A stretch of 64,000 nt of DNA from Fistulifera solaris (lineage: Eukaryota). Every line of letters starts with the position of its first letter. Within the stretch, counting starts at the first letter, position 1. Made by a program: the position numbers and the translations under genes. The stretch spans positions 372,001 to 436,000 of the forward strand of contig AP026127.1 in assembly GCA_030295235.1 (NCBI GenBank), written 5' to 3'. Below are positions 1-64,000 of this stretch, piece after piece. The notes under the pieces were generated by a model. That model was not told the origin of the DNA. It ran no database searches and saw only the letters and a program-made list of their open reading frames with translations.

Positions 1-2207
1 TGATCTTGCGTTCGAACGCTTGAATTCGCTTTTCAACAATAGATTCGGACGATATTGAATACATGCCGCCATAACACTGCGAAAGTGCATCACTTTGGTT
101 TTCAGAGGCGAAAACCAAGGGACGCAACAGGATAGGCACTTTGTACTTGTGCTTTCTAAAACAACGATCATCCAGCTCAGGTAGAGGGAGATCTCCGGAC
201 ACGGGCTCATTTCCTTCAACTTTCGCTGGGACTGGGCTGGACACCAACTTGGCAGAATACATGACTCTTTGTTTGCTCCCTCCAGGAGAAAGTAAAGGAG
301 ACACCGCGCGAGGAATTTTCTTCTTGATAATAACATCGATGTCACTAATGTCCTCAATGACCGCATTAGAAGAGGCGCCATCCAAGGAATCAGAGCCACT
401 CATCCATCCTGATGTATTGGAGTCTGTTGTGAAGTCCATAGAGCTGTCGTCGCAAGCGTTTGAACATCTTTTTCTTAAAATCCCGAATCGATCTACACGG
501 ACGGATATTCGTTTCACGTCTTTTTTCAATTTCGATGGCTTCAGCGTACCGTGTGTAGTGAGAACTGACTTAAGAAAAGCAATTCGGTCTTCTTGTGAAT
601 CTTCCGAGCATTGAACCAAAACTACAGAGCCCTTTTCTTCTGGTCGACATTCTGGAATCTTTCCTGCAAATGACCGAGCATGCAAATGAGTAAGCTTGCG
701 TGCCTTAAGGCTCATTAGCGTCAACCATCGTGAGCTTACCTTTCAAAGTTTTAACATTAGGTACCATCTCCGCGTCTTTCTGCGAGATGAAGTGAATATC
801 CTCGTCACCATGTTGACTTCGAGCAACATTGTTCTGTCCAGGGAAGTCTGCATCAGGAGTCTTGCTTTCGACAGGTAAGGCAAACGTGACCGACCTCCTT
901 CGCACTTTTGTGGGAAGTGCGCTACCTCCCGTTACACTTCTAGTTGGCTGTGACCCTACTGGGGAGACTTTTAGCCCGTTTTTCGCTATCTTTTCAGTTT
1001 CTGGCTTTTCCGTCGTCGCTGGACGCCTCATTCCCGAGTCCACAAAACTGCCTATGGGAACAGCGGCAGAGTTGAATAAGCTCCATTGAGGGTAACTATC
1101 CGAATGATCTTCGAAAGACGATGCTGGCTCCAAAAGAAAAGAAGCCGCTGATAATGCCATCTCAGTTTTTCGTCTATCTTTGACAGTGCGTTTGCTTCGT
1201 GAAATGCGTCTACTTGGTCGCGGGGGCTTACTCAATGGTTTGGAAGTTTCTCTCCTCGTATCGTTTGTTTTATGTGACTTAGAGCGATGCCTTGAATATT
1301 TTTCTTTCCTCAGGTGTGATTCTCTCTCCCTTTGTTCTTTCTGTTGCTCATTGCTACGTAATGTTCGATCGTTACTCGCACATTCCATCTTCGCACTTTC
1401 TATTTTCGCAGCAGAGAGTTCATGCGCCGTTAAACCCGTTTCTCGAATAGAAGCCGTGTGTTTGTCGGATCCTGCTGATTTATATGGCGTTTCGCGGTCC
1501 GGAGGGTCCACGACCCTTATAGTTGCCTGAGTAGGAATCGACGAGGGAAACAAGTTGACGTGCCGCGGTTCCACAGCTTCATGAGGGTATGTTTCACATG
1601 CGACTTGTGGCGAGAAAATAGATGTGGGGAGGTTCTCAGAGCAGAGATTTATGTTTGGATCGACAGTTTGAGGGCATTGTTGTTGTGTGTCGGACGAGTC
1701 TTCCAACCAAGATGTCGATAATTCTGGACTGGGCGACTGATCACGTCCCGGAATGACTACACACACATCTTCCTTGATCGAATCTTCAATGTCTTTTAAT
1801 GATGGAGCAGGAGGAATTCTAACAAGTACCGTCGGTTCCTCAGGTAATGGTGTTGTTAATGTCGACGCCGTGGTTTCTTGTGTATTTGCAGTTCGATAGC
1901 TGCCATTGGGAGAAGATGTCAGCCTATTCAGCATACTCCGACGATCCTGAATTTTACTACCAAGTGTTGTTGTCATGTCAGCGAAACTGAGCGAACTCCT
2001 TGTGGGAGACGGGCTAAGATTTCCTTGATCGCCCACATCCTGCACGTTCGCATGAGCCACGTGAATTCTGGTTTCAAAAAAGTCGCGTTTTTCTTTCAAA
2101 GACCCAAGAAGAGCCCGAGCTCTTTGACTGGCATCCTCCAGAGTTGTCTTTCGGATGTTTTCTTGAGTTAACGCAGGCATCAGGTCCTCCCCGGTCACAT
2201 CAAACAT
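1..2207 (-). CDS. Uncharacterised low-complexity/disordered protein, 3'-truncated by window edge; intron ~664-739
   Basis: 503-aa S/T/P/K/R-rich ORF 705..2216, first ATG at 2207; minus-strand GTAAG donor at 739 and TTTGCAG acceptor at 664 join it to a frame continuing toward the window start. Confidence 0.6.
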
Positions 2208-2779
2208 TGTTGTCAAATATCTCGTCGAGAAAAACCAATTATATAAAATATAAGGTAAGAGTGCAGCGGAAAGAACTAGCAGAAATGATTAGCACTAGAG
2301 ATGATTGATGAGGATCATGTTCGCGTAGAAAGCAGGTCTTGGTCTCGAGGTTTTCGTTGGAATGGTTGTTGTTGCCTTCAGATAATGAGGGTGGCCGAAA
2401 ACACAAAACTTGCCCGCCTGCCTCGATTCCGCCTACTATTTACGCTTATAATTCAAAACAAGGTCTGGGGGCTAAATAGTGGCGCCAGTCGTGTACGAGT
2501 ACCGGTCCGTGTTGCTCGTGTTTACGACCAACAAATTTGTCGAAGTCAATTGATTTTCGTTTGGCTAGGGACAATAAGCAGCTCAAACAACGAAATCCAT
2601 AGTTTTATCCATCTTTCGATTCTCTAGAGAGATGTATATCGAAACTCCATCGATCAAATTAACAAAATAGCAAATTCTGTCAGTGTTTCACCATCAGTCC
2701 TACATAGGTGTGCATTGCAAGTGGTGCGCAAGTTTGCCACGATCGTAAGCCGAAAGCGTAATAGATTGTAAAGTTGCGA

Positions 2780-4157
2780 TCATTCCATCCATGCAGTGCC
2801 TTCTTTCGACCGTTGAACCATTATTTCTCCGATCATAACTAACGCTGCGGCAGCACGGATGCGGGCAACACTGGACGATATGACAAGACCACTTGAACCG
2901 ACCCATCCCTCTTGTTGACCAAAGAACATGCTACCTTCCAGTACCATATTACAAGCCTCGCGTACGGTACGATCGAGATCAATTTTACTGATTTTCCATA
3001 GAGCATCTACCTCCAGCGACTCGAGTATTGCTTGTTGAGCCTTTGCACGTTCCTCCCTACGCATATCATCTTCTTCGGGAGGCAAAAATCCTGCCAAACA
3101 CTCCGCGGGATCTCGATTTGTGAAAAAACCGCCTGGTGTCTCTCCTGATTCGTCATCCCCGTCCTCGGAGACAGATGCATCAAAGTCCTCGCCTTTATTC
3201 GCTTTTTTGGACGGTTTCAGATTTCGAAACTATGACTTTCCCGGTAGCGACAGCAGCTTGCATGACATGCCCTGCATGGCGCAAGCGGTCTCGTATACTA
3301 TCCGAGATAGTCACCAATGCCGGATTCGTGATCAACTTGGCTTTCGAAAAGGGCTGTTGATTGTCCATTCCGAAACTCTTTGGGTTCGCATGATATCGTC
3401 GCAACACTTTTCTCCCAGCGTAACGATACGCGCGTCCTATACAACGTATAATCTGAGCTCCCATGGGAAGCTTCTTGAGACGATCGCACTGTGTCACTAC
3501 TAGATCGGCCAAGAAAGCTTCATCGACAGACCCTTCTACCAAAGGACGGATCGTCCCTACAATGTTGTTGGCGATGAATTTGACTCGTTGATTGTGTTCT
3601 TGTTTATATCGAATTTGTTTGCCCACATCGGTAGTTTGAAAGTTGTCAATAGACGGCGGCGGCGGTGCGGAGTGATCTAAGGAATAACCCATCAAGTGTA
3701 AAAGTTCAATGAGATTGGGGTCTCTCCCAATGGCATCTTCAAAACGCCCCGTCAAAAGATAGACAGCGTGCACGGTATCCACCAATCCGAAGCGGTGGTA
3801 AGGAAGTCGAGTTTTATCCGTTTTTAGGACTTCGTACGCTTCTCGTATTCTTTCCAGTTGTTGTTCATTTTCAGCCCGATCCTCTTCGTCCTCATTCTTC
3901 TTGTTTCGTCGCTGCTTGTCGGGGTGATAGATTCGAGTTAGTTTTCGATACGACTTGGTAATTTGCGCAGCTGTAGCGTTGGGACTAACTTGAAGAATAT
4001 CATAAAGGGTTGTATCGTGGGGAGGCTGCTGCGCATACAAACGATGCATTCGTAGGAACGTGGAAGAAACGTCTGGCACTTTTTCCGCACGAATGCTCCA
4101 GTGAAAAACGATTTGAGCCAACAAGAGGAGAGATGATGCAATCAATCTGTTTGTCAT
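2780..4157 (-). CDS. DnaJ-domain protein with DnaJ-X-like C-terminal region; signal peptide; 1-bp frameshift near 3220
   Basis: J-domain 'LYDILQVSPNATAAQITKSYRKL...YHPDK...AYEVLK'; continues in ORF 2780..3097 ('ALWKISKIDLDRTVREAC...RAAAALVMIGEI') after a frame change. Confidence 0.85.
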
Positions 4158-4398
4158 TCCTTCTGTTTGTAATTCCTATGGTGCTATATAAGTTGTCGAA
4201 TGAAATTATTCCGTTTTAATGAAGCGTATGAACAATGTATTGAAGTACCTGGTAATTGGGTCTATGATGTTCGAACGAATATAAGCGACGAAAAAATGCG
4301 CAAGAACAAAAGGGACGGAGGGGAGGGATGAGCATTCGATAGGGATAAAGGATAGCTCTGAATCTCGCTCCACTCGTGACGCAAGACTCCTCCTCAAG

Positions 4399-4420
4399 CC
4401 CGAGACCCGAGACCCGAGAC
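4399..4420. repeat. (CCCGAGA)3 microsatellite abutting the tandem element
   Basis: cccgaga cccgaga cccgagac read directly. Confidence 0.8.
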
Positions 4421-4429
4421 GGTACAGTA

Positions 4430-7400
4430 CAGCCTCCCGTACATTTATACCACTTCTACGTCTTTCTACGTCTCGCTATACCAATTTGGTATGTTTTTCC
4501 AGAAATACTCGAAGTAGTTTCTGCGCTAATCTACTACTTTCCGGATAGTTCGGTGAGTATTTTTGGAAAAATATACCGCCAGGGTATAGCGGATGAAGAA
4601 ATACCAGTGCCGTTTCGAAAAGTACCACTATGGCGTGAAATGTAGGAAATTCGTGGGAATTCTTCAATCACTAGTAATACGTCTGCCGCATTTTCCTTGA
4701 CGAGCACAAAAATGAGCCATCACGAAGAAAGAAAACCATGAGAAAACCGACAAGTCGCCGCGGCAAGAACATCTACGCTAACATAAAGTCGTCCTTCGTC
4801 GCGAAAGATCCCACTGCTTCGCACTATCGTGATTGTGATGCATCTATACGATCTGCAGTGAAGTGGCTTTCGTGAGATTGTCGTAAGAATTCGATCGCCG
4901 AACCTTTTGCTGAAAAAGATATTGAATGAGAAAAGGCTCCCCAAAAAGTTTTTGCTTCAGAGATATCACTTCCTAAAAATACGCAGCAAAGCAAAATGTT
5001 GTTAGTACAATGCGTTTAAGCAGTGTAAAACAGTTTCTACGTGACATGAGGCGACTTTGATCGATCATCAGAACGAACGAAACAATTAAAACAGATCTAC
5101 GCAGGCTCGTGGAACTTCAGAACCACAATTTTGTGTGCCTTCCAGTATTTAAACTCTTCTCGAGAAATCGCACGAAGGTGGCAGTCGGGCACTTTTCCTT
5201 ACTCCAGATAGAGCTAAATGGTATTCTCGATAAAATCTTTTCAATAAGGAGGTGGTAACGTGTTTAGCATTCACTCACAGCGCTCTAGATGATCTTCTTT
5301 AGAATTTTTATTCTAGCTTAAGCATCTAACGACTGCCTTGTTTCAAGAATTTTCGGTGATGTAGTCGTCATGACATTTTATAAAAATTGGAGGTATAATT
5401 AAAGCGCACAAACGAGTTGAACGGTGGCCTTCAGACTTTAGATGTCGACATAGGCTTTGCCTAATCTTATGGAGTTACGATGCTATCGGCTTTTAGGGTC
5501 TAGCCTTTAAGAGACGGCCTAGACTAATGTTCATTCATCCTTATTATTTCTAGTGTGTAGGCATCGTTAGGGTTTCGGTTAAAAATCGTTTCGGTTGCAG
5601 TACAACCAAGTGCGTAGAAAATGCGTAGGAAATCCTATACCAACCGGCACTGCTTCTGGTATATTTTTCCTGCTCATTATACAGCCTCCCGTACATTTAT
5701 ACCACTTCTACGTCTTTCTACGTCTCGCTATACCAATTTGGTATGTTTTTCCAGAAATACTCGAAGTAGTTTCTGCGCTAATCTACTACTTTCCGGATAG
5801 TTCGGTGAGTATTTTTGGAAAAATATACCGCCAGGGTATAGCGGATGAAGAAATACCAGTGCCGTTTCGAAAAGTACCACTATGGCGTGAAATGTAGGAA
5901 ATTCGTGGGAATTCTTCAATCACTAGTAATACGTCTGCCGCGATTTTCCTTGACGAGCACAAAAATGAGCCATCACGAAGAAAGAAAACCATGAGAAAAC
6001 CGACAAGTCGTCGCGGCAAGAACATCTACGCTAACATAAAGTCGTCCTTCGTCGCGAAAGATCCCACTGCTTCGCACTATCGTGATTGTGATGCATCTAT
6101 ACGATCTGCAGTGAAGTGGCTTTCAGAGATTGTCGTAAGAATTCCGATCGCCGAACCTTTTGCTGAAAAAGATATTGAATGAGAAAAGGCTCCCCAAAAA
6201 GTTTTTGCTTCAGAGATATCACTTCCTAAAAATACGCAGCAAAGCAAAATGTTGTTAGTACAATGCGTTTAAGCAGTGTAAAACAGTTTCTACGTGACAT
6301 GAGGCTTTACTTTGATCGATCATCAGAACGAACGAAACAATTAAAACAGATCTACGCAGGCTCGTGGAACTTCAGAACCACAATTTTGTGTGCCTTCCAG
6401 TATTTAAACTCTTCTCAGAAATCGTACGAAGGTGGCAGTCGGGCACTTTTCCTTACTCCAGATAGAGCTAAATGGTATTCTCGACAAAATCTTTTCAATA
6501 AGGAGGTGGTAACGTGTTTAGCATTCACTCACAGCGCTCTAGATGATCTTCTTTAGAATTTTTATTCTAGCTTAAGCATCTAACGACTGCCTTGTTTCAA
6601 GAATTTTCGGTGATGTAGTCGCTTTTCGTCATGACATTTTATAAAAATTGGAGGTATAATTAAAGCACAAACGAGTTGAACGGTGGCCTTCAGACTTTAG
6701 ATGTCGACATAGGCTTTGCCTAATCTTATGGAGTTACGATGCTATCGGCTTTTAGGGTCTAGCCTTTAAGAGACGACAGCCTAGACTAATGTTCATTCAT
6801 CCTTATTATTTCTAGTGTGTAGGCATCGTTAGGGTTTCGGTTAAAAATCGTTTCGGTTGCAGTACAACCAAGTGCGTAGAAAATGCGTAGGAAATCCTAT
6901 ACCAACCGGCACTGCTTCTGGTATATTTTTCCTGCTCATTATACAGCCTCCCGTACATTTATACCACTTCTACGTCTTTCTACGTCTCGCTATACCAATT
7001 TGGTATGTTTTTCCAGAAATACTCGAAGTAGTTTCTGCGCTAATCTACTACTTTCCGGATAGTTCGGTGAGTATTTTTGGAAAAATATACCGCCAGGGTA
7101 TAGCGGATGAAGAAATACCAGTGCCGTTTCGAAAAGTACCACTATGGCGTGAAATGTAGGAAATTCGTGGGAATTCTTCAATCACTAGTAATACGTCTGC
7201 CGCGATTTTCCTTGACGAGCACAAAAATGAGCCATCACGAAGAAAGAAAACCATGAGAAAACCGACAAGTCGTCGCGGCAAGAACATCTACGCTAACATA
7301 AAGTCGTCCTTCGTCGCGAAAGATCCCACTGCTTCGCACTATCGTGATTGTGATGCATCTATACGATCTGCAGTGAAGTGGCTTTCGAGATTGTCGGTAA

Positions 7401-8198
7401 GAATTCCGATCGCCGAACCTTTTGCTGAAAAAGATATTGAATGAGAAAAGGCTCCCCAAAAGTTTTTGCTTCAGAGATATCACTTCCTAAAAATACGCAG
7501 CAAAGCAAAATGTTGTTAGTACAATGCGTTTAAGCAGTGTAAAACAGTTTCTACGTGACATGAGGCGAGTACTTTGATCGATCATCAGAACGAACGAAAC
7601 AATTAAAACAGATCTACGCAGGCTCGTGGAACTTCAGAACCACAATTTTGTGTGCCTTCCAGTATTTAAACTCTTCTCGAGAAATCGCACGAAGGTGGCA
7701 GTCGGGCACTTTTCCTTACTCCAGATAGAGCTAAATGGTATTCTCGATAAAATCTTTTCAATAAGGAGGTGGTAACGTGTTTAGCATTCACTCACAGCGC
7801 TCTAGATGATCTTCTTTAGAATTTTTATTCTAGCTTAAGCATCTAACGACTGCCTTGTTTCAAGAATTTTCGGTGATGTAGTCGTCATGACATTTTATAA
7901 AAATTGGAGGTATAATTAAAGCACAAACGAGTTGAACGGTGGCCTTCAGACTTTAGATGTCGACATAGGCTTTGCCTAATCTTATGGAGTTACGATGCTA
8001 TCGGCTTTTAGGGTCTAGCCTTTAAGAGACGACGCCCTAGACTAATGTTCATTCATCCTTATTATTTCTAGTGTGTAGGCATCGTTAGGGTTTCGGTTAA
8101 AATCGTTTCGGTTGCAGTACAACCAAGTGCGTAGAAAATGCGTAGGAAATCCTATACCAACCGGCACTGCTTCTGGTATATTTTTCCTGCTCATTATA
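4430..8198. mobile_element. Head-to-tail trimer of an unclassified ~1.26-kb putative non-autonomous element (units 4430-5681, 5682-6943, 6944-8198)
   Basis: Three near-identical units CAGCCTCCC...CTCATTATA joined without spacer; flanked by CAGTA (4425-4429, 8199-8203; extendable to TACAGTA); subterminal inverted repeats; no intact enzyme ORF. The repeat is certain, mobility is inferred. Confidence 0.7.
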
Positions 8199-8545
8199 CA
8201 GTATGACCTTACCAGTACGGTACCTGGTATGGACGCGTAAAAAAGCATTTACTGACACCAAGAAATTTCCACTATTGGTTTTATTGTACCTTTCTGTTTG
8301 GGCTGTGACACCGGTCATCGGTCATCGTAAAAGTGCAGCGGCACTTAAATCTGTACATAAAGATTCATTGTTGAAGAAGCCGGGGAAATTTTGCTTTTTT
8401 ACCCCAAATTCTCTCGTTTGAAACACCAACAAAACATTAGAACCCACGCCACATCCCTCCTTTTATCAATCTTTCGCACTTCCCTCGCAACAACACCGAC
8501 GAAAACGCTCATTCACTTCCTTCCTTGCCCCACAAACTCTTTTCA

Positions 8546-9163
8546 ATGACACCGTTTCTATCCGAAGCCATGGAATCTCCACGTTCGTCAGGGCATCGTG
8601 TAACATTCAACAACACGGTGAAGTCATGCATCGTGGAACGAATCACCATCATATTGGACCGCGACGAAGTATGGTATTCTTCGCAAGAATGCCAGTCCAT
8701 GAGGAGGCAATGTGAGCAGATTGCTAACTTGGTTAGAGCTGGTGGAAGTTTTCGAGAATCGGAGAGTAATACCACCCGTGGTCTCGAAGGCATGCTGGCT
8801 GAAGATCAATTACGGCGGAGATATTCGGTGAAATACGCAGTTAGTGAAGAATTATACCGTCAGCGACTAAACGATGAATACGATCCGGATGGTGTAGCAG
8901 AAGCGTCTTTAGAAGTTTCCAGAGAGTCAGTGGAAGATGCTATAAGAAAAGCGGAGGGCGATGCCGAAGCGGCTGCTCAATGGATAGAACAAGTGACACA
9001 AAGAGAAGAGGCCGAAGCCGCCGCAACGGCTCGGCGGAAATTCCGTGGAAATAGCTCGATATTGAATATCAAGTCGAAATCTCCCTTTCGAAGGGCAAAG
9101 CTGGTCGAACTATCGAAGGCCGCGAACCCTTTCCGGAAAATGAAGTTAAAAATGGATGAGTAG
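8546..9163 (+). CDS. Hypothetical protein of a common diatom family ('V.F...V...WYS..E...RGLE' motif)
   Basis: ORF 8525..9163, first ATG 8546; motifs VTFNNTV, VWYSSQE, TRGLE. Confidence 0.7.
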   Translation: MTPFLSEAMESPRSSGHRVTFNNTVKSCIVERITIILDRDEVWYSSQECQSMRRQCEQIANLVRAGGSFRESESNTTRGLEGMLAEDQLRRRYSVKYAVSEELYRQRLNDEYDPDGVAEASLEVSRESVEDAIRKAEGDAEAAAQWIEQVTQREEAEAAATARRKFRGNSSILNIKSKSPFRRAKLVELSKAANPFRKMKLKMDE

Positions 9164-9842
9164 AAGCGGACGCAGAGCGCTAACTTCACTCAGTAAGGGA
9201 AATAACGTGAAGTAACTTCATATTTGTACTCGAAAGATACTTCGTCGTGTCGTAGACTAAGTACAATAGAACATCTAACAATGAACATACGAACAGTCGT
9301 TCAATATGAATCACGACGAATTGTTTCAATCCAGTTACGAAAGTACAGGATGGAAGGATGCATAGCAAATCCAGGTCATACTGCTTTGTAAGTTGTAAGG
9401 TCCATCGCATCTCGCTGGGTAATGGGCATCGAGACTCAGTTTTCAGCCTCCATTCGACAATAGGATTGCAGACAGTTATCATAGCAGCGAACCACAAAGT
9501 AATGGCAAGTGCGAGACTGATGACAAGAGGAACCAAAGGATTTTATTGGTTCTCCGTGTTGCGAGAAACAAAACAAAACGTAACTTTGTTTGTCAATCAA
9601 TCATGACTGAGGAATAACCGAATCACGGACATTGCTTGTGCGCGCACAGCACTAAAGCAGATTTTCGGTGTACTGTACGCAATGCCAGAGTACCGTACGC
9701 TACGAAACATCAAACAGATTGTCCGTATACTTGTAGAAACGAAACACAGAATACACCGCATGAAAAAAGACATCATTTCGATGACTAATACTCTTATAAT
9801 AGTCTAAGCGATCCAGAATACGAACTCAGCTTTCTTTCTTGC

Positions 9843-10856
9843 ATGTTGTCGTTTATTACCCGGAGAAGTCTACTGTTTTCGACGTTTGCGATGAGCACAA
9901 AAACCGCTGACGACTGTCTACGGATGCCGTCGATCGGACTCGGAACGTACCTTTTAGAACCAAGTCAAGTCAAGCCTGCGTTACAATCGGCTATACTCGA
10001 AGCTGGCTACCGCCGGATCGATTGTGCACCTGTATACTTCAATGAAGATGCTATTGGCGATGCGTTGCACGATATTCTTTCCTCACAAGATAATGAGGTC
10101 CGTCGCGAAGATCTGTACATTGTCAGCAAGTTGGCCAGTCCGTTTCATCGCGACGTCGAAGCTGCAGTACGGAAGACGCTCTTCGATTTGAGGCTGGACT
10201 ATTTAGATTTGTACTTGATTCATTGGCCAGTTGCCTTTCATCCTGTTCCCATTCCTCAAGGAATTCGGGGCTGGGAGAACGAAGACATTGATGACAGTGC
10301 GGGCGGAAAGAATATTGATACATCGGTTTCCGTGCACCAAACATGGCAAGGAATGCAAGAAGTGGTGAAAAAAGGACTGGTGCGAGAGATTGGGGTATCC
10401 AATTTTCCGGTTATGTTACTCCATGAACTGCTATCTTCAAATCCTGAGATAGCCCCGGCCGTGAATCAATGCGAAATGCATCCTTATTTATCACAAAGAC
10501 ATCTACGCGCGTATTGCAAAGCCAGAGGAGTCCAATTTCAAGCCTATAGCCCCTTGGGAAGTGGCGGGTACATCGAGAGCGACGAGCCGAATCTTCTTGC
10601 CGACCCGGTCCTCGTCGAGCTAGCACAAAAGCACAATGCGACGCCCGCTCAAATAGCTCTGGCGTGGGCTTTGCAGTACGATACCAGCGTGGTAGTCAAA
10701 AGCTCCTCGCTCGCTCACCAAAAAGAGAATCTGGCCGCTGCTTCGCTCATCCTGGACGAGCCAGACATACAAAAGATCGATAATTTGCACCGTAATTACA
10801 GGTTCTTTCGCCCAGAAGATTGGTGGCCTGAGCTAGGAATGGCAGTTTTTCATTAA
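9843..10856 (+). CDS. Aldo-keto reductase
   Basis: MPSIGLGTY, GYRRIDCAPVYFNE, LDYLDLYLIHWP, IGVSNF, NQCEMHPY, AYSPLG. Confidence 0.95.
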   Translation: MLSFITRRSLLFSTFAMSTKTADDCLRMPSIGLGTYLLEPSQVKPALQSAILEAGYRRIDCAPVYFNEDAIGDALHDILSSQDNEVRREDLYIVSKLASPFHRDVEAAVRKTLFDLRLDYLDLYLIHWPVAFHPVPIPQGIRGWENEDIDDSAGGKNIDTSVSVHQTWQGMQEVVKKGLVREIGVSNFPVMLLHELLSSNPEIAPAVNQCEMHPYLSQRHLRAYCKARGVQFQAYSPLGSGGYIESDEPNLLADPVLVELAQKHNATPAQIALAWALQYDTSVVVKSSSLAHQKENLAAASLILDEPDIQKIDNLHRNYRFFRPEDWWPELGMAVFH

Positions 10857-11149
10857 TCCGTGACAACTTTGAATTTCATAAACTTTAACTATAAGTATTC
10901 TAAATCTTTAATGTTCCTGGCTGACAGTTCTTTCCGCTAGAATTCCCCTTGCCTTGTGATTGTAGTTTAAAGCCTGTGAAGCTGTATGACGTGGATCTCG
11001 TGTAAATTACTTCCAAGTTTTCCTGATAGGAGACGGCTCTTGTCCTTTGTCTCCCGCCCGTCATTTATATCGCTTGATGTGGGCTAAACACTGGCATGTG
11101 TCATGTGTACATGTGTTGTCGATCGCATATTCATAGACGAAGCAGCTGT

Positions 11150-11860
11150 TCAAAACCATTGCCGTGCCGGTGCCCGCGAAACTTGATCTTTGACGGACGC
11201 TACTGTCTTCTCCAAAGCACGCTGCCACTGGCTCACCGGTGGGGGCTCGGGCATTGGCATGCCTTGATCGACACAACGTTGACATTCTCGTTTGTAAGCC
11301 ACTCGGGCAATGCTTTCTTGATGCAAAGACACAAAGGCTTCACCGGCCATTCGTGATGTTAATGCACTGCCCACCAAACTACCGGCTGCACCCAACCACC
11401 TTCCCCCCTGTACTATTGCCCAATCGACTGCCCACGACGGACCCAATCAAACTTCCCACGATCGAAATCACCCCCAGCGCTGCGGCTAATTCCTCTTCCG
11501 ACAAACCGGCCACTGTTTCATCAAATACATCACGATAACTTTCGTACGTTTGCGTCGGAGGACTGAAAGTTCGTCCACTCGCCGATCTCAAAGCTGCATC
11601 ATATTGAGCTCGCCGTTGTTCATCACCGAGAGTCTCATAAGCTTGCCCTATCTCTACAAATTTCGCTTTTGCTTCTTCTGTGTTGGTGGGATTTTTATCC
11701 GGATGATGCTGTTCATGTTATCAGTATCCGTGCTTTGAAAACAAGATAAGCTGCCATCGTAACATACCTTGAGTGACAATCGTAGATAAGCTTGCCGTAT
11801 TGCTTTCGAATCTGCCGAGGGATCCACTGCCAATATGTCATAGTACGACCGAGACGTCAT
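11150..11860 (-). CDS. Small DnaJ-domain protein with glycine-zipper segment; intron 11709-11767; frameshift ~11405
   Basis: SYYDILAV...IRQAYLRLSLK | HHPDKNP...FVEIGQAYETLGD after splicing GTATG...AACAG; frame change at a C6 run. Confidence 0.85.
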
Positions 11861-12354
11861 AATTTGACAGTAAAAGGCTCTTGTTTGTTATACTTCACCC
11901 AGTTAATCGTAAGTTTATGATAGGTGTGTCATGGCGGTTGCGTCGAATAATAAAAAAAGGAAAATAATACGAACGACGAATGAATAAGACGAAGCCAGAG
12001 TAAATAATAATCACGGCTGTCTCTCGTGACTGCTTTGAAAAGGAGAACGTGATGACGTCGCAACTAATCACGCTACTCTAAAAAATTGTATAGTCATAAT
12101 TTTCCGCAATAAAGCCGTTGCGGTCAAGTGTACCTTAGTAAATTGTTGTTAGGACGGTTTACATTATTGATAGACGTTATAAGCGAAGTTCCACTTATTT
12201 TGGCGAGAACCCGAACGGAAAATACTCCGCACGTCGAACGGATCTATTGTTTCGCTGCAATAAAGGCGAACACTAGCGCTGCCATTGTCAAGCTATCGTT
12301 TGTCGTCTTGTTGCGCACCCATCGTGTTGATACCACTCGATTTGTTTCATCAAG

Positions 12355-12631
12355 GTAAGCTATTGCGTCTCTGTTTTTAGTTGAAGACGGTTAGTAAAGA
12401 GGGTCTTCGTTTCATTGTAGCAAAAGAGTTTGCGGAAGAACGCTTGCAAGGCCGCGTGAGGCGTAGTGCTATAGGTATAGTGCTCGTCGGAATCGACGCA
12501 TCACGTATGAATTCTTTCGCGAAGACACGCATATTAGAACATTTGTCTTATTCTCTTGAGGCAATGTCGATTTAATGTAGCTTCTTGTTCACTATTTCTG
12601 ACCGCCTGCTTTTTCCTTCTCCTTCCTTTAG
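12355..12631 (+). other. Probable 5'-UTR intron of V-ATPase A gene
   Basis: AAG|GTAAGC donor, CTGAC branch-like site, pyrimidine tract ending TTTAG 25 nt before the ATG. Confidence 0.6.
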
Positions 12632-12656
12632 AGTGAAAATTTCCACGCGATAAAAA

Positions 12657-14522
12657 ATGTCAGAAGAAAAAGAGTCAGATTACGGATTTATTTTCAAGGT
12701 CTCTGGACCGCTGGTAGTTGCCGATGGTATGAGCGGTTCTGCCATGTACGAGCTAGTGCGTGTCGGTCACTCCAAGCTCGTCGGAGAGATTATTAAGCTC
12801 GAAGGTGATACGGCTTCGATTCAGGTGTACGAAGATACTTCGGGTTTGACCGTCGGTGATCCGGTTCTTCGAAAGAAACAACCTCTTTCGGTGGAACTCG
12901 GACCCGGTATCATGGGTACCATTTTCGACGGTATTCAGCGTCCATTGGAAAGTATTTTCATGGGAACCGGTGACGTGTATGTGCCAAAGGGTGTCGATAT
13001 TCCTTGTCTTTCCCGTGACGTGCGCTGGACGTTCACTCCCGGAAATTTCCGCGAGGGTCAACCCATTTCGGGTGGTGATGTGATCGGAACGGTGTACGAA
13101 AATGAGATTATTGATAGTCACAAGATCCTTTGCCCGCCCAATGTTTACGGTATCGTCAGCAAAATCTACACCACTTCATCGGATGGCAAAGATACTTTCA
13201 CTGTGGACGACGTCGTGATGGAAGTTTTCAACGAGGCCCAGAACAAGACCCATTCTCTCACCTTGAGCCATTTCTGGCCCGTGCGTCGCCCCCGTCCGAT
13301 TGCCGAGAAGCTCCCGGGTAATGCGCCCCTTATCACTGGTTTACGTGTTATTGATGGTCTCTTTCCTTCTGTTTTGGGAGGAACGTGTGCTGTACCTGGT
13401 GCGTTCGGTTGCGGAAAGACCGTTATCAGTCAGTCGTTGTCCAAGTTCTCGAACAGTGATGCCATCGTTTATGTTGGTTGTGGAGAACGTGGTAACGAAA
13501 TGGCGGAAGTGTTGTGCGATTTCCCTGAGTTGACCATGACAGTGAAAGATGCTACCACCGGACAAGAGAAAGAGGTCGGTATCATGAAGCGCACCACGCT
13601 CGTTGCGAACACCTCGAACATGCCCGTGGCGGCTCGTGAAGCGTCCATTTACACGGGTATCACTCTCGCGGAGTACTTCCGTGATCAGGGAATGAATGTC
13701 TCCATGATGGCTGACTCGACTTCCCGATGGGCCGAAGCTCTTCGTGAAATTTCCGGTCGTCTTGGAGAGATGCCTGCCGATTCCGGTTACCCTGCCTATT
13801 TAGGAGCACGTCTTGCTGCTTTTTACGAACGTGCCGGTCGTGTCGCCTGTCTGGGATCTCCGAACCGTGAGGGTACTGTGTCTGTTGTCGGGGCAGTTTC
13901 TCCTCCGGGTGGTGACTTCTCCGACCCTGTCACAGCAGCAACGTTGTCGATCGTGCAAGTCTTCTGGGGACTCGATAAGAAGCTTGCTCAACGAAAGCAC
14001 TTCCCAAGTCTCAATTGGTTGATTTCTTACACCAAGTACATGCAAGTTCTGGAACCCTACTTCAACAACTTGGACAGCCAGTATTCCTACTTGCGAAATC
14101 AAGCTCGCACTATTCTTCAACAAGAAGACAACTTGTCCGAAATTGTGCAGCTTGTTGGAAAGGAGTCGCTCTCGGAGGATCAAAAGGTCGTCATGGAGGT
14201 CGCGAAATTGCTTCGTGAAGATTTCTTGGCGCAGAATGCTTTCACTGATTATGACTTTACGTGCCCACTGCCTAAGACTGTCGGTATGCTGAAAGTCATC
14301 ATCAGCTTTTATGACCTCTGCCAAAAGTCCATCGCGGATTCGCCTTCGGATGCTAAGCTGACGTACGCTCATATCAAGACAGCCTTGGCGCCAATCCTGC
14401 AAAAAGTCGTCGATACGAAGTACGTTGATCCCAAGGCATCGGCCAGTGACATCAGCAAGGAGTATGTCGATTTAGTGGAGGAAATGAAACGCGAGTTTCA
14501 AACATTGACGGACGGTATTTAA
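12657..14522 (+). CDS. ATP6V1A: V-type H+-ATPase catalytic subunit A
   Basis: P-loop [48 protein letters not shown]; intact 621 aa. Confidence 0.98.
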
Positions 14523-14603
14523 TAAAGTTAACTATTTGTTACTAGTCTAATGCGGCGAGCGAATTACTTTGTACTTTGAGATTGCATAGCTTATATTATT
14601 CAT

Positions 14604-15512
14604 TTACCCTTTCTTCTGAAACCATTTACCATGTGTCACACCGAAAGGAAGCATTACGGCCACTGCTCCTCCAACTATGTTGCCCAATGTTACTGGAATC
14701 AAGTTCTTGGTGAACATTTGCGCAATCGTAATTTCCGCTCCCCGCATCATACCGAGCGGAATCAGGCACATGTTGGCGACGGAATGGTCCAGTCCCAAGG
14801 CCACAAACGCGGAAATAGGGAACCAGACTGCCGTCATCTTGCCAATCATGGAGGAGCATCCGGACGCCATGTAAACGGCCATACAGACGAGCCAGTTGCA
14901 CATGAGGCCACGCGTAAAAGCAACACCCCATGGCACCGAACACTTGGCTGTCGCCAGCGTAACCGCACCCGGAGCGGCCCCCAACGTCATGCCTTGAAAT
15001 GCCAAGTAGGCTAGAAGGAGTGACCCGACAAAATTACCCAAATAACTCGCCACCCAGCTTTTGACAAGGTCTTTCCGTTCAATTTGTCCCTCCATGTACG
15101 CCGCGGTCACGAGAGCGGTATTTCCCGTAAACAGTTCTCCACCCGTCACCAACGTCATAATTAGACCAAAGGGAAGACCGAATGCTCCGGTAATGATTTT
15201 CTGGAGACCTGGATTCGATTGCAGCAGACCCGGGCAAGCTCCCCCGACCGAAATGGCCAAGAAAATGCCAAAACCAATGTGGCAGCCCGATACTACACCG
15301 AGTGTAAAAATCTTGGAAAAAGATGCTGTCGCTTTCTTGACTCCGGCCGCCACAGCGCCTTCATACAGCGCTACGGGTAGCTTTAACTCCGGCTCGACCA
15401 ACGACGGCGCCGATAAGGACACAGCCGGCACTTTGGCCATGGGCTGACTAATCGCAAAAGCGGAGCTGGTGGCGCTGACAATGAGCAGAATAAACGTGAT
15501 GAGACGAACCAT
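14604..15512 (-). CDS. NAR1: Formate/nitrite transporter (NAR1/LCIA-like), predicted plastid-targeted
   Basis: FGLPFGL...GGELFTGN, CNWLVCMAV, FVALGLDHSVANM, LGNIVGG; start MVRLITFILLIVSATSSA|FAI is a signal peptide with ASAF-like cleavage. Confidence 0.92.
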   Translation of the reverse strand: MVRLITFILLIVSATSSAFAISQPMAKVPAVSLSAPSLVEPELKLPVALYEGAVAAGVKKATASFSKIFTLGVVSGCHIGFGIFLAISVGGACPGLLQSNPGLQKIITGAFGLPFGLIMTLVTGGELFTGNTALVTAAYMEGQIERKDLVKSWVASYLGNFVGSLLLAYLAFQGMTLGAAPGAVTLATAKCSVPWGVAFTRGLMCNWLVCMAVYMASGCSSMIGKMTAVWFPISAFVALGLDHSVANMCLIPLGMMRGAEITIAQMFTKNLIPVTLGNIVGGAVAVMLPFGVTHGKWFQKKG

Positions 15513-15780
15513 GGTTTCGATATGACAGCTAAAGATGAAGATCTTTATAGAATGAATGATGATTGCGTCAAATGGACGAAGATGCCGATGAGAAAAAGGA
15601 TCGGAAGAAGTGAGCAACGATGTCGAAATTGTGACGATTATTCCGGAGTTTTGGGGCAACGCCCGTAGGTCGTCCGAAAGATGACGTATCGTTGTCGTCT
15701 CAAGACTGACACTCGTTTCTTGAGATCAGAAGCGTACTTGTAGTGTTGCGTTTATTTGTTTGGGTTGCAACTAGACTAGC

Positions 15781-16410
15781 AACGTGAAAATACAACTGGT
15801 CCGGATTTTCCGGAGACGTGTAAGTACCACACGCCCAGATTTCCTAGGAACGTGAAAAGTGCAAATACCACTCACCCAGATTTTCTGGGAACGTGAAAAT
15901 ACATTGGTCCAGATTTTCTGGACTACTTGAAAATGCCAAACTCCCAGATTTTCAGGTAACGTGAAAATACATTGGTCCAGATTTTCTGGAGCAGCGTAAA
16001 TATTACAACCCAGATTTCCTGGGAACCTGAAAATACAGCTGGTCCAGATTTTCTGGACCACGTGTAAATATCACTCTCCCAGATTTCCTGAAAACTTGAA
16101 AATACATCTGGTCCAGATTTTTTGGACCATGTGTAAATATCACTCTTCCAGATTTCCTGGAAACTTAAAATACAGCTGGTCCAGATTGTCTGGACCAAAG
16201 TAAATGTTACACCCCCAGATTTCCTGGGAATGTGAAAATACCGCTGGTCCAGATTTTCTGGACTAACCTAAATATTACACCCCCAGATTTCCTGGGGATG
16301 TGAAAATACACTTGGTCCAGATTTTCTGGACCATTGTAAATACCACTCCCCCAGATTTCCTGGAAAGTTGAAAATACAGCTGGTCCAGATTTTCTGGACC
16401 CTAACGTGAA
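15781..16410. repeat. Palindromic tandem array: 18 cores at ~34-bp spacing, 68-bp higher-order dimer
   Basis: Alternating GGTCCAGA-TTT-TCTGGACC and CCCAG-ATTTC-CTGGG cores; exact 68-bp period at 16181/16249/16317/16385. Confidence 0.95.
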
Positions 16411-16569
16411 ATGCCGCGCTCAGTATAGACTATTAATAAACGCAAGAAAAAGATCCTCTTGCTGTCATCAAATAATTAAAAAAGCCGTCTGTATCATTAG
16501 CTGTAAAGCTTCGAAAAAGTCTGCAAGGACGACGTTGTAATTTAACGGATTTTGTGCATTTGCGAAACG

Positions 16570-17501
16570 ATGGCGGACCCGATGGAAGTGAATGAAGAGC
16601 GAGTTACTGCAGAGTCGTACGGTTCTTTGAATACCAACAACGCCGCTGACGAATGTTGGGTGATTCGTATCCCGAAAAAATTGGCCGAATTGTGGGAAAA
16701 AGCTCCGGAGGGCACCGATTTAGGGAAATGGTCTTTACGAAAGGCGGGACGACCGCAACAGGACGCAAAGTCAAACCGTCTCTCACCGTTCATGTTTCCG
16801 AGTCACTCGTCGAGCAGATGCAACCGCCGGTTCCTCACAATCGCAATTTGCCTCCCGGTACGGTACCTCCGTCGTCCATGCCTCTCAATTATTCGCTACA
16901 AGCCATGACGAAGAAAGTGCCGGTGATGCATCCGTTCGTACGCAATCCTTATAACGGGTCGGTGCAGATACTCGGAACCGTCACGAGAACGGCCAACATG
17001 CAAGTCGAACAAGATCAAAATTATCGTACACTTCTCAAAGACCGTTTGATTGCCACCAATATCAATAGCAATCGATTTGTGAAACCCATGGAGCAAACGG
17101 AATCCATCATTGCGAAACAGAAATCGACACTGCAAACTAATTCCAAAAAGCGCGGTTTTGGGGACGCCGTGTCACAGACCGGACAAAGACTACTGGACGC
17201 CGCACAAGAGCGCAGTCTTCAATTGCAGCAGCAGATGCAAGGACGACACAAGAAAGCACGCAAATTCGCTCCGGATCAACCCATCAAATCCGTCTTGTTT
17301 GAACTGTTTGCGGAACAGCAGTTTTGGACCGTCAAGGATCTCAAAGCCGCCGCGGCGGCCGGAGGATGCACGTCGGCCAACACGAAGCGGGCGGAAACGG
17401 AAATTCGAGACATTTTGCGCAACGAGATTGGAGAATATCATAGGAGTGGCGATCACAAGAATATGTGGGAATTGAAGAAGGAATTTCAGCAGCAAACATA
17501 A
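16570..17501 (+). CDS. GTF2F2: Transcription initiation factor TFIIF beta subunit (RAP30); frameshift ~16724
   Basis: N-terminal 'WVIRIPKKLAELW' and C-terminal winged helix 'LFELFAEQQFWTVKDLK...HKNMWELKKEF'; two ORFs joined at TTAGGGAAA. Confidence 0.8.
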
Positions 17502-17737
17502 CAAAAGCTCATTAATATTTCTACAGATAGCTATTTCCTAGTTTCAGCCTTCCATTATTTGAGCTGCCATGGATGAGTCGCTGCGCTCCTAGTCGACGAT
17601 GCACGACACAACAGCACATGAAGTAAGAACTTCAAACCATACTATTACTGAAATAAACTACAATTAGCCGAGGTAATAGGAACAAAGTAATAGTATGGTG
17701 TACATTGCTTGAGGAATTGAAGGGCCATCCCGATACC

Positions 17738-19129
17738 TTACGATGTCAAATCGGACGGAGTCCGCTTTAAGGACTCGCTTTCATTCGATTCTTGATTTTC
17801 CTGCCGTGTTCGTTTTCTTCCCCTTCGCGGCGTGTTATCCTGTTCGATACTACTAGCGGAACCACGCTTCGCAAATTTCATAATCTCCTCTTCCACTTGT
17901 CCATTCGCCTCGTCAAACGCCTCTTGTATCGTTTTTTCTGTCGAATTTCCTCCCATCAGTTTCTCATAGTCGGATTCGGTGAATTTACCGTTTTGACTCG
18001 TATCGAATTTGAAATCCCATAGAAACATCATGGCGCCATTGGGGTGATCGACCAGAGCACCCCGTACGAATCGCTTCACGAGCCGGACTTCGGTCTCTCG
18101 TTGCAACACTTGACCGTCACTGAGGTACAGCACCGTGTCATTCGCATTTCTTCTCGACGCTGGTGGTGGCATTGCCTTCAATATCATGGCTCGATTCAAT
18201 TGATCGATGAAAACGGGGTGCTTGTAATCAATGATATCACCCGCTCGCAGTTTGCGATACTGGTTCTTGATTTCGGCATCAGTGAGGAAAAAATGGGGTT
18301 TGGGTGTCACGGGTGTGGGAGGTGTCACGGTCACGGTATCCTCGCTCGCCGTGTACACAAAGTCTTCCTCTGGGTCATCGTCATCGTCACCAATCTCATC
18401 TATTGTTGCGTTTTGATCGAATTCCAACTGTTTTTGTAGCAATAATTCGAGAAAATATTGCTCTTCCAGTATCATGCGCTGTTGTTCCTGTCCTTTCTTT
18501 TCCGAAAAGGGTCGGTATAGTTTCAGCTGTTTCGTATAGGCCGCCATGTGTTCGGGATTCCAGCTCGTTTCTTCACCATATTCCGTGAGATTCCGCGTCG
18601 ACACCGATTGAATGGTCGACGTGTCCAACATACGATCCCCCATATACTCGACAATCTGTTTTCCCTCTTTCATATGGACGACTTGGGCATTGGAGGGATC
18701 GTGATTGACAAAAACGGGCCATAGTTTCCGTCCGGTCCGGAGCCATTTGATGTCGGAAGCTTTGGCTATTTTCGGAAAGCATTTGATCGAAAGGACTCGT
18801 TCAATCGCATTTTGGGCGTTTTTCATGGCTGTAGAGCCGGAGAATTGGGAACGAAAGATGTCAGTAATAGAAGCACATTGTACTGGTACGACAATGACAA
18901 CAAAATAACGACGGACCTTGTTCTTCAAGTTCTTTTTCGTGTACACGGTTTCGGTTTCTACTAATTTTTCTGCTTTGTGACTGGTCGTCGAAGACTGGGG
19001 TGATACTTGCGGGGTCTTCCGGTTCGAAGGATGCAGCAAGCTGGGTTGGAGGATGTCGTCCATCTCATCGTCACTTTCGAGTAATTCGGCTTTTAGTTTC
19101 TGACGTTGCTCGGCGCTGATGCGGGGCAT
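17738..19129 (-). CDS. Hypothetical protein with PWWP-like 'LWPVF' segment and a domain shared with 21261-23570
   Basis: 493-aa ORF, likely ATG 19129 (MPRISAEQ); possible intron near 18830-18916 not resolved. Confidence 0.65.
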   Translation of the reverse strand: MPRISAEQRQKLKAELLESDDEMDDILQPSLLHPSNRKTPQVSPQSSTTSHKAEKLVETETVYTKKNLKNKVRRYFVVIVVPVQCASITDIFRSQFSGSTAMKNAQNAIERVLSIKCFPKIAKASDIKWLRTGRKLWPVFVNHDPSNAQVVHMKEGKQIVEYMGDRMLDTSTIQSVSTRNLTEYGEETSWNPEHMAAYTKQLKLYRPFSEKKGQEQQRMILEEQYFLELLLQKQLEFDQNATIDEIGDDDDDPEEDFVYTASEDTVTVTPPTPVTPKPHFFLTDAEIKNQYRKLRAGDIIDYKHPVFIDQLNRAMILKAMPPPASRRNANDTVLYLSDGQVLQRETEVRLVKRFVRGALVDHPNGAMMFLWDFKFDTSQNGKFTESDYEKLMGGNSTEKTIQEAFDEANGQVEEEIMKFAKRGSASSIEQDNTPRRGRKRTRQENQESNESESLKRTPSDLTS

Positions 19130-19594
19130 GATAAATGCGATGTTGAGATATGTAGATTGTGAGGAAAGAAAAATGGGTTGGAAGAAGGTTACAGAGGGAG
19201 CTTTGCCGTTTCGTGGCAATAAAATAAATGGACTCCCAAAAATGGATCATTGGAAAAATTTTGGCGAAGGCGTGGAATAAGCGCGCGCTCTTTTGCGTTG
19301 CGGGGTTGGATTTGGCGGGAAACGATAGAGTGGGACTTAGACTTAACTACTCGGGTACCGGTACGATTCTATGGATCCCGATCCTTATTCCATAACGCGT
19401 GTGAGTGAGTCTTGTGAACGAAAAAAATCCGAAAAATGCCGACCATGGTTCGACGTCTAGAGTCCAGGCAAAGCGTTCTTACTGTATTATTTATGCAAAA
19501 CGAACTGTCTTTTACTCTCCTATTGTATTGCTGCACTTGTTGGGAAGGTCAAGGCACAAAAGGGGAGTGACTGGAACGCGACCAGAGGAGTAAG

Positions 19595-21037
19595 ATGGGA
19601 AACATTCAATGTCTCGACGCTTCGACCGTCTACGATAAAGATTTCCAACTAGATGTCAAACGACGCACGACGGAGCCAGACGAAGACTTTTTCACCATTC
19701 ATACCTCGGATCCACCACGACGATGTATTCTGGAATCCAGCATCATCCTGGACGCGTTCGTCGATCAGGCAGAAACGTTGATACGACGAGACAAAGTCAA
19801 TCCTGCCCTGGATGACAGTATCCTTTCCACCGGAAATAGCGTATTTTCCGAAAAAGAATCCCTTCGTGTCGACACTGTACCTTCCATGATGACAACGATG
19901 TCCACCTCGACGAGACTGGCTGCTAATTTACAAGGAAAGACTGTCTTACGATCAGCTCCAAAGAAAGAATCTAATCGTCCTGTCCTTTTGGGCACCGATG
20001 ACTTCTCGACCAACTATTTGCGACGCGACATATTATCGTTTTTAACGCAACACCACATGGAAACGGAAGTGGGCATTTCCGAAACCTCTTGCATCCTGAC
20101 ACCCTGTGCCGATGTGCAACTGTTCAATCCGACGTATGCGGCCACCATTTTAGAGCACACCAGTGTGTTGCACTTGAAAATGGTTCCCCATTGTTACCAT
20201 TTCTATCACAATTACATGACGCGATTATTACCCGACAATCCACTCACCAAAGCGATCGCCAAGGGTATTACGAAGACTGATTTGTCGCAAAGACAAGTGC
20301 CGACGTTAGTCGGTTCCGGATCGTCTGCCATCGATTCGGCGTTTGTCGGTGAGGGCCCTCCTTCGTCGCCGGTCGTGTTGCTGGCAACGGATTCGGTCTT
20401 TATGGACTTGGGTCTCACAGGATCACTCGGACTGGTCGACCGAAAGAAATTTCGCAGCTTGAAAGATTGTATGGCAGTGAAACCGAACTTGAAAAGTCCA
20501 GAACATTACATGGTGTTATTGAATCGACGCTCCGGTGTTCCGCTCCTGGTGTGTGCGTTGAAAGCCACCGCCACCGGCCCTCCTGTCGTACGTATCTTTG
20601 CCACCAAGAGTCGAGTGTATGGACAAAAGGTGGCCGCCGAAACACACGCGTTGGGTTTGGATTGGGGGGAATCGTTGCCATTGTACACCTGGGCGGAGAT
20701 TGTCACGACGGGACGCTACCCGGACCGTGTTCGATACTCCATCTTTATGGCCACGGGTTCCGATGGTCGATTTGAAATCCGTCCAAGCTATTGTGCTGTT
20801 CACGAATCCAGCGGTAGTCCGGAAATCAAGGTAGTTGGTCGAACAGAACGGGAAACCTATCACGCGGGCTGTGCCGTCGTGTCGTTGTGCAAAGAAAGCA
20901 ATGCGTCTGCTGACGATGACGAGGCCTTTGTTCGTCTTTCGATTTCACGTGGGATTGATCCTGCTCTACTCATATGCTTCGCCGCGTTCGTTGATGAGGC
21001 ATTAGAAAAGACAATGCGAATGCAATGTCAGGCGTGA
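19595..21037 (+). CDS. Hypothetical protein; N-terminal acylation-like MGNIQC, C-terminal Tubby/LURP-like segment
   Basis: Intact 480-aa ORF; C-terminus 'LSISRGIDPALLICFAAFVDE' resembles the Tubby-C/LOR terminal helix. Confidence 0.7.
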   Translation: MGNIQCLDASTVYDKDFQLDVKRRTTEPDEDFFTIHTSDPPRRCILESSIILDAFVDQAETLIRRDKVNPALDDSILSTGNSVFSEKESLRVDTVPSMMTTMSTSTRLAANLQGKTVLRSAPKKESNRPVLLGTDDFSTNYLRRDILSFLTQHHMETEVGISETSCILTPCADVQLFNPTYAATILEHTSVLHLKMVPHCYHFYHNYMTRLLPDNPLTKAIAKGITKTDLSQRQVPTLVGSGSSAIDSAFVGEGPPSSPVVLLATDSVFMDLGLTGSLGLVDRKKFRSLKDCMAVKPNLKSPEHYMVLLNRRSGVPLLVCALKATATGPPVVRIFATKSRVYGQKVAAETHALGLDWGESLPLYTWAEIVTTGRYPDRVRYSIFMATGSDGRFEIRPSYCAVHESSGSPEIKVVGRTERETYHAGCAVVSLCKESNASADDDEAFVRLSISRGIDPALLICFAAFVDEALEKTMRMQCQA

Positions 21038-21260
21038 CAGTACAAGTAAATCCGCTTTGTTTACGACGGAGCGGCTCCTACTTTGCTTATTATTCAATCT
21101 GAACCTCAAAAGAAGGGCTATCGGTATCCTAATCCATTGATGATTGATTACGGTTACGCTAGTTACCCGTGCTTATGAGGTCCGGTTGTTCAAAAACGAT
21201 CGTGGTATGAAACTGGCTGGAGCTTCAAAGCGGATGCTGAGATATTCTGCTTCGCCCGTT

Positions 21261-23570
21261 TCAAAGCATGAACGCCCCACTTTTTGACTTGTTTCCCGGA
21301 GTTTCTTGGCTCGAAAAGCCATCGATATCCTCATCCTGACTTTCGTGTTTGGGGGTCGACTTCTTCAAATACTTATGACCACAATTCCAAATATCAGCCT
21401 CCATGGCGTCGTCTTCTAAAGCGCACGAGCTATCTTGTGTCTCAATATCTGAAGGTAAAAATGACGAATGCTTGACTTTCTTACGTCGCGATGAAGCAAC
21501 GGAAATGTCTTTACCGGAACCTGTCGATTGGCTCTGAGTCGCCTTGGTATTTTTGCGCTTTGTGATGACCGAAATGCGACTTGAATCATTGTCGCTCTCA
21601 GAACTATCCCAAAAACCGTCCGATTTACGTTTCTTTTCAACGGACTCGAGACTCCATCTCGAATTCTTTTTCGTTGAGAGGTTTCCAGCAGCAGTGGGTT
21701 TTGTCGACACGCTGGTGGTGTCTGAGTCGGTGTCTCTGTATTCCTTTGTTTGCCCGCCACTGAAGACATGGCGACTTGATTTATCTTGGCTAGAGCCTGA
21801 CGATCGGCTTTTTGTGACTTTGGTGATTCCGCGTTTCATGGCAACCGAAATACTGTTCAATTCAGTGTCGCTCTCAGAAGTATCAACGAGACCTTCCGAC
21901 TTCTCTTTGTTTTCTACGGAATCCTGATTCCATCTCGGTTTTGTTTTCGTCGAAAGGTTTGCAGAGGCTTTGGTCTTTGCAAGCACGCTGGTGGCGTCCG
22001 AGTCGGTCTCTCCGCAATTCTTGTTTCTCCCGCCACTGAACACTGGACGACTTAAAATGAGATCCGAGTCATCATCGGAGTCGGACGAGGGCAAGCTGTA
22101 CACATTGCGTTTGACTGCAACGTCCTCGGTTCGAGACTTATGAAGTTGACTGGGTAGGGATCGTCGTCCCTTAGCAGAAGTAAGATCGCTGAATTTAGTT
22201 TCGCTTGTCGCCAGGTCAATCACAGGGGTCTGTTGCGAGGTTCCAGCACTCTCGATAGAGTCCTTGTCAGCTCGAAACAGTTTTTCAGCGGTAGTAGGCT
22301 CGTTTCGCACACTGAAACTGCTTTCCTTTTTTGTCACGTTCTCTGTTTGACTCTTGTTGGACGTACACTTGAGACCCCCAAGATTCTTTAGAACAAGTGA
22401 CGTTGGAGGCTTTGATCTGTCATGGCTTTGCTGTATAGGTAAAATCTCTTTTTGCCTGCGAGGAGATAAGAGCTCGCGGTTCCGTTGTGTTTCAATAGAA
22501 AATCGGGAAGCCATATCGGTTGTCTTTCGCGGGCTTCGCTGCGAAGGTAGGCTATCGCTGGACGAATCGCTATCGCTAGAGCTTTCGGAATCGTCACTAT
22601 CACTTTCTTGTGCTGGTTCAGAAGAAGCCTTTCGTTTCTTTTGCGAAGAAGTGGTCGTTGCAGCAATGTTCATTATTTCCGATGGTAGATTTTCCAACTT
22701 TTCATTTGCTTTTGCAACAACGTCATTCAATAAATCCATTACTTTTTGCCTTTCATTGGAAAGCATCTTACGCTCAGCCGCAGATAGAGTGCGCTTTTTC
22801 ATTCGAAAGTTTTCTAAATCACGAAATATTCCTGGATGGTTGTATAGCTTTCCATTGTCGTACTCTTTCAATCGCCGCATACGAGTCTCTCGAGGTATCA
22901 GTTCTCCGTTGTCCAACTCGAGCGGAAAGTCACGTTTGGAAGGGTCTGTCGAAATCACTTGTGTTACACGGATCGAAAGTTCGGACCCTGCCGCAAACGC
23001 GGGATGAAAATAGTGAATGACGTCGCCCGGGTTGAGGGGCTCCTTCTGACGATCCGAGAGGGCGCACGCCATGAGCAAGTTTTCATCTCCTGCGATGCCA
23101 AGGTTGATTGCATACGGCACTTCCATCTCCTGTGTTGGTTCGATGCTTTCTGGGGGCCGCGGTGATTCTTCAACAGGCTTCTTGCTGGCTGATTGATTGC
23201 GTGTTTGTTGATTCTTCAACGGAGATGAAGAACGTTTTGAGGGTGCAGCTTTGGGTTTTCTATTTACAGTCTTCTGTTTCGAGGCCGAATTTTTGTGCGA
23301 TGAAGACTTCGCCCGGTCACGATCGTCACGGAAAGCTGTTTTTGGGGTTGCCGTTCGTTCTTCTATTTCGTCCATCATGGAGATCGTTTGAATCGCAACG
23401 CCGGGCGCTATTGACTTGCCAAGCTTCCGTTTTTGCTTCTTTGTAGACCCTTTCTTGCAGCTCGACGGAATGACGGGAGGTCTTTTCTTATCATCATCGC
23501 TTTTAACGCACACGAACGAAAGCTGTGACGCACCCTCATTTTGGGGTAGTAAAAAATGTCGTCGTGACAT
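21261..23570 (-). CDS. Hypothetical S/K-rich protein with one globular domain and a 92-aa internal duplication
   Basis: 782-aa ORF, likely ATG 23570; VFSGG...DSD...RW block repeated 276 bp apart. Confidence 0.7.
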   Translation of the reverse strand: MSRRHFLLPQNEGASQLSFVCVKSDDDKKRPPVIPSSCKKGSTKKQKRKLGKSIAPGVAIQTISMMDEIEERTATPKTAFRDDRDRAKSSSHKNSASKQKTVNRKPKAAPSKRSSSPLKNQQTRNQSASKKPVEESPRPPESIEPTQEMEVPYAINLGIAGDENLLMACALSDRQKEPLNPGDVIHYFHPAFAAGSELSIRVTQVISTDPSKRDFPLELDNGELIPRETRMRRLKEYDNGKLYNHPGIFRDLENFRMKKRTLSAAERKMLSNERQKVMDLLNDVVAKANEKLENLPSEIMNIAATTTSSQKKRKASSEPAQESDSDDSESSSDSDSSSDSLPSQRSPRKTTDMASRFSIETQRNRELLSPRRQKEILPIQQSHDRSKPPTSLVLKNLGGLKCTSNKSQTENVTKKESSFSVRNEPTTAEKLFRADKDSIESAGTSQQTPVIDLATSETKFSDLTSAKGRRSLPSQLHKSRTEDVAVKRNVYSLPSSDSDDDSDLILSRPVFSGGRNKNCGETDSDATSVLAKTKASANLSTKTKPRWNQDSVENKEKSEGLVDTSESDTELNSISVAMKRGITKVTKSRSSGSSQDKSSRHVFSGGQTKEYRDTDSDTTSVSTKPTAAGNLSTKKNSRWSLESVEKKRKSDGFWDSSESDNDSSRISVITKRKNTKATQSQSTGSGKDISVASSRRKKVKHSSFLPSDIETQDSSCALEDDAMEADIWNCGHKYLKKSTPKHESQDEDIDGFSSQETPGNKSKSGAFML

Positions 23571-24042
23571 GTTGATAGAGCCTCGATCAAAGCTTTTGTC
23601 AATCAACAAAATCCCACTGCTAATTCTGAATGAAACTGTTTCATGAATTATATGCTCAACAGCCCAAGTAGCAACGTATCAAGCAGACATCGAGACGACT
23701 GAGATTACGACTCGCTTTTTTGTGTCAGCATTGCTTTTTGCGTGGTTCTGCGCCGTATTTTTTACCGCCAAAAACTTCACTCCAATTGCATAAGGTTTGA
23801 CTGTAATAGCGTGTACTCAGTAGAAAACGCTACTCAGTCGTCTGTCATCGTCAGTGATATCTGTCTGTAAGCCGTCAGTGAAAGATACTACTGTATAGCG
23901 AGCTCCGCGCGTTTTTTGCAGCAGGTAAAACGCGGCGGAGTTTCAACGAGCTCTCGTCGCTAAACCTTATAACTTTGGAAACCATTCGCTTTCCTTGGAA
24001 AAGCGCCATCGAAAGAACCTTCCAACGTTCGAATCTTCTTCC

Positions 24043-25092
24043 ATGATTGGGCAACAAACGAATCTCATCAAAAAATCTGACAAGGCGCAACAAATGTATG
24101 GAAGCATGAACTCGGAAGAAAGAATAAAAGAGGCGGCGGACAATGATCCGGAACGACAGAACACTGATCACCAAGATAAACGGAGACGCATCGGGAGTCC
24201 TACCCTTAACTCCCGCCGATTGTCTGGAAAATCCATTACTTTTTCGTTCCCGACGAATGGGCAAGCTCAAGGTCACGCGGAAGAGCATCACGGAAAGGAT
24301 TCATGGCAACACAAAGTGCTGGTGTGGTTGCACTCCTCCAAGGTAGAATACACTTTGATGGGTCTTCTGCTCCTCGATGTCTTGATATTATTTGTGGAAT
24401 TGTTCTTGCTCGCACTCTTTCCGGCTTGTGACCTTGTCGAAAGAGATGCGATTTCCTGTTGCCCATCCAGCGGGGAGGAACATTACCGATTTTTAGCAGA
24501 AGAATCACATCATTACTGTCCGGTCGGTTTGGAAGCATCGATGGAATACCCTGCGGGTTGTGATGATCATAAATGGAGCAGCGTACATATGGCGGAACAA
24601 GCGCTCTTTATCCTTACAGCCGTCATTTTGTCAATCTTTTTTGTTGAACTGAACATCACTATGATTGCCTTGACACCTAGCGTTTTCTTCCGTCAATTTT
24701 TCTTTCTGGCGGACTACATCATCATTTCTTTCGGACTTGCATTGGAGGTGCTTTTGCATTTCACGAGTTCGGCTACGTCGCAGTCTTTGGTAGGTTTGCT
24801 GGTAACGGTTCGATTATGGCGCTTTTTGCGAATCAGTCACGGGCTTGTCGAGGTTACCCATGAGGTCGCCGAAAAGGAGTTCGAAGAATTGCTGGCTTAT
24901 ACAGAAGAGTTGGAATCCGTGCTTCGAAAGAATAATATCATCATTTCCGGATCGGAAAAGATTCAAAAGATAAAGCACGAAGGAACAGGGGACGGCATAT
25001 TATCGGACATTGCAAAGCATCATCGTAGCAAACATACGTACGTCACGTACCCCGGTGAACATGGCAAGAGTGCTGATGATTCGGAACGTTGA
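24043..25092 (+). CDS. HVCN1: Voltage-gated proton channel Hv1
   Basis: Four TM helices and no pore domain; S1 Asp (LLLLDVLI); S4 RLWRFLRISHG matches the RxWRxxR signature; C-terminal coiled-coil-like stretch. Confidence 0.9.
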   Translation: MIGQQTNLIKKSDKAQQMYGSMNSEERIKEAADNDPERQNTDHQDKRRRIGSPTLNSRRLSGKSITFSFPTNGQAQGHAEEHHGKDSWQHKVLVWLHSSKVEYTLMGLLLLDVLILFVELFLLALFPACDLVERDAISCCPSSGEEHYRFLAEESHHYCPVGLEASMEYPAGCDDHKWSSVHMAEQALFILTAVILSIFFVELNITMIALTPSVFFRQFFFLADYIIISFGLALEVLLHFTSSATSQSLVGLLVTVRLWRFLRISHGLVEVTHEVAEKEFEELLAYTEELESVLRKNNIIISGSEKIQKIKHEGTGDGILSDIAKHHRSKHTYVTYPGEHGKSADDSER

Positions 25093-25700
25093 TGGGCGCG
25101 ACAATCAGATTTGAGAGAACACGAGATTGAAACTACCGTGACGCTGGTCTTCTTTGTCGATTACGTGGCCCTGTTGTTTAGTTGTAACATTTTTCAAAGA
25201 TAATGCAACACAACTCATTGTTATCCGTCATGCTCATATGGTATACCTTGGAATTCAACCAAGTTTAGGATTCGTCACGTTGAACAAGTCTTCGAAATAC
25301 GAGATATTATTGCCGGCGTCATTTAGCATCGTTGGCGCCACCAAGTACCTGGTAATTATCCTTCCTTATTCCTAAAGAAGTAGATCGTAACCATTTGGCT
25401 ATTAGCTGGTACTAGGATCGCTTTAGCTGCAATAGAATTCTTGTTAATTGCTAGCGTGGTTCGGGACTGGAATTACGGATTATTATTGACTGCGCTGACT
25501 ACTATATACGTCACAGTCACAGGTCAATCGTGAGCCCCCGTATTTGCCTGCGTCATCATCCGCGTCTGAAAGATTGTTGCTGTTGTTTGTTCGTTGTTCA
25601 TCGCATTGATGATTATTCATAATATCTGCTTTTACGAGTATGTCTGATACTTGTCAGCATTTGTTTAAGTAAATAAAACTCTATTTATTCTTTGATAACA

Positions 25701-26075
25701 ATGTCGCGCAAACCGGGCGTAGCATCGCCGGAAGAACTGAAAGCATTCGTCGCTGAAGCGGGAGAGCGTCTCTTGGTCGTTGATCTTCGCAACCCCGATG
25801 CTGTGGTCGAACCTGAAGATCAGCCGACCTTTGATCTCGCCCAGCTACCTTCCGAGTCGTCCCGTCCTCAAGCTGTCAGTCTACTTTGGGATCGAACCAC
25901 CAACCAAATGCCGATCCCCTCGGTCCCCAAAGACACGCCCATCATCACGCATTGCGGTGCCGGGGGGCGAGGACAGATGGCGAAGGAATTTTTGGAAAAG
26001 CACGGATTCGTCAAAGTGATGAATGGTGGAGGGCCGAAAGAAGCTGAGTGCTGGGCTGAGTTTGGAGACAAGTAA
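25701..26075 (+). CDS. Single-domain rhodanese-like protein
   Basis: LLVVDLR, PIITHCGAGGRG, FLEKHGF..VMNGG. Confidence 0.85.
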   Translation: MSRKPGVASPEELKAFVAEAGERLLVVDLRNPDAVVEPEDQPTFDLAQLPSESSRPQAVSLLWDRTTNQMPIPSVPKDTPIITHCGAGGRGQMAKEFLEKHGFVKVMNGGGPKEAECWAEFGDK

Positions 26076-26640
26076 GGGTTCTAAATGACCCATATGTTTG
26101 TGTGGCAGAGCAAAGAGCATTGTAAAGATACCGAGTGACCCATAAGGAAAGGCTGAATTTTGTCATATATTTTATATGATCACCGCAAAGTAATAGATAG
26201 CATTTTATTGTTGACAGAAAATGGCATTCCCCGTTATCCACAACATGTGATTCATTCATTCACGCGCGACTGATAGGTTGATTCAAAAATTCAAACGTGG
26301 AGCTCGATTTCTTTAGCCCATAGCGAACAGTAGCGTTTTGTCCGGTACGACACTCCACTAGGATTTGATTGTACGAAATTGCGCTGTTCTTTCGCTGAAC
26401 GCCGAACGGAACGTTCTGGACTTTGATGACAGCGCGAGCGGGACTGTCGATTTTCGTCCGCATCCATCAATTCAAGAAGGCTTCCGTGATTTCTCGATGT
26501 CAGCTCTCAACGCTCGCTCAACTCACTTCTCGTCACACATAAAGTCTCGATATTGTTCTGCGATCTCGTCGCAAAGTTCGGTAGACTTGATAAGTTTGAA
26601 TTAAACGAGCTCTTTTCATTGTTTCTTTCGCCTTCGCTGA

Positions 26641-27210
26641 ATGAAGATGGATACGATGGAAAGAATCGCGTGGGGTCGTCATGAAAACCGAAGTCAGATA
26701 TTTGAGAACCCATCGAGTGCTTTTGATGTCTACGAACGAATCGAAGGAACGTCTTGCGAAACACCATTTAACAAGAATCTGGTCAGGGTTACCGTCGGAC
26801 CGTGGGTGCTTGTGGTTGCTCTCTTTCTTGCCGCGCTGTGTATTCTGTACAATGTGATTTTCTGGTACAAATTCTTGTCGGCGTGGAATTCTATTTCGCG
26901 AGCCCGTCGCATGGATATCGCGATCGTGAAACATAGAAGACGACAGAGCTACCGCAACTTGATACAGTCACACGTACATGTCGACAACATGTCGGAGCAC
27001 ATGTCGTGTCCCATCTGCATGAACGATTTCTTTGAACAAGAACTGGTCACTTCTTGTGACGATGGTTGTGGGTCATGGTATCATCGACAATGTTTGATTC
27101 GATGGCTGGATCAATCCGACAATTGTCCGTGCTGCAGGAAGGACATGCTGACTCCTCATAAGAAAAGTTGGGGCTCCACCATTATATCTTTTTTGGGCAT
27201 GAAGCGGTAG
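26641..27210 (+). CDS. TM-anchored RING-H2 E3 ligase (ATL-like)
   Basis: Hydrophobic helix followed by CPICMNDF...C...YHRQCLIRWL...CPCCR. Confidence 0.85.
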   Translation: MKMDTMERIAWGRHENRSQIFENPSSAFDVYERIEGTSCETPFNKNLVRVTVGPWVLVVALFLAALCILYNVIFWYKFLSAWNSISRARRMDIAIVKHRRRQSYRNLIQSHVHVDNMSEHMSCPICMNDFFEQELVTSCDDGCGSWYHRQCLIRWLDQSDNCPCCRKDMLTPHKKSWGSTIISFLGMKR

Positions 27211-27323
27211 GGAGAGACCGTTTACCTTTTGATTTGTGCCTTCACACGTTGTTCCCAGATACTCTTGTACCTATATCCATAAATACAACTCATAACAATT
27301 ATAATTACTGTTTACTTCTGCAC

Positions 27324-28870
27324 TTAAGCGTCGTAACGCTCTAGTGGTTCGAGACTGAGGATGCTGCTAATCGATTGATTGTGCAGTGATCGAGCGATGG
27401 CTTCCGCCAGTAGAGGAGCGACGTTCAATACTCGGATCTTGGGAGGTAGCTGTCGCTCTGTCGCGATCGAGTTGCTTACGAGTAAGAATTCCAGCTCATC
27501 GAGTTCCTGTAGTCGCTCGGGAGCATCATTCACGTTCGGCGGTCCAAACACAGCGTGTGTCGCCCACGCGTAGATCGATTCTGCGCCGTACTGCTTCAAA
27601 CCCTCAATATTGCTCACCATAGTTGTGCCGGTATTCACAATATCGTCCACAAGGATGCATTTGCGACCGGCAACATTTCCTACTAGTTTGGCTTCGTATT
27701 GACTTGATCCGGGCGCCATCTTCGATTTGGTCAAGACGGCCAAATCCACATTTTGCCCCGACAGGCGTTGCAGAACGGTACGAGAATTGAGTCGCACGAG
27801 CGACTTGTCCCTCGTGAGCTGCTACGACTGTGATGGGGGGATAATTTTCATCCGCGCGGGGCATGAGTTCCTCGTGAAAATAGGCAGCCGCCACCGGCGC
27901 GGGCATGAGATGCTCGACCGGGCACGTTGGCGAAAAAGAATCCTTGTAGGCTGTCGGCATGCAAGTCGAGGCAGATCACCCGGTCGACTCCCATTTCTTC
28001 TAACATGAGTGCGATATCCGCAGCGGCAATCGGTTCTCGACGACGAAAATGTTTCTGATCTTGTCTGGAGTATCCGTAGTAGGGAATGACGGCTGTGACT
28101 TTTTTGGCACTGGCGCGTCGAAGCGTAGGAATCATGAGCAAGAGTTCCATAAGCGCATCTGCCGAAGTAGTGGAATTAATGATATAGACGTGTTTCCCAC
28201 GAACCGACTCTTGTATTTGAATGTTGACTTCTCCGTCAATGAATTTTCCCGTGTGCATCTGGTTGATCGGGACGCCGAGTAGATGCGCAATGTCGCCGCC
28301 GACATCGACCGAGGAGGAGCCCGCCAAAATAATGAATCGATCGGCCATATCTGTCTGTAGTTCCGACGTTTTGTAAAAGTACATTTTTTGCGTTGTGACC
28401 ATGGGATGATCATGAGTTTGAAGGCTTTGTACTCGATCTTTGGCTTGAGCGGCGACGTCCTGCATGCTGGTGGCCAGTGCCTGTTGTTCTCGGAAGGCGA
28501 TATCATGTGCACTATCTAGTGCACGAATCGATTTCTGAAGATTCGTGGTCTCGTTTTCGTCCCGAGTCGGTGGTATCCTGGATTGTAATGAAATTGTTTC
28601 CAACGGAACCTCCTGATCGGCTAAGAACATCGGATCGCTCGAACTACCAAACGAGGGGAGATCACTCTCTCCTTCTTCACAAAATGCTTCATTCTGACGC
28701 TGAATTTGTAAAGCTACTGATACCCCAGTAACTCCCAGGCATAGGATCAAAGGGGCTGAAAATTGAGTGTTGTGATGAAAATTGTGGCGTGAAGCCGATG
28801 AAAGATTCCGAGAAAAGACCGTCGATATTTTGCGAAGACCCTTCATTCTAGAGATCGAGGGAAAAGACAT
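27324..28870 (-). CDS. PRS: Ribose-phosphate pyrophosphokinase with mitochondrial-like N-terminal extension; frameshifts ~27935 and ~27783
   Basis: [56 protein letters not shown] across three frames. Confidence 0.92.
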
Positions 28871-29482
28871 CGTCTCGCTAATTAATAGCTCTAAAATACA
28901 CGAGCCGATGAGCTAAACAATGAATGCAGTTACAAGATCGTCTTCACAGAAATCTACGGAGTACCAGTACCTGGTACCAGGTAACTTCGCAATCAACAAA
29001 AAAACATAGCCGGAAGGATCTGCGTCTGTCCGGCGTCCGATACCAGATTTGAGATTTGCACCTCTCCCGCTGACTGCGTAGAACCTCGTAGTCGATCTAC
29101 GTGCGGGGGAGCGGATGGTCGAGAATGGGCGAGTTGCCCTGTCGTTCCGCACGTGTTACTAAATTCATCCCCGTCGGTCGTCCAGGTCCAAAACGTACTG
29201 AAAGCGTCTCTCCATACATCCGTCTCACGAAATGATGGATGTGATACCGGTACCGGATCTTGCCGGCAGCATGATGATCCTTTTGTGAAAAGGCATCGCC
29301 GCTTTGTCATTAGTCTGATCGACTATTGCGTCCTTGGGGGTTGCATTTTTACGGCCGAATCCATCATTTTCATAAAAAAGGAAAGTGTCTCCCTCTTTGG
29401 CAAATTTGCGCATTAGTGTCTCAAAAGCAACCGGTGCTGAGCGACTACAAAAGCACCTCTATTTTCTCATTGTTTGTAAGAA

Positions 29483-30889
29483 ATGAGCGGCAGCGGTTCC
29501 TCGACTCCCCGTGGTACGGAGACGCCTCCTCCGACGAGTGAAGGGCCTTCTCCGCTGATTGTAGGGACTCGTTTTGTGAAGCAGTACTACAAAGTCCTTT
29601 CGACAACTCCCGATCAGATTGTTCGCTTCTACCAGCCATCGTCTTACCTCTCGCAAGGTGTCGGATCGCAGCAAACGGAGCCGGCGGTGTTTGATAAGGA
29701 GAATGTGGCGCAGCTGAAAGATCGCTTTTACTTGGCAGGAGGCGAAGAGGGATGCCCGCTGCGCTTTGAGTTTGAGCACGGTGCGATTGATGCTCAACTT
29801 TCGGTGAACGGGGGAGTTTTGCTCGTAGTCACGGGGCATCTGGTTTACATGTCCTCGGATGATGATGAAGACGGCGAAGATGAGGATGTTTTTTTGGAGC
29901 GTCGTAAGGCTTTCGTTCACACCTTTTTTCTTGGAAGTTTGGTAGCGGGTAACAAACGAAGCTACTACGTTCACAATGATGTGCTTCGTTTCTTGCACGA
30001 AGATGGGGAGAAACCGAGCACGAAAATCGAGGAACCTAGCAAAGAAAAGGCAACAACGATCGCTACAGAAACAGTTGAGGAAGTTGTTCCGTCTGATGAA
30101 CCGGCGCTAGTTGTTGAACCAGAGGTTGTTGAGGAAGCTCCGGGCGGTGGAGTTGAGGAGTCGAAAGAAGTGTTAGCGGAGGAAGAAACAGCGCCTGTCG
30201 CTCCTGTAGCGACTCAGAATCTGGAAATCGATACCACTTTGGAAACGAAACCCACCAAGCCAGTTGTTCCGGGCTCGTGGGCTAGCATGGTGGCTCGAAG
30301 TGGTACGAGTGGCGGGAGCTCATCGTCTGGACCGAGCACTCCTGTTCGCCCATCCACCGGAGCACCAAAATCATCCGTAAAAACGAAACCGAAGATCTCA
30401 GCACCTGCGAAGGCTGCTCCGGAGGAAGTAGCTGGGAAAAATGCAGGTGCACCGCGTGGAGGAAAGCGCGATCCTGATTTTACCTTGGTCATTAAGAACA
30501 TATCGGACGATGTGACGGAAGCCGATGTCTTGGATATGTTTGAATCGTTTGCTACGAAAGCTGATGCAAAGATTGTAGGAACGACTGTTTCGGCGCACAA
30601 GGGCATTGCATTTGTTGATTTCAGTTCCGCTGCTCCCGTGTTGGCCGCGGTGGCTCAGCATGGAACCACGCCGTTCAACTTGAAAGGTCGTGAGCTAGAT
30701 ATTTATCAAAAAACGGTAGAACAGAAAGGACGTGGAGGAAGTAAAGGTCGAGGTGGTAACAAGGGAAACCCGAGCAATGGTAGTGCAGGTCGGGGTGGTG
30801 GACGGCAACAAAAAGGTCGTGGTGACCGCGCTGGAGGACGCGCCGAGCGTGCAGGAGGTAAAGCTGGCGGTCGAAGCAGTGAACAATAA
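29483..30889 (+). CDS. G3BP-like protein (NTF2 + acidic region + RRM + RGG)
   Basis: VGTRFVKQYYKVL...YYVHNDVLRF (NTF2); LVIKNI / KGIAFVDF (RNP2/RNP1); RGG-rich tail. Confidence 0.92.
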   Translation: MSGSGSSTPRGTETPPPTSEGPSPLIVGTRFVKQYYKVLSTTPDQIVRFYQPSSYLSQGVGSQQTEPAVFDKENVAQLKDRFYLAGGEEGCPLRFEFEHGAIDAQLSVNGGVLLVVTGHLVYMSSDDDEDGEDEDVFLERRKAFVHTFFLGSLVAGNKRSYYVHNDVLRFLHEDGEKPSTKIEEPSKEKATTIATETVEEVVPSDEPALVVEPEVVEEAPGGGVEESKEVLAEEETAPVAPVATQNLEIDTTLETKPTKPVVPGSWASMVARSGTSGGSSSSGPSTPVRPSTGAPKSSVKTKPKISAPAKAAPEEVAGKNAGAPRGGKRDPDFTLVIKNISDDVTEADVLDMFESFATKADAKIVGTTVSAHKGIAFVDFSSAAPVLAAVAQHGTTPFNLKGRELDIYQKTVEQKGRGGSKGRGGNKGNPSNGSAGRGGGRQQKGRGDRAGGRAERAGGKAGGRSSEQ

Positions 30890-31162
30890 ACTATTTTTCA
30901 AAACTGCAATTTAGAGAGAAAGTTCAAATAAGATGATTTTCCATGCGGGGTATCATTATTCATTTCGAACGGAGGAGCAATCAACGAAGCTTGTAGTTTT
31001 AGCGTCTATATTGACTAAGGGTAAAATAACCATATGCTGCAATTCTTCACCTCTTGTCTTGTAATGGTCAACGCAATTTCAAGCAAAGATCACACGAACT
31101 TGTCTCTAGTAAGTAGGCTGTCCACATCATTCGTACTCGAACATAGTCCTGGTCACGAATCA

Positions 31163-31225
31163 TGAGTCACGAGTTGGCGGGTCGCGCACAAAAAGATCCT
31201 CGCAATGATGACGTATTTATGACGT
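31163..31225 (+). promoter_or_regulatory. Candidate bZIP sites upstream of carbamate kinase
   Basis: TGAGTCA 31163-31169; TGACGT 31209-31214 and 31220-31225. Confidence 0.35.
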
Positions 31226-31427
31226 GTTGTCGTATGATCGGCAATCAAAAAGGTCGCATACACTTTAATTCATAGTTTATAGTGGTAGTGGATCAAAAAT
31301 GCAGGAAAATCTTGAAAAGCGAAGGTGCGAACGAACTGCATGATGTCATGTTGCAATTACAGAACTCGTTGTCTCGTTTGCTATATCTCATCCATTATAA
31401 CTCGCCAAAGAAAAGTTCAAATCACAA

Positions 31428-32673
31428 ATGTTTCGTCTCGCCGTCAAGAGTCTCGGCAGCGTATCAACCCGCCGAGCCTACAGTTCTACCAGCGCGGTGT
31501 CCGACCGCATCGTGATTGCCGTAGGAGGAAATGCGCTGCAACGACGAGGAGAACGTTTGACCATCGAGAACATGCTCAAAGCGGCTGCCGACATGGCCCC
31601 GACCATCGCGAAGCTAGCGTCCGAGCACGAAGTAGTTTTAACACACGGTAATGGTCCCCAAGTCGGTGAACTGGCTCTCGAACGTTCCGCAGCAACCTTT
31701 GATGTGCTTGGCGCCGAGTCCTGTGGGCAAATCGGCTACGTACTGGCGCAAGCGATGGCGAGTGTAGGATTGACAGCCGCCCCTATCATCACGCAGGTTG
31801 TTATTGACCCCAACAGTCCTGCTTTCCGAAACCCGTAAGTGAGAGAGATAGAGTTTCTCGATGTCGTCGGCATCATTATTTTCCCCAAGCATATCTCATA
31901 CGACGGTCGTTTCCATTCGCAGAACAAAATTCGTCGGTCCTGTGTATGGTCCTAAAGAAGCCCATGCGCTGGCGGAGAGTTTAGGCTGGACGGTCAAGCC
32001 AGATGGAGAATACTTTCGCCGTGTCGTTCCGTCTCCCGAACCGTTGGAAATTCTACAGGTAGACGCTGTGAAAGCCTTACTGCATCACTGCCCCTCCGTA
32101 CTGCCCATTGCTTGTGGTGGTGGTGGAGTTCCCGTCATGCGTATTCCTAGTCGTCCCGAGACATTGCAGGGAGTAGAAGCTGTGATTGATAAGGACGCTT
32201 GCGGTAGTCGTTTGGCAGTGGCACTGGAAGCCGATGCCTTTATCATTCTGACCGATGGCGGTGGTATTTGGCAAGATTTCGGCAAGCCGACCGCACAGGA
32301 AATGGAGACGGTATCTCCAGAATATCTTCTGGGAACAAAGGCTGGAAAGAACTTCCCCGGATCGGTAAGTGCTATTTTGCACAATTTTTGTCTCTGTTTC
32401 GTCAAACATGTAGCGCTCAATAAAAGCGTTTTGGTTGAAAAGATGGGACCCAAAATTCAAGCAGCCATTTCGTTTGTCGAAAACGGCAAACCGGGATGCT
32501 ATGCTGCGATTGGAGATTTAAAGGACGCCGCTAAGATTCTGACGCGAGAGGAGGGTACGATTATCCGAAAAGATGTTGCTGGTAAGGGTGTCGTGTGGCG
32601 AGACCGTGTCAAAAGTCCCGAAGAGGAAAACAAACCTCCCAAGATTGCCAAGGATCCTCCCAAGTACGGATAA
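31428..32673 (+). CDS. arcC: Carbamate kinase, mitochondrial-type presequence; introns 31835-31922 and 32365-32442
   Basis: IVIAVGGNAL, THGNGPQVG, NP|TKFVG, RRVVPSP, GGGGVPV, GVEAVIDKD, GS|MGPK after GT-AG splicing. Confidence 0.95.
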
Positions 32674-32943
32674 ATATGGACTCAATGGCCGGGGACCCGC
32701 ATTTTCTACCCCTGAAATCCAAACATAGCATTCATTTCTTAAGCGTTGAATGGTTTGCGAATAAACTAGCGATAAGTTCTATCTGCTTTCGGTCTTGGCT
32801 TGTTTGTCGAAAAAGGTTCATTTAAACATGAAGTTCGATGTTTTATTGTCATGTTGTTAGGGTGTCTCTAGCTGCGACTCACTCAGTCTCCAGTGCAAGT
32901 GCCGTACCAGTAAGACTTGGAAACGCCATTTATGGTCAGACAC

Positions 32944-33024
32944 GGAAACGACGTTAAAATTCTGCCTCGCCGTAGGCTCTACGTAGAAACTTGTACTGAG
33001 AGGCAGAATTTTAACGTCCTTTCC
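32944..33024. repeat. Inverted repeat/hairpin, 25-bp arms with 1 mismatch
   Basis: GGAAACGACGTTAAAATTCTGCCTC ... GAGGCAGAATTTTAACGTCCTTTCC. Confidence 0.9.
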
Positions 33025-33081
33025 CGCTCTCTACTCTCTAGCCTCTAGAGCTACAAGTAGAGTGAGTTGCGAGAGCGAGAG

Positions 33082-33743
33082 CGAGAGACGCAAAACGGAA
33101 CCCTTTATTGTTCGGTTCATGACTCATGACTACTGTACAATTCAGTCTTGGCTGGCTGGCGTAAACTAACACTCCATCTCATAGTGGAAATTCAAGTGCC
33201 GATCCTCGGACTTTCGACATGAAAATAAAAAAAGCTCTTAACAAGTAGTTCAGAATCACCATTGTTGCGACTTTTTCTACCCGTAATTACAATCATATTC
33301 GCAGTTGAACGACAGTGGACGGATACGAGAGACGCAAAACGGAACCCTTTGTTGTTCGGTTCATGACTCATGACTACTGTACAATTCAGTCTTGGCTGGC
33401 TGGCGTAAACCAACACTCCATCTCATAGTGGAAATTCAAGTGCCGATCCTCGGATTTTCGACATGAAAATAAAAAAAAGCTCTTAACAAGTAGTTCGGAA
33501 TCACCATTGTTGCGACTTTTTCTACCCGTAATTACAATCATATTCGCAGTTGAATGACAATGGACGGATGCGAGAGACGCAAAACGGAACCCTTTGTTGT
33601 TCGGTTCATGACTCATGACTACTGTACAATTCAGTCTTGGCTGGCGTAAACCAACACTCCATCTCATAGTGGAAATTCAAGTGCCGATCCTCGGATTTTC
33701 GACATGAAAATAAAAGAAACTTTTAACAAGTAGTTCAGAATCA
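33082..33743. repeat. Tandem repeat, ~244-bp unit x ~2.7
   Basis: Units start CGAGAGACGCAAAACGGAACC at 33082, 33326, 33571. Confidence 0.95.
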
Positions 33744-34517
33744 TCAAAACAGAAACTACAAAATACGAAAGGGTTGCAAGCTTCGACGAATGGACTTCAC
33801 GCCCTTGATCTTTTCGGTAGCTGAACTGTTGAGTAAACCAGCCGTTGAAGCGTCCCGCAGGCTTGCTCCTATTCTTTCCGTAAAAGGGAACGATCTTATC
33901 TGGATACATGTGGTTATGTGCGTTCTCGTTTGAGCATTTCTCTTGCTCGATCTGCGAGTATGCTCATCCGAACTCCCCGACAAAGAGAAACTGTTCGCTC
34001 CTCCGACTTGGCAAGATGGACGTGGCTTGGTTCTTTACTAGGCTCCACCCAACAACATGATGTCGACAAACTACTCCAGAAGGAGCATACTTTTCACTCA
34101 GCAACTATCACTATCATCCATTATATGTTATGGTAACAAAAAGCTTACCAGGTACGATGACACGACAATTCCTACACGGGATTCATCAATTGACTCATGA
34201 CCATCCAAGATCCTAGCTCGTTTCTCACTTATGCGCATCGGTACTCAGTCTCTAAGTAAAAAATTATCCGTTACATGCTACGTAATTATTTGTTGTACAG
34301 TAGACCTTAGACTAGGTCTAGTCACATCATGTCACATCCGTTTTCAAAAAAATAATATTGTCCTTATTGCATGACGGAACCACACCGTCACCAACCACAA
34401 ACTTCTCGCTTCTCGCTCTCATTACATTGCTAGAGAGTCTACTGGTATAAAATTGCGCAATTTTTCAATCTTTCCTTTCCAATCGCAACGTTCGTGCATA
34501 GAAGGATTCAGTGAATT

Positions 34518-35233
34518 ATGTTTTCGTCAAGTAAAGCGGGTTTCGCTGTGGCGGGGGCCGCAGCACTCGGGACGGTATGTGAGGTGTTGATTTCGAATGT
34601 CTCAACCGTTGGCATCTTGTTTCCCCACTCACACCTTTGTCAATTCATCAGTGCGTCTACCTTTATTTACAATCGGGAAAGGAAGACACGCCGTCGAATG
34701 AAGGAAGCGAGGCACCCGTAAAAACAAACGGCACTGTAAACGCTGAGGTCTCGAGCACAACGGCACCAACGACATTTGATCGTGAAATAACATCAGAAAA
34801 TGCGGCGATGGTGAACCTTTCAAAAGCGACAAGTTCTAATGAAACCACGACATCGGATTTAGTTGCTGCAGTACTTCCGACCACGAGTCTTGCGGAAAGT
34901 ATTCCGACAGAAGCACGAAAAAGTATGCCGATCGGTGACCTTAGTGATAGTTGGGAAAAAGTAGTCAATAAAGGAAGTAATGAGTCGCCACAAACTACCA
35001 GAGAGCAATCTCTGTATCCTACTGTGGAATTGGCGGAATCGTACGAGACGATGGACGAAGAAAACATCAATCTTCAAACGGATGCTGCCGCCGTAGCCAG
35101 AATGAGAAGTGCGGCAGCGAAAAGAAAAAAGAACAAGAAAACGACTACCGCGGCGGAAGTAGCAAAGAAAGAAATGCAATCGGCTCCCGCTGCCGTCAAG
35201 AAAAAGAAGAAAAAAGATCAGATAAATGGATGA
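34518..35233 (+). CDS. Small N-terminally anchored low-complexity protein; intron 34575-34651
   Basis: Splicing GTATGT...ATCAG gives MFSSSKAGFAVAGAAALGT|CVYLYLQ joined to ORF 34637..35233; Lys-rich tail. Confidence 0.7.
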
Positions 35234-35545
35234 GAGAGGATAGTTGAAAGAATTTTTACGAGCGCACGCTCCCTTTTGATTTGACTTTTTTTGTTTTTTC
35301 GCGTATGCGCATCGTTCAGCTAGTTCAAGCAATCAACTTCGATGCCTTTCTCTTCCATGAAATGTTTTTCAGTGAGAGAGAGAGAGAGTTTTACCGGTAG
35401 CTAGGTGCTAAATCTTTAGATCTAGATTCATCAACTGATACCGGTAAGATATTTCAACTTTCGCACCTCGCCGCACCGCCCTCGCTATCATATTTATTTC
35501 GAAAATGGCGATAGAAGCGACTGCACGGTCTTCATTTGAGTCTAA

Positions 35546-37303
35546 ATGGTCAGGTGCAACGTACATTCACTCTCGGCTGTCATTATTTTGTTTCAAATGG
35601 CACTACTGATGGGATTGCGGAGGCAGCGACCCCTTCATGTGTCCGCATTTATCACAAAGATCAATCCTATGAGGAAAATACCCGTCACTTTTCGAAAGTT
35701 GCAAAGCCATCACAGACAGTTGAAAGCCGTCTCTTCCTTAGATGTTCCGTCGGAAATGAAACGCGCTTTTTGTCAAGATATATTGCCTTGTGTATCGAAT
35801 CATCAGAACAACATGACAATCGTTCTCTTGGCGGGTGTTAGTGGAGGTTGTGATTCCGTCGCTTTATTTCATGCTCTACAAGAGATTCGACAGAAAGACA
35901 ATTCGGTTAACATTCCGTGGAAATGGACTTTTGTGCACAATTCCAGTACCACCACTTTTCTGTTACACGCCATTCATTTCGATCATCAACAACGAGGAGA
36001 AAACAGTACTGCCGACCGAGAACTCGTCGAAGCATTGTGTCAGCAATATAATGTGCCTTGCACAACCATATTCTGGAATGACGAGCACCACGAAAGCTTT
36101 TCGCAAGAAAATGCCAGAAACTGGCGACGGAGTCATATGCGACAGCACTTGCAAGAACTCATATCGAAAGAAAATGCCACTGGTTTTATAGTCACTGCCC
36201 ATCATTTGGATGATTCAAATGAAACACTACTTCTCAAACTGCTTCGTGGCTCGCATCTGACCAAGTTAGCCGGAATGAACCCAATAGTAACCGATGAGGT
36301 GGATGGCAATTTGTATTGGGTCCGACCTCTGCTCTCGCTGAGTAAGAATCAACTGATGGCGTATCTGCAACAAAACAATTATGTCTGGCGAGAAGACGAA
36401 AGTAATGAAAAGGATATTTATCAGCGCAATCGCGTTCGTAATGAACTTATTCCGTTAATGAAGGACTTGATGGGTGGTGACGTTGCTTTTCAAAAGCGTC
36501 TCGATTCCATGGGAGCTCAGAGTCAAAAATTGAGGTCCGATTTGACCGCCCGAGTGGCTTTGTATTTCAAAGAAAATACTCGCCAAGATACAGCATGCCC
36601 CAGTCGGACAATCCTTTTCATTCCCAAAGACACGGATCGCTTGGATTTGGTGTTTGAAGAAGCATTATATGACTGGGTTTCGTGTCACGGAGTTGTTTCA
36701 AATTGCTGCTCCAATCACCAATTTACGTACGAGCAGCTTCAGCGGCTTTTTCGTCAATTAGCGGACTATTCACACAGGCGGAAATGGTCGTTGAATATTG
36801 GTGGAGGATGGGACGTTCAACGAGAAGGAGATGTATTACGCATTGTTGAGTCGAGCTTATCCACAGATAGTGTGGATAGAGGACATGCGACTCAATTGGT
36901 GGAAACCGCTTCAGCACTGCCGGAAGACTGGAAGAATGATTGTTATTACCTTCAAATACAAGTACCAAAAGAGAAAACCGCGAAACAAATCAATTTTGTC
37001 AGCACAACAAGCGCTTACGACGACAATCTCGTAATTACGCCACCTTGGCGTCGAGGGAGAAGTCCATTAGATCTGAAGGAGTTTCTAAGAGGCCAGAAGG
37101 TCGCTCTTCACAATCGAAAAGACGCCCCAGTGATATTGATGGTAAATGAATCCGAATGCTCTCCAACCCTTGTTGCAGTCTTTGTTGATTCAAAAGGAAA
37201 ATGGGTTTTAGATTACCAATTTTGCCCCAAGCCCTATTCTAATGATCGAGGAATAGACGAAAACCAGCGTTGGCTTTGTATTCCGAAGCAATTTCCACAC
37301 TAA
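35546..37303 (+). CDS. tilS: tRNA(Ile)-lysidine synthetase, nuclear-encoded, probably organelle-targeted
   Basis: PP-loop VSGGCDS, HFDHQQR, TAHHLDDSNETLL, RPLL, WREDESN...RNRVRNELIP. Confidence 0.92.
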   Translation: MVRCNVHSLSAVIILFQMALLMGLRRQRPLHVSAFITKINPMRKIPVTFRKLQSHHRQLKAVSSLDVPSEMKRAFCQDILPCVSNHQNNMTIVLLAGVSGGCDSVALFHALQEIRQKDNSVNIPWKWTFVHNSSTTTFLLHAIHFDHQQRGENSTADRELVEALCQQYNVPCTTIFWNDEHHESFSQENARNWRRSHMRQHLQELISKENATGFIVTAHHLDDSNETLLLKLLRGSHLTKLAGMNPIVTDEVDGNLYWVRPLLSLSKNQLMAYLQQNNYVWREDESNEKDIYQRNRVRNELIPLMKDLMGGDVAFQKRLDSMGAQSQKLRSDLTARVALYFKENTRQDTACPSRTILFIPKDTDRLDLVFEEALYDWVSCHGVVSNCCSNHQFTYEQLQRLFRQLADYSHRRKWSLNIGGGWDVQREGDVLRIVESSLSTDSVDRGHATQLVETASALPEDWKNDCYYLQIQVPKEKTAKQINFVSTTSAYDDNLVITPPWRRGRSPLDLKEFLRGQKVALHNRKDAPVILMVNESECSPTLVAVFVDSKGKWVLDYQFCPKPYSNDRGIDENQRWLCIPKQFPH

Positions 37304-37411
37304 TAGACTTGCATAATAAGAAGTTGTTTTTGTAATCCTAACGATTATCGGTCTGATCTACAGCACGTTTCATTAAGCAACTTGCAAGATCCGTTGAAAC
37401 GGTTCACCGTT

Positions 37412-39960
37412 CTATAATTCCATCGCATTTTTCGACAGAGTGTCAAACATGAAATCGTAAGCAAGAGCCGTCATGAAAGCCGATTGTTTTGCATCAGCGG
37501 CCCCTCCATGTCCGCCTTCAATATTTTCGTAGTAGTAGACCGGTAGCTTACCATTGCTTCCATCCATTAGCTTCTTCACAAATTTCCGTGCGTGAGCGGG
37601 ATGTACCCTATCATCGCGAGTACTTGTCGTGACTAGTATAGGCGGGTACTCTGTTCCTTCTTTGATATCTGCAACACATCATTAATGTCAGTTTTCATAA
37701 AGCATCACGCCGGCCACAAGAAGATGGGACTTACTGTGATAAGGAGAATACTTCTGTAAGAACTCCCAGTCGTCCGTATCAGGATTGCCATACTCAGCCA
37801 TCCAGCTTGCCCCAGCTAAGAGAGTGTGAAATCGTTTCATGTCCCTGATGCAATGGAAAAGAAGAATGGTGAGTATCGATCCGCTAATGCGGACCCTAGC
37901 AATGACAAAAAACTTACAGTAAGGGTACAGCGCAATGAATGGCGCCAAACAAATCAGGGCGCATGGTGTACATGTTGCCCACCAATAGTCCACCCTGCAA
38001 AAAATCAACCGTGGTTAGGATTGTGAAATCGGTACAGAGGGTCTTTGAGCTTACCGCAACTTACATTAGAGCCACCCCGAACTGCAAGTGTCTTCGGACT
38101 ACAAACCTTCGTTTCAATTAGATGCTCTCCCACTGCAATAAAGTCTTCATAGCATTTGTTGCGGTTTGCTTTGAGACCGGCTTGATGCCAGGACGGACCG
38201 AACTCACCGCCACCACGAATGTTGGCTTCCACATAAACACCACCCCGCTCCAACCAAGCCACACCCTGTGTCGCAACATAGTGAGGACCCAGAGAGACTT
38301 CAAAACCACCGTAACCGTACAGTAAAGTTGGATTTTTCCCGTTTAGAACGGTATCCTCCTTTCGAACAATGAAGTACGGAATTTGTGTACCATCTTTACT
38401 AGTTGCCGTACATTGAGAAACAACTAGACCCGAGGCGTCAAATTGTGGTGGCAAAGATTTGACATGTTCGACAATAAACGCATCCGACTCGCCGTTTGTT
38501 GTTTCCATTCTAGAAGCGTCCGCCAGGAAAAGAGTACTAGGCGTGACAAAGTCGCTCGTGGTAAACCAAAATTCATCGCTACCCGAATACGGATCGATCG
38601 GACGAATTCCAACGTCCCGGATCTGCGCCTCTTGGGAGCCGCCTTCTATCAATGTCAACCGACTGCCACCATCCTCGATTTTGTAGAACTGAAGCCTTGA
38701 TTTCACGTTGTCCATTGTGGATAAAATGAGATAATTTTTGGTTACCGAGTAGTACTCATAGGCGGTGCGTTCGGTGGGCTCAAACAAGATTTTGTACTCG
38801 CACCCTGTTCGCCCTTTTTGAAGGAATGTTTCCGCATCCGTGTAGATGACAGATCCCTTCTTGTACACCGGTCCGCCTACAACAGGCTCCCAGTCAGAAC
38901 GAAGCGTAATTACCAAAAGCTTTCCTAAAAACGAAATGTTGGCATCATCCTGAACGTCCAGTTCCACAAAATCCGGCGGATCCGACACATACGGTCCACG
39001 TTCGTCGGGCGCCAGTAGATGCTCAAATTGCACGGAGCGTACAAAATATTTGGATGTATAGAACGTCATGGCGCGCGAGTACACTTCGTAGATGCCACCT
39101 CCCCAAATTCGTTCGTCACTAATGAAAGCCGAAACCGAAACGTCCGTCGTTTCACCTTCAAACACCACCTTGGCATCGGTGAGGAGGTCCGTGCCACGCA
39201 CCCATTCACGGACCGTTCGGGGATACCCACTGTCGGTTAACGAATCGGGACCTGTATCGGTACCTACTAGTAGTACATTGCGACTCTTGTAGCTCACACG
39301 CGACTTTGCTTCCGGCAATTGGAAGGGTTGGTCGGTCACAAAGTCGTTGGTGGTCAAATCGAATTCTTTCACATGCGTAGCATCCGATCCTCCGCGGCTC
39401 AGAACAATCAAAGCGCGAGTGACACGATCTTTGGAGTACACGGGATCTCTGGATCGAGGCAATGGCCGACTGCCGCCCCACACCCAACTAATTCCATCTT
39501 TCTCCGCCAAGGCATCGACATCCAAAACGGTAGTCCATTCGATATCGGACGTTTTCTTGTACGAAGACAAAGTCGTGTACCGCCATAATCCCTTGGGATT
39601 CTTGGCGTCTTTCCAAAAGTTGAACAAAATGGGTTCTCCGTCGTCATTGACGCCAAAGTGAGTCACGTGGGGAATGCGATCGTCGGATTCGAGAATTTGG
39701 AGGACACGCGCGTAAGTGCCTTTCTCTTCGGGGTTCCCCAAAGCCGCCAAGCAAGCGGCATTCGCGGATCGCGCGAAATCGAGTGATTGCTCCGACTCGA
39801 CTTCCTCCAACCAAATGTAAGGGTCTTCCGCTGTAGATACAGTAGTAGTAGACATGCTGCGAAATAATGGAGAAAGGAAGGGGCGATGACGGGCAAGGAA
39901 CGAGACCGACGGACGACTGAGTAAGGATAAGCTGAGTACCAGGCGCGAGAAGATTAGCAT
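37412..39960 (-). CDS. Prolyl oligopeptidase (S9A) with N-terminal targeting sequence; three 3' introns
   Basis: DPYIWLE, LLYGYGGF, NIRGGGEFG, GGSN|GG (catalytic Ser across intron 37995-38064), STRDDRVHP, EGGHGG; stop at 37412. Confidence 0.93.
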
Positions 39961-40207
39961 GGGTAAGGTATTCACGCAGCCTTGGTTCTTTAAGTGATAA
40001 GGAACCAAATGGACTTGCCAGTAAATAGATTGGGATGAAAAGCGATGATGCGAAAAAAAAGATCGCAGAAAGCATCGGATTGCCCGCGAAAATAAGGAAC
40101 GCATTCTTCACAAAGTACCTCTAGTGGCTCATTCGGTATCATTCACCTAAATAAGGAATAAGCTATACGTACAAGTAGTATCAAAAGATGAATGGTATAG
40201 AACAGAA

Positions 40208-40295
40208 CGAAATAAGGCAGTGGTGTAAAATTATGACTACAAGTGTTACATCTACCACGGAGGCTTCCCCGTCTGTACTACACTCGGTTATTTCG
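40208..40295 (-). repeat. 3' LTR (88 bp; termini CGAAATAA...TTATTTCG)
   Basis: Exact direct repeat of 46926-47013. Confidence 0.93.
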
Positions 40296-40305
40296 GTCCC
40301 CTCAC
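40296..40305 (-). other. Putative polypurine tract
   Basis: Minus strand GTGAGGGGAC immediately before the 3' LTR. Confidence 0.6.
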
Positions 40306-40596
40306 GATGAGACCCGAGCTAGGGCTTCAACGTGTCCTTCATAACCGATAAACCCTTATTTCATGGAAAAACAACATAAAAACCATGACGATTCATTCAT
40401 CGAATCCATCCTTCATCATGTGGAAAATACATCAAAACCACACATCGACTTGTCCGTGGAAAATACGTCAAAACCACGTATCAAACTTGAAACTTCAATC
40501 ACTGTACCTGGACGAAAAACTTATCCCCAGGAGGCTCATCCCATCGGAATAGTAAACATAACTACCCAACCAGTGCATCGGGACCTATCGCCTGCA

Positions 40597-43500
40597 TCAC
40601 TGATGTAAAATACGCTTCACCAGTGGATCTCGTACATTCCCAGCTTGAATCTTCGTCAGAATATCTGCCAAATTCGTCTTCGTAGGCTCGTAGGATACAT
40701 CAACAATACCCATCGCAACTCGCTCACGTACATAGTGATATGCCACCGAATTGGACTTCTTCTTCAGAACTGATTCAGGAATACTCGAGTTCTTGATCAC
40801 CGACATATTGTCACCTTTGACAACCGCAGGATCTTCTACCGGCACACCCATCATCTGTAGTTTGTACCGTAGACCTTCGATTAACTCGACCGCCGTTTTC
40901 ATAGCACTAAACTCAGCACCAAATGTCGACGTCTCAATCAAGTTTGCTTCTTGCTGTACCATACTGTCAATGACCTGTTCAAATAGACCAAGACACCTGT
41001 ACGGAACGACGAGTAACATGGTCACCCGCCAAGTCAGCATCAACGAAACACGTTATTTGCACAGGCTTACCCAATGGCTTTGGACAATCCGTTGGAATCA
41101 TAGGCTTAGCATCTCGGTAAAAGTCATTCCAATCAGGTCTAGGTTGTCTGGCGTGCTCGACATACGAAGGATCGAACACAATCTTAGACCTTTCGTGTGA
41201 CCTCAAATATGCAAAGACATGCACAACCGCAGCTAGATGGCCTTTCCTTGGCATCGCACTGTGAGACGCAAGCATCGAAACTTCACCACAAATATCAACT
41301 CTTCCAAGCTCGACCATCCAGCGTAAAACCCCTATCTGCGAGTGATAAAACTGGATTTCGTCGTCATCGCACTCCGGCGATATGTCAAGCTCCTCGGACG
41401 GTACTTCGGTGGTAAAACACTTGACGCCTTCTTCGGTAAAGCCTCATCTCGCTTTTCCAACCAAAGACAAACGTTTCGTATTGCTTCCTTCACATATTCA
41501 TTCGAACTCATCGACCAACAAGGCTTTTCATCACCCGGGAATTGATGCTGACCAATCGTCGAACCCAAGTAGCGAGTTGGCTTGCCTATCGAACCTTCTT
41601 TCAGAAGAAAGTGTTGATCAAGCTTGTATAGAATAGCTTCCGGCGCCACAGAAACACACAGGATGTCATCCGTATAGACCAATACCAACTCGTAGTAACT
41701 AGTCCCATCCGCTTTCTGTGCCGGCCGTATCCATACATCGTTATCCCATTTCGACAAGGTGTAAAACTCAACGACTCATGCAAACACTCACTCAGATATG
41801 ACCTCCACGCAGCTCCAGAACTCTTCAGTCCGTGAAGAGCTTTCACGATTTTCGACCTTTGAACTGTGGACCAAATTCGGCACCGCAAATAATAAAGATT
41901 CGCTCTCGAACTGGTGCATTCAAGTACGCATTTCCAATATCTGCCGCCATAATGTCCAAATCGTTCAATGCCGCGAAGTAGGAAGGCAATCCGCACGCTT
42001 TCTCTCGATTCAACACTAGCATAGGTAATCGAGCTCGGCGGATCCGTCATGTGTCCCCCCTGCTACGAGGGCGGGCCTTCCGTGTGAAATCTGGTTTTAT
42101 ATCAAAAACCATGTGAACCCCAATCTTGGTAAAACCAGCAGGATCGGGAGCGTCTTCGTCAAGGATCTGAAACGCCTTAGCTACCGCGACGCATCTCTTC
42201 GCGAATCGCCGCCCCAAAAGTCAGTTCCCGTGAGCGATCAATCGCCAATGCTTCTTCGACTGTCTTTGGCAATGCGATCCCATATTTCTGAGTAACACGA
42301 AAGTAGCGCTTAGCCATCGCTTTGATGATCCTGGTCCTTCTCTTGAGCGTGTAGGGAACCCACCATGAGAAAGCAGGCTCCTCAGCAATCTGTCTCGCAA
42401 CAGCAAATTCAGCTAACTGTAAAGGGTGAGACTGCTTTAGGTCTTTCAGTTTCTCCCAAGTAGTAGTGCCATCATTCCATAGACAACACAGCTTCCATCC
42501 CTTGGTAGTCCGCTTAGGATACTTTCGGTTGTTGTGGATCACGAATGCCTCTTCATGCCGGAACCGCGTCGACTCTTTCTTGTAGTCCACTATTTCCTTT
42601 AGGACATAACTCGCACGCCCATGGTCATCCACTTCGGCATAGATGGCTTCAGCGATCTGATTCGCATGATAAGCCTCCACTTCACCCGTATCAAATTCAA
42701 TCTCATACAGAGCGGTATCGAGCAAAGGGTTAGGATGGTACCGGCCAATAGGATTCCCGTCTTGATCGTGCTTCCGACCTTTAACCGCATCGTACGACAT
42801 CGAAAGTCCCCTTGCGGAAGCATTACCCTTGCTGAGACATATTGATTGTATGAATCGTAATCAAACTCATCAGCTTCCTTTATCTCGGGAACTTCGGGAT
42901 CTTGCGACCGGTCGGAACATAGTATTCCAACTCTGGGGTGCGCTCGTCTTCCGGTATCTCGGTCGGATCCAAGGGCATGGCTCGGTCCTTCAGCTTTTGC
43001 TCCAACGTCATGCGTGAACTTTGCCTTCAACTCAGCAACGGCTTGGCTATTCTGTTCCTCAACTGACAAAGGGAAAACACTTGTACGGGAAATCGGTCGA
43101 CCAGAAGCGGGTAGGATCCTAGCACATAGGACATCACCGACATCGAAACTGGGACCAAGGTATCTTCCAAGATGCTTCCTTTCCATATTTTCGTCTTGAG
43201 GCGAGATAAACCAAACCCAATCATACCAACCGAACTCACAAATGTGTGAAATATCAGCGGTGTCCCCTGTCAAAAGCGTCATGCGGCACTTCACCATCTA
43301 ACTGTCTTATGGAAAGACAAGAGTGGCTCCGAACATACGCGTGGTAGACCAAACATAGGTCCCATAGACAACGTGGGGAATTCGTGCGAATCATAGCACG
43401 CCCTATACATCCTTTTCAATTCACGAATGCCGTCTTCAGCGAGGGTTGGCGTTAGCGGTGTGCTTCGATCGGCCTAATGGTCGCTTGCACTCGCTATGCC

Positions 43501-46042
43501 TCTTCGCTTAAACTCTCCTGCTGTCAACTCTCCGGCATTGTCCGGAATTAAAGTGTTAGGGACTCCGACGCTGACGAAACAAGTTGTCAAGCGTGTAATG
43601 GGCATCGCTTTTCTTTTCAATCGGGTCCACACATATCCAGTGAAAGGGGGTGCAATACACAGCCGCATATTTGTTACCCAGCAGTGAGACACATGTACCG
43701 ACCAGAATGTCGCAGTACATCTCCGTATTAAGCCGAGGATAACGCAGCTGGTACGCCAAATGGTTTGAGACGGCGCGTTCCAGAGACTGTCGAGAAGTCC
43801 CGAATTGCCCGTTCGCTGGAATCATCCCTATACTCCATCGTTTTGCCAAATCTTCGGGTGTGACATATGCTTTCCGGTTCTTCGTTGAGATTGCGGCACT
43901 TGTAAGCGAAGCAGCATACGAATCGATGTCAAAAGCTGCCGAACCGCGCTCAGCTGAAATCACAGCAATCGAACGAGCTGGCGGGACAAGCGTGCGCTCA
44001 CTCGTAACCGAACCAAGCATCCTCTGTCCCCCCTAAAACGAAGCTCAGAGTCAAGGGAAACACGCAATGAGTCCTCATCATGCTGGCGTGGTTAGAATCC
44101 ATAGGATCCCAGAACGACTTCGGAGGTGACGTTTACATGGATGCAGTCAACGTCCGAGCTCAGTTCTTTGTCGGTCGGTCGGCGAAAGTGGGGAAATATG
44201 AAATAGTCCCCATCAGTTTCAAAGGAATCTGGAGAGCTGGCTCAGAAAACAAAATAGAATGGCTCTCCGGGCGACGCGTTGTTCCGGGAGGTAGGTGTAG
44301 GAGAGGAGTTTCATTCACAACGACTTGGTTGTGCCGGGGTTGAGCGGGGCTGATCAAGTGTCGATGCATGTTTGAAAAGTAGAGTGACTGGTGAAAGAAC
44401 AAAACGTGGGTTTGCAGCGTCGTGGGGCAATCGTATGCAACCGCAACTGTACCAATGGGAACTTTGGTCACTTTCCCAAGAGAACTAATGAATGGTTCCA
44501 CCGAAACTGTTTCACGGGTATCATACACGAGAACCGCGTCTTTACCGAACGAGCAAGTATCACAGTGCGAGTCCAATTCAGCTCTACCAGGAGTCTGTTG
44601 TCGCATTGCCGCCGCGAACTCGCTGCACCGCCAGTCAAGGTCGTCGACTCATGCGGTTACCTGTCGACTCAACCACATCGTCACTATCGGAGTCAGCCGT
44701 CTCAACAGCTGAAGCATTTCGCGTTTCGGACTTAGCCCTTTCACGAGCATTGCGAACTTCTTCCTGTTTCTCTTTCGGTAACTTGATCCACTCCTTCCAT
44801 TTGTAGTACGGGACACCATCTTTGCCTCTCTTTGCTTTTCCGCCCTTTCCTTTACCAGATTTGCCGCCACCTTTCTTGTTGTTACCGCCGCCAGAATTTC
44901 TGGTAACCGAAGAAATGTTGCGAGTGGAACCACGGGTCTTTGCTGCATCTTGCTTCTTTCTATCAACCTGCTCAGCCAAGTAGTTCATCGCGCTCGAAGG
45001 TACTTTCCAACACAGCATCAGCCCGGACGCGCTCGACGCTCATCTTTAGTTCATCTGCCCAGATGTTGTCTAGAAAGATTCGCACCTTCCTATCTTCAGT
45101 CATCACCTCACCCGCCTCTTCCAAGTCCAAGAAAGCCAAGTTAAGCTTCTGACAGTAGTCTTCAAAGGTAAAGTTACGCCTTTCCATCATAGAAGACTGT
45201 CGAAAGGACTCGGTCAGCATGAGCAATGTTGCGCTTCTGATAAGAACGCCCCATATAGTGAGTCTTCAAGGCAAAATAAGCGGCGTCCATCTTTGCTGTA
45301 AGCAAAAGGCTTAACCCAATTCCAAGCTGGTCCACCGTGTGAAACCTGACGAATAACGCTCCACAGCATCATATTGTCTTCTTCATACTGGTCTCCATCA
45401 TGGCGAAAGTCGACGAACAAGTTCCGACATAGCATCAGGGACACCGAAACCTGGATCATCAACCCCTTCGATTCCATCGGGATCGACATGCTCCCGCACA
45501 AGGTACGACAAAGGCGCACCATAAGCTCCAAGGTGATTGCCAAGTACCTCGTCGATGTCTTCAATCGTCTTCCGAGCGTTTTCCACCTTCAACAACACAT
45601 CGATCTTAGGAAGATCTTTGTTGGTCTCACGCATGCGACGAATGCGCCACGCGAAAGTCCAAGCGCTGCTCCAATCGAGCAAGAGTTGCAAAGCCAGGAA
45701 CAAACTCGCTGCAAGCGGTGCAAGTGGAAAAGGAAGTAGCGAAGCTGACGAACACGGAGCTCAAGATTGACTCCGATCGCAATACCACGGTTCGGAATCA
45801 TCGCAGGTACCATCGGTGCAGCCTCCGCTCCAACCGCAGGAGGGACAAAGGCTGGGTTTGGAATCAAACCCCCAGGGTTTCGAATCTTCGTAAAGATCTC
45901 CTGAACGTACTTATCACTCCGGTGCGTCAAGTCGTCAAACGCTGGTAATGCCTTGGCCATTGATGGCCTGACGAGCTGCCGCATCCTCAATAAAGAGGAC
46001 ATCACGGAGGTAGTTGTTGAATGCAGCAAGATTGGCTGCCAT
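40597..46042 (-). pseudogene. gag-pol polyprotein, heavily frameshifted in this consensus
   Basis: Starts MAANLAAFNNYLRDVL at 46042, ends ...VKRILHQ* at 40597; fragments spread over many minus-strand ORFs. Confidence 0.88.
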
Positions 46043-46910
46043 CGTAAACAAGGAGAAAGGAGAGAAAGTTCACAAATCGGAATGCTAGGAGATAAAAACG
46101 TAAACGACGTTTTCTTTTCTTTTTGTGTGCGAAACTGCATCGTCGCTAAAACGTTTGCACGAAATTCCGACCCCTTTACTCTCCCCTTCGAGAGTGTTGT
46201 TTACTGTAGGGAACTCCAGTGTAAAGCGCCAAAAGTGCCCTTATGTACGTAAGGCCATTGTACACACTAGGCCCTACAGAACAATCGTCCACACCCTCAT
46301 TTAGCTCTGAATCCGTTCATAGTCAAAAAGACAGATCGGCCTAAACAGTATAGAACACGACCTCGGACAGGCCAAAATACACGCACAACACGATTTCACT
46401 TGCGCAACTTCTCGCGAAATCCGACGATGTTGTGCTTTGACCGCCTCTGGAGGAAAAACATCCCTCCACCATGAGGACTTCGCAACAATCGGGTGAATAA
46501 TTCACTCATTTATGTATTCTAGCATTAAAGGTGTATTAGCATGTATACGAGGCGTCCCCCATATTTTACCGACAAGTGACATAATCACTGTGGTCCGATG
46601 CATCCATCGACAGAGCCAGAACTGTCAATAAAGGAAAGCAACGGTGCTTCATAAGCGCTAATTACCTCACAAACCCAGCCATCTAATCAAGACATATGAT
46701 TAACATGATGACTCCATGGGGTCGACCTTTACATAAGGTCATGATCTCACATTTTCATGTGGACAATTGTCGACTTCCGACAACGCCGAGATCATCTCCT
46801 TGACCACTCAAGCCCAACAGTTAGTAACACATACATAAGGAACATTACTCTTACGATATTACCATTGTTTTCCTGTGTATTTCATCGTTTCAGAGGGATT
46901 CATCGCGAAA

Positions 46911-46925
46911 CCCCGGTTTTTAACC
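46911..46925 (-). other. Putative primer-binding site GGTTAAAAACCGGGG (half-tRNA-Lys(UUU) type)
   Basis: Directly follows the 5' LTR; its complement reads GG-UUUUUAA-CC, the geometry of an anticodon loop. Confidence 0.55.
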
Positions 46926-47013
46926 CGAAATAAGGCAGTGGTGTAAAATTATGACTACAAGTGTTACATCTACCACGGAGGCTTCCCCGTCTGTACTACA
47001 CTCGGTTATTTCG
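46926..47013 (-). repeat. 5' LTR (88 bp)
   Basis: Exact direct repeat of 40208-40295. Confidence 0.93.
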
Positions 47014-47152
47014 AGAAAGTATCGTCCGGTACTACAAATGGCTATGTACCCGAAAGGATAAAAATGCTGCAGATTATGAAGATTTTGATGCACTCTCGAA
47101 AGTCTATGCAGTAGTTACCAGTATTGATTAGATGAACACAAATGATTCCAGC

Positions 47153-48294
47153 TCACTCATCTTCCAACCCCAAAAGCTTGGCCGTCACCGGAGGCGATGG
47201 CACTATACCCGAAGGATTCAGCGGAAACAATTGCGCAAAGTACGAGGCACAGGCATCCGCGAGATCAATCGATTGCGACACCGCCGGATGTTCCTTCCAA
47301 CAACGTTGGAGCCACACGTGGAGATGTGGATAATCCCGGATCCGCGTATGACCTCCGGCGGCGCGAAACAAGGGTGCGTAAGCACCGTCGAATCGCACAA
47401 TGGTGGGAAGCAACCGCAAGTCGGCCACTGTGAATTGGTCACCGCACAAGTAGCGATTCGACGACAAGATGCGATTGCAACGATCCAGACCTTCTCGAAC
47501 ATCCGACGACGCCTGGTTGTATGCACTTTGCGTAGTAGCAAAGCCACACCGATACACTCCATTGTTGATTAAATTGTAGACCCAATCATTGATTTCATCG
47601 ACTTCTCGTCGTTTCTCTTCTGGATACAAATTTTTGGGACTATCCACTCCGTGCTTCTTTTGTGCCGCATCATTCAGGAGCTGTACAATTTCACTCGATT
47701 CATTGGATACAATCGTTTGACTTCGTACATTGACGAGCAAAGGAGCCGTACAACGACCTTGGAATCCGGGCGACAATGTTTCGTACAGTTCTCGCAAATC
47801 ACGACACCCTCCAAACAGACGATCGGGTTGTGTTGCGGAAAAATCCATCCTCCACGACTGGCTTGTTTCGGATTCTCTTGAAGCCGAGTCACCGATATTC
47901 TATCGTCCAGTTGCAGATACAACAGTGCGAGGAGTGTCCGCTGACACCAGGGACACGGGTTCCCTACGTACAAATGATAAGTACCCTGCTCCAAATCCAA
48001 AGGCGGTGCGGAAGAGAACGAATACGATGGTCGTTGGTAATTGCCCTTATCATCTTGGGGTGCCAATTCGACCATCATGGTCTTCCACGCCAGTTTCCAA
48101 GATTCAGATACCGTTTGTACTATGACACCTTGCGGTACGAGACCTCCTGCCAATTCCAATAGATTGAATCCCTTGTTGAGTTTTTCAGCCAGCAGACGAG
48201 TTTGTCTCGAACGATGATTCGGGTGGACGAGAAAGGCTTGACACCAAGATCCGACAAGGAGAGTTGCGCCGAGCAAAGAAATTCTGTTTCTCAT
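47153..48294 (-). CDS. Glutathionyl-hydroquinone reductase / omega-like GST (YqjG/ECM4 family), predicted plastid-targeted; frameshift ~47840
   Basis: YHLYVGNPCPWCQR, IVSNESSEI, INNGVYRCGFATTQ, ADLRLLPTIVRFD, NPSGIVP; signal peptide CQA|F. Confidence 0.9.
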
Positions 48295-48606
48295 GACTAC
48301 AGCGTACCGGCCTTTTTGCTACGCGCTTGAAATGCAATGAAACGTGCCTGGAATAACAGAAACACTTATGTGAAGATTATTGCTGATAGAATGATAAGAA
48401 TGAATAAGGAAGGTAGCAGCGATCATGCGATTTCCGTTTTTGTGAGAAAAAGACGTTCAACGCTACACTTTATAGCATAGTAACTAGAAAGATTTTCTAC
48501 TCCGTAATATTTTATTTTTTGATGCGACGATAATCCGACGCGACGAGCGGGCCTTTTCATCGTCATATCTCTTGGCGTTTCATTACAATATTATGCATAT
48601 TTCACA

Positions 48607-49309
48607 ATGAATTCAATAAAACATAGTATTTTTGCTGCACTGCTGATACTGACAGGCTCAAGCCATGCGGCGTTAATCTTGCATCGGCGCCAAGTTGTGT
48701 CGGGGCTGTCATTGCTTCCTTATTGGTTTCCTCTCCAAGAAGGTGCTTCAGCTGCGGATAGTTTATCATCAACCATGTTCCAACCGGCAACACCCGATCG
48801 ACCACAGATACCATTGCCTGTAAATCAGAATGCCCCATCTACTGTCATTGAAGGTAAAATGTCTATTGGGTTCTCTAGAGGATTATCGTATTGACACTCT
48901 TCTAACACATTCTTGTCATCTGTTGACTAAAGCATTACTCTATTACAAAAATCCACGCTCCAATCAACGACCTTTGGCAAATGACTCTTTTTTGATAACG
49001 GCCCGTGATGCACCCAATGGAAACATTGTCGCCGCCGCCAGGATACCCGTCGGAAAAGTGGCGTTGCCGTTGCGCTTTACCATGAGTGAAGCGAATGCCA
49101 TTGACCGAGACGCTTTTCTGAGCACCGTACAAGAGAAGGATCTTTGGTTGGAAGTACAAGTGTGTGCGCCGCCGACAACGGCGAATGAGGATCGTCTCTC
49201 GTGTTCATCTTCGCAATCCAGGATGAAAGCGCAAGGTGTGGCCAAATTAATCCGATTCGAAAATAACTCTGTCACCATCCGTGCACCAGCATCATTACCG
49301 CTAGAATAA
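48607..49309 (+). CDS. Hypothetical protein with signal peptide and twin-Arg-like motif; intron 48854-48932
   Basis: GTAAAA...CTAAAG intron joins the two ORFs in frame (VIE|ALLY); HRRQVV...ASA|A. Confidence 0.7.
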
Positions 49310-49342
49310 GGAAGTAATAAATTGCTTCTTTCGTCACGGACA

Positions 49343-50612
49343 TTATCGAAACAGATTCGTTCGTTGGGGATTCGCCTCGATATGCTTTTTTCCACTCGTC
49401 GTCGGACAGTTTGTGACTCCACGGCATCCCAAACATTCCCCTTTGATAATCGGAATAGGCTTGATTGATTTCGAGGGAATTTGACAGGACCATACTACCA
49501 CTCGAAACACACGGTTCACGGAGTGGATCGCCGGCGAGAAAGAGAAAATCCACCACGGTATCACGGTCCGTGTTTTGTAGCACAATGGGACCCTGGATTC
49601 CTGGTTCAATATACGCGACCGAATGGACGGGTATGGGCGTTTCGGCGCACGCCAAACCATTACCTTTGCGAACATACAACAGTGCGGTCTCAAAATGCGG
49701 CTCTTCGTTGTAAATCCAAGTACCACCCGGTTCGATTTGAACGTGCAAGATACAAAGAGGAGAGTGGATCGGTGCCGCCGCGGTGGTTCCAGCGAAGTTC
49801 CCCGCCAGCACCAGAGTCCGGGACGTTGCGTCTTGTATGAGGGGGGTTTCCTCGGAGCCGCCCAACAAGACCGTCATGGGCTCGTTCATTTTCTCGGAAA
49901 TGGGCACATTGAGCCACAACTGATACAATTCTTGTCGTGTCGGTTTCCACCACGAACGGATCGTGTTGTCAAACATTTCTTCGTGCAATATCCCGGAGCC
50001 GGTATGAAGCCATTGCGTGTGTTTGTGTTCGGTATTACCCGTCAAGACTCCATGATTTTCCGAGTGCAAGGCATTCCCGTACGTTTGACGAACTCCCACA
50101 GAATCTCGATGCACAAAACCTCCATCCAATATGTAAGTGACCGTGACAAAACCAGCATGAAGATGAGCAGAGAAGCCCTCTGGGAAGAAGGTGGCCTGCA
50201 GGCATCGAATGGGGTCCCACGCCGCGAAGGAATGGCAGTGATGTACCAGCATGACAAACGGCGACGTTTCTGGGTAGGCGAAAAAGTTGGGACAGACCCG
50301 TCCCGTGATCCAATCTTCCCACGCCGCCGCGGTGGCGGCCCCGAAGAGTTGTTGGATCATCCATAACACGACGCCATTTACGACGGGCCACACGGGCAAT
50401 CGAGCAAATGTTTCGACACGTGCCACGGGTCGGGACAACGAAACGTTCTCTTTTTTTGTTGTAATTGAACTTTCTGCTCGCGCTTCTGCGGTATGTTCTG
50501 CTGGCTGCTCTGCCATTCCATGGTAGGAAGGGCGATGCAAACGGAAGGAAGTAGTTGCGAAGGCATCCGCTTCCGTGAGCCAGATACAAAGCAGCAGGAA
50601 GACGAATTTCAT
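49343..50612 (-). CDS. Pirin-like cupin, predicted plastid-targeted; probable frameshift ~49388 (true stop probably 49343)
   Basis: GFSAHLHAGFVTVTY, HRDSVG, QWLHTGSGILHEEM, YQLWLN; signal ADA|FAT. Confidence 0.9.
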
Positions 50613-50817
50613 GGATGATTTTCTCCGAGAGGCAAAGTGGGTTCTTTAATTTATGCTGATGCTGGTTGTTATGTTACACTCCGTAGTTTGTTCTTGTGCG
50701 TTTGAATCTAAAGACTTTATATAGTCCTTAGTTTGAATCATCGACCATGAAGATGAATGACAACAAAACCGCGATATGCATGGTTTTTGCGTTTTTTTTG
50801 CGCTCGAACGTCACGCT

Positions 50818-51145
50818 CATGACTGAAATGCAGTCGTGGTGATCTTAAACTAACACATTGGGTCTATAGTGAGCGACCGGGACACCCAATTCGCACAATT
50901 TTAGACATGAAGAATCATGTGTGCCTTTAAAAATATTGCTAAATGTTATTGCAACGATTTCAGAACAATCGATTATAGTACACGCATGCACAATTTATTT
51001 GTGATTTATATTTCATTGAATCTCTATCCCGCGACACGTGACTGAATGTAGTCGTGGGAAAGGTCGCCTTCCATTTGGGACTATAGTGAGTGGCAAGACA
51101 CCAATTTCGCGTGTAGAATCAATGTGTGCATTGAAAACATCGCTA
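50818..51145. repeat. Diverged ~110-125-bp direct duplication in divergent intergenic region (50818-50941, 51037-51145)
   Basis: Shared ordered blocks TGACTGAA..AGTCGTGG, TTGGG.CTATAGTGAG, GACACC, AGAATCA.TGTGTGC. Confidence 0.65.
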
Positions 51146-51659
51146 CCAGGTATAGGGTAAAGGTCTATGTCTTTTCATTGGCTAGTTTTTGCTCTGTAGA
51201 AGTTCATGGCTTTCAATCCACCGACCGACGCTCGCGCGCGCATGGGATATTCCTTCCACCCGTTGACAATGACGCACTTACATGATTGAGTACTGCTACG
51301 ACATGAATGAGCTGCATTTTCGTCGTACTTCCGTCACCCGTCGTCGAAATACCCTCGTCCACGGGACGCGAATCCGTTCTGTCTGCACGGAAACTTTGAC
51401 ACTGAAAAGAGTGTAAAATGGAAGACAAACGAATAACAACGGTTGGGCCGCCAAGATTCACGTCCGTTGTCAAGACCGAATTTCCGCCTCTTTTGGCGGG
51501 ACACAATTTCTACGTAGCCTTCGTACTTGGCCGCGACCGCGCCCCGTGGACGAGACGAACGAAGTGATTTGCATGCATTGCGCGTGGATGACCATTAGTA
51601 AAAAGCAACCTCTAGCACTTTTTCATTTGCACACATACACTCAAAAAACACATTACTCG

Positions 51660-53472
51660 ATGAGCAGTAGCAGTAATAATCACATTGACAATAACGACGG
51701 ACGCCATCGCACGGCCTCGTCTCTGGATTCCATGACTCTTTTACAGATCAGTGATGATGCGATTAAGGAAACCGTGGCGGAAGACCTCGGAGCGATTCCC
51801 AAGGCCAAGCTCTTGGTCATGACCGACACGGATAAATTGCACGACGGCTCACCAGAGGATGGACTGTTGGTGGATTTCGAGCACGATCTGGACTTTGAGA
51901 ACTCGGTCGATCACGGTTCCCTCAAAGTCGGCGAATGGGGATGCAAGAAGTTTTACTCGGATTACATCAAGGAAGGTCTCGCTTATAAGGCGAAAAAGGA
52001 AGGAAAAGAACCACACAAAGATGTGGTGATGTTATTTGAATCGCCATCGACATCGACGACCGAGTCATCCTTCCATAATCCCACGAAATACCGATTTCAT
52101 GACTGGCCACCGCCCAAGTCGACCTTGTCGAAAGCCGTCCTCGGTCCTTGTCGGTACGGTTCTATGAATGGGAGTGCTTATCCTGTATTCCTTCGAGCCG
52201 GTGCGGCGACACCCGGACTCATGGAACATTGGGCGGAAACGATTCCGAATTATTGTCCCCCGACCTGGGCTTCGAAGATTGAAATTGAAAAGGATTGTAC
52301 GTGTTCTGTCGCGTCGCATTCATTGATAATGTTCTTTGCTCTCACTCTGTCCTTTGCCGTAAATAGTGGTGTACTCGTATCTCCCAGTGGAAGCTTTTGA
52401 AGCGGAAAATGCGGCGGGTCAAGTCAATGCCCCGGCGATTCATTATCATTTGGCAGGAAAAGGTACGTACAATATGTTTTCTGTCGTCGTCATGCTGACA
52501 GAACTCGCGTGAATCTTACTTATATTGTTTATTTCTAAAGATGCTATTCATATGATGACGACCAAGGTAAGCTGCTAGATGTATCTGCGTTGGTGATTAT
52601 GAAAAAGCATCAGTCAACTCACAACTTCCTTTTTCAATGCTGGCTACACAGACGACCAAACTACTCCCAGACACTCATACCATCCGTCCCTGCGTCGTCA
52701 AAACAACCCATTCGATGGGTTCCAAGGGTATTTTTATCATCCACAATGATGAAGATGAGAAAGAATTCGAGCAGTTTTTGCGCGATTCGGGCAATCCCAC
52801 CTTTGTCATTGTCGATTTCGTCGATATTGCACGCAATGTGGCGTGTCATTTTTTCATGCACCCCGACGGTCGCGTCGTATGGTTCGGTAGTAACGAAAAT
52901 CATCGCGATGCGGATGGACGGTTCAGCAGTGACTCGTACTTGTTGTTGGAGCATCAGGAGAAACTGAAGGAAATGCAACTTCCGTTTGTCGAGGAGGTGG
53001 TCCGTTATTGTCAAGCTCTGGGTTTCTGGGGCTTTTGTGGTATTGATGTATTGTTCGATTCAAAAGGCTTGGGATATCTGGTTGGTACGTCGTGGCTTGA
53101 CTGATTTATTCTTTTCATTGGTTCGCATTATACTGACGTGCATTCGCTCTTGTAGATATCAATCCTCGCGTCACGGGGTCGTGTCCTGCCTTGATGACTC
53201 TGAAACTACTTTCAAAGAAATACAACTATCAAGTTGGACTCTTCCGTCGATCCGGTGACATTAACTACTACGGAAGCGCTGCTCAACTTTTCCAGGAAGT
53301 GCATGAACACAACAAAGCGAGTGAAGGAAAGAACACTGTCGTCGTTCATAGTTTGTTTGAAGCCGAACCAAACGCACGTTGTCGCATTAACCTTGGTGTG
53401 TACGGAAATAGTCTCGAGGAGTGCAAGAATATTCTGAACCGATTCGCGCAGCCCGCGAAAAAGGTCAAGTAA
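51660..53472 (+). CDS. ATP-grasp fold protein; introns ~52297-52366, 52463-52540, 52567-52651, 53085-53155
   Basis: PCVVKTTHSMGSKGIFII, GFWGFCGIDVLFD, LV|DINPRVTGS; GT-AG splicing keeps the frame. Confidence 0.8.
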
Positions 53473-53679
53473 AAGACATAGCACTCGAACTGCCGCCCAC
53501 ATGGCACGGTGTCCATATGATTATACTTTCTAGATTTGACAGTCAGACTAATCTTTTTAAATTGTCTTCGTAGCCGCTGGTGTAGCGTTTTAAGGGAGAC
53601 CGCATATTGCAGGTAAAACTTCAGATCAAAACAATTATCTTTGGAAAAATTAATTCAGTTACGCAAGCAGACATTGACC

Positions 53680-56600
53680 TTACGCCTTGCAATCATTTGC
53701 TTTGAGCGACATATCGGGCTTCGGTCCTGGTTCTTTAACTTCTGGTATCGGTTCTTTTTCAAGCCAGAGCTTGAGCTCTTTGATTGCTCGTTCTAAAACG
53801 AGGTCACGACCATCGTATGAAGTTCGAGGATTGTTGTCAATCTCTATGTCGGGAGTCACGCCCTGTTGCTCAATACCACCACCCCATCCAAACTTTGAGT
53901 TGAAAATCCCTATTTCAGGCGCAGAAGCAATCCCCCCATCAACTAATCTATTGTCCGATGATAGCCATATACCACCGCCCCAGGTGCGTGTACCGATTAG
54001 GCGTCCAAGACCAAGTTCAGATATTCCGCGCGAGACACCTTCGCCATCGCTTGAGGTGTGTTCATCAATCAAAACAACGACGTGACCGCGGAATGCATAT
54101 TGCATATTCCAATCTAAATCTCCCTTTCTTACTCCAACTCTATCACCCCAGTACATCCAAGCGCGTCTTTGTAGAAAGCTTATTATCCATGAGTCAATGT
54201 TTCCTCCATGATTACCTCTCACATCGATTATCAGACCTTCTTTATCGTAATCGGGAAAGACTCCCCTCGCAAAAGCATCTTCATCGTCTCTGCCCATGGC
54301 TCGCATGTGAAGGTATCCGACACTAAAACCAGCTTGTTCAGCTAGTTCCTTGGCTTTTTCACGAGTTCTACTCTCCCAAGCTGTATACCTAAGGTTTGCT
54401 GCTGATGCCGCTGTGATAGGAACTGTCACTATCACCTCCGGTGTAGCTGCTTTACTGGTGGAATCAACGTTGGGTGTAGATGATTTCGACGCGAGTCGTA
54501 GGACGTCTAGTCGGACGCTTCGGCCAGCCATCCCTCGCAATAAACTGTGTATATCTGGAACATTCATCACGCTTTCGCCGTTGATTCCAACAATAACATC
54601 TCCGGCGGCCAAACCGCGTTGACCTGAAGGGCGAAGAGCTTGATCAGCCAGCGGAGAATACATGGGAGTACCATCCATGAGGTTAAAGTCTGGATCACGG
54701 AGTGGAATCTCGGTGATCATGTAACCTTTCCATTCTGGACTGCGCCGTAAGGTCGCCCCAAGACTTGCAGGTTGTAGCATCGCGAGCATATTTGCATCGC
54801 CATTGAAAGGCAAGTTATATTCACCTCCGTATACAAAAACGTGGAGAGCACTGAGTTCAGCAGCCATCTGTGCAAGAACGTCGTCGAGTTCTTCTCGCTT
54901 GCCGCATCGCTTCACCAAGCCTTGATATCGCTCGTAAACTTCCGGCCAGTTTACTTTGTGCATGTCGACGTCGTAAAGTAATCGCGCAGCATTCGCCACG
55001 CGTCCGCAAAGAGCTGTTGGTACTCTAAAGCAGGCCATACTGATAAGGCGAGGTTATCAGCATCTACAAAATTCTTGCCAAAGCTGCCAGCAGCATCGGC
55101 GATGAACGTTGCCAATGAGATGGCTGTATTTGGGATGACCCGAAGAGACAAGTTGTTTGTCTTATCTGGTACAAGCAGGAAAATGTATTGTCGATTAGTA
55201 CTATCTCCACACATGAACAACGGAGACGACAAAGGGACTTCTGTGATTTTGTCTGATGGAAAGGCACCTGCAGAGAAGAGCTTGACAAAAGGGACATCTG
55301 AACAACATTTGCCAAAACGAGGCTACCGTCATCGCTAGTCTGAGTTACGATTGAGACGTAATTTGCTTCTGGAATGTTTGGGATGCGGTAAGCCGTCCTG
55401 GCAAAGCTAAGCCCGAGTTCGCCAAAGTCGAATTCCATGTCAACGAGGGCGGCGGGCAACGCCTGAGTATTATTGATAGCAGGTGTGTCGTCCGTGCCCG
55501 ACTTAGTCGCTTTTTCGGCCTTTGACACATTAGAGACTTCAAGATATCGCTCGAGGGTTTCAAAAGTGTTTCGCGATAGGCGACGATCTCGTAGCGCGCG
55601 CTTTATTTGATCAGAGCTCTCGCGCAACATCCGATTGTCAACTTCGAGTACAGGTAGAGCCATTTCCATAAGCTTCTTCTCGAGCTTATCAAATTCATCG
55701 CTGAACAGCTCCATTGCTCCCTCCCCAGGAAATCGCCCAAGCAAAGGGCTGCCATCGGTCGAAGCAGGTAGTAACGGAAGAGCGTATACAGAGCTTCTTT
55801 GCTCAAAATGTGGCATTGGCACTCGCGATCCCCAGGGACTGTAAACATCGGAAACAATATCTCTATCCGAGAGGAAATATAATGTAGTTGCGACATCATC
55901 CGGCGGAGGAAGATGAATGGAAGTTGCAATCGTCGTCAGGTAACGATGAATAAAAATGTCCGACGTGGATTTGCCCCAATACGCCCCGACTGAGTTGAAG
56001 CGACTCGGCGTAGCCTGAACGACGCGTCCAATTTTCACGTCCGTGACATTGTCTCTATCTCTTCCGGGATCACCACAGTCGGCGATCGAGATAATTCCGA
56101 ATTGATTGCGAGCTGAATGGTTGATGGCTAAATATCTTCCACCAGGACTAAATCGAAGCTCAGCTACGTTGCCGTTCAATGGTTCGCCCAATTCATTGTC
56201 AGCCGGTAACATCTGGTAGTCTCGACGAGACTTAAGTTTGCCGATTGGAATGTTCATCACACATATTCGACCATCCTTGTCGGTCCATGCCATACGGCGA
56301 CCACAAGGGCTAACAACGACATCCCGAACAGAACCTAGTCCGCCGTCTTGGGTACTTCCGCCACTTACATGCCCACCAAGGAAGGGTGTGGGTAGTCTTT
56401 CGGGGTCTGTAAAGCTGGTAATAATGGACCCGTCGCTTTGCTGCAGAGGAAGCAGATAGAAAGCATGTTCTGCCGTAGGGCTGATCGGATCCGTAGCCAA
56501 GACAAGAGCAAGCCTTTCCTTCTTAGATTCTTCATCCGCATTTATTGAAGGTACATAAACAGTTTTAAGTATGCGTAGTATACCTCCTAGTTGCGCTCCT

Positions 56601-58184
56601 GGCGCTACACGATAGCGCCGTGCGGGAATATTTTGTCCAGCACCTTGATAATGGGATGTTGGTTTGTCCGATAATACAGGAGCCACCCACGCTTGACCAC
56701 GTAGCGTCATCAAAGCAGATGTCGTTCCAAATGAAGTATCAAAAACGTCGACACCAGTAAGATGTTTCAGCAAATTGACAGGAATAAGACGTTCCTGTTG
56801 TTCATGAAAATCCGAAGTAACGTGCATCGAAAGTACTTCCGGAATATCGAAAGGCTTCTTTTTGTGACTGAATCGATCCAAAATTTGAGCCGACGACAGA
56901 TAATGCAAATCAGCTCCTATTCTTAGGATGACCGAGCCACTGATGTCCGCAGCGAATTCGCGAACTGATTTTCCACCGAACTGACATGAAACAGAGGTGA
57001 GAGGCATCGGTTTAGGCAAACGGGGCCCACCTTCTTGATAAAGATCCTCTTCAGAAGGTAGCGGCATGGCCCAAAGATTCATCGAAGTAGGCGTCCACGA
57101 GCCATCGGAATTTTCTTTTACGCTGCGGTCGCTCAAGAATAAAAGAAATCGATTCTTCTCTCCATCTTGAATGATCGAAGGATCTTTGCTAGTTCCGTTG
57201 TAATTGGAAGTGATCGGCACCGCTAGTTCGTGTCCATGGCAATAGGCCCACAAAGACTCGGCCGTTCCACCCACATAGCGTACCGTGTTCGAAGTTTGAC
57301 GAAAGCGTGTAAAGAAGATACAGTCTTCATGAAACGCCGCATTTAAAGCTTGCGACAAGGGAATTGGTTCAACCTGCATGACCGTTTTTTTGGGAAGTAG
57401 GCCCTTGCACTAACGTCATTTCGTACAATCGAATATCTGGAAGACTGACTTCAACGGAGGTAGAAGCAAAGACCAAGGTCGTCCCATCTGCACCCCAACC
57501 CGCAATATCGTACACTCCCGTTTCCCAAAACGTCAGTCGCTGTGCCGGAGCCTTTTGGGCGAGATCAATCACATAAATGTCTCTATTTCCTTGATACGTC
57601 GCCGTGTACGCAATGAGATTGGGAAATTTTGGATTGATTTTGGGTGAAAGTACATTCCCCACCGTCGTGGTCAATTTCATGGCCGTCATGGTTGTCCCAG
57701 GTTGCAGACGCGTGTAATACAAATCACCTTCCGAGACAAAGACGAGTGCATCGCCGACCAAATCGGGTTCACGAAGATATCCCGTCGCTCCTCCTTCAAT
57801 TCCAGGAAGACGGGGTGGAAGAAACGGACTACCTCTGTTTTTCTTCACGGTCAGATTGAACGGATCCCAAACGACATCCAACAAGGAGGCATCGTACTCT
57901 ACGGGCGGCCGTGGTCGAGTCGTCGTCGATGTTGGAGTGTTCCCAGATGGATACACCGATGATTTTGTCACAGGTGGAAACCATACGAAATACAGGGCCG
58001 TCACGGCCCCGAGAAGGACCATGCTCAGTCCTAAACAGTACACGGCGGTCGAGCAAAGACCCCATCGTGAACGTCGCCGACGACTCGATCGTATGCCAGA
58101 TTCCTGCCGCTTCCCGCGAGCGTCTTCTTCTTCCTCCGTCGGAACATCTTCATAATGGATCGACATGGTTTGATAACTCTTCAT
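53680..58184 (-). CDS. Tricorn-protease-like S41 peptidase with N-terminal TM anchor; frameshifts ~57388, ~55290, ~54975
   Basis: Propeller start 'REPDLVGDALVFVSEGDLY'; AELSALH; PDZ-like GDVIVGING; IIDVRGNHGGNI, SSDGEG, LIGTRTWGG, GVTPDIEI. Confidence 0.88.
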
Positions 58185-58556
58185 GCAAAGCCGAAAATGA
58201 CAACATCAACAGCAACAACAACAACGACAGATGAGCAGCATAAACAGAAAAATTTTCCTCGTCGCTCGTCGCGTGCCCATACGATGACTTCCGTACTATT
58301 TTTTGCAGTCATCGATGTCGTTACGGCACTTAAATCAGCAACGGATACAGATGTCGTAGAGCAAATCAGAAGCTAACACATTAGCCCCCTTCCGACATTT
58401 TCACGATCTGGGAACAAACACATTTCCCCGTGCTTTTTTTTACTGCAAACAATCTCTCAAACGAAGCACGCAAACAACGAGTAAAAATCATTTATTCATT
58501 CGCTCTGTGGAGATCCTTTGCCCAGAGATTAAAATAAAGAAAATAATACTAAAGAG

Positions 58557-60093
58557 ATGACTGATTACTGGATGGAACCGATTTCGCTAAAGGAGTTGAA
58601 CGAAGAAAGAATTCGCTTTTGACGCAGCTTCGTGCGACAAAAGGATTCGTCAATGTACAGTTCTATCGACAATTGCGTTCTCCTCGCAACGTTCCACAAC
58701 TTCTCAAGGATATGAAATCTCATTTTGTGATTTGGATGGACGACGAAAGTTTCATCATGCCCAAGAAGTTACCGCAATCCTTCCCCAACGATTCCCTCTA
58801 TCGCCGTGCGGCCGCGAGCCTCAAATTCGAAAGCAAGTCGGCGTACGTGTACGGGACACAAAACGACAGTGTGGCGCGGGTACTAGCAAAGATTCTATGC
58901 TGGAACGACGAAGAAACGGACGAAGTCAAAGTGGGAATTAGCTACAATCGTTCCGTCGACCCCAAAGTTCCCACCACGTTCTTGACGACTTCCTTTCTCA
59001 CCCAGTACATGGAAACGAATCCTGGAAGACGACTCTTTCTCGGCCGCGGGTGTCATCTTTCCAATGTTGAATCCACTGTGCTAGCTTCGCATCCGGTCCC
59101 CTTGGATGTATCGTTGGAGTGCACCTTTGAAGACAAAGGACAAGTCTTCGTTGAAACACTCGCGCGACGAACGACTTACTTTGGGACATTGACACTGCAC
59201 AGTTTCTGCTTTGACAAGTACTTCTCGTTCCATTGCAGTTTCTTCTTCATTCCAGCCGTCCTAGACTCGGTGTCTCAGGTGGCACTCCGCATGGGTGATC
59301 GATATTTGCGTCGATTTCAGTTTCCGCAACCGCTGTCTTCCCTGGCGTGCAAAGTGGAGTACGAAGTAGCCGGTCATTTTGATTTGGATGCAAGAGAAGG
59401 CGTGGAGGTCGTTCCTCCGGCGGTCAATTTGGTGTTTGATGATATTCCACCCCGCTTTCACACCCAGTTTCTGTACAGCAGCGGAAATCTGAAGGAAATG
59501 GGAATGATCTATCATGCCGCGAAGCCACCGTCACCGGAACAACAAGTCCAGCTTCTAGAAGCCATCGAGATGAATCTCGATTTGCAGCGACTTGAGTTGG
59601 GATGCTTCAGTATTCTCGACGCCTTTTGGGATGCGCTATTGAATATTATTGCGTTGCATCCCAGTCTTGAATCCGTGGTGTTTTGGATTCGTCATCAACC
59701 GGATCATTGGGGTAAGAGCGAACCGGATCTTCATGCGCTGGAGAGGTTGATTTCGTTCATGAAAGAAAACACGCACCTGGATATCTCGTTCAAATGTCGC
59801 GGCAAATGGAAGAGTGTCATGAAAAAGTAAATGCCACAGTTGCGCCAGTCCGCCACATGATCCGCGCCCAAAACCTCATTCACGTGTCTCCCGATGCTCG
59901 ACCGGCCGTTTTCGAAGCAGCTTTGAGCCACTATGCCAGCGGTGAATTCGCCAAAATCAGTCCTCTCTTGAGCGAGAATGTGGATCTTTTCTGCTCTTTG
60001 GTCGGTGTATCGTTGACTCTCACAGAGCAAGAACTTGCCCAAAACGATGACGACGCTGCAGAACGTGTCCCGAAACGCCGAAAGAGCTCTTGA
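58557..60093 (+). CDS. Hypothetical LRR/RNI-like family protein, copy 1; frameshifts ~58607 and ~59825
   Basis: MTDYWMEPISLKEL...; collinear similarity to the 61173 copy; NLDLQRLELG, HPSLESV. Confidence 0.7.
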
Positions 60094-61172
60094 AGCTCGA
60101 TCCTTTGATTTCTGTTAGTGTTTCTTCCCAGTCGATAAATGTTTAGTTTGCATTATGAACCTTCCTATATATAGCCAGATACAGTAGGTAGGCTCAACGC
60201 CATGCGATTGGCTCATGAATAGAGGCTGCGATAGGACTTCTCTCGACTGATGACTCAATCAGCTGATCGATAGCTTGACCTCGGATTGACCACGAGCTTC
60301 TTTATATCTAAACTGAATCACCGAGATCTTGATTGTCTCGGCCTTGCAACGCAAAAGCCGGTAACGCCCATTCACACAGACAGTTCGGATTGTCGATTTT
60401 GCCGGACCATATCCAGCTACATCCGCCAACGGTGCTCGCTCTTTCTTGATTTCAGTGAATCAATTCTGTCAAAATTGTTGACCGTTTTGTAACGATTTCA
60501 TTTCAAAATCTATCGTCATTGCATGGTTGTCGGCTGTATTGTCAACTCATCCAACCGCTTGCAAACTTTTGCGCCTCGTGTCATATTGTTTACCTTCGGA
60601 GCGGTGACGAAGAAAAATGCTTCGCACAACTTCATTCACAAAGACGGCTCGCAAGCGAATGTCCTCGTCAAACCGCTGACCTCATTTACCTCGCAAACGA
60701 CATGCGATGGTGTCGACGTCGGCGTCATCGAGTCCCTGCAAATAAGTCATCCCTCACGCTTTCACAAGCGTTATTACATTGTCGTCTGTCGTAGAGCCAT
60801 CTTTAAAACGTGTCGAGATGATTTATTTGATGACTCGTAGGTGTAGCAAGTGGAACAAACATAAATATAATTATAGAAAGGCAACAATAATAAAAAAGAC
60901 GGAAATATAATAGGTCACACGTTATTGTTCTCGGCATAGCTGTTGGATGTCACACAAATTTTTATCTACTTAAAGACAGATTTACTTAAACCTCTTACCG
61001 GTTTCTACTTTTGCTAACATCAAAAAGTGATCTTGCGAGCACTTTTACCGTTTAGATTCATGTTTATACGACGCAACGAAAAGGATCACACTTGATCGAA
61101 AGCTAATAATCATCGCATTTACTTTCACCTGACGATTGTTTTTTACGAATCAAATCATATACAATACACACA

Positions 61173-62826
61173 ATGGCTTCAGAGCGCTGGTTTGAAAAGA
61201 TTCCTGTCGCGGAGCTTGATGACGACAAGAAATTGCTGCGGAAGCAGCTTAACGCGGCGAATGAGGGATTAAAAATACAATTTTGCCGCAAGGTTCGTGA
61301 TCCTCTCAATGTTGAGGAGCTTTTGAAGGGCATCAAGAGCAATTTTGTTCTTTGGCTGAACGAGGAAAGCTTCATCTTTTCAAGAAAGCTACCACCTTCC
61401 ATGCCACAAAGTTCCAAGTATCGAAAGGTCACAACGGATATTACCTTTTTACAAAAGTGGATATGTATCTGTGGATCGTCAAGTGAGATCGTTGCACGTA
61501 GTGCCGCATATCTTCTTTGTTTGAGGGATGAAGGAGCTCGGAGTGTCCGAGTGGGGCAAGCTCGCATTCGTTCATCCGATTGCCCTGCCCCGACAAGTTT
61601 CCTGAAAGCTCGGTTTCTTCATCATTACCTCGAAGCAAATCCGCAGAGACGCCTCGTTTTAGGTCGATCATGCTGCCTTTCTAAAGATGAGTCGGTTGCG
61701 TTGGCTTTGCATCCAGCTCCGTTGAGTTTAGGCCTTGAATGCAAGTTCGAAGATGGAGGACGATCGTTTGTCAATGCCTTATCTCAGCGAACGAGCGACT
61801 TTGGGACACTTTCTTTGCAAGGCTGCATCTATAGTAGCCAATATTACGAGCGCAATCCATCGTCGTTTCATTTCAACCGGTGAGTGTCTACCAAATTCCC
61901 CTGGATTACGCTGGTCACAAACAATAATGTATTGAAACGATCAGAGCTCCTTTTGCCTCTGAAATCGCCGGCACGACGAGTCGAATACAATGTATATGGC
62001 CCCAATCATGACGCGGAAGTAAATGAGGACTTTACTATTGTTCCAGAAGCCGTAACTGTAGTGCTCGGGCATCTGGGCTTCGCGGCTCAGTTCCACACGA
62101 AATTTCTGCAGGCCAGCGGCACTTTTGCGGGAAATGGGGCTCATTTATAGCATCATGAACCAGCCCTCCACCGCGCAACAAAAAGAAATTCTCACAGCGA
62201 TCAAAGAAAATCAGAACCTTCACCGACTGGAACTTGGGCGCTTTAATCTCGACATGATCTGGGATGAGTTACTGGAGATTATGAGTTCGCATACCAGTCT
62301 TCGCGCCGTTGTTTTCTGGGAGAGTGAACCTGGTATGCATGCTTCACGTCAACCACATCTTGATGAACAGCAAACTAGCACTCTGAAGGTTTTCATGCAA
62401 AAACATGAACATTTGGATATTTCTTTTGAAGTTTACGGTCCCTGGAAAGGTCGGCCAAGTAAAGTAGATACCATCGTTGCGCCGATACGCATCCGAAACC
62501 GTGCCCGACGTTTGACACGCGAGTCTTCCCATGACCGCTCAGTCTTAGTCGCAGCTGCTTTGACGAAATGTGTCAGCGGTAACTTCAAAAAAACCGGTAT
62601 TATGTTGAGCGAGAATGCTGACCTTCTCTGCTCTTTGATGGATCAACCCTTCAATTTCCTTTTGAGGCACCTCCCGAACGGCACCTTCAACAGGAGGAGG
62701 ATCCTCAAGAACGGCTTCCGAAACGACGAAAGAGCTCTCGAAGCTCTGGCCCGTGATTTCCATTCGTGTTTCCTCACAATAGATAGTATTGAATTTAGTT
62801 TGCGTGATAAACCTCCGATTATGTAG
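61173..62826 (+). CDS. Hypothetical LRR/RNI-like family protein, copy 2; frame breaks ~61880 and ~62125
   Basis: Shares FVLWLNEESF, YLEANPQRRL, FGTLSL, FHTKFL, NQNLHRLELG, LSENADL with copy 1. Confidence 0.7.
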
Positions 62827-63868
62827 AGTACAAGAATTCCATTTAGAACAAGGATGATATGACTTATAGCCAACTATGTCGCTCGCGCAAGGACTCTTCA
62901 AGCTCGCAGTGAATCATTCCACCGGTCAATATTGTATCCTCAAGATGAACTAGGAACTCATTCCTAGGCACAAAAACGTTTGATTTAGGTTTCAGGGGTC
63001 TCGTCGGCTCATCAATGCAACAGCTGGTCACACTACTTGCAGTCACTAGGATTGTCGATTTTGCACGATACCATAGGAACCCATCGTTACGGTGATGCAT
63101 CGAGTTAGGACGTTCGCTGTCAATGGTTTTGTTTAAAGACGCTTCCATCGATGTTACCGAACTGTCGGATGTCGCTATCACCAGCAAAAACTGGTGCAAT
63201 ACCTTCAACTTCCTTTCACTTACGACGCAATAGCAAAAAGAATTCTCGCTATTCGATCAACAAGGCTGAACTCACTCCGCTGACGAGCTAAGCACGACAC
63301 CAAGCTGTAATAACCGGAATGGGGTGCTCTCTTTTGTTTGCAAAAATGAACCCGAGATATAATCCGTAATGATGTCGTACATCGGCCCGACCGAATGGAC
63401 GTATGCCGGCTTCAATGAATTCCTTCAACACTAGATCATCCTCCCGGCCTTTCAAGAACGGGACAACAACTACACGTTTCTTAGGGACATCATCATAACG
63501 TTTCAGAGTTGTTTTAACGACTCGTTAGACAGCTCAAAGCTTGTAACTTTGAACAAACAAGGCGTTGATGTCACACTCACACTGAGAGTTCACCTGATTT
63601 AATAACAGAAAGAGTCACGAGTCGTCAGTCACAACGTTTCTGACACTGTCTCTCTAGTAATTAAAAGCTCTCACCGGTACCAGCTATGCTAACACGAAAA
63701 AATGATGCCATTTTGTGCGAGCACATTTTCGCAAAGAAAACGAAAATGATCACACTTGAAGGAAATATCATCAGCTCATTCACCGAGCCGTGAACGATAG
63801 AAGCAATCGAGTATTCTTGTTGATCCATTCGAACCAACGAACAAGTTTTCACTAAAGCAAGAGACACA

Positions 63869-64000
63869 ATGGGCTGGTTTGAAAAGGTTCCTATCGAGGA
63901 ATTCGACGACGACAAGACGTTTCTCATGACGCAACTTCGCGCGACTAAATGGAGCTCGAAGATACAGTTTCACCGCAAACTCTGCTCTCCCAGCAGTGTT
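63869..64000 (+). CDS. Same family, copy 3 (5' fragment, runs off window)
   Basis: MGWFEKVPIEEFDDDKTFLMTQLRATKWSSKIQFHRKL aligns with the N-termini of copies 1 and 2. Confidence 0.75.
   Translation, partial: MGWFEKVPIEEFDDDKTFLMTQLRATKWSSKIQFHRKLCSPSSV

Follow-up and report, generated by a model that had tools for sequence, protein, structure and literature searches.

A probable full-length Copia-type retrotransposon with 88-bp long terminal repeats and CG…CG ends in a diatom genome

In the genome of the diatom Fistulifera solaris, a Copia-type element of ~6.8 kb occupies the spacer between two host genes, and both of its long terminal repeats (LTRs) begin and end with CG. For integrases of the retroviral type, a conserved CA-3' end is regarded as a near-rule, on which annotation pipelines depend. 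The locus raises the question of whether these ends are real and, if so, how an element bearing them came to be inserted. We are fairly confident that positions 40208–47013 of the window (the whole stretch of 64,000 nucleotides that was analysed) constitute a single full-length Ty1/copia-type LTR retrotransposon of 6,806 bp on the minus strand, which is of the diatom CoDi kind and has an architecture nearest to that of the published CoDi3/CoDi4 (Blackbeard-like) groups.

The element is delimited by one direct repeat of 88 nt, found at 40208–40295 and 46926–47013 with 100% identity and a spacing of 6718 nt. Given the minus-strand orientation of the element, the copy at 46926–47013 is the 5' LTR and that at 40208–40295 is the 3' LTR. 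An 8-bp terminal inverted repeat (CGAAATAA/TTATTTCG) bounds the LTR, which reads CG…CG on either strand; CG is present at all four of the four LTR ends, and the usual, albeit not obligatory, TG…CA dinucleotides are absent. Just inside the repeats, GTCC follows the left copy and AACC precedes the right one; since these bases differ, the repeat is not longer than 88 bp. At the left junction, …ACAGAA is followed by CGAAATAAGG, and at the right junction, …GGTTATTTCG is followed by AGAAAG. The identical four bases AGAA at 40204–40207 (the element's 3' side) and 47014–47017 (its 5' side) constitute a target-site duplication (TSD), for which the probability of a chance match is arithmetically ~1 in 256, while a 5-bp duplication does not fit (CAGAA vs. 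AGAAA). The identical 88-bp LTRs, the 8-bp inverted repeat, the AGAA flanks and the lack of a 5-bp fit, all of which had been noted in a preliminary description of this DNA, are confirmed. Each LTR end has exactly two matches in the window at up to three mismatches (0.00 expected in shuffled sequences), so that neither a third copy nor a solo LTR is present within the 64 kb; likewise, all 32 of 32 tblastn high-scoring segment pairs fall inside the element, leaving no second polyprotein copy in the window. The CG…CG ends, the LTR of 88 bp and the TSD length of this family are known here from one copy, and its recent insertion is suggested by a single observation, i.e., the identity of the 88 LTR bases.

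The host spacer accommodating the element measures ~240 bp. A gene of the prolyl oligopeptidase family (38005–40104, minus strand) shares the orientation of the element, its ATG lying 104 bp downstream of the 3' LTR, and a glutathione S-transferase (GST) gene (47153–48318, minus strand) ends 136 bp before the TSD and 140 bp before the 5' LTR. The latter is read in two frames with a switch near 47850, i.e., an apparent frameshift. The empty site should read ..ATAGAACAGAAAGTATCG.. for a 4-bp as well as for a 5-bp TSD, the two being distinguished only by the base at the right junction.

On the minus strand, the element is organised in the order 5' LTR, primer-binding site (PBS), leader, gag-like ORF1, TGA, pol, 3' untranslated region, polypurine tract (PPT; ..GAGGGGAC) and 3' LTR. 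The putative PBS GGTTAAAAACCGGGG (46911–46925) directly adjoins the 5' LTR; at the corresponding position, seven relatives carry GTTTATCAGACCCA. A presumed leader of ~0.8 kb (46141–46910), delimited by its position between the PBS and the first long ATG-initiated ORF, precedes a gag-like region (44652–46140) comprising at least four frame pieces, which has weak similarity to ORF1 of the related loci L006 and L008 and matches no Pfam family. The pol frame is immediately preceded by a TGA at 44649–44651; in L008 and L006, an in-frame TGA separates ORF1 from ORF2. The pol region, delimited by alignment to the relative P0001, covers 40597–44612 with its stop codon at 40597–40599, and is followed by a 3' untranslated region of 0.3 kb (40306–40596), which contains a 36-nt direct repeat at 40420–40483. 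The PPT GTGAGGGGAC (40296–40305) adjoins the 3' LTR; in this element as in 12 related loci, GGGGAC immediately precedes the LTR. The element has the characteristics by which LTR retrotransposons are usually recognised, namely direct LTRs around a coding region, a TSD at this one insertion, and PPT and PBS junctions; the pol order typical of Ty1/copia (protease, integrase, RT, RNase H) and the RVT_2-containing relatives agree with the initial assignment to Copia.

Within pol, 1322 codons align to residues 3–1348 of P0001 with 85.3% identity, and this reading involves 28 frame changes and no in-frame stop. All catalytic motifs are kept, in the order integrase D,D35E (43713–43437), linker, reverse transcriptase (RT) with YTDD at ~41676, and RNase H (41074–40602). 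The RT (41547–42127) is the region equivalent to the RVT_2 (PF07727) match of P0001 at residues 839–1033, which scores 55.1 bits against a cut-off of 31.6; P0001, P0011 and ORF2 of L008 all score 55–60 bits, and nearly all of the 59 homologues listed at E ≤ 0.001 carry PF07727. The RT fragment from the window is 81% identical to P0001. Of the window's own ORF fragments, 13 gave no Pfam match at E ≤ 0.01, and seven searched at E ≤ 10 gave RVT_2 alone (E = 0.16); a PDB sequence search with the profile A1 had its best match at E = 0.087 and yielded none of relevance. The RNase H region (40602–41074) is identified by the motifs FVDAD.. and ..IETSTFGAEF ..ADILTK and by the P0006 model. At the expected protease position, the motif LDSHCD, conserved as LDSH.D, suggests a protease. 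The integrase catalytic core (43437–43713) is assigned, as a candidate, from its motifs (D in MYCD, D in IPDN and E in LAED at D-35-E spacing), whose columns are invariant in the alignment and lie upstream of the RT, from the topology predicted in the P0006 model, where an RNase-H-like core (β-β-β-α-β-α) is placed ahead of the RT, and from a sub-threshold rve match in ORF2 of L008 (E = 0.007). Among the 50 matches listed in a structure search with the P0006 model, all are RTs, and the integrase fold is not confirmed by it.

The frame changes in pol are unevenly distributed. A CpG is present within 4 nt of 21 of the 28 sites, while 11.2 would be expected, and none of 5000 random draws reached 21. 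CpG methylation of Phaeodactylum tricornutum LTR elements is described in the available text of PMC2806351. Considering the clustering at CpG, the pol frameshifts probably are assembly errors at methylated DNA; hence, the apparent breakage of pol would most likely not be genuine, and an intact, young copy may in fact be present. True decay of pol after insertion was considered and rejected, because 28 indels without a stop and two identical LTRs do not, by our estimate, conform to ordinary substitution-to-indel ratios. More generally, basecalling error may account for what looks like "decay" of methylated transposons in long-read assemblies. For the present element, probable errors at CpG slightly weaken those claims that depend on exact bases. 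Each LTR contains five CpG, both termini included; if indels were introduced erroneously near CpG, the true LTR could be longer or shorter by 1–2 bases, and the loss of a C at the right junction (..TTTCG/AGAAAG) would mask a 5-bp TSD CAGAA.

Whether CG…CG denotes the true ends can be judged from homologous junctions in related loci. GGGGAC is kept at 13 of 13 PPT junctions; the next two bases are TG in 11 and CG in two of these, i.e., the present element and L007. At the other side, the LTR of seven loci ends with CA directly before the conserved GTTTATCAGACCCA; L015 has the same LTR-terminal CA, followed by unrelated sequence. Eight of eight relatives (L004, L006, L008, L009, L010, L011, L013 and L015) have TG…CA ends and LTRs of 181–308 bp, where LTR starts and ends were placed by means of the conserved PPT and PBS, respectively, and not from LTR pairs; the independent check of a relative's LTR end is that provided by the pair L013/L015. 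In the window, the direct repeat begins immediately after GGGGAC, which validates the PPT rule for LTR starts. For L007, a 5-bp inverted match would place the LTR end at 32 nt, which is implausibly short, while an alignment to the LTR tail of L009 suggests an end near 124–126 nt (equalled in 17 of 1000 shuffles), where ..TC and ..CG are indistinguishable. Since the relatives keep TG…CA at homologous PPT and PBS junctions, CG…CG is, judged by this sequence comparison, a derived state at homologous positions and not a boundary error, and the CG…CG ends given in the preliminary description are supported. The TG…CA relatives share with the element a polyprotein that is 36–61% identical to the query P0001 (best tblastn segment), a ..GGGGAC PPT and a PBS that both touch the LTRs, the arrangement ORF1-TGA-ORF2 and a unit of ~6.6 kb; they differ in their TG…CA ends, 181–308-bp LTRs and PBS GTTTATCAGACCCA from the element with CG…CG, 88 bp and GGTTAAAAACCGGGG. 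The latter motif was not found in any of 17 loci, and with its short LTR and its own type of PBS, the element would represent a separate sub-lineage.

How such ends could have been inserted may be conceived as follows. Both cDNA ends would be set by priming, of the plus strand at GGGGAC and of the minus strand at the PBS. With a 3' LTR supplying the U3 start and a 5' LTR the U5 end, the changed bases would already have been present in the RNA template; the C and G at all four LTR ends imply that the changes predate the insertion. The integrase would then have inserted this cDNA with a 4-bp stagger, as is usual in the group, and, the cDNA being CG-ended, would have joined a terminal ..CG-3'OH rather than ..CA-3'OH. 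Both ends are changed symmetrically, and the end step still is pyrimidine-purine (TG/CA to CG/CG, with TA/TA in published kin). Our interpretation is that end recognition in this group is tolerant and accepts a symmetric pyrimidine-purine step, and not that the integrase has been specially re-tooled.

An alternative that we regard as unlikely is a one-off event, in which the family normally has TG…CA ends, a source copy had acquired T>C at the U3 start and A>G at the U5 end, and an unchanged integrase tolerated these ends once. It would account for the single copy visible in the window, for the TG at 11 of 13 related PPT junctions, and for the catalytic motifs being identical to those of P0001. 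However, it requires two independent changes, one at either end, whose symmetry is exact and which lengthen a perfect 8-bp inverted repeat; moreover, the PBS and the LTR length also differ from those of the relatives, indicative of a separate lineage that has had a history of its own, the distant relative L007 likewise starts its LTR with CG after GGGGAC, and published kin carry other symmetric non-TG…CA ends as family traits.

Less probable still, and in our view doubtful, is the initial reading that the lineage has evolved an integrase with changed end recognition together with a changed cutting stagger. Both the CG…CG ends and the 4-bp TSD would be in line with it, and for Rosaceae elements with TG…TT ends, the available text of PMC5659011 argues for integrase divergence. 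However, no residue difference in the integrase is tied to the ends, its D,D35E motifs being the same as in P0001, so that altered end recognition finds no direct support here. As to the stagger, a 4-bp TSD is given in 20 of 20 rows listing a TSD in Table S11 of PMC8147415 (CoDi3.1, 3.2, 3.2-like, 4.1, 4.2 and 4.3) and in seven of seven Thalassiosira pseudonana CoDi4.5 rows in its Table S10. Because it is common to the TG…CA families CoDi3.1, 4.1 and 4.5, the 4-bp stagger is not linked to the end change, and its interpretation as an alteration is not tenable. An artefact, by which terminal bases, LTR length or a junction base are miscalled and the true ends are canonical and/or the TSD has 5 bp, is very improbable: the pol frame changes clustered at CpG without a stop and the apparent frameshift in the neighbouring GST gene make indel errors in the assembly likely, and the five CpG per LTR include the termini, but CG is found at all four LTR ends despite differing outer contexts (flank, PPT, PBS and flank), the LTRs match each other in full, CG calls should, by reasoning, be lost through errors at methylated CpG and not be made from TG or CA, and 4 bp is the TSD value in the closest published groups.

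A further-reaching reading we offer tentatively: in a diatom Copia sub-lineage, both ends have shifted from TG…CA to CG…CG, with the integrase joining a 3' G, the primer site has switched to a different tRNA fragment, the LTR has shrunk to 88 bp, and the copy itself, ~100 bp upstream of a gene, is both intact and active. If this holds, diatom genomes may harbour uncounted, gene-proximal active retrotransposons, since standard LTR finders filter such elements out. According to the available text of 10.1101/137141, settings comprise a 100-bp minimum LTR, or TG…CA plus seven listed motifs; either would skip the present element, as had been anticipated. Default filters of this kind (100-bp minimum LTR, fixed motif list, 5-bp TSD) under-count gene-proximal diatom elements. 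A clean natural CG-3' insertion, in a group for which TA…TA ends and a 4-bp stagger are already on record, suggests that a symmetric pyrimidine-purine end step is all that this integrase family requires, and the element might be used as a natural substrate in tests of end recognition.

Regarding known systems, Drosophila copia is primed by an internal tRNA fragment. In possible resemblance to it, the PBS complement of the element, as well as that of the relatives, can be arranged as five stem, seven loop and two further bases, the shape that a primer ending within an anticodon arm would have. In contrast to Drosophila copia, the putative loop triplet is UUU here and GAU in the relatives, and not the initiator-Met anticodon. 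A scan of the window and of L006, L007, L008 and L012 found no tRNA gene.

Among plants, Copia elements with non-TG…CA ends are represented by Tos17 (TG…GA), AtRE1 (TA…TA), TARE1 (TA…CA), the TGTT/AACA families and the seven LTR_retriever motif types. In the available texts of 10.1101/137141 and PMC5659011, plant non-TG…CA elements are described as being mostly Copia, with markedly shorter LTRs and a location near genes. The element in its ~240-bp intergenic spacer resembles them in its short LTRs and gene proximity; however, it starts with C where the plant elements start with T, the first terminal T being the sole invariable base in the plant survey (10.1101/137141, available text), and the plant elements have 5-bp TSDs and reside in an unrelated host group.

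Within diatoms, the question of prior description receives a divided answer: 4-bp TSDs and non-TG…CA ends are published for CoDi elements—TA…TA and others for CoDi3.2, 4.2 and 4.3 (PMC8147415, Table S11), and the TSD TTCC for Blackbeard (PMC2806351, available text)—while CG…CG ends are absent from the rows of Tables S10 and S11 and from the 13 of 14 supplementary files of PMC8147415 that were searched, and LTRs below 112 bp, the minimum there, are absent from Tables S10 and S11. A literature search found no report of CG…CG ends or of an autonomous Copia LTR below 100 bp, which is a weak negative, since dinucleotide motifs are not searchable as words. The CG…CG end pair, hence, looks new, while the 4-bp TSD is the already published norm of the closest described groups. 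The label "CoDi-like" is plausible; the lead to it comes from the Atlas cluster nearest to P0001, which is automatically named "Blackbeard family protein" (score 0.99), and from another cluster labelled Bacillariophyta, whereas the CoDi groups themselves (CoDi1–7) are defined by RT phylogeny. The published Blackbeard primers have no match in the window. The notion that Blackbeard itself has CG ends, on the grounds that an outward LTR primer ends with CG, was rejected, because an LTR primer may stop short of the terminus, and the published table lists TA…TA for the families with 163-bp LTRs.

CoDi4.1 and CoDi4.5 share the 4-bp TSD with the element but have TG…CA ends. Closer are CoDi4.2 and CoDi4.3 of P. 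tricornutum together with Blackbeard, which have the same Copia gene order, 6.5–6.8 kb in length, a 4-bp TSD and insertions near genes (Filloramo et al. 2021, PMC8147415; Maumus et al. 2009, PMC2806351, available text); their LTRs are short, i.e., 150–167 bp (163 bp in Blackbeard), and symmetric TA…TA, as compared with CG…CG and 88 bp here. Overall, the element departs from the 5-bp TSD typical of Ty1/copia in having 4 bp, as do the published CoDi3/4 elements, and conforms to the CoDi3/CoDi4 type of architecture in its length (6,806 bp vs. ~6.3–7.7 kb), its 4-bp TSD and its symmetric non-TG…CA ends, with an LTR of 88 bp that lies below the published range.

The element is bounded by a single pair of 88-nt direct repeats at positions 40208–40295 and 46926–47013, which a repeat search of the window found to be 100% identical, and since the bases directly inside the two copies differ, the repeat does not extend beyond 88 bp. 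The left junction reads ..ACAGAA/CGAAATAAGG.. and the right junction ..GGTTATTTCG/AGAAAG.., with an 8-bp terminal inverted repeat of the LTR (CGAAATAA and TTATTTCG) and AGAA flanking both LTRs as the target-site duplication (TSD), while a 5-bp TSD does not fit; repeat and junctions, thus, confirm the boundaries given in the preliminary description. Allowing up to three mismatches, a search of the 64-kb window matched each LTR end exactly two times (0.00 expected from shuffles), and this search found no further element copy.

The element is oriented on the minus strand, with a polypurine tract (PPT; GTGAGGGGAC, 40305–40296, minus strand) adjoining the 3' LTR and a putative primer-binding site (PBS; GGTTAAAAACCGGGG, 46925–46911, minus strand) adjoining the 5' LTR. 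A 147-aa reverse transcriptase (RT) fragment used as query retrieved 59 homologues at E ≤ 0.001, nearly all with PF07727 (RVT_2, the Ty1/copia RT), the best of which are 1346–1348 aa long and 77–81% identical. The closest intact polyprotein relative, P0001, matches the window at 44612–40600 on the minus strand; it scores, like the relative P0011 and ORF2 of the related locus L008, 55–60 bits for RVT_2 (cut-off 31.6). Upstream of the RT, alignments of 19 and 33 relatives contain an invariant D..D-35-E, and the AlphaFold model of a further relative, P0006 (mean pLDDT 78.1), has a β-β-β-α-β-α core at this region. Given that a structure search with this model returned reverse transcriptases only and that the rve match was sub-threshold, the call of a putative integrase rests on motif and topology. 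The MYCD, IPDN, LAED, YTDD and RNase H motifs are all kept in the window copy. The domain order integrase–RT–RNase H is the Copia order, and the element is a real Copia-type element. The Atlas cluster nearest P0001 carries the automatic name “Blackbeard family protein” (0.99), and another cluster is labelled Bacillariophyta; these labels link the element to the diatom Copia groups (CoDi), where its placement is plausible.

Near the start of pol, at the expected position of a protease motif, the family has a conserved LDSH.D (P0001 residues 8–20, window ~44597) instead of the usual D-S/T-G. In the loci L008 and L006, a gag-like ORF1 (468 and 494 aa, without Pfam family) and the pol ORF2 share one frame and are divided by a single in-frame TGA (L008, 2321–2323; L006, 3160–3162), and in the window the pol frame is likewise preceded by a TGA (44649–44651, minus strand). 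The ORF1–TGA–ORF2 layout suggests that gag-pol may be made by stop-codon read-through. The 3' UTR of the element carries a 36-nt direct repeat (40420–40483).

Frameshift-aware alignment to the intact P0001 (window 40600–44612, minus strand) gave 85.3% identity and 28 frame changes, with no in-frame stop in pol across the 1322 aligned codons. A CpG lies within 4 nt of 21 of the 28 frame-change sites, compared with 11.2 expected, and 0 of 5000 random draws reached 21; a passage of PMC2806351 describes P. tricornutum LTR elements as CpG-methylated. The frame changes look like long-read assembly indel errors at methylated CpG rather than decay, and the real copy may be intact. Ordinary decay of pol, which should also give stops and LTR differences, does not fit by our estimate, because neither is seen despite 28 indels. 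Homopolymers do not account for the frame changes. Read as assembly errors, the frame changes make the “broken” pol unusable against the recent insertion proposed earlier, for which the 88 identical LTR bases are the one line of support. Each LTR holds five CpGs, and CpG indel errors pose a small risk to exact-base claims on LTRs and junctions, including the small risk that a 5-bp TSD goes unseen through a lost C at ..TTTCG/AGAAAG. The four CG ends agree though their outer contexts differ, and methylated-CpG errors should remove CG calls, not create them; the CG..CG ends are genuine.

The insertion site is a ~240-bp spacer between a glutathione S-transferase (GST) gene (47153–48318) and a prolyl-oligopeptidase gene (38005–40104), both in the orientation of the element (minus strand) and separated from it by gaps at 47013–47153 and 40104–40208, respectively. 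The 3' LTR and the ATG of the prolyl-oligopeptidase gene downstream of it are 104 bp apart, a position from which LTR read-out into this gene or disruption of its promoter is possible. The GST gene switches frame once near 47850, with GST_N_2 in one frame and GST_C_2 in the other; the frames overlap, leaving no room for an intron, and the switch is either an apparent single frameshift of the host gene or a further assembly indel. Other repeats comprise three copies of a ~1.26-kb tandem unit (4428–8201), an array of 68-nt units (15776–16399) and ~245-nt repeats (33082–33746).

A single scan of genome contigs with the 19-sequence alignment yielded 17 related loci. Their contigs all come from records that carry a bacterial MAG label (Sphingobacteriaceae, Gloeobacterales, Desulfocapsaceae and others), and the loci probably represent eukaryotic retrotransposon sequence contaminating bacterial bins. 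L006 and L008 are cyclic assemblies, each with a single LTR plus internal region (units of 6612 and 6623 bp), so LTR bounds of the relatives were inferred, starts from the PPT and ends from the PBS; the rule for starts is validated by the window, whose direct repeat begins exactly after GGGGAC. This ..GGGGAC, located 3' of the polyprotein, is common to 12 loci and the window; of these 13 junctions, 11 continue with TG and two (window and L007) with CG. In seven loci (L004, L006, L008, L009, L010, L011 and L013), the LTR ends with CA directly before a conserved GTTTATCAGACCCA; L015 has the same CA end, there followed by unrelated sequence, and so provides an independent check of this end against L013. 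LTRs of the relatives measure 181–308 bp. Since the relatives have TG..CA at the homologous positions, CG..CG is, judged by this comparison of ends, the derived state, and its presence at all four LTR ends implies, under the reverse-transcription scheme, that the RNA template already carried it, as opposed to a gain after insertion. L007 is a distant relative (best segment 36% identical to P0001) with CG directly after GGGGAC (region 10028–10160) and an LTR end possibly at ~124–126 nt; its first 6 kb are GC-rich and bacterial-looking, and the contig may be chimeric.

The putative PBS also differs between the window and the seven relatives with the conserved sequence, and neither version begins with TGG. 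The complements of both resemble an anticodon stem-loop truncated two bases beyond the loop, with UUU (window) or GAU (relatives) in the loop. This shape is reminiscent of Drosophila copia, which is primed by a tRNA fragment, and suggests that tRNA fragments may prime the window element and its relatives alike. The cDNA ends would be set by priming at GGGGAC and at the site adjoining the 5' LTR, and the group's integrase would have joined the ..CG-3' ends with the usual 4-bp stagger, of which the TSD is the observed trace. As the end step is still symmetric and pyrimidine–purine (TG/CA, TA/TA, CG/CG), it argues for tolerant end recognition rather than a re-tooled integrase.

The altered stagger of the preliminary description is not borne out, as a 4-bp TSD is the norm of the group. 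Among 84 full-length P. tricornutum elements (PMC8147415, Supplementary Table 11), all 20 TSD-giving rows of CoDi3.1, 3.2, 3.2-like, 4.1, 4.2 and 4.3 have 4 bp, while CoDi1, 2, 5 and 6 have mostly 5 bp; T. pseudonana CoDi4.5 has 4 bp in 7/7 rows (Table 10), and for Blackbeard a TSD of TTCC and a 163-bp LTR are given in a passage of PMC2806351. Ends other than TG..CA are likewise tabulated in PMC8147415: TACA/TGTA in CoDi3.2, TATA in CoDi4.2 and 4.3 (TTCG in one row), TGTA in one CoDi4.4 row and TGAG in CoDi6.4. PMC2806351 (section 18) counts 3 of 26 families without TG/CA and gives an LTR range of 153–844 bp. A 4-bp stagger and ends other than TG..CA are, thus, in themselves already known for the group of the element. 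The tables of PMC8147415 hold neither CG..CG ends (Tables 10 and 11; “CGCG” is absent from 13 of 14 supplementary files) nor an LTR below 112 bp, with CoDi4.2–4.4 elements measuring 6.5–6.8 kb with LTRs of 112–167 bp. What is new here relative to these tables, in the single copy seen, are the CG..CG ends and the 88-bp LTR, which is shorter than in any of the tabulated diatom elements; the element is a variant within a known group. A plant survey with LTR_retriever (10.1101/137141) lists seven types of non-TG..CA elements, mostly Copia, with short LTRs and near genes; there, the first LTR base T is the sole invariable one, whereas in the window element this base is C.

Follow-up and report, generated by a model that had tools for sequence, protein, structure and literature searches.

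A predicted half-tRNA-Lys(UUU) primer-binding site beside the LTR of a Ty1/copia-type retrotransposon in Fistulifera solaris

The window, by which we mean the whole 64,000-nt stretch of Fistulifera solaris DNA analysed here, contains a complete LTR retrotransposon of the Ty1/copia type at 40208-47013 (6806 bp), which is read on the minus strand. Its two 88-bp LTRs (5′ copy, 46926..47013; 3′ copy, 40208..40295; both on the minus strand, as are all the features that follow) are 100% identical and stand in direct orientation. They have the termini CGAAATAA...TTATTTCG, with 8-bp inverted ends that read CG...CG and not TG...CA, and both LTR ends are fixed by contigs from other sequencing runs that depart from the window exactly at 46926 and 47013. 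A 4-bp target-site duplication, TTCT, borders the element on either side (5′ copy, 47014..47017; 3′ copy, 40204..40207), as read from the flanks and from an empty-site contig in run X2 that has a single AGAA. Immediately internal to the 5′ LTR lies the candidate primer-binding site (PBS), GGTTAAAAACCGGGG (46911..46925; core of 14 nt, 46925-46912), recognised by its position, its uniqueness, its geometry and its unchanged state in other contigs. The open reading frames outline a long untranslated leader (46141..46910), the limit of which towards gag is approximate, and then a gag-like region of several broken frames (44613..46140), which is assigned by position only and has no match in Pfam. 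The pol region (40600..44612; protease/integrase region, RVT_2 reverse transcriptase and RNase H) emerges as eight tblastn pieces in three frames when compared with an intact relative, P0001. Finally, a polypurine tract, GAGGGGAC (40296..40303), adjoins the 3′ LTR; this motif also precedes the LTR start in the related loci L001, L002, L007, L031, L003 and L040. Elsewhere the window holds tandem arrays unrelated to the element: three units of ~1.26 kb at 4428-8201, ~68-bp units at 15837-16399, a 276-bp pair at 21508-22053 and ~244-bp units at 33082-33718.

The best Pfam match of the window's own pol fragments is RVT_2 at E 0.16. P0001 (1348 residues), which is 97% identical to the window element over its last 113 residues, has a significant RVT_2 match at residues 839-1033 (E 1.1e-14, above the cut-off). 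Since P0001 carries RVT_2 and aligns with 40600-44612, we assign the element to the Ty1/copia type. A database search with the element's last 151 residues returned 1293 relatives at E ≤ 0.001 among 1582 candidates; PF07727 (RVT_2) is found in most of the 120 relatives listed, including every full-length one, and the intact relatives P0001-P0003 (1346-1348 aa) show 91-97% identity to the window element. Neither P0001 nor any of the 120 relatives listed has a Pfam match other than RVT_2, be it to integrase (rve), protease or RNase H, and an integrase was found neither by Pfam in the window pieces and P0001 nor by a PDB sequence search. Some 840 residues upstream of the reverse transcriptase in P0001 leave room for one. 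The clade may be that named CoDi. The main text of the diatom CoDi paper contains no occurrence of 'tRNA' or 'primer binding' (PMC2806351).

We compared contigs of four public runs (X1, X2, X3 and X5) with positions 46000-47300 of the window. In run X2, a contig matches 47014-47279 with 0 differences over 266 nt and then continues into the 3′-LTR flank, with one AGAA between; the insertion is therefore polymorphic. Summed contig depth, which is not a copy number, reaches ~217 over the leader and ~1300 over the LTR in run X1, against 16-31 over the flanks, and in both X1 and X2 the depth over the LTR is several times that over the internal region, which suggests a multi-copy family with many solo LTRs. 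With its identical LTRs, its empty site and this contig depth, the family is young, multi-copy and active-looking. The internal region of the window copy itself is split into many reading frames. Single bases of the window are missing from the runs at 46183 (X1, X2 and X5) and at 46098, 46101 and 46110 (X2, X3 and X5), and so the frame breaks may be assembly errors in a repeat, or else private to this copy. At 46086 the window has T, and the runs that cover this place have G.

The PBS is unchanged in the contigs that bridge leader, site and LTR, which come from three of the four runs and from three studies: X1 record 4 (46355-46948), X2 record 10 (46331-46948) and X5 record 24 (46773-46974). 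These contigs contain one, one and no other letters, respectively, none of them inside 46911-46925, and no variant letter is listed within those bounds for any of the four runs. The majority sequence of the family thus keeps the PBS, a conservation seen only among near-identical copies that are collapsed in the contigs; within that compass, the sequence-only reading, which had pointed to conservation across copies as a check, is borne out. In run X1 there is also a variant without 46594-46909, a deletion that begins one base past the 15-mer. The contigs of run X3 end at 46883 and restart at 46912; X3 record 20 (46912-46947) has five unspecified differences and then passes into unrelated sequence, and although too short to count, it may represent a second family that shares the site.

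These data bear on the idea that the site is a decayed PBS in a dead relic, without present function and arm-like in shape by coincidence. It would suit the many broken frames of the window copy, and no run on record as RNA contains the stretch (X1 is only guessed to be RNA, and this is not evidence on expression). Yet the identical LTRs, the empty-site allele, the multi-copy depth, the intact relatives and the invariance of the PBS across the runs' contigs all run counter to it, as does the absence from the runs of the window's extra bases at the four positions given above; we regard a relic as scarcely credible.

Read on the minus strand, the junction runs ...CCACTGCCTTATTTCG, GGTTAAAAACCGGGG, TTTCGCGATG..., with the LTR end at 46926 and GGTTAAAAACCGGGG at 46925-46911. 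The sequence-only reading, which had placed this sequence directly after the 5′ LTR and had noted that it lacks TGG, is correct to the base: TGG is absent from the 30 nt that follow the 5′ LTR, and the site is unable to pair with the 3′-CCA end of a tRNA. GGTTAAAAACCGGGG is unique in the window (one match with ≤2 mismatches; 0.12 expected; at least one in 12 of 100 shuffles). Its complement, CCCCGG-UUUUUAA-CC, can be drawn as part of an anticodon arm: a 7-nt loop (U33, UUU at positions 34-36, A37, A38) closed by GG paired with CC. We defined arm geometry as U33, a purine at 37 and Watson-Crick pairs 30-40 and 31-39; over offsets from -6 to +6 relative to the LTR end, the sequence passes at offset 0 only. 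The same geometry occurs in 1040 of the window's 127,972 14-mers (0.8%), or in 0.43% if a pyrimidine at position 32 is also demanded. It is thus unlikely that chance placed the geometry at offset 0, but a frequency of 1 in 120 to 1 in 240 is not overwhelming by itself, and the weight of the case rests on the comparative evidence below. The earlier claims that the site is the PBS of a copia-type element, and that its complement has the geometry of an anticodon arm with UUU at 34-36, agree with these findings and with the identical LTRs, the target-site duplication, the polypurine tract and the RVT_2-containing pol.

Lys(UUU) is the only reading of a loop UUUUUAA set between GG and CC. The 14-nt core (46925-46912) would then be fully complementary to positions 27-40 in a predicted tRNA-Lys(UUU), and the 15th base of the site may match by chance. 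We searched the PBS regions of the window and of two related loci (L052 and L068) with Rfam, admitting matches up to E 10; none of the three gave a tRNA match, the chance hits (SAM_alpha, snoZ7 and 5.8S) were all that came back, and in the window there was no match on or close to the site. Tf1-type self-priming was considered and is ruled out: the PBS complement matches the LTR over no more than 5 nt. We also noted that TTTCG forms the last bases of the LTR and recurs right after the 15-mer (46921-46930, 46906-46910), so that a 5-nt direct repeat brackets the site.

With 18 aligned pol proteins as the query, a metagenome scan yielded 79 related loci, at 37-62% identity to P0001. A Lys-type site was found in none of the 79, the sole TTAAAAAC/TC match among them lying within the pol-matching region of L052. 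Instead, 38 of the 79 contain GTTTATCAGACCCA or a one-step variant of it (the exact 14-mer in 34). The motif directly abuts the LTR in L052, L068 and L019, whose contigs include both LTR copies; L069 and L077 have 6-7 nt in between. Across 35 distinct sites, conservation is 97% at base 14 and drops to 54% at base 15, a sharp boundary in a comparison whose first 13 columns are set by the search pattern itself. The complement of this motif, UGGGU-CUGAUAA-AC, has arm geometry in the same register as the window's site (U31-A39, G30-C40). The site, which we call Ile-type, has C opposite position 34; this would be the expected partner of an A34 edited to inosine, just as Neumann et al. describe for the plant Bianca lineage (PMC6317226). 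A second Ile form, TGTTATCAGCACCA, is present in L001 and L002 and decayed in L004 and L005. Between the two forms the stem pairs 31-39 and 30-40 change from U-A and G-C to G-C and U-A, and remain paired: the changes are compensatory. The loci nearest to the window's family are carriers of this second form. The element's LTR and leader have no nucleotide similarity to the 79 loci, the first match beginning at element position 2731, and no relatives of the element were found in viral contigs.

We next consider an alternative in which the PBS is genuine and the primer is another small RNA, or initiation is of a hairpin type similar to the 'conserved hairpin site' of GalEa. GGTT...AACC within the site is self-complementary, and GGTTAAAAACC can fold on itself; this hairpin is equally expected if the site pairs with a tRNA, in that any anticodon arm is self-complementary in this way. 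For the fungal GalEa copia elements, the accessible text of the source describes a palindromic site at the same place and no tRNA-type PBS (PMC5445492). Moreover, a subgroup of loci that adjoins the window's family carries some other conserved sequence after the LTR (AGCTCATRTT...-like; L007:4890-4930, L028:4515-4550, L033:255-290 and 6915-6950), which lacks anticodon-arm geometry in register, and the host's tRNA-Lys(UUU), as the pairing partner, is a predicted one. On the other hand, the closest relatives that could be resolved have tRNA-Ile-type sites in the same register, Rfam returns nothing at or near the site, and the site has no complementarity to the LTR. A primer other than tRNA-Lys is, on this balance, unlikely.

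Do such arms occur in real tRNA genes? There are no tRNA genes in the 64-kb window or in the 79 related loci. In viral contigs, the complement of the Ile-type 14-mer coincides with positions 27-40 of tRNA-Ile genes in 3 of 15 pattern hits, namely an Ile(aat) gene on a giant-virus contig (L150) and two Ile(gat) genes (L144 and L156). We regard a half-tRNA register that ends at position 40 as well supported for the clade. As a proxy for the Lys arm, we scanned viral contigs for CCGGTTTTTAACCGG; 3 of the 63 hits are tRNA-Lys(ttt) genes with U32 (L115, L128 and L134). These genes, which are on viral and not eukaryote contigs, share 13 nt (positions 28-40), not 15, with the complement of the site. 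Genes for tRNA-Lys(UUU) with 13 nt of the predicted arm therefore exist in nature; a host tRNA with C32 would have one mismatch to the site. The arm of the second Ile form gave 48 hits in viral contigs, none inside a tRNA gene. A 17-mer, TGGTGCTRATAACACCA, is common to 48 viral contigs (L158-L205), and ARAGORN calls no tRNA gene that contains it.

The primer might also be an organellar (bacterial-type) tRNA-Lys(UUU) in place of the cytosolic one. The sole matching tRNA-Lys(UUU) genes found here come from viral contigs; that of L115 is 269,547 nt long, and one of its genes encodes CCA, a bacterial-type trait. However, reverse transcription of LTR elements occurs in cytoplasmic particles, and the full predicted arm, CCCGGTTTTTAACCGGG, with its perfect 5-bp stem, is in no tRNA gene among the 120 prokaryote matches listed. 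We consider an organellar primer very unlikely, and return to a cytosolic tRNA-Lys(UUU).

We placed the element among its relatives with a quick maximum-likelihood tree of the RT-RNase H region, with SH-aLRT support. The tree has 65 rows (61 loci and P0001-P0004, which represent the window's element by protein identity only); 18 loci with short or interrupted matches were left out, and the midpoint root serves for drawing only. Ile-type sites are found in both halves of the tree. P0001-P0004 fall in an 11-row group (support 96) with loci of the second Ile form (Ile-II), adjoining L003 (Ile-I). The simplest reading of this tree, which has no established root, would be that a Lys-type site has replaced an Ile-type one within the clade. 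The sequence-only reading had derived the window's site from the iMet mechanism of copia and Ty5, switched to Lys(UUU). Its half-tRNA register holds up, given relatives that match real tRNA-Ile, but not its starting point: the tree neighbours are Ile-type, so any switch would have been from Ile to Lys.

Also instructive is L052, at 118-182, where the LTR end and the 14-nt site are followed by 25 nt complementary to a tRNA D-arm and acceptor, then by 12 nt of LTR end and by the site again. This insert, in which Rfam recognises no tRNA, looks like a fossil of plus-strand synthesis that had run through a half-tRNA primer. A close relative, L064, is without the insert, and L068 (1002-1040) has a tRNA-like stretch after the site that is more decayed than that of L052.

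The reading that we prefer, at a probability of roughly 0.6, is that the 14-15 nt after the LTR are the PBS of an active-looking Ty1/copia family that would be primed by a 5′ fragment of tRNA-Lys(UUU). Half-tRNA priming of the window's element is likely, and is supported by the observed position and geometry of the site, its invariance among copies and the register it shares with relatives that match real tRNA-Ile; which tRNA the host supplies, where it is cut and by what nuclease are matters that we infer beyond this. The general replication scheme of LTR elements is established, and, applied here, it would proceed as follows. The site would pair with positions 27 (or 26) to 40 of the host's cytosolic tRNA-Lys(UUU), a stretch that takes in the 5′ half of the anticodon stem, the entire loop and the two bases that open the 3′ strand. 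To supply the 3′-OH on which reverse transcription depends, the tRNA would have to be cut after position 40, its 5′ part serving as the primer. Extension of this primer through the 88-bp LTR would yield minus-strand strong-stop DNA; the plus strand would later recopy the last 14 nt of the primer, renewing the site in every cycle. Such recopying would explain the sharp boundary of the site, and a halt of copying at position 26 would be in keeping with the length of 14 nt in the relatives.

The sequence-only reading had further suggested that transposition might be coupled to tRNA cleavage under stress. This finds no support: stress-induced tRNA halves arise by cleavage within the loop and bear a terminal cyclic phosphate, and the primer envisaged here needs a 3′-OH after position 40, in the stem. 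For Ty5, the cut in the tRNA is attributed to RNase P in the accessible text of a review (PMC5371799).

That same text treats half-tRNA priming as established for Drosophila copia and yeast Ty5. In those elements, as in the window's, a PBS devoid of TGG adjoins the LTR and base-pairs with the anticodon stem-loop (PMC5371799; bioRxiv 10.1101/2025.04.25.647736, each as far as its available portion goes), and a 5′ tRNA fragment whose 3′ end is newly made acts as the primer, a feature we infer for the window's element. The anticodon, however, is CAU (iMet) there and would be UUU (Lys) here. Half-tRNA primers are also reported, in the available part of the source, for plant Osser, Bryco and Gymco-II (Met) and for Bianca, a plant Ty1/copia element (Ile(IAU); PMC6317226). 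Bianca's half-tRNA-Ile with inosine 34 resembles the primer predicted for those relatives of the window's element that have C opposite position 34; the window's element itself has a Lys(UUU)-type in place of an Ile-type site, and the likeness is one of primer type. In the fungal copia element FunCo1, the PBS is described in the accessible text as complementary to an internal region of tRNA-Lys (PMC5445492). We read its printed PBS, ATTAAGAGTCT, as pairing with anticodon CUU and ending at position 39, whereas the window's element would pair with UUU and end at 40, and the host groups differ. Lastly, an Arg(UCU)-type precedent, set beside the window's element by its description in the available text (PMC4139406), likewise uses a tRNA other than iMet through an internal region, although the tRNA is a different one.

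A full-text literature search with the letters of the PBS and of the predicted tRNA returned unrelated primers only, and half-tRNA use of the Lys(UUU) isoacceptor appears, as far as this search showed, not to have been reported yet. Novelty, which the sequence-only reading had implied, thus survives for the Lys(UUU) letters, absent from the literature searched; it does not extend to an internal tRNA-Lys PBS (PMC5445492) or to half-tRNA-Ile and half-tRNA-Met primers (PMC6317226), which the accessible texts of these sources already contain. No new mechanism is proposed here, since half-tRNA priming with Met and Ile, and internal PBSs for tRNA-Arg and tRNA-Lys, are in print. Few of the ways in which an LTR retrotransposon depends on its host are legible in sequence, and the choice of primer is among them. 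If our reading is right, tRNA-Lys(UUU) would join a short list of half-molecule primers, and the primer would have changed in a clade whose other members retain an Ile-type site across wide divergence. With its bounded 14-mer, its compensatory stem changes and the copied tRNA half in L052, this clade would offer a clean natural data set on how a site tracks the host tRNA.

A broader conjecture can be built on these cases. The tRNAs concerned, namely iMet, Ile-IAU, Arg-UCU, the tRNA-Lys that we read as CUU, and Lys-UUU here, would all share U36-A37-A38, and the iMet, Ile-IAU, Arg-UCU and tRNA-Lys primers all carry t6A37. Half-tRNA priming may then be limited to tRNAs that read ANN codons, with the 14 nt set by a cut after position 40 and a block at 26, a recent switch from Ile to Lys in the window's family, and a host nuclease that recognises such arms. 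The proposed block at position 26 has a parallel in m1A58, which sets the 18-nt PBS of retroviruses. Taken jointly, these propositions are doubtful.

In a general scan of the related loci for conserved arm-like 14-mers, most of what was returned consisted of coding k-mers of close relatives. The scan also brought out one 14-mer, GGCTCGTAGCCGGG, that is common to L027, L043, L045, L047, L048, L049 and L060 and has arm geometry, with the anticodon, by position, being ACG.
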